From Folioceros fuciformis (Eukaryota), in assembly GCA_049999805.1 (NCBI GenBank), contig JBNGIO010006293.1, positions 70,747 to 119,170 on the forward strand: a stretch of 48,424 nt of DNA, read 5' to 3'. The notes below the pieces were generated by a model. It ran no database searches and was not told the origin of the DNA. It worked only from the letters and a program-made list of their open reading frames with translations. This document shows positions 1 to 48,424 of the stretch, one piece after another (position 1 is the stretch's first letter; the number at the start of each line of letters is the position of its first letter). Both the position numbers and the translations under genes were made by a program.

Positions 1-563
1 TCTATATAGTATTTTAAGTCTACTTTAAGGAAGAAATTTTAATTTACAAATACATAGAGTCAGGTTCTTAGTTTACTTCAAGAATTAGGAACTAAATTAG
101 ATTTCGTAGAGGTTCAAAATTATTTTACACCTAGACAGCTCAAGCTTCATGGTCTCAAAACTTAAAAGCCAATCTTAGCAAAGCTAACTGAGTTAAAGAC
201 GTGATATGCACACCTTATTTAAGATATGGAACTAGAACCTAATATTTAGGTACGGAATTACCTGAGTGGCTTATTTTATTGTCAAATTTTAATAAAGTAT
301 CCATCTTTTGTTTCTTTCAAGGCGAAGGAGGATTTGTGCTTGATCCTTGTGCTAAGGTTTACACGCACTCCCACACTTGCATGAGGAGTCCTAACAAGGA
401 ATTGATAGCAGGAGCCAATCAAATTTGCGTCATATGTTCGAGTACGATCAGAGGTAAAATGTTTAATATGCAACACAGCCAACACTGGAGATGTCTGACC
501 CAGTTGTTATAGTTTGTGGGGCATGAGATTTTTTTGTGTGCGTCGGCTAACATTGTCGTCACT

Positions 564-2112
564 ATGACCAACGTCGTGGGATCAAATCTACTACCTTCTA
601 AAGGTAGGCAGCATGCAGCTTAACATCTTGCCGGGTAGTGGGTCGGGTACTAGCTGCAAGCCTTAGGCAGCGTGGCTACTGACCTTGCTGGATCCTTTTG
701 TTGTGTTGTGTAGCTACCGTCATCGGCATTCTGGTCGTTCCGGTCATTCTTGTTGTGACGGGAATAGTTTTCGTATTGTTCTGCCTCTGCAGACAGTGTG
801 GGCGTTTCAAGGGGCTGGCCTTTACATCTCACCAGCAGCACCCTTGGTGCAGACAGTTCACGCTCCATTCCCTCCAGGCTCGCTTCAAACACTCATGGCA
901 GCATGGGCCTCTCGTTGTACTTTCTTCCAGCTCCAAGTATTGCAGAAGGCAACAGATAATTTCTCTGCCCACAAAGAGCTTGGAAGCGGGGGATTCGGCA
1001 CCGTGTATAAGGGTTCCCTTGAGGACGGCAGGGTAGTTGCCGTCAAGAAATCTAAGCATGCAGGAAACCGGGACCTGGAACAGTTTGTGAACGAAGTTTC
1101 CATTCTGTCCCGGCTGAACCACAACAATCTGGTCCTGCTTCTGGGCTGCTGTGTCGAGATGGAGGTTCCCTCACTGGTTTACGAGTTCATCTCCAACGGC
1201 ACCCTACAGGACCACCTGAGGCAAGCTAGACAGGGTCAATCCTCTGCGCTGCACTGGACCAGAAGGCTTGCCATTGCTATCCAGACTGCCGAGGCCCTCA
1301 AGTACCTGCACGTCTTGGCCAGGCCTCCCATTTTTCACCGGGACGTCAAGTCTGCAAATATCCTGCTGGATGAAACCTTCAATGCCAAAGTTGCAGACTT
1401 CGGCCTTTCCAAACTGGTGGACAATGGTAGGACCCACATCTCCACCTACGTGAGAGGAACTCCAGGATACATTGACCCCGATTACGTCCAAAACTTGCAG
1501 GTGACTGACAACGCGGATGTCTTCAGTTTCGGGGTGGTGCTGGTGGAGCTGGTAACTGGTCAAAAACCTGTGGACATGAGCAGGGAGTTCTGCAATATCA
1601 CCGACTACTGTGTCCCTTTGATCAAACGGGGTAGGATGCGGGAGATAATTGATCCTACCCTACTCGACTGTCTCACTCCCGAGGACATGGACAGCATCCA
1701 AACAGTTGCACAGGTTGGTCATTTGGTGGCCCCTCCCCTTCCTCACCCTTCTTCCATCATGTTCATATTCACCTACCATTTGAAAACTGTCACTTCCGTT
1801 TGCACATCCTTGTAGGTGGCTGTGGCTTGTCTATCGCGCACTCGGGATAGGAGACCGTCCATGACACAAGTGGTAGCAATGCTGAATAGGGTGGGCACAT
1901 CCCATCCGAGCCCGCTTGATTTTTTCCACGACGATAACGTGTCTGAAGGAGATCTGTGTATGGTATGCAACTTCCGCAGCTGTTCCAAATTATCCAGCTC
2001 TTCATCCCTCCTTGCGACACCTGCTGGCTCTAGTCCTTCGAATTCGACCGTGGTGAATGTGGCTTGCACCACTTCCCTCTTGGCTGCAAGCTCTCCTCAT
2101 GTAATGTTATGA
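564..2112 (+). CDS. Receptor-like Ser/Thr kinase (WAK/LRK10L-like), 4 predicted exons: 564-603, 714-797, 878-1713, 1816-2112
   Basis: Kinase motifs GSGGFGTVY, VAVKK, HRDVKSANILL, DFGLSK, GTPGYIDPDY, DVFSFGVVL and RRPSM. A hydrophobic TM segment (VIGILVVPVILVVTGIVFVLFCL) lies in another frame and is joined by phase-compatible GT-AG introns 604-713, 798-877 and 1714-1815. The 5' exons are less certain than the kinase. Confidence 0.8.
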
Positions 2113-2240
2113 AAGCTCTCGCTGATACAAGATTCCTTACCAAAGACGAATTGTCCTCGAAGATACATAAATTGGTTGGTGACAAGAATATGGCGGAGTA
2201 CTTCATGTGCAAGGACGACGAGAAATTTTGTTCACCACGA

Positions 2241-2345
2241 GAGGAGGAAAAGATTAAAAGAGGGCAGAGACAGGAGGAGGAAAGGGATAGAGGATGGAAA
2301 ACCTGAGGAGGAAAAAATTAAAAGAGGGCAGAGACCGAAGGAGGA
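2241..2345. repeat. Short direct repeat (GAGGAGGAAAARATTAAAAGAGGGCAGAGAC x2) in a purine-rich, probably TE-derived intergenic region
   Basis: Near-identical copies start at 2241 and ~2305. Confidence 0.6.
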
Positions 2346-3915
2346 AAAGACCAATAGAGCGCAGAAAACTACATGAAGCAAGACTAGTAGGGGGCAAAAA
2401 AAACTAGTAGAGTGTCAAAAGACAAGCCCCAAATAAGAGGAAAAGATCAATGGAGGGCCGAAAGCCACGAGAGGGGCTAGTCTCAAAAGAACCGAAGTTG
2501 ATGACGTTGCTAGACTTGCACTAGTAGCCAACCTGTAAATCGGTTGTGCCAGAGCTCTTTACAAACATGCTCTCGAAGGAAGGCCACCACCAAAAGAGAA
2601 ACCCATAAAGTATCAAGAAGCCCTTGCACATTATACCATGGGCCTTAAGAGAAGGGGGATAAAAACGAGATTGTCTTGTAGTGAAATCTCATCATAATAG
2701 CAAAAGATGCTAATTCAGAATGCTTGAATGCACAACCCAGCTAGAAGATACGATCATTCTCCCTTCCCTAAACATGAACAAATGTGGGCACAAGAGGGAT
2801 TGGGAATGGACAAGTCCATGAGGACGACACTTTGTGCTTGCACATGCTACTTTTCCAAAAGAGAGGCGTGAAGGCCACACATCCCTGCCACTACGAAGGA
2901 GGAGAAAGGAAGCATAACTCCGTGAAAATCTAAGGATAAGAAGTCCCTAACTTGCATAAGAGAAAACCTATAAGGTGAATTCTCCGTTCTCAACCCTCAA
3001 GATGAAGCCCTTAGGAACAAGATGGAGTTCTTAACAAAGAGAGAACTTGGCTTAAAAACTAATACACCATGATTGAAGTAAAAAGAGGTTAGCTACCTAA
3101 AAATGCAGTTGGCCAACACCCCACAATGGCAAAGCCCCTGTTTTTTCCTAGCCAAAATTTTTGGTGGTACATTTGAAAGTACCAAGGCCTAAATGGTGAT
3201 CTCACAAGGTTACATTATCCAATTGTCAAAATTCCTTAGACTTGATAAGAAAGTAGAAGAATGAGCAACAGTTCTAATTAGATAACTTAACCTGTGTGCA
3301 AAGCAAGAAGGTAGAAGAATGAATACTATATGAGGGTCCTTGATTTACATAAGGTCCTCGATTTGTGTGTGGTCCTAAAGTAAGCCAAGTTTTTTCCGAG
3401 GCCATTTTAGCAAATTGCTAAACAAAATGAGAGGTTCCATTAGAACCCGAGTTGGGGACCCCAAAACTGGTAGTTTTTGCAAGGAAGTATATCTCTTTTA
3501 GGGTTTAGGGTTCCACATACTGAAAGAGGGCATGTTGCTTAAGGGTGTCTAAACTATTTGGCAAACTTGACCTAAAGTGCTTGAGGAAATAGGTTACAAG
3601 AGAAGAGATTGAATGGTCGCTTGACCCTTTTCCCTAGCTCCAAGATATGAGTGTGTCTTCAAGTGCGGATGAAAAAATGAATTTTGGGAGATTAACATTA
3701 CACCATGGCAAAGAGGGGCACTCCCTAATAAATCCTTCTATGGCTAAATGAATAGTAGAACTTGGATGAAGAATCATAGAAAGAGAAAAAAAAATGGGAT
3801 AAGGCTAACCAAGTGGCCATAGCATTCTTGCATTCTGAAAAAATGGTAACCATGGAAATTGTGATAAAAAAATTCTCCATGTCCACTTTAGGGCCACTAT
3901 ATTTGTAAATCTAAG

Positions 3916-4125
3916 TAGGGTTTAGGGCCAAGTTTGCTAAGTAGATATGTTTGTAGCCCTAAATGTAAGTAGATATAGTGAAACATAACTTGAAGGGGAG
4001 GAGTGAGAAAGCGGAGGGGTGCATAAAAAGTTGTAGCCCTGTCACCCGAAAGCAGCGCTTGGTGGCGGGAAAGGGAGCACGGCGGTTGGCTTAACCCCGG
4101 TTAGGGCTACGGAATGGCGGGAAAA
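3916..4125 (+). promoter_or_regulatory. RBR promoter: telo-box (TAGGGTTT 3916-3923) and two E2F sites (GGCGGGAAA at 4064-4072 and 4116-4124)
   Basis: Exact matches to the reverse complement of the E2F site TTTCCCGCC, about 450-500 nt upstream of the RBR ATG. Confidence 0.7.
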
Positions 4126-4572
4126 TTCCAGGCCGGCCTGCTTTCACATATCCAAGCGCATCCCATTACTGGTCCCCGCACAAATCCTGCCCTCCCGCCT
4201 GCAAACGTGCGCAGGCAGCGTCGGAATCTGCATGCTGATTTCCGTGCGCCCAGGCCATGGCAGTGTTGCTCCAGCTGTGACACATGTTCATTCCATCTCC
4301 TCTAGCAGCCCATGATGCGTGAATTGCGAGAATGCACTTTCCTTGCGTTTCAGATTCGAGTGCGGTCTCAAAACCTTGTGGAGGACTCTGCAATCTCAAT
4401 CTCTCTTGGCCCACACCGGTGGTTTGGATGGGATGTGTGAATTTGGATCAACAAGGGATACTCCATGTCGAGTGGATGGCTTTATTTTGGGCACTGCGTG
4501 CTGAATGAGTTACTTTCCTCCTGTGTCTGACGCATCTTCGTTGGCTAGGGGAGGAGGAAAGGGGAAGGGATA

Positions 4573-7500
4573 ATGGAGGAAGGGCCCGGCTCGCCTGTGG
4601 TCAGGAGGGAGGCGGGGGCTGCCACTCTGGCAGACGAGGCTGCGGAAGGTGTCCATTCCATCTCCTTGAGGCTTTTCAAGAGTCGCGGGAGAGACGCGAA
4701 CGGGGACCTCGGCCAGGAGAACCGGGACAGCACTCTGGTCATGATGAAATGTATGGAGGAGTATTTTCGCGAGTGTGAGAGGCTCGGCCTTGTGATGGAT
4801 GATGCGCTGCTTCAGCAGGCCTTGGAATTGTTCAGGAAGGTTAGGTGTCCGTTGCTCACCAATGTGGACGCCACGGAGACTAGCCGCGGGGTGGAGCGGA
4901 TCTGGGGCCCGTGCTTGCTCTACACCGTGAAGAGGTTGAGTGGCGTGGTCTCTGGTGAGGGAAAGAACGGATCTTGCTTCACCCTTTCTCAGCTTTTGCA
5001 GATCACCAGGCTGAGTGTGGTGGAATTCTACAAGGAGCTTGCGCAGTTTGTCTCCAAGGTCGGCCCCACAATGAAGACCTTGTTCGGAGAGGACTACGAG
5101 AGGAGGCTACAGATCAGGGAATCGCAGACCAACTTTGCACATCTCGGGGTGTTGTTCAGTTATTACAAGCGTGTGTACCAGGATTATTTTCTCGGGTTGG
5201 AAAGCCCTGCGCCGTCACGGCCGGGATCTAAGTTCAGTCTCCACGTGCAGTTTGGCTGGCTGCTGTTTCTGGTGCTCAGGGTCCGCGTGCTACCGCAGTT
5301 CACCGACCTGGTGACCTGCACTAATGGCCTTCTTGCTGTGATCACGACCATGATCCTGCACATGCCGCCAGCCCTGAGGAAGGTGTCTGCGGACGATTCC
5401 AGCAAGTTTGCTGTCAGGACTCCGGAAGGGGTCAATGTGATTGCCTCTTTGTGCCACCTGTACTACGCGTCTGAAAAGGATGTGTCGGACATGGTTGAGA
5501 AGGCTGGGTCCATGATATCAGACATATTGCACAGGAGCCACGGCCTGTCGATTGCCACTCGGGGTGGGCAGGTCTACGGATTCAGCACTGATGGTGTGCC
5601 CTATTTTCAGGGCTTGATGGAGGATGGGCGCTTGGCTAGCAATCTGGATTCTCTGGAAAGGGACTATGAGCTTTTCCATGAAGCTCAGGGGGAGCTGGAT
5701 GAGAGAGTTTTTATCAGGGAGGATGAGACGTTGATTGGAGCTACGTCCCTGAGTTCCTTGAGTGTCTCGGGGGTGAAACGCAAGTTTGATGCCATGTCTT
5801 CTCCACAGCATGTCACCGGAGCATCGGCAGGGACTTCTCCTCTCGGCACTCTTAACTCCCCTTGCTCATCTCCGCTGAAAGGGGAATCAGTTGCAGTTGC
5901 TTCTAGCAAGATGCCCCCTCCAACACCAGTCACCACAAGTATGACAACTGCCAAGTGGTTTCGCACTGTTATTGCTCCTCTACCCTCGGAGCCTTCTGCT
6001 GAGCTTCTGCAGGCTTTTCGATCTTGTGATCATGATGTGACCAGTGACATCCGAACCAGGGTACAAATTCTGATGGAAGGCATTTTTTCGAGCAGTGCAG
6101 CAGGAAACTGGCGAGTCTGGGGAGGAGCCAGAGGCACTGCTCTGACGGACTCTATTTGGGCAGTGCAGCGAAGGATGGAAGCAACAAAGTTATACTACAA
6201 GGTGCTGGGCGCTATGTGCAGATCTGAGGCACAGAGACAGCCCGGGAGTAATTTAACTTCTCTTCTTACCAATGAGAGATTCCACCGCTGCATGATAGCT
6301 TGCTCTGCAGAGCTTGTTCTTGCAACGCACAAAACGGTGACAATGACTTTCCATGCAGTTCTTGAGGCAACAGGTATAACTGCATTTGATTTAAGCAAAG
6401 TTATTGAGGGGTTTGTAAGGTACGAAGAGACCCTACCAAGAGAACTGAAGAGGCATTTGAACTCTTTAGAAGAACGGCTTCTGGAGAGCATGGCATGGGA
6501 GCGAGGGTCATCGATGTACAACTCCTTACTTGTGGCCAAGCCATCTTTTGCTGCAGAAATCAACAGGTTATGTTTGCTACCAGAGCCAATGCCATCATTG
6601 GATGTACCGATTGTAGGAATTTTGCAGCGACATTCAGCAGAGGGAGTAGGTGGGGAGATAGCTGCATCTCCTCCCAGGCCATCAGTGGGCTGGGGAGGGA
6701 AGGGAAGTATTGGAATTCTGGGCTCCTCAGAACAACCAGGGATGTCCAGTTTAAGATCTCCTGCGAAGGAAAGGCCATCTGCCTTTTCGGCTTTCACCTC
6801 TCCTCTCAAGGGCCGGATGCAGCCTAGCTTGCAATCTCAGTTTGCCAGCCCTCAGAGGCCCGGACCTCTGGGTGGTGGTGAAACCTGCGCAGAAATCGTG
6901 ATAAATGTCTTCTTCCAAAAGGTTCTCAAGCTTGCTGCTATCAGGATACGGAGCCTGTGCGAGCGTCTCCAGGTCGCCAATGCAATTATGGAACAGGTGT
7001 TCGGCACAATGAAACAGATGTTGCACAATGGAACAAGTGTGTTCTTCAATCGGCACATTGACCAACTCATACTTTGCTGCATCTATGGAGTCTGCAAGGT
7101 GAGCAGAGTTAATGTTACGTTTCGGGACATCATTTTCCATTATCGGAAACAGCCACAGTGCAAGCCTAATGTATTCAGGAATGTCTTCATTGACTCTCCC
7201 TCCATGAGACGAACAGGGAAAGCTTCAGGTCAGGAGGCAGGGACTGGAGATATTATCCGCTTCTACAATGAAGTGTTCGTTCCCACGGCCAAGGTCTTCC
7301 TACTGCGCCCGGGGTCTAATGGGACTTCTTCTTTGTCTACTGGAGAGAGTGCAGAAGGTTCGGGTTCTGATGGCCAGCCCCCCGAAGGAGCAGAGCCTTC
7401 CACTTTCCCAACCTTGCCTGATATGTCTCCCAAGAAGGTGTCAGCCACACACAATGTGTTCGTGTCACCGCTGCGAGCAATGAAGATGGACTTCATAATG

Positions 7501-7797
7501 TCACCTCACACTCGCAGTCTCTATGCCTGTGTGGGGGAGAGCACACATGCGTACCAAAGCCCTTCCAAAGACCTATCTGCCATCAACAGCCGACTCAACA
7601 ACAGCAGACGCCTGGATTTCGGTGACAATCCTCTGGTGAGGGAGAGGGACCCTCCTACGGCTCGTGCAGCAGCAGAAGAGTCCAGTTACCCGAGCAGCTC
7701 TCGTGGCGGTGTCAACCCCTCGGGGGTCCCTCAGCAGTCTCAGGCTACTCCTTGGACCAGCTCGAAGGGGGTTATTCCTGCTCCCAAGACTTCTTGA
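4573..7797 (+). CDS. RBR: Retinoblastoma-related protein (1074 aa), single coding exon
   Basis: RB-N region (FGWLLFL, DLVTCTNGL), pocket A (TPVTTSMTTAKW, LYYKVL, FHRCMIACSAELV, ITAFDLSKVIEGFVRYE, LLESMAW), pocket B (FFNRHIDQLILCCIYG, DIIRFYNEVF), PDMSPKKVSATHNVFVSPLR, C-terminal RRLDF and many S/T-P CDK sites. Confidence 0.97.
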   Translation: MEEGPGSPVVRREAGAATLADEAAEGVHSISLRLFKSRGRDANGDLGQENRDSTLVMMKCMEEYFRECERLGLVMDDALLQQALELFRKVRCPLLTNVDATETSRGVERIWGPCLLYTVKRLSGVVSGEGKNGSCFTLSQLLQITRLSVVEFYKELAQFVSKVGPTMKTLFGEDYERRLQIRESQTNFAHLGVLFSYYKRVYQDYFLGLESPAPSRPGSKFSLHVQFGWLLFLVLRVRVLPQFTDLVTCTNGLLAVITTMILHMPPALRKVSADDSSKFAVRTPEGVNVIASLCHLYYASEKDVSDMVEKAGSMISDILHRSHGLSIATRGGQVYGFSTDGVPYFQGLMEDGRLASNLDSLERDYELFHEAQGELDERVFIREDETLIGATSLSSLSVSGVKRKFDAMSSPQHVTGASAGTSPLGTLNSPCSSPLKGESVAVASSKMPPPTPVTTSMTTAKWFRTVIAPLPSEPSAELLQAFRSCDHDVTSDIRTRVQILMEGIFSSSAAGNWRVWGGARGTALTDSIWAVQRRMEATKLYYKVLGAMCRSEAQRQPGSNLTSLLTNERFHRCMIACSAELVLATHKTVTMTFHAVLEATGITAFDLSKVIEGFVRYEETLPRELKRHLNSLEERLLESMAWERGSSMYNSLLVAKPSFAAEINRLCLLPEPMPSLDVPIVGILQRHSAEGVGGEIAASPPRPSVGWGGKGSIGILGSSEQPGMSSLRSPAKERPSAFSAFTSPLKGRMQPSLQSQFASPQRPGPLGGGETCAEIVINVFFQKVLKLAAIRIRSLCERLQVANAIMEQVFGTMKQMLHNGTSVFFNRHIDQLILCCIYGVCKVSRVNVTFRDIIFHYRKQPQCKPNVFRNVFIDSPSMRRTGKASGQEAGTGDIIRFYNEVFVPTAKVFLLRPGSNGTSSLSTGESAEGSGSDGQPPEGAEPSTFPTLPDMSPKKVSATHNVFVSPLRAMKMDFIMSPHTRSLYACVGESTHAYQSPSKDLSAINSRLNNSRRLDFGDNPLVRERDPPTARAAAEESSYPSSSRGGVNPSGVPQQSQATPWTSSKGVIPAPKTS

Positions 7798-8209
7798 CCC
7801 GGACACAAAGCGCTCTGAACTGTCAGGCTGATCCTTTAAGCTGCAATCGAAATGCGCTGGAAGTTGTCCATCATACGGAGCTCTGGTGAGATACTGAGAC
7901 TTGACCGCAGCAGATAATAAGATATTTTAGGTATAGTGTCCCCGTATGTCGTTGTGGCCACCTCTATCACCTGGTCGGTGTCACACCAGTTTACCGTGAA
8001 AGCGCGCATGCATTTCCCACTCACTCGAGAGGGGGCCACTTACTGCGAACGACGCCGCTTTCCCTGGGTCCATGAATGAGCCACCGGCCTTTCAGCCTAC
8101 CAACCTTGGAATCTTTGGGAATTTGATCCACCACATCAGTCGGCATAACGTCCATGCAAACGAAGGAGTTCTAATAGGAAGGAGAAGAGAGTGCATAGCT
8201 ACCTAATAA

Positions 8210-8773
8210 ATGGTACTTATGCGCGCGTTTCAGGAGCTACCCAAGATGAGTTGTGGAGCCCGGTTGGTAACCTTCACGATCCTCGTGGGTCTAGCAAGCC
8301 GGAGTTTTGAGAGTTGTGGTTTTCCTGCAGCAGGGGCTCAAGAAGAATGTTCTGGGCTGGGACTGTTCTTCCCCGCGAGCCCGATGGAGAAGAATTATCT
8401 TACAAGCTGGGGGTCGGACCACACTGCGGTCCTCCTCCACCACACAGCCCTGGTGAGCATGCCGTACGAGTTCATTATGCAGAACAACTGCGACCTGGTG
8501 CTTTGCAAGGGCAGGAGACAAGTCTTGTGGCACTCCGACACGGCAGGCAACGGCCATCAGTGCTTCGCCCAGCTCCGTTCAGACGGAAATTTGGTAATCA
8601 CCAACGGCATCGGAGCCTTCAATCAGATCTGGAGCAGCGGTACAGGGCCAGGAGCTGTGTTCGGGCCTTTCGAGCTCCATCTCCGAACTACTGGTCGCGT
8701 CGACCTCCAGTATTCTTCTAACGACAACCCAGAGCTCCCCTTGCGTCTGATTACCATCTGGTCCAAGCCTTAG
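8210..8773 (+). CDS. Secreted bulb-type (GNA/B-) lectin 1; start may be ATG 8246
   Basis: Signal-like N-terminus; MQNNCDLVLC...LWHSDT...C...LRSDGNLVI...IWSSGT beta-prism motifs. Confidence 0.8.
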   Translation: MVLMRAFQELPKMSCGARLVTFTILVGLASRSFESCGFPAAGAQEECSGLGLFFPASPMEKNYLTSWGSDHTAVLLHHTALVSMPYEFIMQNNCDLVLCKGRRQVLWHSDTAGNGHQCFAQLRSDGNLVITNGIGAFNQIWSSGTGPGAVFGPFELHLRTTGRVDLQYSSNDNPELPLRLITIWSKP

Positions 8774-9283
8774 TATTTGAGAATCCAGTCCCAAACGACA
8801 AAGAAGGAAGGAAAGAAAGAAAGAGAGAGTCGAGAGATGCTTACGTAGTTGCAAAAGACGTGCGTGAGTCCCATGTACCCGAGGGACTGTCTACAGTACG
8901 CTGTGTATGTATCCTCCTCCTCCTGTAGCCAATGTTTATATGTACAGCAGTTACTACAGGTTCAGGCAAAATCTTATGCCCGTGGAGACCTGTCAACTAA
9001 TATTCGGAATTCCATGCTCCTCGAGAATCGGGACTGGAAGTATTGATGCTATGCTAGCGTCCCCTGGAAGTGTACAAAGATCACCCATCCCGTCCCATCC
9101 CATCCTCTTCCCCTCCAATGGATATATAATGGTGGTGTCGCGCCTTTGAACTAACACGAGAGAGTCTTGTGGTGTAACATTGTGATGCTTTGGCTTTCCA
9201 ACAAAGCATCACAGACACACAACATGCACACGTCGCACACAAGAACATGCACAGCAGGAGGTTTTGAATGCAGTCCTGCAAAG

Positions 9284-9790
9284 ATGAATGCCTGGAGATG
9301 TTGGGTGACGGCTATCTTGCTCGTAGCTGTGGCCCGAGCCGTGTCCGGCGACTCTTACGAATGTTCCTTTTTTGCTGGGTTGTTGTATCCTGCCGAAAGC
9401 ATTGGGCGCTACGTCTTGGCCACAGACAGCGACATGACGAGCCTCCAACCTCGCACCGCTCTCTCCAATGGTCCCTACAAGATGATCATGCAGGAAGACT
9501 GCAACCTGGTGCTTTGCAGGCTCAACTTCGAAAAAGTGTGGCAGTCTGATACCAAAAACAAGGGCAACAATTGCTTCCTGCAGCTTCAAGGCGATGGCAA
9601 CCTGACGGTCCTGGACGGCGATCATCCTTTCAAGATGCTCTGGTCGAGCGGCACCGGGAGGGGATATGATCACGGGCCTTATCAACTCATCCTGTGGAAA
9701 ACTGGAGCAATCGGCGTCTACCTCATAAGCCGTGCCCAGACCTCGGAGCCGGAGCTGGTGCAGATCTGGTCTCCTGCATCTAATACTTGA
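9284..9790 (+). CDS. Secreted bulb-type lectin 2
   Basis: Signal peptide MNAWRCWVTAILLVAVARAVSG; MQEDCNLVLC, VWQSDT, LQGDGNLTV, LWSSGT. Confidence 0.85.
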   Translation: MNAWRCWVTAILLVAVARAVSGDSYECSFFAGLLYPAESIGRYVLATDSDMTSLQPRTALSNGPYKMIMQEDCNLVLCRLNFEKVWQSDTKNKGNNCFLQLQGDGNLTVLDGDHPFKMLWSSGTGRGYDHGPYQLILWKTGAIGVYLISRAQTSEPELVQIWSPASNT

Positions 9791-10216
9791 AACCTACACG
9801 GACTGGTGACAAATTAGGACATGCCGATGATCAAATTTTCCGGCCTTGGCTTGCACTTCCTGCTTGCAACTCCCTCAGTTTAGCGCCAGGTGTGAATAGG
9901 CACTACTAAGTTTGAATAGGCAGTTGTCCATCCTCCTCTTCCATCTTCCTCAATGACACAAGCATGGGGATCCGGCATGGGGAACCTAGCTTCATGTGAT
10001 TCTCTTTCTGCTCGGAATTCTCTCCGAGAATCCGATGCAGGAATCTTTTACCACCATTCCATGGCATGGCTTGTCTGACTATAAAGACTTCATTTTATTA
10101 TGCCAGTAGCGACATCCTTCGAGAGCTGTGCCTGCACAGAGCCCCAAGTTTCTGGGTCTGCACAAAGCGTGTACCCGTCGGAAAGCTTGACTGTCTGCTG
10201 ACCTAGTCGAGCACCA

Positions 10217-10222
10217 TATAAA
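10217..10222 (+). promoter_or_regulatory. TATA box of lectin 3
   Basis: TATAAA about 85 nt upstream of ATG 10303. Confidence 0.45.
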
Positions 10223-10302
10223 CGGTTGGCAGCAATGGGAGGGCGGACTAAAAGTGTGCGCCACGTTCACCTTTGTCTATCTACAAGTACAACTCTTTCT
10301 GA

Positions 10303-10755
10303 ATGGCTTTGAGTCTACCTTTCCTGCATGTGGTGATTGGGGTCCTGCTGCTGTTCATAGTTATGGCTCCTGGAAGCCTGTCCCAGACTATAGGCGGCGG
10401 AAACATCATTCTGGTGGGCTACAAACTTCCAACAGGCCGGGCCTTGAGTCGAGGCGCCTGCACCTTCATCATGCAAAGTGACTGCAACCTTGTGCTGTAC
10501 CAGACGGACTCGGCTGGTGCGAACCGCCCTCTTTGGAGCTCCCAGACGTCTGGCAGAGGAAGCGATTGCTATCTCGTACTGCAGTCCGACGGTAATTTGG
10601 TGGTGTACACTGGATCTAACCAAGCCCAGTGGGCTAGCAGCACTCGTGCAGATCCCAACAAGGGTGCATTCTACTTCAACCTCCACGACGATTGCACTGC
10701 CGAACTCTTGTACGCTACAGATCCGCCTCAGGAGTCCTTCTGGAAAATACCGTAG
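10303..10755 (+). CDS. Secreted bulb-type mannose-binding lectin 3
   Basis: Signal peptide; two intact QxDxNxVxY sites (QSDCNLVLY, QSDGNLVVY); LWSSQT and QWASST. Confidence 0.9.
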   Translation: MALSLPFLHVVIGVLLLFIVMAPGSLSQTIGGGNIILVGYKLPTGRALSRGACTFIMQSDCNLVLYQTDSAGANRPLWSSQTSGRGSDCYLVLQSDGNLVVYTGSNQAQWASSTRADPNKGAFYFNLHDDCTAELLYATDPPQESFWKIP

Positions 10756-11521
10756 AGCTCATCTCCGTCTCACATTCTGGTTTCCCATGAATGTTCTTCC
10801 AACTGCTTCTCCATCATCACTTGTTGTTCCGACCTATATGAAAGTGTACCCTTCTGTGACTGATTAACTTTTGCTTCTCATGTTCCATGTATGGAGACTA
10901 CTTCCAGTAACATACTTACACCATGGTTCAGAATCACGTAGCACACGCCCTGTTGTTATCCTCCTTGTAGCACAAGCCTGCACGATGTCAACACGCATAT
11001 AATTTAATAATACACAGAACTGTTCAACGCCCAGATCTTCATTCTCCAGCACCAAACCTTTCCAAGAGCAGCGGCAATGCTCACATTTACACCACACGCT
11101 TCAAACTGTCCCGTTCCTCCCAGACGCTGCACGTCAGCACGTCGAGTATGTTTCCTTCTTCACATACATTCAAGCCCATCAGATCCTAACACCTCTAGTC
11201 CTAACAAGCTACAGCTTTGCCGTAAGCTGCCCACAAAAAAGTCAAAGTCAGACCATGCATGATCCACAGGTTGACGAAACTGACATAACCCTTGTTTTCA
11301 ACTTTGATTCCGGGAATCTGCAAGGAATCAACATGGACCGCGAACCCAGAAACCACATCGTTCACCTGGCTAGGAAGTCGTGCCCCCCCCTATCCCAACC
11401 AAGCCTATGGTTCAGGAGCACGGATTACCTTCCTGCACCTCTTCACTTCTCTCTAGACTGGCACTCTCCCTTCCAAATGTAGTTGTAAACACCAACACTG
11501 GAAAGCCACACACCCAGGAGA

Positions 11522-11992
11522 ATGGTCACAGCATTCCAGGTCTTCCCAGCCCTGTTCCTGCTCATGGCTATGGCCAGCAGGGGCATCTGTATGCCACCAT
11601 CTGTGCATGGAGGCAATATCATTCCCACAGACTACCGTTTGTTCTCTGGAAATGCTCTATCCCGGGGGAATTTCACCTTGGTCATGCAAAACGACTGCAA
11701 CTTGGTGCTCTACCAATACGAGGGCCGATTAGAGAGGACTGTTTGGTCCACCAAAACATACGGCCAGGGCTCAGATTGCAGCGTGAAGTTGGAAACCCAG
11801 GGCAGGCTAGTACTGCTGGACGGATGGGATCAGTGCAAGTGGGCCAGTCAGAGTACCGCAGATCCAGTCCTAGGTCCTTTCTACTTCAGGCTCAGAGACG
11901 GCCTAGGTGAGCTCGTCTATGACCTTGGAGGCGACTTCTGGTCCACCAAAACCGGTAAAGCCACCACCGAATGCTTGTTTGGTTTATTTTGA
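11522..11992 (+). CDS. Secreted bulb-type lectin 4
   Basis: Signal peptide; one intact QNDCNLVLY site; VWSTKT and KWASQS; clear paralog of lectin 3. Confidence 0.88.
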   Translation: MVTAFQVFPALFLLMAMASRGICMPPSVHGGNIIPTDYRLFSGNALSRGNFTLVMQNDCNLVLYQYEGRLERTVWSTKTYGQGSDCSVKLETQGRLVLLDGWDQCKWASQSTADPVLGPFYFRLRDGLGELVYDLGGDFWSTKTGKATTECLFGLF

Positions 11993-12102
11993 AACGCTAA
12001 CTTGCACACCTTCTGGAATTCATTATCATCACATATTCTAAATTTCTCATAAATTATTAAATAAAAATAATCATCCCAAATTGTATATATTGTCCATAAC
12101 AC

Positions 12103-12202
12103 NNNNNNNNNNNNNNNNNNNNNNNNNNNNNNNNNNNNNNNNNNNNNNNNNNNNNNNNNNNNNNNNNNNNNNNNNNNNNNNNNNNNNNNNNNNNNNNNNN
12201 NN
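12103..12202. other. Assembly gap (100 N)
   Basis: N run; TCCATAACAC occurs on both flanks, suggesting the contigs actually overlap. Confidence 0.95.
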
Positions 12203-12522
12203 TCCATAACACCTTGCTAAACATCCATGTCTTGATTTTCTTTAGACATTATTTTTAATGTTTGCTGTGAAGAGCGGCATTCATAGTAACCATCACTTGA
12301 TATCTGCCATAAATCTATTAAATAATATTACAACTAGAATAAAAAATAATCAGGTTTTTCTTTCTTGATCAATCATTTTTTTTTAAATTTATTTGGTTAT
12401 TTATGATCATAAATTGAATTATTTTTTTCATTTAAAAGCCTATGTAAGTGTAAATAGAATGTAAAGAATCTATTAATCATGAGTCTCATTTACAACAAGG
12501 AAATGGTTAACAAATCTTCATT

Positions 12523-12673
12523 AAACCAAACCAAGGGGCACTACACTTCCCCATTATTATCTATAATGAAGCTCAAACTAAATGGGGGACTACCTCTCCC
12601 TACTATCTACCCTACTATCTATTATGAAGCCCAAACCAAGGAGGACTCGCCTCCCTACTATCTTCTATGAAGC
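12523..12673. repeat. Degenerate ~45-60 bp tandem repeat (about 3 copies) in AT-rich intergenic DNA
   Basis: Recurrent AAACYAA..GG..ACT..CTCCCTACTATCT..ATGAAGC units. Confidence 0.45.
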
Positions 12674-13621
12674 TATATACTACTTACCACCATAAATAAG
12701 ATATTAGGGCATCTTCAAAAGGAAAGAACAAGCCCTTCATAATGGTGAAGAACATGAGCTCTCTTATTTCATCTTATATAGCAATGTTTTACCCACCTTT
12801 TAAACAATGACCTAAGCGCAACCTAAAGTTATAGGAGGGGCCATAAAGTTGTAAGCTATGAGAGGACACTTGACTAGAGGTTAAGCCAAGCTTAGGTGGA
12901 ACCTCCTTATGATAGATAAAGAAGCTAGCAATGCAAATCAATTGGCCTAGATACAAGGCTAGGCCAAAAGCTAGGATAGCCCTGGTCCCTATTGCCAAAA
13001 GCTGGTTTTTAGGGTTTGAGACCAAATCCAGCCCAATAGGAATGGCCTGGTTCTCTATAGTATAAGCTTGTAAATCCTAAACCCAAGCTTCATCATACAT
13101 AGGTTCATACAAATATAATTAGCTAATGATTAAGTCATATTAATAAATAGTATTAAAACTAATTAATAAAATATTTAATTAAATATATAATATAGTATAA
13201 AGTCAACAAGTTAGACATAAAGATAGATGTGTGCATGTGGTTGCAACAAGCTATATAAGCAGTAGGCATAAAACCTTTGCTCAATGGTGTCCATGATAGC
13301 TTTAAGCTTATATTCTTTTTAGCGCATTCTCCTCAATGCATTCTCATGAATGCATCCTCAAAGTGTATTCTCTTGTTGGAAATCGGATTGAGGTGTGTAA
13401 GGTCACGTAACTTGTTTGTAGATTTGAGAAGCGCCAAGCCAAGTCATACCTTTGAAAGGTGTTGATAGAGGTGGGGTAGATTCTTATGGTGTTTGAAAGA
13501 AGCAAATATTTCATTTTTACAAGCTTATACTGCAGAGATTTTGGTTTTTCGATGCCTCTCTCTTCTAGATAGTTCCATTTCATGTGTCAGAAAATAATTT
13601 TCCCTTCATAAATATTTCTTA

Positions 13622-13683
13622 GGCAAGCAAGGGACTCTTTACCTTTGGAGGCGGCAAGCAAGGGACTCTTTACCTTTGGAGGC
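13622..13683. repeat. 31-bp tandem duplication
   Basis: GGCAAGCAAGGGACTCTTTACCTTTGGAGGC x2. Confidence 0.8.
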
Positions 13684-14563
13684 TTGAGAGGCTCTATCTT
13701 CTTTCACCTCCTTCTCTAAGGAAGGGTTGAGGGATCTCCAAGCCTCCTATATATGAAAGGCCCTTTTCTTGGACTCATCCATCTTCATATCTTCTTAGGC
13801 TTATATTTGCTTTTAGTGAGTGCTCTTGGTTAGGAAAGAGAGCAAGCTCTTAGCTATTAGCTCGAGTTTAGGCATTTAAGCATTTTGAATTGCACTGGCA
13901 ACTTTTGCAATGAGATTCCACTAGTGTTTGGCCCACACTTTAGCTTTTTCTCTTTCTAAGTATAGTTTTAGGGTTGTAATCGTCAATGCATGTTCCATCT
14001 CTAGCACATTGCCCTATGAGAGTAGCATATTATCACCTGATAATTCAAAATGTTATGTTCTCGATGGCTAGAGAGTGTGGGTTTCTTCAACAAAGGGAGT
14101 GCCATGTAAAATGGGCAAGAAGGTTCATGAGGATTCGTGCGGATCCTCATGAACCAAGCAATAAAACAAGTTTTGGACACAGAAAATCTAAATCCCCTAG
14201 GCTGGAAAGTTGGCAGGACCAATGTGAACACGGCCTCAGTTCGCCTTGTCCTTCAGAAGTATGTAAGTGGTTGCGGTGTAGCTATTTGGTTGTGCACCGC
14301 TTTGTACGCGCTGTGGCCGGTCTGGGTGGTTGCATACCAAGGCCAGATCTGTCCGCAGGATCCTGCTCCGATCGCGCCTTCACGTTGTGAGTATGCTAGT
14401 TGAGCCGTTTGTGGTGCAGATTCAGTTGGATGCAGTGATGTTTTCGCTGACATCCGGGGCTGAGGGATTGGCATGACTTACGGATGAGCAAGGGTTTGAA
14501 GTAGTGATTCCGCCGGCTTTGGTCTGAGCCTTTTCAGCTGGTTGGGAGTGCAGGTTGTGCGCC

Positions 14564-14818
14564 ATGACAGGTGGGGGCAGTCGCTGGGTAAAGCCCGAGG
14601 TCTATCCTTTGTTCCTGGCGGTGGGAGCTGGAGTGGCGCTGTCCGGTTTCGCAGTGGCCCGCAACTTGACCGCCAATCCTGATGTCAGGGTGAGTAAGGA
14701 AGGCAGAGCAGCGGGTGTTTTGGAGAATTTCAAGGAGGGGAAGATGTATTATGATCACTGGTTCAGGCGATGGGTTAGGGCCTGGGATGAGGAGCAGAAG
14801 TTGAAGGATAAGAGCTGA
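14564..14818 (+). CDS. B12D: B12D / NDUFA4-like mitochondrial protein (84 aa), single coding exon
   Basis: RWVKPEVYPLFLAVG...RNLTANPDVRVSKEGRAAGVLENFKEG..Y..H is typical of plant B12D. Candidate 5'UTR introns 14263-14358 and 14387-14537. Confidence 0.92.
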   Translation: MTGGGSRWVKPEVYPLFLAVGAGVALSGFAVARNLTANPDVRVSKEGRAAGVLENFKEGKMYYDHWFRRWVRAWDEEQKLKDKS

Positions 14819-15546
14819 ACGAATGTTTATCTTCGGTGGAACGGGAATTCGTCTTCGGCGTGGCATGGGTAGCGGCGTTCGTTCTTGGCAGCTTGGGATT
14901 AGGTGTTCGTGTTCCCGGGGCAGCTATCATGTTGCATCAAGTCCTTAGCGATAGCTATTTGGCTTGTGAGGTTCGGTAGAGGTGTGCTGGAAGGAAGGCC
15001 TCGAAAAACCGCCTTGTTTGCAATTTTTGAGGACATTATTCTTCGCACAACTTACTTCTGTATTAATTTCGTGGTGATTTTGTGGCGTTGTCTCCCTGGT
15101 TCTTGCTGGCTGTTGTTTGCCAGCCCCGTAGTGACCTGCTGCGCTGCGGCAGCTCGAGTCTGGCTAGAAGTCAAGCCCCTGCGGTGGCAATCAGCGGATG
15201 TTAGGGGCACCACCGGCTGAAGCACTGGAAGCTTTCGTTTCTGTTATTTTGTTTCTTCTTGTCATTTCTGAATCATGCCAGAGGAATCAATGTTCCATGC
15301 ATTTCACTTGATTCAATATCAGGGCAATGGGCAGAATGTAGAGTTCTCTCGGTGAAAGGGTGTTTCGCTTGATTAGACGGAGCCCTATAAGTCTGCACAC
15401 TTCAGCTGCTCATACTTTCCTGACTGAAGACTCCATATGTAGCACATTCTGGAGCAGAGCTACGGGAATGTGAGTGAGAAAAAAATGAGCTTGTTTAAGG
15501 CTGTTCCCCTTTCTCGGTACGACACAGGTTGGTGCACCTAAGCTTG

Positions 15547-16635
15547 TCAGTTCACAAACTGTACACCGGGAATGCTGCCAAGCCCCTTGTGGAGCTGATT
15601 CGCACATTCTGCAATCAACTTGGACATATTCCTGTAGGATAGATCTGTGACTCCTGCAATGTGAGGGGTCAGCAAAACCTTGGGATGTTGGACAATCGGA
15701 TCTGAAGGGTCAAACGGTTCATACCAAGCAACATCCATGGCCAGGCCACCCAGGTGACCAGAGTCCAAGGCATCCTTCACTGCTTGGTAGTCCAGCAGGC
15801 CCCCTCTGGCAACGTTTATCAGTCTGGCCCCCGGCTTGAAGCTGGCAAGGAGCTTTGCATCCACAATCCCTTGCGTCTCTTTTGTCAGGGTGCAGCAGGT
15901 GAATACGACATCAGCACGGCTGGCGAATCGGTGGAGATCCTGCCTACTGCCTTTCTCGTGGATGATCTGGTCTGACAGTGGTTGGGCACCAGTAGGCTCC
16001 TTGTCCCAAAACTGGCTGATCACCAAAATTCGGACGCCAAACACACTAAGCCGGAGTATGAGCTCCTTGCTGATGTTGCCATACCCGATGATGAGCACCG
16101 TTTTCCCATACAGAGTCTCTCCGACTGGTTCGCCAAGTCTCCGAAGAGAAACGCTTTCCGCCATGGCCTTCTGATCTCTGAGCAGCCCGAAGATGAGATA
16201 CAGCGCGTGCTCTGCACAGGATAGGGCATTGCCCGTCCCGTCACTAGTGATTTTGGCCACCTTGATTCCTCTGTGGCTCGCCGCCGGAACGTCCACCCCT
16301 TCCAGACCTACGCCGTACTGGATTATAAGCTTGAGGTGTTTCGCACGGGCGATGACAGCCTCATCCAGAACAGCCATTCTCACAACGCACATGTCATAGT
16401 CAGAAATTCTGCCAGGCACATCCTCCCGTGGACAAAAGTCGATCTTCACGTGCGGGAAGGGCTTTACAGCTTCTTGCGTGAACTCAACAGCTGCAGGGAA
16501 CTCCACACCGCAGAAGAGCACCTTCACCAAAGCTTCCTCTGGACTTGTGCTCTCATCTGCACTTGCCGACGGTGCAATAGCCTGCCAGCTGCCACGGCAT
16601 CGTGGTGCATCCTCCTCCCGGATTGCAGTCACCAT
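15547..16635 (-). CDS. D-isomer-specific 2-hydroxyacid dehydrogenase (At1g72190-like, from memory), single coding exon; first in-frame ATG 16635, ORF open further upstream
   Basis: VLFCG, QYGVGLEGVD, GNALSCAE, Rossmann GYGNIS, INVARG, DVAWYEP and TPHIAG catalytic motifs. Confidence 0.92.
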   Translation of the reverse strand: MVTAIREEDAPRCRGSWQAIAPSASADESTSPEEALVKVLFCGVEFPAAVEFTQEAVKPFPHVKIDFCPREDVPGRISDYDMCVVRMAVLDEAVIARAKHLKLIIQYGVGLEGVDVPAASHRGIKVAKITSDGTGNALSCAEHALYLIFGLLRDQKAMAESVSLRRLGEPVGETLYGKTVLIIGYGNISKELILRLSVFGVRILVISQFWDKEPTGAQPLSDQIIHEKGSRQDLHRFASRADVVFTCCTLTKETQGIVDAKLLASFKPGARLINVARGGLLDYQAVKDALDSGHLGGLAMDVAWYEPFDPSDPIVQHPKVLLTPHIAGVTDLSYRNMSKLIAECANQLHKGLGSIPGVQFVN

Positions 16636-17875
16636 CCTCAGCAGCGCTCTGGGCCTGGCACACCCCGCCTCCAATGATCGGCGTGTACAAGACGCAGATT
16701 TCGCAAACACGTCCAGCTGCTGCAAAGCGCAATTCTGTCAGTACGTGTACAGGGGCTGGAAACCTAAACAGAGCGGCTGTCGTTATCAGCGAGATCGAGC
16801 TTAGCTCACTCGCATCATCGCTTGCCCCAGATGCTGAATATCGCTGGTTTCGCTGCGTAGCAAAACGTCGCGCAAGGTCCGTATCCTCATTCTGAACTCT
16901 CCACCTCTGGACGAGGGGCGTGCAGGCAAATGTGTCCAAAGCATGTTTGATTTTGGTTCGAATCGCATGATGGCTTAGTGGAAACGGACACAATTTATGA
17001 GTATATGGGATTAAGCATCTTGCACTGAAATTCTACTAAGATAGATGGCAAAGGTAAAGGATTCCTTTCTTTGGAACAAGTAACTAGGTATACCACAGAA
17101 TGATTATAAGTACCAAAGTCTCATGACAAAAATTAGTGCTTAGTCTAATAGATTTCATCCCCACAATCTTCCTTCTTTGCCACCCTCACATTTGGGGCAC
17201 TCAAATGCCTTTCCACCCACAAATTCATGCGTAATTCTCATGTCTTGCCATCCCCACAAAGTGAGGGGCACCTATGGATCACTTATTCTTGACTTGAGGT
17301 GTATTGTGTTTTTGTTGTATATGAAGAATCACCTCCTTTCCTAGACAAGAGGAATCATCTTCTTTACTCGAGAAAAACAAAATGGGAAATTCATCTACCT
17401 TGGATGAGATGAGATGGGTTTAGGGTTTAGGGAGACAAACCACCTAGGTGATTGGGTTACTTGGGACTACTAGCCTTAAAGCTGCTGAACCTGTAAACTA
17501 CCAATAGCACCCAAGATACCATTGTTCATGAAGAGGAAGGGTTTACTTACCATTGGAATTGTTGACACTTGCCTCCTTGTCATTGTGGTTGTCTTTGTAT
17601 GGAACTGACAAATGCCGCACTATAGTGCAATGGAAACCCTCTTAATGAAAGAACACTACAATACACTCAACAAAGAAAGACCAAGCATGTGTTTACTTGT
17701 TGTAAATCACTTTAGTGTAGGTCATCAAAAACTTGAAAAATGCCTTGCACATATCTTGATGGCAAGGAGAACAAAGAAGTGTCCAACCTTCAAAGGGGTG
17801 TACTTGTGAAGTTTGGCCAATGCGCTCCCCTTGAGTGTTCAACCTAAATAGTTGACAACAACTTGCTCCCGAACT

Positions 17876-18640
17876 AAGACCAATGTAAAATTTGTTACAA
17901 TCGTGTCTACACCAAGAAACTAGATTGAGACCAGTGTAGGGTCTATTACAACCACATATGCAATAGAAACCAGATTAAGACCAGTGTAGGGTCTATTACA
18001 ACCACATATGCAATAGAAATCAAATTGAGATCAGCTTTGGATCTACTACAACCATGTATGCAATAGAAACTAGATTAAGACCAATGCAGGGTCCATTATG
18101 GTCATGTCTGCAATAGAAACTAGATGGAGACTAAACGTAGGGAGACTAGCGTAGGAAGCCAAATTGAGATGAATGTGGGATCCACCATGTCTGCAATAAA
18201 ATCCAAACTGAGACCAATGTGGCGTTTGCCACATCTGCAATAGAAACCAAAGTGAGACTAATGTGGTGTGTGCCATGTCTGCGATAGAAACCAAATTGAG
18301 ACCATTGTGGGGTTCGTTACGACCACATTTGCAATAGGAACAAGATTGAGACCAATGCGAGGTTCGTTCCGACCACATTTGCAATAGGAATAAGATTGAG
18401 ACGAATGTGAGGTTCGTTCCGACCACATTTGCGATAGGAATAAGATTGAGACCAATGTGGGGTTCGTTACAACTACGTTTGCGATAGAAACCAAATTCAG
18501 ACCACTACGGGGTTCGTTACGATAAGATATGCAATCGAAACCAAACTAAGACCAATGTGAGGCCGTTATGACTACATATGCAATAGAAACCAAATTGAGA
18601 CGAGTGTGTAGTCCGTTACAAGCATGTCTGCAATAAAAAC
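17876..18640. repeat. Minisatellite, about 15-16 copies of a 50-bp unit (central copies 39-44 bp)
   Basis: The anchor GCAATAGAAAC(C/T)ARATTRAGACCAATGT recurs at ~17960, 18010, 18060, 18110, 18149, 18193, 18237, 18281, 18331, 18381, 18431, 18481, 18531, 18580 and 18630. Confidence 0.92.
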
Positions 18641-19254
18641 TTGTTCTCTTTGGAAAAAAAAGGTAAGCCCGGAGTATATGGCCACTTCCAAGATGGTTGT
18701 ATTTGTGGTCATTTATATGTACATATAAAGCCATTTATGTGATTTATGGAGGAATGTTTTAGCGTTCATTAAGGCTAATGGTAAAGCTAGCAAATGTGGT
18801 AGGCTTCCTTTTTAAGCTATAAAATATATTCCATGCTTTGTGAACGGCAGAAAACATTGTAAATATAAATATCAAAACAATTTTAAACACAAAGAGATAA
18901 ATAAGTTTTCCGTTATTCCCTAATGATTTGAGAGCTTATTAGTTTACAAATACGTTCAAAATAAAAAAATTTCATCCGATGCAATGCAGTAACGGGTTGA
19001 GTCCCAACTATAACCCGATGCAAATGCGGAGAATTAGGCTGGCAGGAGCATCGACCGCAAAGAGAGCAACCCTATCCAATCGTCCCTCTTGGCTCTCTAT
19101 CCTGTCACTTTGCGAAAGAGAGCGAGCGAGCCCAGGCTGCACAGTGCTGCAGCGGTGAGGACGAATCCGGCTCGGCACTTCGTGCATTTGCGTTGCCATT
19201 GCCCATTCCCCCGCGTGCCCCGGGACCAGCAGTGAGCTCGGAGCAGCAGCAGCG

Positions 19255-19830
19255 ATGGCGGCAGCCGCGCAGGCGTCTCTGGCCAGCGGCCGCCTGGTGT
19301 CCAGCCAGAGCAGCCGGCTGTGCATCAGTAGCAGCAAGGGCCAGCACCTTGGCGTGGCGGTGAGAGCGCCGGCAATGCCGGCGATGCGGGCCACCAGGCC
19401 CGCGGGAGGGGCGCTCAATGTGGCGGCTACAGCGACCGTGGACGTGGAGAAGCTGGACCGGCTGGTGGATCTCGTGAAGGCACTCACCCTGGCGGAGGCC
19501 AGAGTGCTGACGGACAGGCTGCAGGAAGAGCTCGGAGTGAGCGCGGCAGCATTCGCTCCCGCCGCGGTTGGCGGCGCGGCGGCTCCGGCCGAGGCTGCGC
19601 CGGTCGTGGAGGAACAGACAGAGTTCGACGTGCTGCTGGAGGAGGTACCGAGCTCTGCTAGGATCGCTGTCATCAAGGTTGTGCGCGCTCTCACCAGCCT
19701 AGGGTTGAAGGAGGCCAAGGACCTCATCGAGGGTCTGCCAAAGAAGGTGAAGGAGGCGGTGTCCAAGGATGATGCGGAAGACGCAAAAAAGCAGTTGGAA
19801 GCCGCCGGCGCCAAGATCAGCATCAAGTGA
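19255..19830 (+). CDS. RPL12: Plastid 50S ribosomal protein L12 with transit peptide
   Basis: Ala/Ser/Arg-rich N-terminus; [51 protein letters not shown]. Confidence 0.96.
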
Positions 19831-20736
19831 TTAACCTTTCAGCTGCATCTCCTCCCCGCCGCCCCGCTCGCACCACCCGCGGGTCGGGTTTGGTCTGCGC
19901 CTGAGCCGCCATTGCTGCCTCTTCAACCACTTCCTACAGCAGCCTGAGAGCGTTAGTCACGCTAGAATGTAGGATTAGATATCCTAAGTTAGAGAAGTGA
20001 TGCTGCGGGACGAGTGTCCCCAAGGTAGGCACGCTCTTTTCTGTTCAAAGAGGACTTGTTGTTTGCCACGGTGAAGGATGGTGCGGGCATGATGTGCAGG
20101 AGGTTGAAGTTCTGGCTTGGGAAACACCCTTCTCTGAGTATCAGTAATTGGTTCTTGTTGGTGAGCTTGCTGAGTAGATAATACAGCTGTGCGCAAGCAT
20201 GGTAGCACGACATCTTCTCAAATTTGCAAATTCGTGTGCATGCTCTCGGTTCTTCACATTTGCCTCCAGTCCGATTTGATTGCAGACTATCAAAGCCGTG
20301 CTTGGTTGGCAACTTTTATCGTCCAAGGTACTCATACCATTTACAAAACTCTTTTCCTGGAAGTTTGCACATTCTTGAATTGGAAAGGTTGGTGAAATGG
20401 GTGCCGCCGGATCCAGGTCTGAAACCCTAAAAGTGAGCCACCCGTCTACGCAATTGGTGTTCGCACTTGGAGATGTGTTACAGCTGCTTACATTTCTCAC
20501 CAGTAAAGTCACACGAGGTCCAGACAGATGGCACTCTGGTGGCAGATGGTTCGCCCCCTTTGCCTCAGGAGCACTGGTTTCAAGCCGTCAAGGCCAGCCA
20601 GATTGTAGTGAGTATGGCAGTGTAGTGAAGGGACCCGACGCTCTCACCTTCGAAGCAGGGCGAAAATCTCAGAGGCTTGGGCTCCTTTGTGCAATTTGTA
20701 GCATAGTGCGGACTTTGCAGGACGCGGGGACTGAAA

Positions 20737-23118
20737 ATGAAGTTTGTGGTGAAAGTTTGGAGCTCCGGTGCCCGAATGGGCTCTTTGCAGCTCAAAGGGC
20801 GGCCACCTGTGGACACGCCATGCTTACTGTTAACGACACGAAAGGGCCTGCCTGCTTTCATCCCTCCAGACTTGCTCGAGACTTTGCATCCTGACGCAAA
20901 TCTATTGCAGATTAGCCCCCTGCACTTGTAATTCTCCCGCCCACCAGCAATTCAAAGTTTCTTCCGTAAGTGAATCTACAATGGCTTGCACACACTGGGG
21001 GAATTCGTGGCTCCGGTTTCTGCAAATTGATGGGCTTTGTTTCATTTTGTGCCAGCTTGGAACGCCCGCCGTCCAAAGTGATTTCAGCTTTGGGGGGCGT
21101 TAACAAGCTGATAGCTCTGCCAGATCATGGAATTGTTGCTGTTGCGAGGGATTCCATCTTGCACGAGTCAGATGGGGAAGGTAGCAGCAAGCTTGGGGCC
21201 GTGTTTGAGACCTTTGCAGGCAGACGTGTGGTAGGTTGACGGGGCGGCTAATCTGCTGTATCGTGCTTTGCTGTACGCTTCAATTCTGAGTATATTATCT
21301 TGTGCCTGGAACACCAGGTCGGCCCGGACAAATACATGGAGCTCGTGAACGCCATGTCCCCGGACATTTGGATGAGTCTACCGGATGAAGTGCCAGCATG
21401 GGCTCCCAGTAAGAGAAACACCTTGGCCGTCGACAGAACTCTTCGCTGGCTGGATCATTGCTTGTCATTGCAGCAGGTAGGAGCGCTAACGATCTCCCGA
21501 TTTCGACATTATCGTGGTTGACAAAGTTGATAGCTCTAGGTTACATCGTACGTTTGGCTGTCCTTTTCCAGGCGGCACAGTGCAGTCTGCTTAAGCATTG
21601 GTTATTCTGTGGTCTCTGAAACTTCAGCAGGTTAAAGGTACTGCTCCATTTGGAGTGGTTGTTGGTGGGGTAGATGTGGAAGCACGCAAACATTCGGCAG
21701 CAGAGACTGCACTTCGTGAAGTAGCTGGTGGGTCCTCTATACGGACTGTGATGGAGTAGGTATACAGAGCGTGCAAGGTCTGGGACCAGTATTACTGTTT
21801 AGAGAATGACAGCGTTGCCCGATCGCAGGGTTCTCGTTGGGAGGGTTTGGACTTGGGGAAGCATTTGATCAGAGAGGCCCTCTGCTTGAAGCTGCCATTG
21901 TAAGTGCCCATGTCCGCCTCCTTTCACTTTTTTGATTAAGTAGGGAAAAGCACTTCGTACATACCTAAGTAGCCCACAAATGCGGAGTGGGGAGTATCGT
22001 GTTTTCTGATTTGAATTTTGGTTTCGTAGGCACAGCTACCTTCGTACATGCCCCGCCATATCAGTGGCATTGGTATGCCGGGTAAGGGACCTCTGCAGTA
22101 CGGTCATACAAGTTTGATGAAGTTTGCTAGTCAGTCCTTGTTTTGTCAGCATTGCACGAGGAGTCGTCTGAGCGCCTGTTTTAGACGCTGAGAGTCTGTT
22201 CTTGGCGTGCCGTTGGGTTGACAGCCACTGCTTAACGCCATGCAGAAGAGATTCTTCAGGGAGTCAGTTGTGGTGTAGATATATTTGAGAGCACGTATCC
22301 TGCCCAATTGTGATGACCATCCGTTCTGTGTGAGACGCATGGAGTTTTCGCTCGGACTGGTTTGGTGGGTTTTGTGGAAGCAATAGCAAAGGGTTTGGAA
22401 GGCCTTAACAGAAGCAGTTATCCTTACAACCTTACCATGGGAGGATGTGCTATGATTTTTCCTGTGCGGATGGGTGAAGCGAATGGGAGCCATCCAAGCA
22501 AGGCCGGTTCCGTAGAAGAAAGGGCACAGATAGGTGCTGATTCTGAGAAAATTAACTTGCGATCAGTCACTTACAGGTTTGTGTTTCTAGTTCTTCAATG
22601 CGAGGTCTGAAATGTGTGAAGGAGAGACATCATCTGACTTTTGCTGAGTGTGCTCGCGTGCAGGGACGATGCATCTGCTATACTACCAGGCTGTGAGTGC
22701 TACTGTTGCAGAAAGCATTCTCGGGCGTACATTAATCATCTGCTCATTTCGCACGAGATGTTGGCCCAGACTCTCCTGGACATGTGAGCTTCCTTTGCCA
22801 ACCGTTGCTAACTGCTAAGCACTATCTATCATACGCAAAGCAGTCTATCCCATATGATAAGCCATTCAGTGTCGATCTGATCATCCTCTTGCTTCTTGCA
22901 GACACAATCAGTATCACTATCTTCAGTTTTTTGAGGCCATAAGGGATGCTGTGGAACGTGATAAATTCGAACAGTACAGAACCTGGTTTACTAGCAGAAG
23001 ACACAGTGAGGCTTTTCATTCCTCCGATTCTTTGACTTCGGGGACTGATTTAAATGGCGATACTTCACGTTCCGTGAAGGCTCTGAGGAGAAATTGGCTC
23101 ACAAGCAGCAGGGTGTAA
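20737..23118 (+). CDS. QTRT2: Queuine tRNA-ribosyltransferase accessory subunit 2, about 10 exons (first 20737-20927, 21056-21230, 21318-21476, 21631-21727, ... last 22901-23118)
   Basis: MKF..ARMG..TPCLLLTTRKGLP, PDIWMSLPDEV, VDRTLRWLDHC, GFSLGGFGLGE, EEILQGVSCGVDIFESTYPY, KINLR and the Zn motif GCECYCCRKHSRAYINHLL..HEMLAQTLL.IHN. Canonical GT-AG introns with compatible phases. Confidence 0.9.
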
Positions 23119-23519
23119 CTGAAGGCCCATAATTGTTTTCCTGAAGGACCAATTTTTGTAGCAAATAGATCAACAAGAGGCGGACACCCCAAAGTGGTGA
23201 CGCTTTTGTTTATTGCTTCAATCTTCCCTCGTTCCCTTGTGTGGCTCTGCACATGGTATCTGTACATGGGAGGAGCGGGTGGCCGTGACCATCTTCCAAA
23301 TTTTGAAGACGCTTATTCAATATGTCTGTAAAAGGAGAATATTCACTTGTCTATAATCTTCCCACATACTAGTTAGGTACTATCTTATGGATACAGCCAT
23401 CCACTTATCCCTGAATCAAGTCATGGAAGCCAGGAATTGTGGCCAAGATGTAGTGTTTTCAGTCTGTCACACGTCGAATTTACACCTACCTCACAAGTTA
23501 TATACATCCTATGCACCAA

Positions 23520-25262
23520 CTATTTGAGCCTGATGACAGAGAGGTGAGGAAGAGTGTTCTCCACTGCTGCTGGAGTTACCTTGCAGGAGTGCAGACTGAG
23601 AGAACAAAGCTGTTTCAGCGGTTTGAGATGTTGCAGCCCTGCATTGGTTACCCTGGAGTTGCCCACGTTGAGAGAGACAAGAGAGGTCATTCCAGAAAGA
23701 TACTGGAGAGCGTTGTCTGTCAGATTAACGTTCTGGGACAAGTTTAAGGAGGTCAAGGCTGTGAGATCCCTGATATGCTTGACACCTGTATCAGTGATCC
23801 CTCCTCCGCACAGTTCCAAAGACTCCAGCTTCTTGAAGTGTCGAAGACTCAAAGCGCCATTGTCCGTTATCCGAGCTCCGAACAAATCCAGGTGCTTCAA
23901 ACCTGTCAAGTTCACAAGCTGCCTCACTCCAGAATCCGTAATGTTTCGAGAATCCAAATTGAGCGACACCAGGGAACGGATCTGCGCTATCCTGCGCATG
24001 CCGTCATCCGACACCTCGGTGAAGGACAGATTAAGGCTCTCCAAGCTCTTGAGACCCGTCAAGTACCGCAGGCCCGCGTCCCCCACCATGCAGTCGGACA
24101 GGTCCAGCTTCCTCAGCTTCCCCAGGCCAGTCAAGTGCGATAGAGCATGGTTGCCTATCTTGCATGAGTCCAAGATCAACGTCTCCAGCTTGATGAGCAT
24201 CTTGAGGAAGGAGAGGCCCCCGTCCGTCACCCTGGAGTAGGCCAAATTCAGGTACCTGAGCTCCGCCAGCGCCTCCATATTCGGCGACCCGAAGTCCGCA
24301 CAATCACACGACCTGGCATCCAGATGCTCCAGCAGCTCCATGCCGCAAAGAGTGTCCAAGCATCCTGCCGTCACCGGACAGCCTTCCATGCACAAGGTCC
24401 TGAGTTCCTTCAGCCCCCCAAGCCACGCAAAACCCCGGTCATCCACCTTGCAGCGCGAAATCTGCAGCTCCCGCAGCCTCACCAGCCCGGAGATGTGCTT
24501 GATGTCAGAATTGCGCACCGAGTTGCACCAGCCAAGGTTGAGCCTCTCCAGCGCTATAAGCCCCGAGACATGCACCAGACCGCCGTGGATCATCTGGCAC
24601 CTCTCCAGGTCAAGGCTCCTCAGATTCACGAGACACGCCAGATTCCGCATCCCGACAGCCGTGATCAGGCTACTCCCTTTCAAGCTCAAGCTGGTGAGAT
24701 TCCGGAGCCCCCCGAAGCCGTGCAGCCCCGCGTCGGTCACCAAATGGCAGAAACTGATGGAAAGCGTCTCCAGATTGCAACAATTCCTCAAGCAAGCAAG
24801 CCCCGCATCCGTCACCAGCGACCCCGTCACATCGACCCCGAGCAGCGACTCTCCCTGCGTCCCAATCACCTCCAGCCACTCGTCCGTGACCCCGGGGTAC
24901 TCCCGCAACAGCACGTCCTGCAGCGCGCAGTCCCGGAACGCCTGCAGCACTTCCCGACACAGCCGCCGCCTTGCCACAAGCTCATCCAACACTTGCTGGC
25001 TCAAATCCCTCGGGAGGATGTGCAGGGATGACCAATTCTCCACCGTGTCGCACATCCGCTGCACCGCCAGCGTCAGCAGCGTGGGACGCTGCTGCTCCTG
25101 CTGCTCCCGCTCCCGCCGCAGCGCCTCTCCTCCTTCCGCCTTGGCCGGCCATTTCAGACTAACGCTGCTCAATTTCGCTGATCCCCCGCCACCCCCCCGC
25201 TGCAATTCCTCCCCCTCTCCGCCGCCCTGCAGGTCTCGCTTCCTGGAGCACACCCCTCCCAT
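23520..25262 (-). CDS. RNI-like/AMN1-type leucine-rich repeat protein with an N-terminal myristoylation/palmitoylation signal (At1g15740-like, from memory), single coding exon
   Basis: MGGVCSRKR, LPRDLSQQ, AFRDCALQD, YPGVTDEW and about 16 repeats of LxxLxLxxxxVTDxG. Candidate 5'UTR intron 25346-25580. Confidence 0.93.
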   Translation of the reverse strand: MGGVCSRKRDLQGGGEGEELQRGGGGGSAKLSSVSLKWPAKAEGGEALRREREQQEQQRPTLLTLAVQRMCDTVENWSSLHILPRDLSQQVLDELVARRRLCREVLQAFRDCALQDVLLREYPGVTDEWLEVIGTQGESLLGVDVTGSLVTDAGLACLRNCCNLETLSISFCHLVTDAGLHGFGGLRNLTSLSLKGSSLITAVGMRNLACLVNLRSLDLERCQMIHGGLVHVSGLIALERLNLGWCNSVRNSDIKHISGLVRLRELQISRCKVDDRGFAWLGGLKELRTLCMEGCPVTAGCLDTLCGMELLEHLDARSCDCADFGSPNMEALAELRYLNLAYSRVTDGGLSFLKMLIKLETLILDSCKIGNHALSHLTGLGKLRKLDLSDCMVGDAGLRYLTGLKSLESLNLSFTEVSDDGMRRIAQIRSLVSLNLDSRNITDSGVRQLVNLTGLKHLDLFGARITDNGALSLRHFKKLESLELCGGGITDTGVKHIRDLTALTSLNLSQNVNLTDNALQYLSGMTSLVSLNVGNSRVTNAGLQHLKPLKQLCSLSLHSCKVTPAAVENTLPHLSVIRLK

Positions 25263-26045
25263 GCTCGATTATTCCCGGAACCTTCTCGGCCGGCCCTGCT
25301 ACCGCGACGCCAACTGCATGGCCAGCCTTGGCTTCACGATCCAACCTGAAGCTAGTCCCGCTCACATGCCGAGCACCGTCCACGGCCCAGGCACACGCCT
25401 GGGCTCCGATTCCTGCCCCTTCCCGACCCCCCGTCTCTGCGAGGCTTACGGCCACCTTTCCCCATCGGTGCATGCGAAAAAAGGAGAGAGGGAACGGAGG
25501 GAGGTGGTGGTGGGACTCGCGTGTTCCGCTTCCATGTCCTACGTGAGCCTCTTGCGTGGCGTGATTCTCAGGTAACTTACCATTTCCGGCCTCTCATGTA
25601 TGTACAGGTATGTAGGCCCTTTCGCCAGAATCTCATCAGAACCCATTCCCCTCGCATTCCGGCTCCTTTTTTTATCATCCATCGTGGCTTATATCACACC
25701 TCGAAGCATTGGAAACACTTATGTACTTATCCATATTTCTTAATATGCGTGATTTCCGTCAACGTTATCTCTTACGACGAAGCGGTGGGATATTTCTCCA
25801 TTTCCGACATCGTGGGTGCTGCGACGGGCGCATGGGCCCTGCATAGATTCCTTTTCATTTTTCATGCGGGGAATTGAAAGTGAGAGGATCTCGAGTTCCG
25901 CGATTTCATTGGCATCGCAAACTTCAGTATGCTGGTTGTACATCACGATGCCACATCTCCAGATAAAACCCATTGTCAATTTGCTTTTTTTTTTCCAACT
26001 AATATTGAATATAATTAGGGCTTTACATTCCAGGAATGGTATTGT

Positions 26046-26410
26046 CTTCTTCTTCTTAGACCTCATAGGTAGCATTCTCGTTTAATGCATGCATCAACCA
26101 CAACTTGACATTCTATTCGCAGCTTCTTCTTCTTAGACCTCAGAGGTAGCATTCTCGTTTAATGCATACATCAACCACAACTTGACATTCTATTCGCAAC
26201 TCACCAAGTCGGTGGTGGGTATCTGGAGGAAGGTTCATCAGAGGTAGCATTCTTGTTTAATGCATGCTTGAACTACAAATTGACATTTTATAAGCAACCC
26301 ACCAAGTTGATGGTGGGTATTCAGAGGAATGTTCATAAGAGGTAGCTTCTTGTTTAATGCATGTATCAACTACAACTTGACATTCTATAAGCAAACCACC
26401 AAGTTGGTGA
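26046..26410. repeat. Tandem repeat, 4 copies of a ~78-98 bp unit
   Basis: The core AGAGGTAGCATTCTYGTTTAATGCATGCATCAACYACAACTTGACATTCTAT recurs four times. Confidence 0.85.
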
Positions 26411-26691
26411 AGCTCACCGTGCAGCTAAGCCTCTTTTCAAATGGCCCAAACGCCTAAGAAGCAAACATTAAGGCTTTAGATTCTTCTTTAACTTTTGTAC
26501 TGCTCCAATGCCCATCACTAGTTGATTTGGTTGTAGAGGAACAACAAGCACACACTAATGGCTCTGAGGATAAGGGTATTCAAACGTTGTAACAATTTTT
26601 TACCAACCTCTTTATGGCTAGTTGTAAGTGTCCCCCGAAGGTCTTGCAAGCTCTTGATGTAATGTTGTTTTCAAGCTTGCTTACCGATAAC

Positions 26692-26885
26692 GAACTTTTA
26701 GGATGACCTACTAGATGTGGTCAGGGGAGAATTTTGCAAGATGTACAATGGTCTATTGGTCATAGCGAGGGGAGGAATTTTGTAGATGTGCAATGGCCTA
26801 CCAGTCACGGCTAGGACGAATTTTATAGGATGTGCAATGACCTATTGGTCGCAACAAGGGAGGAATTTTGCAAGATGTGCAATGT
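26692..26885. repeat. Degenerate tandem repeat, about 4-5 copies of ~42-48 bp
   Basis: GAATTTTGCAAGATGTGCAATGGYCTAYTGGTC-like units. Confidence 0.75.
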
Positions 26886-29800
26886 TGCTGCATCCAACAA
26901 AAGCCAACATCTATTCTTTCATTGCAACTATGCCTGAGCGGTTTTGAAAGAGGTTAGCAAGTGGTTGCAAGGCCTCTTCTTCGTTCCGAAGGATGTGATT
27001 ATGGAACAAACATCTCTAGAGATGTTTGTTGTAGGGGTGGATGTCATCGCCACGCATCGAGAACGTCACGACATCGGAACGCAATGCACAAGTGTGTATA
27101 GCGAAGGCCAATGTTCGCAATGTTTATGGCACTTGGTGAATGCAAAGAGTTTTAGCAAAGAATGTGACAATTTGACAGTGCTTATAAGTCAAATTACTAC
27201 CAAATGGTTGGGCTTTAAGACAAAATGAGAATGCTATCTAGGCCTCAGAGGACGATGTGGCCAGCGAGGCCTATGGTGGAGCTAAAAACCATGACAGTGG
27301 GCTCTTCCTCTTGCCGAACGAGGTTCTGGATTCAAAGGACTGTGATCACACAAGTAGTGTGCGAAATGGAGGGCAGACACTTATGAGCATCGCCCACCGA
27401 GCATCTGCATTGCATGCATGGAAGGGAAGCTTCTTGGCTGCTGGAGGACAGGTGGGAGCAACTCACTGTTCATGTAAGAATGGTGGGCTGGCGATTGTTG
27501 AGCATATGGACAACAACCAAATGTTGGAAGCCTTGCTTAATAACCATGGAGTTCACAGGCCTTGCTTAACAAACATGGAGTTCATTGAGTCCGAGACCCA
27601 ACTCCCGAGGAGGTGGAATTTGGGTCCATGCGGCTTATGCAAGACATCGCAGAGTTGTGGAGTGTGCAAACGAGTGATAAGTCTGTAAGTGCATCTCTTA
27701 GGATTGAAAGCCCAAAAGAATAAAGGCAAAATACAAAACAAGATTGAGAAGGACAATACTGATTGTGGAGGCCCAAGTTATGGAGCAACAGAAGGTGATA
27801 GAATGGAGGAGGAGCATGGTATGCAAGGCACATTGTCTCCCATTCTCAGCCCATGCAAGCACTAAGACTACCTTAATTAGCTAACAACAATGTAATTGCC
27901 CATCAGGAGGAGGGAGTGATGCAGACCATAGCATTAGCGAGGATGGATAAGATGAAGAGGGAAATGGGGAATTTAGCTCGGGGAGAGACTCTGAATCTGC
28001 CTGTGCAAATGACGTGGTCGTGATCATAGACGATGAAGCTGAGGACATTGAGCATTCTCGTTTTGTTGTCCAGCATGTGGGAATTGATTATGCTGAAATG
28101 GAGGCAACGCGTGTGGCAATGGCCCCTACACAGGCGGTGAATGATGGAGGGAAAGCCAAAGGGAAGCGCTGCTCACTAGGACATGGTCCTACTCAAGAGA
28201 TAATCAAGCAGGAGGTCGGCTCACATGGGCGAGAGCAACGTCGTCGGTGTTTAGCTCCAACATTGTTGCCGACTTACCATGCGGTATGCAACAATAAGAG
28301 GTATTACCAGACCCTAAACCTTGGTACACAAAGGGTGGAACAAGCACCCTCGCCTTTCTTACAATTACCCTCCATGCAGTCATTGATCGATGGAGTTGCT
28401 TGCGCATTGTAGGGTGCGCCCAAACCCATGGGCAGTAGCGATGTTGTAATTGTGGAAGGGGAGGTGAGCACACATAGGAAACGAAAGGGGAAAAGCATGG
28501 CTGCAACAATCTGAGCAAATAAGGGACAAGGCTTTAAATGCGTCCACAACACAACCTCCGCAAAATTCCGGGTTCGTGATTTCGATTAGACATGCATAAG
28601 TGTCCACATCGTAGGAATGTACACCTACAACGATACACCCTCTTGACATGGTTGTATGGGCCGTGTTCATAAGCTCATGAAAGAAAGCACGTAAGGTCTA
28701 CAAATCTCTTCCCATGGTACTTTTGCCATTCGTACAATTGGAGTGATAATAAATTCCTAGAACTGGTGTTTAGCAGTACGCACTTTCAGAGGTTAGGATA
28801 GCCAACCCAATGGCTATGAAACTTGTGGCCCACGTCATATAGCCTTCTCCCGAATTGCCACGGGTGCCAACTAGCAAGCGCATGCAGTAACCCCGATTTC
28901 AAACCCTCTTGCGAGACTCGGTTTGAATAAGGTGGAGGAACGCGTAGTTTGAATTCCATTTAAGATGAGGAATAAATGAGGCATCCACATACGTTAATCC
29001 ATTGCCACCCATGATGATAGAGGGCCGGCTCAATCTTGCATGTCGAGCCTAAAAGCTTGACATCAAAAGCGTTCTAACACTTTGTTTGTTGCACTTTACG
29101 TTGGGTAGGTAACCGAAGCTAGAGTGTAACAAAGGGGTTGGAAATGTTACAAAAGAATAGGATTTGTAACAAATAAGTGTTACCGGAAACCCTATTTCTA
29201 GTAGTGTCTCTTTGGTCTTATGAGGCTTGATGCAAACCACTATTTCAACAAGAGTTGTAGGGCTAATGTAGAGCTCTTGTCGCTCACACCTCTGGCTTAA
29301 ATGGACAACAATGGCTAATGGAGGAAAGAACCAATGCCAATTAAACTATATGCTTTGGCTCAGATAACTTCTAATTGCTGCAAAAGATGTAAGGGTGCCC
29401 GTCCTGTGGAAGTTCAAGAGTAAGGATTGAAGGCTTGCTAGCTTCCTCGCTTCAGGAAGGAGGTATTATGGATTCACTTGTGCTTCTAGGGAGGGTAGTT
29501 TTTCTTTGCATTTTCCATCATCAAAGTAGGGGTCTAGGTTCAAATGAAGCTTTTCTTTGTTCCAGACCTTAAATCTGTAATTGGGTCGCTATAGGGAGGT
29601 AGGGGGAGATATAAGGAGGGGTGAGCTTACTTAGATCCTTGTCCTACCCTTGTAACCCTATAAACAGGGCAAGCTGTCAAATCGTACCTTTCCTCCGCAA
29701 ATAAACTAAGCTTGAAATGGAAGACGCAACCATTCAAATGAAAGACTGGCATGAGAGGTTGAAATCACGTCAAGCAATGTTTGGCTAGAGTATTGTATGG

Positions 29801-30874
29801 CTGGCGAGTGGGAGAATGGGAGAGAAGAAGAATTTTTGTTAAAGTAAGGATGGATTTCCATCCAAGGCTTGACCCTTGTATCAAGGTATATTGTACCTAG
29901 CTACTTGCTCCGAGGGACCCATCTAAGTAAGGATCCCGTATGCTTAATCCTGAAGTTCTGAGTTCATTTGGCCTTAGCTTCTCTGGGTTCCTCTCAAAGT
30001 TGTTGCAGAATTCAAGCGTTAGGGAGGTACTTATCATGTACCTACGGGATGTAGAAAACTGGATGACTTTGAGGCTGCAGAGAGTTCTTGTGAGGAGTTT
30101 GGGAGGCCAAAATGTGTGCATGCAGTGAGTGTCTTGAACTTGGCGGTGTTGTGGAATCAGAAGCAGTCTGCTGCTTCCAGAAATTCCATTGAAGCAGGTG
30201 ACACAGGCTGCTGGAAATGGTTGGTCCACGAAGGTGCGGATGCACAGTTCACGTCTTTGCTGTCTCCTTCGTCACGGAATTGTATTGGATTGTCTCCGCG
30301 ATTTAGAGGAGCGGTGGCCAGGGTGCTGGACGCGCGGCTAGTTCCCACTGCCCACAACAAGACTTTGTCCCATTGCAGACCTGCACGAGATGTAGCGTGT
30401 GCTCAGAAGGCTGACGGCCTGCCAAACAGCACCCATCAACTTTCAATCGTTGTGTTCTCCTCCATCTCAAGAGAAGGTAGCTGGAGCTGGAGTGTGCTGG
30501 GGCACGGAGGCAGCAGCCTGCTGCAGGAAGGTTGGAGTGGTAGCAGGAATAGATGCATCCGGAGAGTTGAAAACAGAAGGGAAAATGATACATCTTGTCT
30601 GCCATGATGTCTTGTCAATCTAGCGGGGCCTTTGTAGTGGATCCTCTCATGCTTGCTCTTCAGTAGAATCGATAATGACATGGCAGCCCATCTCCGGGAG
30701 CTACTGCCCCAAAACAGAACAGCAACACTGTGACACCGGGAATATTTTATTCAGGAATTTTCTTGGGGTCGTCCTTGTCTCACGATGACACCGCTGGTGG
30801 TGCTACTGCCGGCGATGTTGCAAGCGGCTGACCGTCATGTGTCACACTCATGTTACGTCAACGGTCCCTGAACG

Positions 30875-33529
30875 ATGGCCACAGTATGGCAACCGGACCT
30901 GTTTTGGACCCAACAAATTGGAATGTGCGCAGGGATCGCTGCCCACAGTCATTCCGGTAGAGAATTTCCGGCAAACAACGTACACAGGATCAGCGCTGTG
31001 AGGAAATGTGTGGGTGGGGACGGGATTGCCAAAGATGGCCGTTGCCAGGAGCAGTTTTGGCAACAATTGTTTCTGGATCCTACCATGTGGTGGGACAACA
31101 GACGGGAACAGAAGAGCTCCCGTTCGCCTGGCTTCCGGTGCAAGAGGTCCAGCAAGGTCCTGTGGTCAAACAACGTGGTTAAGCCAGCTTTGGTTGATGA
31201 GCAGCTCGTTTCCTCGGATATCCAAATGGGTCATGGTGATTCTCCTTCCAATTCGGGCTATCGTGATAAGCCTGTGCCTGGCAGGTGTGCAGGATCGAGA
31301 TTGGGTGTCGTAACTGCTGGAGCAGTGAGCATGGCATGTCAGCAAGGGAAGCTTTGTGATGCCGTTGGAGCTCTGGAATCTCTGGCCCAGTCAGGTTCTG
31401 CCATTTCCCAGTCTCTGCTATATACAGTGCTAAAACTGTGTACAGCTAAGAAGGACTTGGTTGTTGGGCGACGCGTTCATGATCTAACTGCCAAACTGGG
31501 GTATGAGTCGAGTGCTTACTTGGGGAACCATGTATTGCGAATGTACGCATGTGGAGGTAGGCTGCAGGAGGCCATGAATGTGTTCACCAGGGTGGGCAAA
31601 CCAAACGTCTTCATGTGGTTTTCCATCATCTCTGCACATGCGAAGCATGGGCAACCTGAGGAGGCCATACACCTGTACCATGAGATGCGTGGGTCAGGAG
31701 TGAGGGCGAATAGTCATGTCTTTGTAGCTGCCCTTCAGGCTTGCGCATTTGCAACGGATTTGGATTCTGGCAGAAAAGTGCACCGTGATGTTTTGCACAG
31801 TGGCACTCCCATTGACTTGTTTGTTGGCAACTCCCTGGTGGACATGTATGCCAAATGCGGGGAACTGAAAGATGCACGCCAGGTTTCTGAAAGCATGGCC
31901 AAAACGGATGTAGTGACATGGACGACGCTGATATCTGGGTACGCAAGACGTGGTGAAATGGAAGATGCCCGCCAGGTTTTTGATAGCATGAACGCAAAGA
32001 ATGTAATGACATGGACTGCCCTGATAGCTGGGTATGCCCAGCAAGGGCTGGGACATGAGGCGCTTGCTGTGTATGGACGAATGGAGGCGGAGGGCCTCAT
32101 TTTGGCTGACCATGTCACTTTTGCCTGCCTTCTGAAAGCCTGTGCAAGCGCTTGCGCCTTACAGAAGGGCAGGCAGCTGCACTCGCAGATTGTCGAAAGA
32201 GGACTGCTGGATAACGTAGTGGTGGGCACCTGCCTGGTGGACATGTATGCAAAATGTGGTGAACTGGAAGATGCACATCAGGTTTTCAACAGATTGGCGA
32301 CCAAGAATGTGGTGACATGGAATGCCCTGATTGCTGGGTACGCACAGCAAAGGCTTGGCCAAGAGGCGATTGTGCTGTATGGACAAATGGAGGAGGCGGG
32401 CCTCATTCTGGCTGACCATGTTACTTTTGCTTGCCTTGTGAAGGTCTGTGGCAGCAATGGTGCCTTACAGAAGGGCAGGCAGCTGCACTCACAGGTTGTT
32501 GAAAGAGGACTGCTGGATAACTTAATGTTGGGAACCTGCTTGGTAGACATGTATGCAAAATGCGGGGAACTGGAGGATGCACGCCAGGTATTCGATAGCA
32601 TGAACACGAAGGATGTGGTAACATGGACTGCTCTGATATCTGGGTATGGTACTTGCGATGAAGGTCACAAGGCGCTCGCTTGCTTGGAGGAGATGCTCGT
32701 TGCGGGTATTCAGCCTAACGATGCTACTTTTACTTGCCTTTTAGCAGCATGCAGCCATGCGGGACTGGTGCACGAGGGCCGCAAGTACTTTGCTTCCATG
32801 GCCCAACAGCACGGCATCAACCCTACTATCGAGCATCACATTTGCATGGTTGATCTTCTCGGGCGTGCAGGGCACTTGGATGAAGCAGAGCAAATGCTCC
32901 TGTCATGTGAGGGCCAAAGTAATGTTGTGGGCCTGACGTCCTTGTTAAATGCCTGCAGAAGTCACGGGGACATTGCAAGGGCAGTGTGGTGTTTTGAAAA
33001 CATCGTCAGGCTGGACCCTCAGGACGCATCTGCATACGTCCTCATGGCCAATGCGTATGCAGATGCAGGTAGGTGGACCGACGTCGACAGGGTTGGAACA
33101 CGGAGAACTTTAGCAGGAGCTAACAAGAAACCTGCAGTGGCCTGCATCGAGGTGAACAAGCAGATACATAGATTTGTGGTGGGGGACAGGGGAGAGGATG
33201 TCGCCCTTACAGTAGAGACCACGAACTCACGTCTGAAGCAGGAAGGGGGCCACGTACCTCACACAGAGCTGGTGTTGCAGCCACTGTGTGAGAAGGAAAA
33301 GGAAGACGCCCTCTGTGGGCATGCTGAGAAACTAGCTCTGGCGTTTGGTCTCTTGCACACTCCCAGTGGGACACCCCTGATGGTAACGAAGAACCTTCGC
33401 ATGTGCAGTGACTGCCACAGTTCGACTGAAATCATGTCCAGGCTTGAAAAGAGAGCCATTGTTGTAAGGGATGGGTACCGTGTGCATCGATTTGCAGCTG
33501 GTTCTTGCACTTGTAAGGGTCGACCGTGA
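30875..33529 (+). CDS. PLS-class pentatricopeptide repeat protein with E1-E2-DYW:KP (GRP-ending) domain; candidate organellar U-to-C editing factor
   Basis: About 15 P/L/S motifs ending in P2-L2-S2, then E1/E2. KPAVA replaces the PG box; HAEKLA...KNLRMCSDCH Zn site; C-terminus SCTCKGRP. Intronless, 884 aa. Confidence 0.95.
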   Translation: MATVWQPDLFWTQQIGMCAGIAAHSHSGREFPANNVHRISAVRKCVGGDGIAKDGRCQEQFWQQLFLDPTMWWDNRREQKSSRSPGFRCKRSSKVLWSNNVVKPALVDEQLVSSDIQMGHGDSPSNSGYRDKPVPGRCAGSRLGVVTAGAVSMACQQGKLCDAVGALESLAQSGSAISQSLLYTVLKLCTAKKDLVVGRRVHDLTAKLGYESSAYLGNHVLRMYACGGRLQEAMNVFTRVGKPNVFMWFSIISAHAKHGQPEEAIHLYHEMRGSGVRANSHVFVAALQACAFATDLDSGRKVHRDVLHSGTPIDLFVGNSLVDMYAKCGELKDARQVSESMAKTDVVTWTTLISGYARRGEMEDARQVFDSMNAKNVMTWTALIAGYAQQGLGHEALAVYGRMEAEGLILADHVTFACLLKACASACALQKGRQLHSQIVERGLLDNVVVGTCLVDMYAKCGELEDAHQVFNRLATKNVVTWNALIAGYAQQRLGQEAIVLYGQMEEAGLILADHVTFACLVKVCGSNGALQKGRQLHSQVVERGLLDNLMLGTCLVDMYAKCGELEDARQVFDSMNTKDVVTWTALISGYGTCDEGHKALACLEEMLVAGIQPNDATFTCLLAACSHAGLVHEGRKYFASMAQQHGINPTIEHHICMVDLLGRAGHLDEAEQMLLSCEGQSNVVGLTSLLNACRSHGDIARAVWCFENIVRLDPQDASAYVLMANAYADAGRWTDVDRVGTRRTLAGANKKPAVACIEVNKQIHRFVVGDRGEDVALTVETTNSRLKQEGGHVPHTELVLQPLCEKEKEDALCGHAEKLALAFGLLHTPSGTPLMVTKNLRMCSDCHSSTEIMSRLEKRAIVVRDGYRVHRFAAGSCTCKGRP

Positions 33530-34901
33530 GACCATTCAACAACTCTATCTTACACGGCTGAGTACTCCTGCTGCTACGATCCACCGAGATCCGATGTGTG
33601 TGCATAGCACGTGCACTTCACCACTAAACCCTAACCCTATCCACCATTCCTGTCTTGTGGAGAAAGTGTGTGCACTTCCCCTTCCCTGCGTATCCGCGCA
33701 TTTCATCTGATGTTCGCACTCCATCGATATGGAACCGACTGTCGGGTCATCCATCCCGAGAAGACCTTACTACGAGCTTCTCAAAACCAAGCAATCCAGA
33801 TACGGTGGATTCGGCATCACACATTAGTGCGATACGCAGTTTAAGCTCATTGCTGACTCTAAGGATCTGATGTGCACACCTCGCCTCAAATTCTCTACAT
33901 GCTGGCTTCTACCTGAAATCCACACAGTGGAGACTGTCTAGGCAGCAATGCATCTTCGATATTTTGCAGCATGACGGCAACTCTAGATTGAGATAGAAGG
34001 TCAAGATGCTCAAAAACCGCTTCCAAATTGAAAGCCTTTCAGGTGTTGCTTTGGAATCTGATGGACTTTGTGACCTCCACAAGCCATTGAGATTACGGGC
34101 CACTAGGTGTTTGCAGCCGTCATCTTCTCCTTCAGACCACCATCCCTCTGCTTCATAACATCTTCCTTTGGACAGAAGAATGCAAGCTAAATCAGGCTAA
34201 ACTAAACCCTAAAGTCTCTGTGAATTCATAGAGCATGGAAGCTAAATCAGGCTCGATTCAGCTTCAAAAAAAAGTAGTTCCACCTAGAAATCGCAGTCTC
34301 CTAGATTTCCAGTTGGTACTAAATCTGAATGGCTTTACGCATTATGGAGTAGTTCCAAGTAGAACGGGCTCGGAAAAGGCGAAATGAAGCGGGAGCGCGC
34401 TCGGAGACTGAGCTTGTATTTGTTCTTGGAAAATAAACGGAGGCAAGGGCGGAGGTAAAATTTGTTGACGTGCAGGGCAGGAGTTGGTGATTGCCGAAGA
34501 AGGTGGTGACGGATGGCAGCCCCTGACGCTGAGGGCAAGTCTCCATTAGGGCCTGCTCTGTTTGACGATGTGAGCTTCCTTCACTGTCTTACTGTTGCGC
34601 GCTTGCTTTCAGTGGATTGAGCCATAGTGGCGGAAGATGGGATCTGAGGTTTGGCAGGATTGCGCTTTTTTGGAAGCCGAGAGTGGTTGGACGGTGAGGG
34701 CATGGCCTTTTTGTATCAGTACCCTCCATCCGGCTTTCGATGCAGGGGAGATAGCATCCAGCAGGCCATCGAGGTTTTAGTGGGTTAGCCCTGGGTTTTG
34801 CCAGATAAGGAGACAGTCGTGTGGGATGAAATGGAATGAAGGGAAGCTGGTACGATGCTGTGTGCTCTATTTGGATGTCTTGTGTTAGGATCTGAGGTAC
34901 A

Positions 34902-37560
34902 ATGATTATGCAGGATGATTTTGACTTTGGTGGAGACGATGGCGATGATAACAAAGGTGTAGGTTAGTGTGTTTGCTAGTGCTTCACAGATTGTTGGAGG
35001 ATTTTTATTCCTGGTTTTGACTTTCCTTTCTTTTTTTTGTGGTAAATACGGTCGCAGGTGGAAAGAGAGCCTTCTCGGAGCTTGATGATGAGGACGAAGA
35101 GATATACCCCGCAAAAAAGGTATTCCTGAGAGTTTCCTTGCCACGGTTTTCTTCTTCTTGGATTAAGTGGGTCAGTCTATTGTTTGCATGGTAACGGTCT
35201 CCTGTGTGGCTGGGACAAGAGTTGGCTGTTATACTGGGCTGGTATTGGGTCATACTGACCTGGAAGTTTTGCATATGGAAAGATCTACGGNNNNNNNNNN
35301 NNNNNNNNNNNNNNNNNNNNNNNNNNNNNNNNNNNNNNNNNNNNNNNNNNNNNNNNNNNNNNNNNNNNNNNNNNNNNNNNNNNNNNNNNNGTGGTTCACT
35401 TGGTGCAGCTCCTGATCATGCTACCACCACGATCCTTAATCTGCGAGCCAGGTATGGGGCACATTTCCTTTTCAACGAAATGTGCAATGCAAGACGAAAA
35501 TGTACGTCAGTTTCTTGTTGCTGACGTGTGGGATGTATGTATTTCGGCTTGTTGCAGCCTTGCTGATCGAGAATCTGCAATCAAGTCTTTGCAGGTGCGA
35601 GCATGAGAATTTTTCCGCTGCTGCTCTGTTGTAGGCTTTGAATGACGTTAGAGCTTGCTGCGTGGTTTGGCAGCCGTATCTTGATAGTGAACTGAGACTC
35701 CTGTGAGCAGGGAACTCTCGATTCCACAACAGCAAACCTTGAGCGGTGGCATGCGGCCTTTCGCGATGAACCTTTCATGTCGGCTGATTCTGCCCCAGGT
35801 AAAGTCATGGTCTTATAGTCTGGACACGAGCCTTTCTGTCATTATTTCAGTTTGTCCAGGCAGCAGCATCTTCCTTTGACAGAGAAGTATGGTGGATACT
35901 CTCGTACATGGGACTTTTTTCTCAAAGTGTGTTGTTCGTGATTCAGTCAAAAAGTGTCTCATTTTGGATTGCTCTGTCTGGCTGTAGAACCTGAAGCGGT
36001 TGTGCAGGAATTGCAGCGCCTTAGCAACTCTGAACGCCAGATGAAAGAACAGGTGTTGCTCAGTAAACGGAGAGAGGGTGCTATGATTGTTAAGCTAGCA
36101 TCAAAGGAGCAAGAACTAAATGAAGTGAAGGTGAGAGGGACCTTGTAATGCAAAGTTTGCAAATCCCACAGTTTCCGTCTGAGTTTCTGGTCGAAAGAAT
36201 AGATCTGGTGATCTTCCAGTCGTGTGCCATGTGACATCGAACCTAAGTGATCTATAATAGTTTTCCTGGATATGCGTGTAGGCCTACACCAATGACCTGA
36301 AGCAGATGGTGAAGCCTCCCATGTTGCAGGTACATGTCGTGAATCCCCTGACATGGATGATTCCATGCCTTGTGGTTCACCACCTAATGCCTGGAATTTG
36401 TTTTTGCTACTAGGCTAGACAGCTCCTCCTTGATCCGGCTATATACGCAGAGTTCACCCGCATGAAGGTATAACCTTTACAAGCCGCATTTCATTCCGAG
36501 TGGCACAATAACTATGACCATATTAAGGGACATTACAAAACCGGTGATTTTTTTGTTGACAGTCACAACTGGAGGCGGGGGAGAAAAGAGTGAAAGAACT
36601 TCAAGATGATTTGGCTGCTATTCAATTTACTCCTCACAGCAAGAATGGCAAGATGCTGATGGCCAAATGTCGTACGTTACAAGAGGAGAATGAGGAGATC
36701 GGAAGGGAGGCATCGGAAGGGAAGGTACGATCTTGTAACTACAGTTGGGCTTTCGACGAGCTGTGGCCACATACTGTGGTTGATGCTCTTCACCCTGCAC
36801 CGGGTTTCTTCCTGTATCATCAACCGATTCCATTTGCGGATGTGGTATCCCATGCAGATACATGAATTGGAGACGAAGTTGGCAGTTCAAAAGTCTCTCA
36901 ACGCAGAATTGAAACGGGGATACCAAGGTGAGGACCATGCTGTCATGCTGTCACTAAGGCAGAACACCATTCCAGGGATGAACTTGAAATGTCTTCGTTC
37001 TTCAGCTTCTCATCCGATCTGGTGTGTATACTTCCGGGAATTGCAGAGCTGTTCGATTATGTGGAGGATCTTATCGATGACGCAGAAAAACATCAGCAAA
37101 TGGTACGGTTCTATCCTTATTTGTTCTGATCACATTTCTTGGTTACTCATCGTGCTGACCATCTTCACACCTGCACCTGTAGGTCCATATTTTGCAGCGC
37201 CAGCTGCTGCATGTGCAGAGGGAGCTTAAGCAAGCTGAGTTTCGCAAGGCGAAAGAATCACGGGACACGAAGGAACGTGACGAGGACCGAGCTAGGCAGC
37301 TAGACGCCAAGAGAGATATGGAGCATAGTGGGAGGGAGGATGAGAGGGACAGAGAGAGATCAGATCGTGACCGAGGAGATCGGGATCGAGACAGGGATAG
37401 GGACAGAGACCGTGAAAGGGATCGTGAGCGCGAGAGGGAGCGAGATCGGGACCGAGAGCGAGATCGAGACAGGGATAGGGACAGAGATCGAGATGGGAGG
37501 GATCGTGACCGTGATCGCGATCGAGATAGAGATCGCAAGAGTGTGGACAGGAAACGATGA
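34902..37560 (+). CDS. FIP37: FKBP12-interacting protein 37 / WTAP homolog (m6A writer subunit), about 12 exons, interrupted by an assembly gap; start 34902 or 34908
   Basis: DDFDFGGD, KRAFSELDDEDEEI, ILNLR, ERWHAAF, KRREGAMIVKLASKEQE, RQLLLDPAI..EFTRMK, ELQDDLAAIQFTPHSKNGKMLMAKCRTLQEENEEIG, IHELETKLAVQKS; GT-AG introns. Confidence 0.92.
35291..35390. other. Assembly gap (100 N) inside FIP37
   Basis: N run; it probably hides the acceptor of the third coding exon. Confidence 0.95.
37345..37536 (+). repeat. Coding (RD/RE)n dipeptide repeat in the FIP37 last exon
   Basis: About 30 Arg-Asp/Glu pairs with varied codons (CGAGAT, AGGGAC, CGTGAC, AGAGAT). Confidence 0.9.
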
Positions 37561-37913
37561 TTTTTCTCCATCGTGCAGCGAAGATTGTCTTGGTAGCTTG
37601 GACGAGGATTGCGTCACTGGAGAAATTGTAGAATGTAATGCAGATGAAATATTGAAAAAAAGCATGTTAGATTCTTCTTTGGGTGGTGACAACTGTCCAT
37701 GTGCGACAGGAATGGTTAGCGCTCATCAAATGCGACGGGAGTGGTTAGGGCTTGCTACATTCGTTTTGATGCTGTGGGATTGGCATGTGTTTTGACTCGG
37801 GAGCTCTCAAGTGTTTTTGTTGTTGATGCTTCCCAAGGTGAAGGATAGGAAGAAGCCAAAGTACAGCTTGGGAGTTTCTAGCCCTGAACTGGGATCATCA
37901 GCTTTGGAGACGC

Positions 37914-39290
37914 ATGAAATTCCCTAGGGCTTCGTGGAACAAGTCTTCAGGGAGACTTCAGTGTAGAAGTCTCCAGGGGATTCGTCTTGAGGGGGATTGC
38001 TCAAAGCCTCGTGTTTTTCCACTACAGCCAAACCAAAATGCCCAAGTAGGGCTTGTCCATGGTCACAGCAGGTCCAAATTGAAGCTCAATGTCAACCGTG
38101 ATGACAGTGTGATCATACAGGATATTGGGTTGCTTGATAATGTGGACAAAGTTATCAACAACACCTTCGTATGCGAGTCACGTGATAACTGTTGCTTTTG
38201 GTTTCTATTGCTGAAGGTCCTGTCACGTGCTCAGATTGGGCCCTGGTCTGAAGGCTCACAGTTTTGTCCATGGTCAGGGAATGGTATTCCTGGAACATCT
38301 CAAAGTTGACCGGAGATAGGGTACAGCGGTCTAGTTCGACTCTAGTCCGCTTTGTGAAATGTTGTAGGTGGAGATGAAATACCACTACTTCCAACGCAGG
38401 CGTGCAAGATGCTTTCTCAACGACTCCAGAATTCTTCTGTGGAATTAAGCTGAAGGACTCCAGAAATCTTCTGTGAAACAAACCTAAATCCCTCGGATAG
38501 ACTTCTTCCTGGATTCCGTGCACGCCCTCTGTGAACTACTGAAGGCATGCACGAAGTCTGAGAACAAGTCTATCCTGATGGCCTTCAGCTTCATCCCATC
38601 CCACATTTCTACCTGCTTTACAAATAGTGGTATTTCGCTTGCGCCTACACCTTCTCACAAAGTCGAACTACACAGCTGTGCACTAATTGCGGGATCATCC
38701 GATTTTAGGGTGGACAGGTCTCTTGCACGAGAACTGTTTCCAGGACCTCGCCGGTGATTCATGCACTTTACCCATCGTGGATTCTACCAAAGGCCTGCTT
38801 CTTCACCTTAATGCCTGCCACTCCTGGTTTCTCGTTAGCCCCTGCTGCCCTTCTCTGTGATTCAATCCTGATAAAAGACCTGAAGTCTCGCCCTCCAATC
38901 TCCTCTGGTATGGGTCTTGTGAGGTAGTTGAACCCCAAATTCAGTCTCACTACCCTGCTCAATTTTCTATTGGTCCTGTATACGCCTCCTTGTATATTGT
39001 TGTTGCTCAGATTCCGAAGGGCGAGCCGGGTCAAGTGCGCTGGAGACACCATCCCAGAAAGTTTCAAACTGTTGAGAGTGATGTTGGTGATGTAGGTCCC
39101 GTCGGACCACATTCCAGTGTCCTGCTTCGATTCCAGGTGATGCAGGGATCGGTCTTGGCAGCCCGCCTTTAATCCGGCGGAGTCTCCAGATCTTGTGCAA
39201 CCTGCGTAATCGCCTGCAGGTTCTGGGCATCGATGGAGAAGCTGAGGAAGCAGATGGTAAGGGGAATGAGGAGGATGAGTTCGTCGAGCT
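37914..39290 (-). pseudogene. Decayed LRR receptor-like gene
   Basis: Signal-like LILLIPLTICFLSFSIDA, LRR N-cap DPCITW...C, then ITNITLNSLKLSGMVS, NLSNNNIQG and LNLGFNYLTRPIPEEIG, broken by stops and frameshifts. The 3' limit is uncertain. Confidence 0.65.
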
Positions 39291-40189
39291 GTGAAAAACT
39301 AAGATTGCTGGATCTATCTTTTCATGTTTATGTATCTATTTTTATTGAGAAAAAAAAACAGATGGGAAGAAGGCCATGGACATGAGACAACCAAAACCCA
39401 CCCGACCACAGATGTCCGTAGTGCTATCTTGTCGTGACTCGTCTTGTGTGAGCTCATCACCTTTGCTCGGAGTTATCAGAAGTGGGTGTCCTCCATGGGC
39501 GACCATGCCTGGAAGCTTCGAGATGTTGGATGCTTGCAGGGCAACTTGCATAAGTGCTTGTATCGTCGGTCGCTGCAGGTTGCCTGCTATGTCATCTCTT
39601 GACTGCAGAATGTAGCAGGCAGCAATGGACCAGGGCCTTTTGAAGCATTCGTAGAGCTGCGCAATGACATCCAAGACCTGAGCAATCACTTTCGTTCCAA
39701 TTGTTGTGGGCACCGGTGTAATCAACCAAAAGGATCATTCCTCGGGCGGGCCTGGGCCATTCGGAAGATTCCAAGAGAGGTCATCCTCTGCTCATCTAAG
39801 AGATCCAGTAGCAGGAGGCCAAAGGAGTACACCTCTGCCCTGTCAGTGCTGGGTGCGTTGTACTCGATCCGGACGAGGTGCCAAAGTAATCCGATCGGAT
39901 CATATTGTCATCAGGACATCCTAATCCGCCTGGTTGATCCAAGGAGAGTTGTACCTGAAGCAAAATATCCCATGGTGCCCCCCGGATTTATGTGGTGGTG
40001 TGGTCGTACACAACTGGCAGTCGTGAGAAAGGCCCTCTGAAAGGACAACTTGTTCTCAGATTAGCGGGTGCAGGAGGTTCTACTGTACAGTACGTAGTTT
40101 GCACGGTTTACAACTTTCCACCGACATGTGGGAGCATTGGCTCTGAGTGGTTGGCAGGAACTGCTGCAGAATCTCCATGACTGGCGGTC

Positions 40190-41370
40190 ATGGAGATTTA
40201 GCAGCCCAAGAAAAGCGGAGCAAGACCTCACGAAACTTTCCACACGCAAGATGATGGCATGGATCGTTCAAGTGTGGCGGTTTCTGATGTCCGTGCTGGT
40301 GTAACGTCCCAGGGACTCGAATAGATCCGTTGAATAGATCTGAGGAAGGCCAGCTTGAGGCCCTGCAAGACGTGGCCATATCTTGCTTCATTCAGCAGAG
40401 CTGATATGCTGTCTGAAAAATTGTACCTTTAAAGGTGCAGGAATTGAACCCAACACCAAAGCCTGCCATCAACAGGAGGAGGAGACTTGTTAGGGCTTGC
40501 TGCCTTGAGCAATTCCACGGTGTGGTTTTAGCGGGCCCGGAGCTCAAGGCACGTTGCATATCGAACATCCCTGGTGGTAGAATCATCGTACCTGATCAAA
40601 GATGTATTCTGTGAAGCTTCAGCAATGTTGATTGTCGTAGGCATAGTCAGACAAGCCAGACTTGTATCGATCTATGAAGGCACTTGATGAACAGCGTGTT
40701 GGACTGCACAAGCCATCTTCAAATCTCCACCTCACATGGGACAACCTACAAGCTCCGCTGGTATTTCCCCATCGAACTGGTTGCAGCAATGCAAGTGCAA
40801 TCAATGCAGTGACTTTCGTTGAATTGCAAATGGAAGCCGGAATCGTCCAGGACAGCATTTTCAATCCAGCTACAGAAATTTAAAGAGCTCCGACCGAAAA
40901 CTCGAGTCCCTAGACCTTAACAAACACCGGGTCGGAGCTTAGTTTGATCCGACATGTTTCCTTGCATGTTGATGTTTGCTCAAAATGATAGCGGAGACCT
41001 GGATAAGATCTCGTTTGGCCAGTCTGGGGCCTCCTGGCCATTGAATTTCTCACTGTTGAGAACCATGGAAGTACGTGGACCTGTCCCCGATAGCCAGGTT
41101 GTCTTGACGAACCCAAGAGCGGCCTGAATTTCATCAAGACAAACAATGTACAACATGCTTGGCTCACAGGAGATTCCCCATTTCCCATGGCCAGCTTGCG
41201 GCCGGTCGGCCGAGAACACCAAGCATCGTTCCAGTTCACCGTGCACCTGACCCGGAAAAGCGCGAGGAATTGCGTCCCATTTCTCAACCCGCAAGACTGC
41301 AGTCTAGACTCTTCGAAGCCACAGAAACCAAGGAGTGCCACGCGTTGAGCAACATATCAGCCAGAGCCAT
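40190..41370 (-). pseudogene. Second, more decayed LRR receptor-like remnant
   Basis: Fragments LSWTIPASICNSTKV, NQFDGEIPAELVG, LGSIPAP and DLFNGSI in different frames with many stops. Confidence 0.5.
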
Positions 41371-41448
41371 GCAAATCCAAAGCTTCAGCCACGTAGTAAT
41401 ATCAGGAGAGACACGTTGCAGTTCTTGGTTGCAGCTCTCGGCCACGCG
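41337..41448 (+). promoter_or_regulatory. ABA-responsive promoter of the LEA gene (2 ABREs, 2 CE3-like elements, 1 RY)
   Basis: GCCACGTA 41388-41395 (=TACGTGGC), GACACGT 41410-41416 (=ACGTGTC), GCCACGCG 41337-41344 and 41441-41448, CATGCA 41368-41373. Confidence 0.7.
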
Positions 41449-41599
41449 TTGATTGAAAGTCGCTCACAAGGGCCTACATAATCACGAGGCCAGATCTGAT
41501 TGAGACATTCTGTGTTGTCATCGGGACGTTAAGGCTAGCTCATACCCTGTGATCAAGTCGTCTTTGCTGGAAACTTCGGGTTTCATTCCACAATTCAAG

Positions 41600-42014
41600 A
41601 TGCAGAGTGCCAAGCAAGCAGTAGCCAGTGCCAAGGAGAAGGCCGGAGACGTTGCGGCCAAGGTCGAGGAGAAATGGGACAAGATGAAGGCATCCGGTGA
41701 TGAGAAGGTACCAAATCTAGAACTTGTGGCAGCTTGAGCTTCAACATGTTCTGGTTTTGTGCGATGTGGATTTTTGAGATATTGAGCCCGTTCTGGGGTT
41801 GGAGCAGGTTGAAAAGGCCACTGCAAAGGACAAAGTAGCCAAGGAGGAGGCGCACGAGCGGAAGCATATCAAGGAGTCTGAAGCTGAGGCGAAGCAGCAC
41901 GAAAAGAAGATGGAGAACAAGGCTGAAACAGCGGGGCTGAGGCAGGAGGTGAACATGCAGCACACTCCTGTTACCACCCCTGGTACGGGTGTGGCACACA
42001 ATAGTGTTATCTAG
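41600..42014 (+). CDS. Late embryogenesis abundant protein, LEA_1 (group 4) family; exons 41600-41707 and 41808-42014
   Basis: MQSAKQAVASAKEK...KMKASGDEK|VEKATAKDKVAKEEAHERK..E.EA..HE is a hydrophilic helical LEA_1 pattern; phase-0 GT-AG intron 41708-41807. Confidence 0.88.
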
Positions 42015-42388
42015 CGTGCTTTGGCTAGGGCACCATTCTTGGGCTGGAATTTCTTCTGCTTCGATTCTGAATTCGATCTGATCAGTCGGGCCAGGTGATA
42101 CATGCTGAGGAAAGACTGGACACGCACTCAGAGCTTTAACATCTTTCTGACCTCGTTGTGATCTTGTACATTTGTAGTGGACATGAAATAAGATGGGTTC
42201 TCTATCCTGTTTCAACTTTGTAAGACTTCACTTGTCAACCACATGAAATAATTCCTCAGTGCAAAACCGTCAGCAAAAATCTAAGGAAGATAAGACACAT
42301 CTAAGCAATGCTTGCCTAGATCAAGCAAGCTTTTGTTAGGTTATGCATTCACCGATCTATACTACGCATTCGGACAGCCGGTCTCTGC

Positions 42389-43830
42389 CTAGGTTTTGTT
42401 CCCACTACTTTCCGCTGGTGTAGCTGCAGGAGAAGTGTTGGATACGCCAGTTCGAGCACTACTCTGGATTCCTGATGTGGGTATTGTGCTGGCGGGAGGA
42501 GGCGATGGGACCTTCGGTGATGGTGAGCTTCTCAGTCGGCGTAATTGCTCCTCGAACCACTGCGACACAGACTATTAATAATCTACTTAGAAAGGTACAT
42601 GAGACTGAGATCGTAGGCTTGCATAGCTCTAAAATATCAATCGCTGGATGCACATGAGAATAGAGTTGAGCAGCTCTTACAGACAAATCTTGCCTCTGTA
42701 TGGGAAAAAGCTTCCTATCTCCAAATCCTGTCGGTCCATGGCAGGGACAACAATTGTGTTAATGCCTTGACAATGCAAGCTGCAGCTCTATACCGGAGAA
42801 CGGCAAAGGGTAGTCCCGCGTCAGGATATTGAGAACGGACGAGTGTTCGGCAAGTCAGTCACCTAGGAACCCAGGTGAACGTGAAGCTCCCACTGATGGG
42901 ACATGAGCTGCAGCTCTTATCATGAGCGTGAAGAGCAGAAGATTCACAACAAACTTGCCATTCCTTCCACGGCAGACGCAGTGTCGCCCTTGACTCCATC
43001 CTTCTACCATGACGTCTGTGAAGAGAATTTCATGTCTTTGCCGCCTGGTGTTCAGTTTGCCTGTCAAGAACGATTCCTTGGGGAGTGATGACAAAAGCTA
43101 GCAGCGATCATGCTGCACACCAAACCTAATCAAGCAAGCTGTCACCTGCGAAAAAGCTATGCCGTAGTACAAGCACCGCGTGAACTTCGTGTAGTGCTCG
43201 TCAGTGCCGACCACCTGTTGCCAAAAGGACAAGGGGATACTTGTCTTATTGCCTGCGACCATGTAACCTCTCATTTTTTTAGATCAGTGGACTATGGCCT
43301 GGCCTGACCTGGCTTATCCACACCTTCCCCAGCTTACTCTCTCCCAGTACATGGTTGAGGGGAATATTTGGACAAGGTCCCAGGATCTAGCCCTAGCGCG
43401 CAACAAGACTTGCCTGTGCATGTTCTTCCATGTGCAATCTGCTGATGAATATACATGCCAGGCACCTGACGACACAGACAAGCAATCAGGATCAAAGAAC
43501 TTCCTTCCTACACAACACACTAATTGCTGGATCAATCCCATCAATTCAACTACACATTTGTAAGCATGACACTGTGTGATTTGAGTGCTCTAGGTAATTT
43601 TGATTGTGAAAGATTCCAGAATCCATGCACCATCCAGCACTGGCAAGCAGGCAGAGCAGAAATCTTTCATCAGAAAGTAAACGACGCTCGACAACAAACT
43701 GTTTGCACCAGACCACCACAGCTTGTTCAGTGAGGTTAGACGAGCAGATTTCTTCCATCCAAGTACGGTAAACGGTTATGGACTCGGTGTCATGCCTGTT
43801 CCGGCCGGTCAAAAACTCCACCACCCACAT
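42389..43830 (-). other. Possible spliced gene of unknown function
   Basis: Gene-like GC content and a chain of phase-compatible short exons (e.g. NKTSIPLSFWQQVVGTDEHYTKFTRCLYYG; LHCQGINTIVVPAMDRQDLEIGSFFPYRGKIC). No family recognised; the model is ambiguous. Confidence 0.3.
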
Positions 43831-45979
43831 ATTTCACACATGCCAAAAAAAAGTATGCAAATATTGTTGAGCAAAGCATAAGGGCACCCCCTACAAGAAA
43901 AGAAGCTATCCTTCTTCACCAAGGAGAATGTGATAGTGCAAATTGTGTAAGATGTAGTAGCTCATTGCCTGCCCATGGGGGTGACGAGCAAGGTGGGTAT
44001 ATGAGTCATCAAGGGGCACTCCACAATAGTAATCTTGGAGGGAGGAGGTGAAAGGTCAAACCAAGCGTCAGCAAAAGGTTACACCAGCCCTAGGTGAAAC
44101 CTAATTGCAATAGAAAAAGAGACTGATTAGGCCAATGTGTATGTCCTCGCTACAACAACTCGAGCTCGTGTTATCCTACCTTCCGATTGCAAGTTGCCTC
44201 TACATTTTGAGCCCTTAGGTATCCCATTCCATTGTCTCGGTGAAGGCATTCCATTTAAAAGTCTTTTAAATTAAACCCCCTTGTTTTGGGGTGAAAATGA
44301 ATGGATTAAATCAGCCAATGCTGAAAAAGAGGTACATAGGCAGATTATAGAGATATGAAGAGAAGCTCCCTTGTGCACAAGGAAGATGAGCAACGAAAAC
44401 GAGTAGATGGCCCGACTCGGACCTGGTTAACCTCTCGACCCGACTTCCACTCCAAAGGCAGACGTGATTCCAATGCAAATCCCTGCCTACCATGAGGAAA
44501 CCAGCCGCTCTCCAATCTTTGCGTTTTCCTCAGCCGCTCTCCAATCTCTGCGTTTAAACTTGCAAGGGTTAGCTTCTCGTAGCCCTTCAGCAGCGATTAG
44601 TACTTGCTCCCATACTTGCCATAATAAGGCCCTATGAGAAAGAGGGAGCTTGCCCCCGTATACCACTGACGGTCCAGTTGTGCCACAAACCTTAGAGGCA
44701 TGAGCTCCAAACCACTCCCCACCACTGGGATAGGATAAGTTGTCTACCTGACACTTCCTCTGGTGCGAAGCGAGTCGTCTGCTCCGTGAGAACCCCTCTT
44801 GCCTCCTCCTCTTGCTTGAGGAACTCTCAACATCATTCGATGGCTTTGCTATACTATCATCCTACCCTTCACTTGTGTGTTGGTGGAGGCAATTCGTTCT
44901 CCCTATTCATCCACACAATCATCTCGTAGTTCTTATAGCTTATCTTCACTATCTATTTGGCTTTCCCTCTTCGCCTCTAACACCTTGTCGTCTTTTGCCT
45001 AATCGTCACCTCCTATTGCATAAAATGGGTTTGAGTTAATTGGGAATGAGATGGCCTTCCTTTTATTGCCTCCTTATTGGAGTTTGGTTTGTTTGCGAAG
45101 ACTCCTTATATATTTTGACACACACTCCCATCTCATCTTCACATCCTATAGCTGCTGCATTTTTTTAAGTGGTTGGAGACAACTGAAATCACATTTCTCA
45201 TCAATGGGTGCACATTAGTTCCATCGGTTGGGGCCTTAACTATCTGCTTGTCACAATTTAGCCTTTGCTACCCTAGATGCGTTCGATGGCTACTAAAAAT
45301 TTTTGTGTTTCCTTAGTTCCACCTTGGCCTATGTTAAGATTTTGTTCCATACTTTCTTGCCTGTTGTCCATGGCCTAAAGTCCAAGCTCAAGTCTCTTCT
45401 TTTCTCTCCTCCACTACACTAGTCTTTATTGCCTCAACATACCTACTTTTTCAAGTTTGAGTGACCTGATTGAACTATATATTGATGAAAGACCTCACTA
45501 AATGATTGGAGAGAATTTTGAGGTGCGTCACTATACAATTTCTTCCCCTCGGATGCTAGCAACTCACTCTAGCTCCCTAGAATTTCAACTAGGGCCTTAC
45601 TTCTTATGACCTCTAACAATTTTTTATGCCTAGGCACAGTGAGTTCCCCAAACATGAAATTTTGTTGCAGCTTGGCCTTGTTCTTTGTAGCATGTGCACC
45701 ATCTTTGTTACATAGTTCCAACAAGTGCTCTCTTATCCACCACAAACCTTGTTTCTGTAGCAAGAACTAGAGCGAAGACTAGTTGTTCATGGCTTCAACC
45801 ACAATGTTAAGCCCTTTCCCACAACTGTATCTGCAGGAGATTATATCCACTACACACCGCCAATGGATACATAATTTTCTTCCCATATGTCTTGCAAAGC
45901 TATGGCTAGGTGCACAACATGATTTCCCCCCTGCAAGTTCTCCATTGTCTTTTGTGCTTGCAAGTTAATTACCTCATCA

Positions 45980-47800
45980 AACACATATTGTGCCCCATAG
46001 TGATGATCGCTTTGCATAAAGTCCTCCAAGTTGTGGACCATAAACGTCTAGATCCTTAAGTGTCCACCACCCCATAAGATGTCATGATTGGACATAATGA
46101 AGAGGCTACTCACCAACGCTGAAATCAAATTCCTTCTTGTTCTCATCATATTTCTCCTTTGCTTGAGTTTTTGCTCATCCATGGTTAGGTATGCAACCTG
46201 CCAAGCCTCGTCTAGCTTCTATAGGTGCACCATTCTACCATCTTTCTCCATAGCCATTGATTCCAAGATGTTAAAAACTTTCCTTGCTGCAATCACTTGT
46301 GAAGGCACCCTTGCAGGTACTCCGTAGGCTAGCTCAAAAGGTGACACTCCTACCATTGACTTGATGTGGGTCCAAATAGCCCAGAGTGCTCCATACAAAT
46401 GCTGATCCCAACACATTGGCTCTTACTAACAAAGTTTAGACAATACCAATGCATTAGCCCATTGGGAACACAGGACAAAGCAATCCATTCCGTAAGGAGA
46501 CTTGGCAAACTTTTGACAAGAACTGCACTAATGATAATACTCACGGACATCTTTGAAGAGGGTGGGCCAGTGAAAACCAGCTCACAAAATCTTTTAACCT
46601 GTTGCAGTTGCATCAAAGGGACTTCCACACATAGAGTCATGCATCTCAAAAAGGATGTGAGGTATTTGCTCACCTAAGACACAAAGCCGTAAAACCCTAT
46701 TAGGACCAATCTTAAACAATTTCCCCTCTACTATAGTATAATCCTTAGACCATGATTATATTCACCGCTTCAAGTTATTGTCTGCCTTTTGGTAACTTCC
46801 TATCCATTATGTAATCTACAACTTGCTTATACAAGGGTGCAGGATTCTCAATTGTCACTGCCATGACTCTAAGTCGTGAACCCACTGCTTGACTTTAATT
46901 TGGACTTAGACCTATATCTTCTAATTTTCAAGCCTTTAGATTTCCCTCTTCACCTTCATGCAGTAATCTCACACCATTCATTTTATCCACTACCTTTGCA
47001 ATCTAGAGCAAGGTCATTGTTGGAACAAAGTTAGTGTGCCTAGCTCCAAACCTATGTACTTCACTCAACATTTCTCTATCATGGCTCTTAATCATCACTC
47101 GTTTTGTACCACATTTAGCAGCTTCCACCAATCTAGCTAAGCTTGCCATTGCTAACCCATCCTTATGATCCCATGCTATGGCAAACCTAGAAATGGAACA
47201 AATCTTAATTCCTAGTGATGACCTCACAATTGCCCCAATTCTTGCCCCACCAAACAAAACTGCACTTGCAACATTAATGCTTTAAATGTTAGCCCCTACG
47301 ACTTCCTCTTCATATTCTAGTCTTACAGCAACAACCCTACACACTTCTACAGCATGTCTCAAATCCATGGACCCCTCACAACTAACATCCTAAGAGTGCT
47401 CTTCCTTTAGTGCCAGTCTAGTCAGGCCATTTGCAAGCTCATTCGTTTGGTGAGACAAGTGAGTTAATGATATTGCCTCATATTTCTACATCAACTCTAG
47501 GAACTCTGAGTGCAATGCTTTAGGATTCATTGCTCGCACTTCATAAACCCCATGCAGTTGTTTAACAAGTAACAGGTTATCATAGAAAGCATTCAAGAAA
47601 CGAGCTCCTTTTTCATCTACAACCTTAAGCCAATGAAAAAATGCATGGTATTCAGCCTCGTTATTTGTGGCAAGGAGAATTGCTCAACTTTCCTTCACTA
47701 CTTTCTTTGCTCCAGGAGCTAAAAGTACTATCCCTATTCCAGCCCTACCATGAGCTACTCCTCTATCAGTCCACATGCTCAAAGTTACCTCTACTTTCGA
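45980..47800 (-). mobile_element. Degenerate Ty3/Gypsy LTR retrotransposon pol remnant (Tat-like: RNase H-like domains plus integrase); element DNA probably extends into both flanks
   Basis: RNase H (WTD..GRAGIGIVL..ATNNEAEY..DNLLLVKQLHGVYEV..NELANGL) at ~47410-47790; integrase Zn region (AGFHWPTLFKDV..CSSCQ) at ~46510-46630; integrase C-core (ALWA..T..GVSPFELAYG) at ~46300-46400; many stops and frameshifts. Confidence 0.8.
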
Positions 47801-48424
47801 TGTAGCAGGGTCAACCAAAAGCCCAACCTATTGGTTGGGCTTGTTGCAAGGTTGGGTCACTTCTTCCTTCATTAGTCTCTTCATGAACCTTCCTCCTTTT
47901 GTTCTTACTTGACACTATAATGAAAAATGCTTCCTCTTGCTGCTCCTCCTCATATGCCTCTATTGCATGTTAGGGTTTGGTTAACCCTTGGTTAGTTAAC
48001 CTCACAGGTTAGGCTAGTTAGTTTAACCTAGGGTTTACTTAAGATTGTATAAGACTATTGTTTATTGAACACTTTTACTTTTTGATATACAACTTTCTTT
48101 TTGTGTTCTATGTCATAAGGTTTAGTATCATGGTATCATAGTAGAGTTTGATGCTATGAGTCTTTCGTTGTAATCTATCCACTTTAGACACAATATGCTA
48201 GGCACAATGAGTAAAGGAAGGGTTTTCAGCCTACCTCCACCTTCACGAAATATGAAGGTAGAGATTGGCTGAAAATTCTTCTTCGCCAGCCTGCGCAGAG
48301 CACTTTTAGTGTTTATAATGGATCTGAGCAGCCTATTCCTTAAGTGTCCACTACTCTGAAAAATAGAAACAAGTACTATGTACCCAATGTTGGGGAAAAC
48401 ATCCCCTCTCTAGATTTTTCTAGG

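Follow-up and report, generated by a model that had tools for sequence, protein, structure and literature searches.

Programmable C-to-U and U-to-C RNA editors are based on PLS-class PPR proteins of seed-free plants, and PLS-class PPR editors are usually viewed as a transit peptide followed by repeats and a deaminase. A gene of Folioceros fuciformis raises the question of what a motif resembling that of OSB proteins (for organellar single-stranded DNA binding) is doing ahead of the repeats of such an editor. The gene lies in a stretch of 48,424 nucleotides (contig JBNGIO010006293.1, positions 70,747 to 119,170 of the forward strand; hereafter the window), which we number from its first letter. 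A sequence-only reading had placed an OSB-type PDF-like motif at 31055..31207, at the N-terminus of a U-to-C-type PPR protein, and had noted that PDF reads PGF there. We find the peptide exactly at this position, upstream of a PPR tract that starts near residue 148, and PGF can be read directly in the protein, P0001.

Architecture of the window protein

The features of the gene are as follows.

30875..33529, + strand: whole coding sequence of P0001, a single uninterrupted, intronless open reading frame of 884 amino acids plus stop
30875..31030, + strand: presequence, residues 1-52, presumably organelle-targeting; composition 4 K/R, 3 D/E, 5 S/T
31031..31225, + strand: PDF-like module, residues 53-117 (OSB-only HMM, phmmer, AF2)
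31055..31207, + strand: core of the PDF-like module, residues 61-111, taking in the F61 and L111 codons in full
31088-31102, + strand: WWDNR of the PDF-like module (sequence)
31127-31144, + strand: PGF(RCK) of the PDF-like module (sequence)
31211..31318, + strand: linker, residues 113-148, low-complexity and G/S/P-rich (sequence), outside the HMM match, probably flexible
31316..32962, + strand: PLS-type PPR array, about residues 148-696 (Pfam PPR, PPR_1, PPR_2 and PPR_3, 7-11 stretches each; first PPR-like helices read from the sequence)
32963..33151, + strand: E motif, residues 697-759 (PF20431, E 2.2e-12), its end overlapping the KP box
33128..33526, + strand: DYW:KP domain, residues 752-884 (PF14432; Pfam DYW_deaminase 792-882, E 8.4e-31)

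Pfam, with E values of 5e-71 and less for the PPR families, and reading of the sequence together give the architecture PDF-PLS-E-DYW:KP. The last domain carries K752-P753 replacing PG, H816-A-E818, K839, C844-SDC-H848 and the C-terminal G882-R-P884, which appear in the sequence as KKPAVACIE, HAE, CSDCH and an end in CKGRP; counting from the 133-aa domain, K839 is probably the residue known as 'Lys88'. The gene looks functional, with the reading frame intact and KP, HAE, K839 and CxDCH all in place. A stop codon lies just upstream of M1, at 30869-30871.

With KP for PG, HAE for HSE and a C-terminal GRP, P0001 agrees with the GRP variant as set out in excerpts of two reports (PMC9478123, PMC11845758): it is a PLS-class, GRP-type DYW:KP protein. 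Its PLS array, its E motif and KP box, HAE, CxDCH and the C-terminal GRP are shared with the hornwort DYW:KP 'GRP' PPR proteins, candidate U-to-C editors and the basis of the designer proteins KP2 and KP3. It differs from them in its N-terminus, since the excerpts describe no domain before the PLS array (PMC9478123, PMC11845758); the PDF module is present on only some GRP-type relatives.

Homology to the OSB PDF motif

Profile comparison bore out the resemblance to OSB PDF motifs. An HMM built from OSB copies only (72 motif copies, all from 34 SSB-bearing proteins, found using the window motif and carrying SSB domains and OSB names that are independent of it) matched residues 53-119 of P0001 with 55.5 bits (E 2.2e-19 at Z=1). 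Shuffled copies of the PDF-like stretch, 2000 in number, reached at most 10.9 bits with this HMM, by which chance similarity is rejected, and all other six-frame segments of the window stayed at or below 6.9 bits.

When residues 50-118 were compared by phmmer with 1,835,955,588 representative proteins, 202 proteins were found at E<=1e-3, 43 at E<=1e-10 and 3 at E<=1e-30. An SSB domain (PF00436, E<=1e-3) lay N-terminal to the match in 34 of the best 150 of these 202 proteins, several of the 34 assignments being below the Pfam gathering score. Matches named as OSB proteins include 'protein OSB1, mitochondrial-like' from Populus, 'organellar single-stranded DNA binding protein 3' from Euphorbia, 'OSB2, chloroplastic' from Brachypodium and 'OSB3' from Musa; E values against the OSB1, OSB2 and OSB3 representatives P0049, P0050, P0072 and P0079 were between 1.3e-9 and 4.7e-7 in this library of 1.84 billion. 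What P0001 and the OSB proteins have in common is a motif of about 50 amino acids, W..(L/F)F..P..WWDNR..K....P.F..K....LW....P..V...L, and by its sequence the PDF-like stretch of P0001 is truly homologous to the PDF motif of OSB proteins.

The layout of an OSB protein is absent from P0001. There is no central OB-fold (the SSB domain PF00436 was not found by Pfam, even at E<=10), and the PDF module, which is C-terminal in OSBs, lies before the PPR array, at residues 53-117 of 884. Searches of other kinds with the N-terminal region returned little: Pfam, which has no model for the motif, gave no family at E<=10 for the N-terminal 152 amino acids, a PDB sequence search gave no match at E<=10, and a word-indexed search with the same 152 residues gave 232 candidates, of which 0 were at E<=0.01. 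The family was recovered by exhaustive protein search together with profile search.

A family of PDF-PPR fusions in seed-free plants

P0001 is one of many such fusions. Among 317 PDF-bearing proteins, 84 are PPR proteins with an N-terminal PDF module ahead of the PLS array, and none of the 317 combines SSB and PPR. The 84 come from a lycophyte, ferns, Sphagnum mosses and a liverwort, together with the GRP-ending relatives. In the lycophyte Diphasiastrum complanatum, the module is found on 25 of the 31 PLS proteins among the best 120 full-length homologues; further fusions are in Sphagnum, Calypogeia fissa and Adiantum records, and the Pteridium representative is an ORF from a fern transcriptome, so that the architecture is expressed there. 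E-type PPR proteins carry the module as well. No PDF motif was found in 24 gymnosperm PPR homologues (7 from Cryptomeria and 17 with the prefix Gb_, probably Ginkgo), and in this survey the fusions are confined to seed-free plants.

In PPR proteins, the motif is N-terminal (median relative position 0.13) and present in 1-3 copies, the first starting at a median of residue 52.5 (range 1-181), whereas in OSBs it is C-terminal (median relative position 0.71) and present in 1-13 copies. Tandem copies with linkers, as in OSB proteins, occur in P0004, P0216 and P0224, and the beads-on-a-string layout of PDF-PPR N-termini resembles that of OSB C-termini. P0001 fits this family, in which 1-3 PDF modules stand between presequence and PLS array, and its motif falls in a PPR-linked clade. 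Its closest homologue by identity, P0324 (53%), also has a GRP end and a well-kept PDF copy at residues 57-122 (74.6 bits).

The PPR-linked PDF motifs form clades separate from those of OSB proteins. In a tree built from 434 non-redundant PDF copies, the label PPR or SSB changes 3 times; label shuffles gave 47-53 changes (five reported of 200). The P0001 copy belongs to a clade that holds 10 PPR-linked and 2 unclassified copies and none linked to SSB (support 95), and an AU test did not reject a single clade that unites all PPR-linked copies (p 0.815; 21 rows versus 89). These copies show residue preferences of their own, for example F22, D25, S27 and Q28. A recent capture of an OSB exon was rejected because the PPR-linked copies form their own clades.

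These fusions apparently constitute a large family that has not previously been described. Our literature searches found the PDF motif nowhere linked with PPR proteins, though hornwort PPR surveys or the PPR database may contain an earlier description. The text of an OSB family paper of 2026 mentions PPR 0 times, and a kingdom-wide survey of editing factors of the same year mentions 'OSB' and 'single-stranded' 0 times. PPR proteins with RRM, LAGLIDADG, SMR, NYN, CBS and SAP domains likewise join a helical-repeat RNA reader to a small nucleic-acid-related module. In the excerpt of a review of Physcomitrium PPR proteins in which these accessory domains are listed, however, there is no PDF or OSB entry (PMC9459714). 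They are mostly on P-class proteins, whereas the PDF module is N-terminal on PLS-class, editing-type proteins.

A possible tethered single-strand-binding helper

The reading that we favour, tentatively and at somewhat less than even chances, is that the diverged PDF module belongs to a PPR-specific lineage, goes back to an old fusion, was not acquired for U-to-C chemistry and serves as a tethered single-strand-binding helper. PPR tracts lie on their RNA with the N-terminal repeats toward the 5' side of the target. The module, tied by a probably flexible linker of about 35 residues upstream of the PLS array in an intact DYW:KP (GRP-type) editing factor, would therefore be placed beside the RNA immediately 5' of the sequence that is recognised. 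As to binding, its ligand and the influence on editing, we propose that the module would add sequence-unspecific affinity for single-stranded nucleic acid, and this added affinity would either raise occupancy or keep the site unfolded. It would have been inherited from an old fusion common to the PLS proteins of lycophytes, ferns, mosses and liverworts.

The activity itself has precedents in OSBs. According to excerpts of two reviews, the PDF motif of AtOSB1 is sufficient for ssDNA binding (PMC6963530), and ssDNA binding of OSBs is due to their PDF motifs (PMC4166229). OSB1 and OSB2 prefer ssDNA over RNA in the excerpt of the latter (PMC4166229), which makes RNA as the ligand of the module a guess.

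Structure prediction is consistent with a small folded unit. From an input alignment dominated by intact PDF copies, AF2 modelled the module with a pLDDT of 82 and a pTM of 0.60, and the model suggests a unit of helix, beta-hairpin and helix. With this model, the best Foldseek match in the PDB had an E value of only 9.7, and VIA-align over 48,161 chains gave a best Z of 3.8, with none standing out; as there is no solved relative of the predicted fold, the fold lends no function to the module. Feature matches of residues 50-120 to phage clusters in the ESM Atlas had a best score of 0.79, below a meaningful level, and were discarded.

The copy in P0001 has lost several residues that are otherwise nearly invariant. 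Conservation was reckoned over 496 other copies, and four positions conserved in more than 90% of them are changed in P0001: K36 to Q, D43 to G, H46 to C and W62 to L; K45 is also replaced, by R. K36 is lysine in 96-100% of copies and W62 tryptophan in 92-96%, and for the aspartate of PDF the figures are 91% (380 SSB-linked copies) and 97% (116 PPR-linked copies), with glycine at 0%. P-G-F retains the proline and phenylalanine of the Pro-Asp-Phe signature, after which the motif is called (PMC6963530). In all, 15 conserved positions are retained, these two among them: W19, P26, W29, W30, D31, N32, R33, P42, F44, K47, L53, W54, P60, V63 and L67. When 17 copies were scored with the OSB-only HMM, the two lowest of the PPR-linked ones were GRP-type (P0001 with 55.5 and P0126 with 50.7 bits), the others lying at 62-87 bits. 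The P0001 copy is among the most degenerate, which fits relaxed constraint, and the loss of four near-invariant residues suggests that its binding activity is weakened or altered.

Such a picture could also mean that a true PDF homologue is decaying in this gene, with no function left, and that the protein is an ordinary DYW:KP editor. The four changes are non-conservative, the one copy that scores lower, P0126, is GRP-type and degenerate too, and the GRP-type relatives P0336 and P0353 lack the module. Nevertheless, we consider decay unlikely: the reading frame is open across the whole N-terminus, the 15 positions named above are kept, the HMM score still amounts to 55 bits, and the AF2 model, for all that its alignment was dominated by intact copies, reaches a pLDDT of 82.

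If the module bound ssDNA as in OSBs, it could keep the editor at nucleoids or transcription bubbles and so couple editing to transcription, which comes close to an idea of the sequence-only reading. The preference of OSB PDF motifs for ssDNA over RNA, as given in the excerpts cited above (PMC4166229, PMC6963530), and a linker that is probably flexible enough speak for such a DNA tether. We regard it as improbable, however, since the PPR-linked copies stand in their own clades with their own preferences at F22, D25, S27 and Q28, from which it follows that the ligand may have changed, and since the P0001 copy is degenerate.

It is less probable still that the PDF unit serves to form oligomers, or to dock onto OSBs or other factors, and has no part in nucleic-acid binding. 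AtOSB2 is a tetramer according to an excerpt (PMC6963530), and multi-copy arrays could serve as scaffolds, but ssDNA binding is assigned to the motif itself in the excerpts of both OSB reviews (PMC6963530, PMC4166229). A homodimer prediction of the module scored 0.02, the mark being 0.32, which counts neither for nor against a dimer.

We see hardly any chance that translation begins downstream, at M118 or M154, and that the motif is part of an untranslated leader. The presequence is not obviously transit-peptide-like, which would agree with a later start; however, a motif that scores 55 bits at the protein level, in frame and continuous with the PPR reading frame, would not persist in a leader, homologues (one of them a fern transcript ORF) share the layout with 1-181 residues before the motif, and a stop codon lies just upstream of M1.

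Sequencing runs gave some observations on this part of the window. Exact-match contigs of run X1 have a depth of about 7 and also cover the intergenic stretch 30300-30783, and thus resemble DNA. At 85% likeness, many paralogous contigs lie over 30870-31211 (17-59 per run at single positions), and runs X2 and X5 have no contig upstream of 30756. This hints, if only weakly, that the likeness within the family begins close to the ATG of P0001.

Implications for editing machinery

A tethered helper would bear on how editors of seed-free plants are understood. The PDF-PPR fusions would extend the known role of the PDF motif past DNA maintenance, and if dozens of natural editors carry a conserved OSB-type single-strand-binding module that folds on its own, a part of the editing machinery would have been overlooked. 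How these proteins manage without MORF cofactors could find its explanation here, and the module could be a ready-made accessory for synthetic editors. The MORF/RIP cofactors of seed plants, which are non-specific helpers of PLS-class editing factors, offer a possible analogy of function only; in contrast to the PDF module they act in trans, and their sequence is unrelated to it.

On a bolder view, which we hold to be rather doubtful, PLS-class RNA-editing factors have in the PDF module their own cis-acting helper, which binds single strands, arose in one ancient fusion before the bryophyte/vascular split and persists in every seed-free lineage, its place having been taken by the trans-acting MORF proteins in seed plants. 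If this were true, early land plants would have recruited a motif of DNA maintenance into their editing machinery, and the 'simple' editosomes of a single protein would bring along a cofactor of their own.

Relation to U-to-C editing

For the U-to-C question the result is negative: the PDF module is no signature of KP-type proteins, and the copy in P0001 is among the most eroded. The sequence-only reading had suggested that the module could assist the U-to-C reaction; a special tie of the module to U-to-C editing is not supported. The same module is on 84 PPR proteins, which are mostly canonical where a deaminase is present. A CxxCH deaminase signature occurs in 25 of the 84, and of these 20 end in DYW, 2 in DSW and 3 in GRP with HAE; in other words, 22 of the 25 are HSE/DYW-type and 3 are KP-type.

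The idea that DYW:KP proteins in particular have the module, as an aid to the reverse (amination) reaction, is thereby largely refuted, and it is the least credible of the readings considered here: three GRP-type HAE proteins do have the module (P0001, P0126 and P0324), but so do the 22 HSE/DYW-type proteins, E-type proteins, and proteins of mosses and a liverwort. In the excerpt of the work on designer KP proteins, these edit U to C without a PDF module, their N-terminus being a thioredoxin/His tag followed by PLS repeats (PMC9478123). Close GRP-type relatives lack it as well. Of the three closest by identity, P0324 carries the motif and P0336 and P0353 are without it, and the module is therefore dispensable in the GRP-type subfamily.

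P0001 and its C-terminal domain

The window's PPR protein, P0001, is encoded by a single frame with a stop codon directly 5' of it (30869–30871), and Pfam detects PPR families in it at E values of 5e-71 and below. Its main features are:

30875–33529, + strand: uninterrupted P0001 open reading frame, 884 codons
P0001 residues 697–759: E motif (Pfam)
P0001 residues 792–882: DYW deaminase domain (Pfam, E 8.4e-31)

Read directly, the C-terminal domain starts with K752-P753, which is PG in canonical proteins, and H816-A-E818 takes the place of HSE; K839 and C844-SDC-H848 are retained, and the protein ends in G-R-P. These are exactly the marks of DYW:KP proteins given in excerpts of PMC9478123 and PMC11845758, in which 'GRP' is one of two hornwort variants of the class. 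This match makes P0001 a candidate U-to-C editor of the hornwort type, and with KP, HAE and the GRP end all present, its description as a U-to-C-type PPR protein in the sequence-only reading was correct.

The N-terminal module is homologous to the OSB PDF motif

The first 152 residues of P0001 contain no Pfam family, Pfam having no model for the PDF stretch; with the N-terminal part as query, a PDB sequence search retrieved nothing similar and a first word-indexed protein search gave no match. An exhaustive phmmer search of 1.84 billion representative proteins with residues 50–118 matched 202 proteins at E ≤ 1e-3, of which 43 reach E ≤ 1e-10 and 3 reach E ≤ 1e-30; in many, 2–12 stretches are matched. 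Among the 150 matches listed, 34 carry a Pfam SSB domain N-terminal to the PDF matches (E ≤ 1e-3, several calls scoring under the Pfam gathering score), 13 are PPR proteins matched close to their N-terminal end, one is a kinesin model and 102 lack a credible family assignment. Source names of the SSB-type matches include 'protein OSB1, mitochondrial-like' (Populus nigra), 'organellar single-stranded DNA binding protein 3' (Euphorbia peplus), 'protein OSB2, chloroplastic' (Brachypodium) and 'protein OSB3' (Musa).

An OSB-only profile, trained on 72 copies of the motif taken from the 34 proteins with an SSB domain, gave residues 53–119 of P0001 a score of 55.5 bits (single-sequence E 2.2e-19), as against at most 10.9 bits for 2000 shuffles of the stretch and 6.9 bits for the next best six-frame segment in the window. 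The profile is slightly biased, as its training copies had themselves been retrieved with the window's motif; their SSB domains and OSB names are independent of that motif. This significant profile match makes the stretch a genuine homologue of the PDF motif, as had been proposed for 31055–31207, which corresponds exactly to F61 to L111. In contrast to OSB proteins, P0001 has no SSB domain and carries the motif at the opposite end; by its domain content it is not an OSB protein but a PPR protein of the DYW:KP type that carries an additional module.

Distribution of the PDF-PPR architecture

A second profile, made from 14 PPR-linked copies, matched 990 of 8000 scored proteins at E ≤ 1e-3. PPR families occur in 37 of the 120 matches listed (36 from the lycophyte Diphasiastrum complanatum, one from the fern Adiantum), five of them with a DYW domain; the remainder are mostly OSB-named angiosperm proteins. 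By the OSB-only profile, 33 of the best 120 full-length homologues of P0001 bear the motif.

PDF motif among the best 120 full-length P0001 homologues
Diphasiastrum complanatum: 25 of 31
Adiantum: 2 of 19, weak and partial
Ceratopteris: 0 of 9
Cryptomeria: 0 of 7
eukprot 'Gb_' records, by our inference probably Ginkgo: 0 of 17

The other six bearers are two Sphagnum proteins, two moss-looking records, P0401 from the liverwort Calypogeia fissa, and P0324, a GRP-ending protein that is the nearest listed homologue by identity (53% over 94%) and has its PDF copy at residues 57–122 (74.6 bits). The same profile finds no motif in the close GRP-type relatives P0336 and P0353. In D. complanatum, the module is the rule rather than the exception among P0001's best PLS homologues, many of which end in CGDYW. 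Named records further place the fusion in Sphagnum fallax, S. compactum, Adiantum and Pteridium aquilinum; the Pteridium record (P0081) is an ORF from a transcriptome, which shows that a fern transcribes this architecture.

The motif is present in 317 of 418 collected proteins, 84 of PPR class (1–3 copies, median relative position 0.13), 153 of SSB class (1–13 copies, median 0.71) and 80 of neither; none combines SSB and PPR. In PPR-class proteins, the median start of the first motif is residue 52.5 (range 1–181), so that the 52-residue presequence of P0001 is typical. Both architectures include expanded arrays: P0003 (Kingdonia uniflora, 1160 aa) has at least nine copies by phmmer, one SSB-class protein has 13 by profile, and the PPR protein P0004 (1371 aa) has three at its N-terminus. 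The sole mid-protein case of PPR class among the collected proteins, P0222 (D. complanatum, 1362 aa; residues 671–744), probably reflects a gene model that joins two tandem PDF-PPR genes; the PDF-bearing P0061 (kinesin, Coptis) and P0029 ('Interactor of constitutive active ROPs 2', Striga) have the look of fused models too.

At 85% likeness, window positions 30870–31211 recur in dozens of distinct contigs per sequencing run (X1, X2, X5 and X17; 17–59 at single positions), which hints at many close paralogues with a presequence and PDF N-terminus in related organisms.

Among the papers covered by our literature search, none connects the PDF motif with PPR proteins; an earlier description may exist. 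PPR goes unmentioned in a 2026 study of the OSB family, as does OSB in a 2026 survey of editing factors across 364 genomes, and a Physcomitrium PPR review (PMC9459714), as excerpted, gives RRM, LAGLIDADG, SMR, NYN, CBS and SAP as extra domains and no PDF. On these searches, the architecture appears undescribed but widespread.

Origin of the fusion

In a FastTree phylogeny of 434 PDF copies (thinned to <80% identity, 57 columns), the PPR/SSB label changes three times, compared with 47–53 times in the five printed of 200 shuffles, and 51 of 55 PPR-linked copies fall within two SSB-free clades. The window copy belongs to the smaller one (10 PPR-linked and two unclassified copies, support 95), together with P0004, P0126, P0324, P0097, P0080, P0042 and the fern copies P0066 and P0081. 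With 21 PPR-linked and 89 SSB-linked copies in IQ-TREE, a single clade for all PPR-linked copies was not rejected by the AU test (p 0.815), the constrained tree having the higher likelihood. Given the brevity of the motif, these trees go no further than being compatible with a single old fusion and making a recent capture from an OSB gene unlikely. The survey of 364 genomes confines MORF genes to seed plants, which complements the seed-free spread of PDF-PPR proteins in our sample and prompts a bolder and less likely reading, in which an anciently fused, built-in editing helper would have been replaced by MORF in seed plants.

Condition of the window's copy

In an alignment with 380 copies linked to SSB and 116 others linked to PPR, the window's copy keeps 15 of the most strongly conserved positions (W19, P26, W29, W30, D31, N32, R33, P42, F44, K47, L53, W54, P60, V63 and L67) and deviates at five conserved columns.

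Deviations of the window's PDF copy
Column 36: K to Q (K in 96–100%)
Column 43, the D of 'PDF': D to G (D in 91–97%, G in 0%)
Column 45: K to R (K in 80–83%)
Column 46: H to C (H in 73–96%)
Column 62: W to L (W in 92–96%)

Copies from 13 other PPR proteins score 50.7–87.0 bits with the OSB-only profile, the two lowest scores overall, P0001 included, belonging to the two GRP-ending proteins then in the sample, P0001 (55.5) and P0126 (50.7). The window's copy is a rather eroded member of the architecture.

Possible function of the module

An AlphaFold2 model from a 26-sequence alignment is compact (mean pLDDT 82, pTM 0.60), with helices at 3–15 and 53–64 and short strands at 20–22 and 35–37; neither Foldseek against the PDB (best E 9.7) nor VIA-align over 48,161 chains (best Z 3.8) found a relative. 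The module is separated from the first PPR-like helices by 36 residues that fall outside the profile match, are rich in G, S and P, and are read as a flexible tether. PPR arrays lie on RNA with their N-terminal repeats toward the 5' side, so that a tethered N-terminal single-strand binder would be placed beside the RNA immediately 5' of the recognised sequence. According to excerpts of two reviews, the PDF motif of AtOSB1 alone is enough for ssDNA binding (PMC6963530), and OSBs owe to their PDF motifs an ssDNA binding that is preferred over dsDNA and RNA (PMC4166229). We tentatively favour, at somewhat short of even confidence, a module that came with the family and adds non-specific single-strand binding as a helper, probably weakened in the window's copy.

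A functionless relic in the P0001 gene is the likeliest of the alternatives, though itself unlikely. The tether to ssDNA or nucleoids first proposed for this stretch would draw on the ssDNA preference of OSBs and seems rather improbable. We give little credence to a protein–protein module, for which a homodimer prediction (score 0.02 against a mark of 0.32) is evidence in neither direction. That the stretch is an untranslated leader, outside the translated protein, is very improbable for an uninterrupted frame with a presequence of typical length.

Least probable, and hardly credible, is a helper specific to U-to-C editing. A CxxCH signature lies near the C-terminus in 25 of the 84 PDF-PPR proteins, the others being E-type or truncated models; these 25 end in DYW (20), DSW (2) or GRP (3) and have HSE (22) or HAE (3). 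Because the sample grew out of searches with the window's sequence, any bias in it would be toward KP-type proteins. Designer KP proteins, moreover, edit U-to-C without a PDF-like module (PMC9478123, excerpt). A tie between the module and U-to-C editing is not supported.

Neighbouring loci

Three further genes can each be read as one long ORF:

667–1815, + strand: protein kinase domain gene
15547–16737, − strand: D-2-hydroxyacid dehydrogenase gene
23520–25268, − strand: LRR protein gene, 582 aa

The window holds 200 N overall; a run around 35290–35420, seen as X in translations, marks an assembly gap downstream of the P0001 gene. At 19159–19830 (+ strand), a gene for a ribosomal protein L7/L12 of organellar type (Ribosomal_L12_N, Ribosomal_L12) encodes an Ala/Ser-rich presequence and is overlapped by a long antisense ORF (19008–19838, − strand). 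A retinoblastoma-related protein (RB_A, RB_B, DUF3452) can be read at 4549–7797 (+ strand) in a single open frame of 1082 codons, a strikingly intron-poor layout for such a gene.
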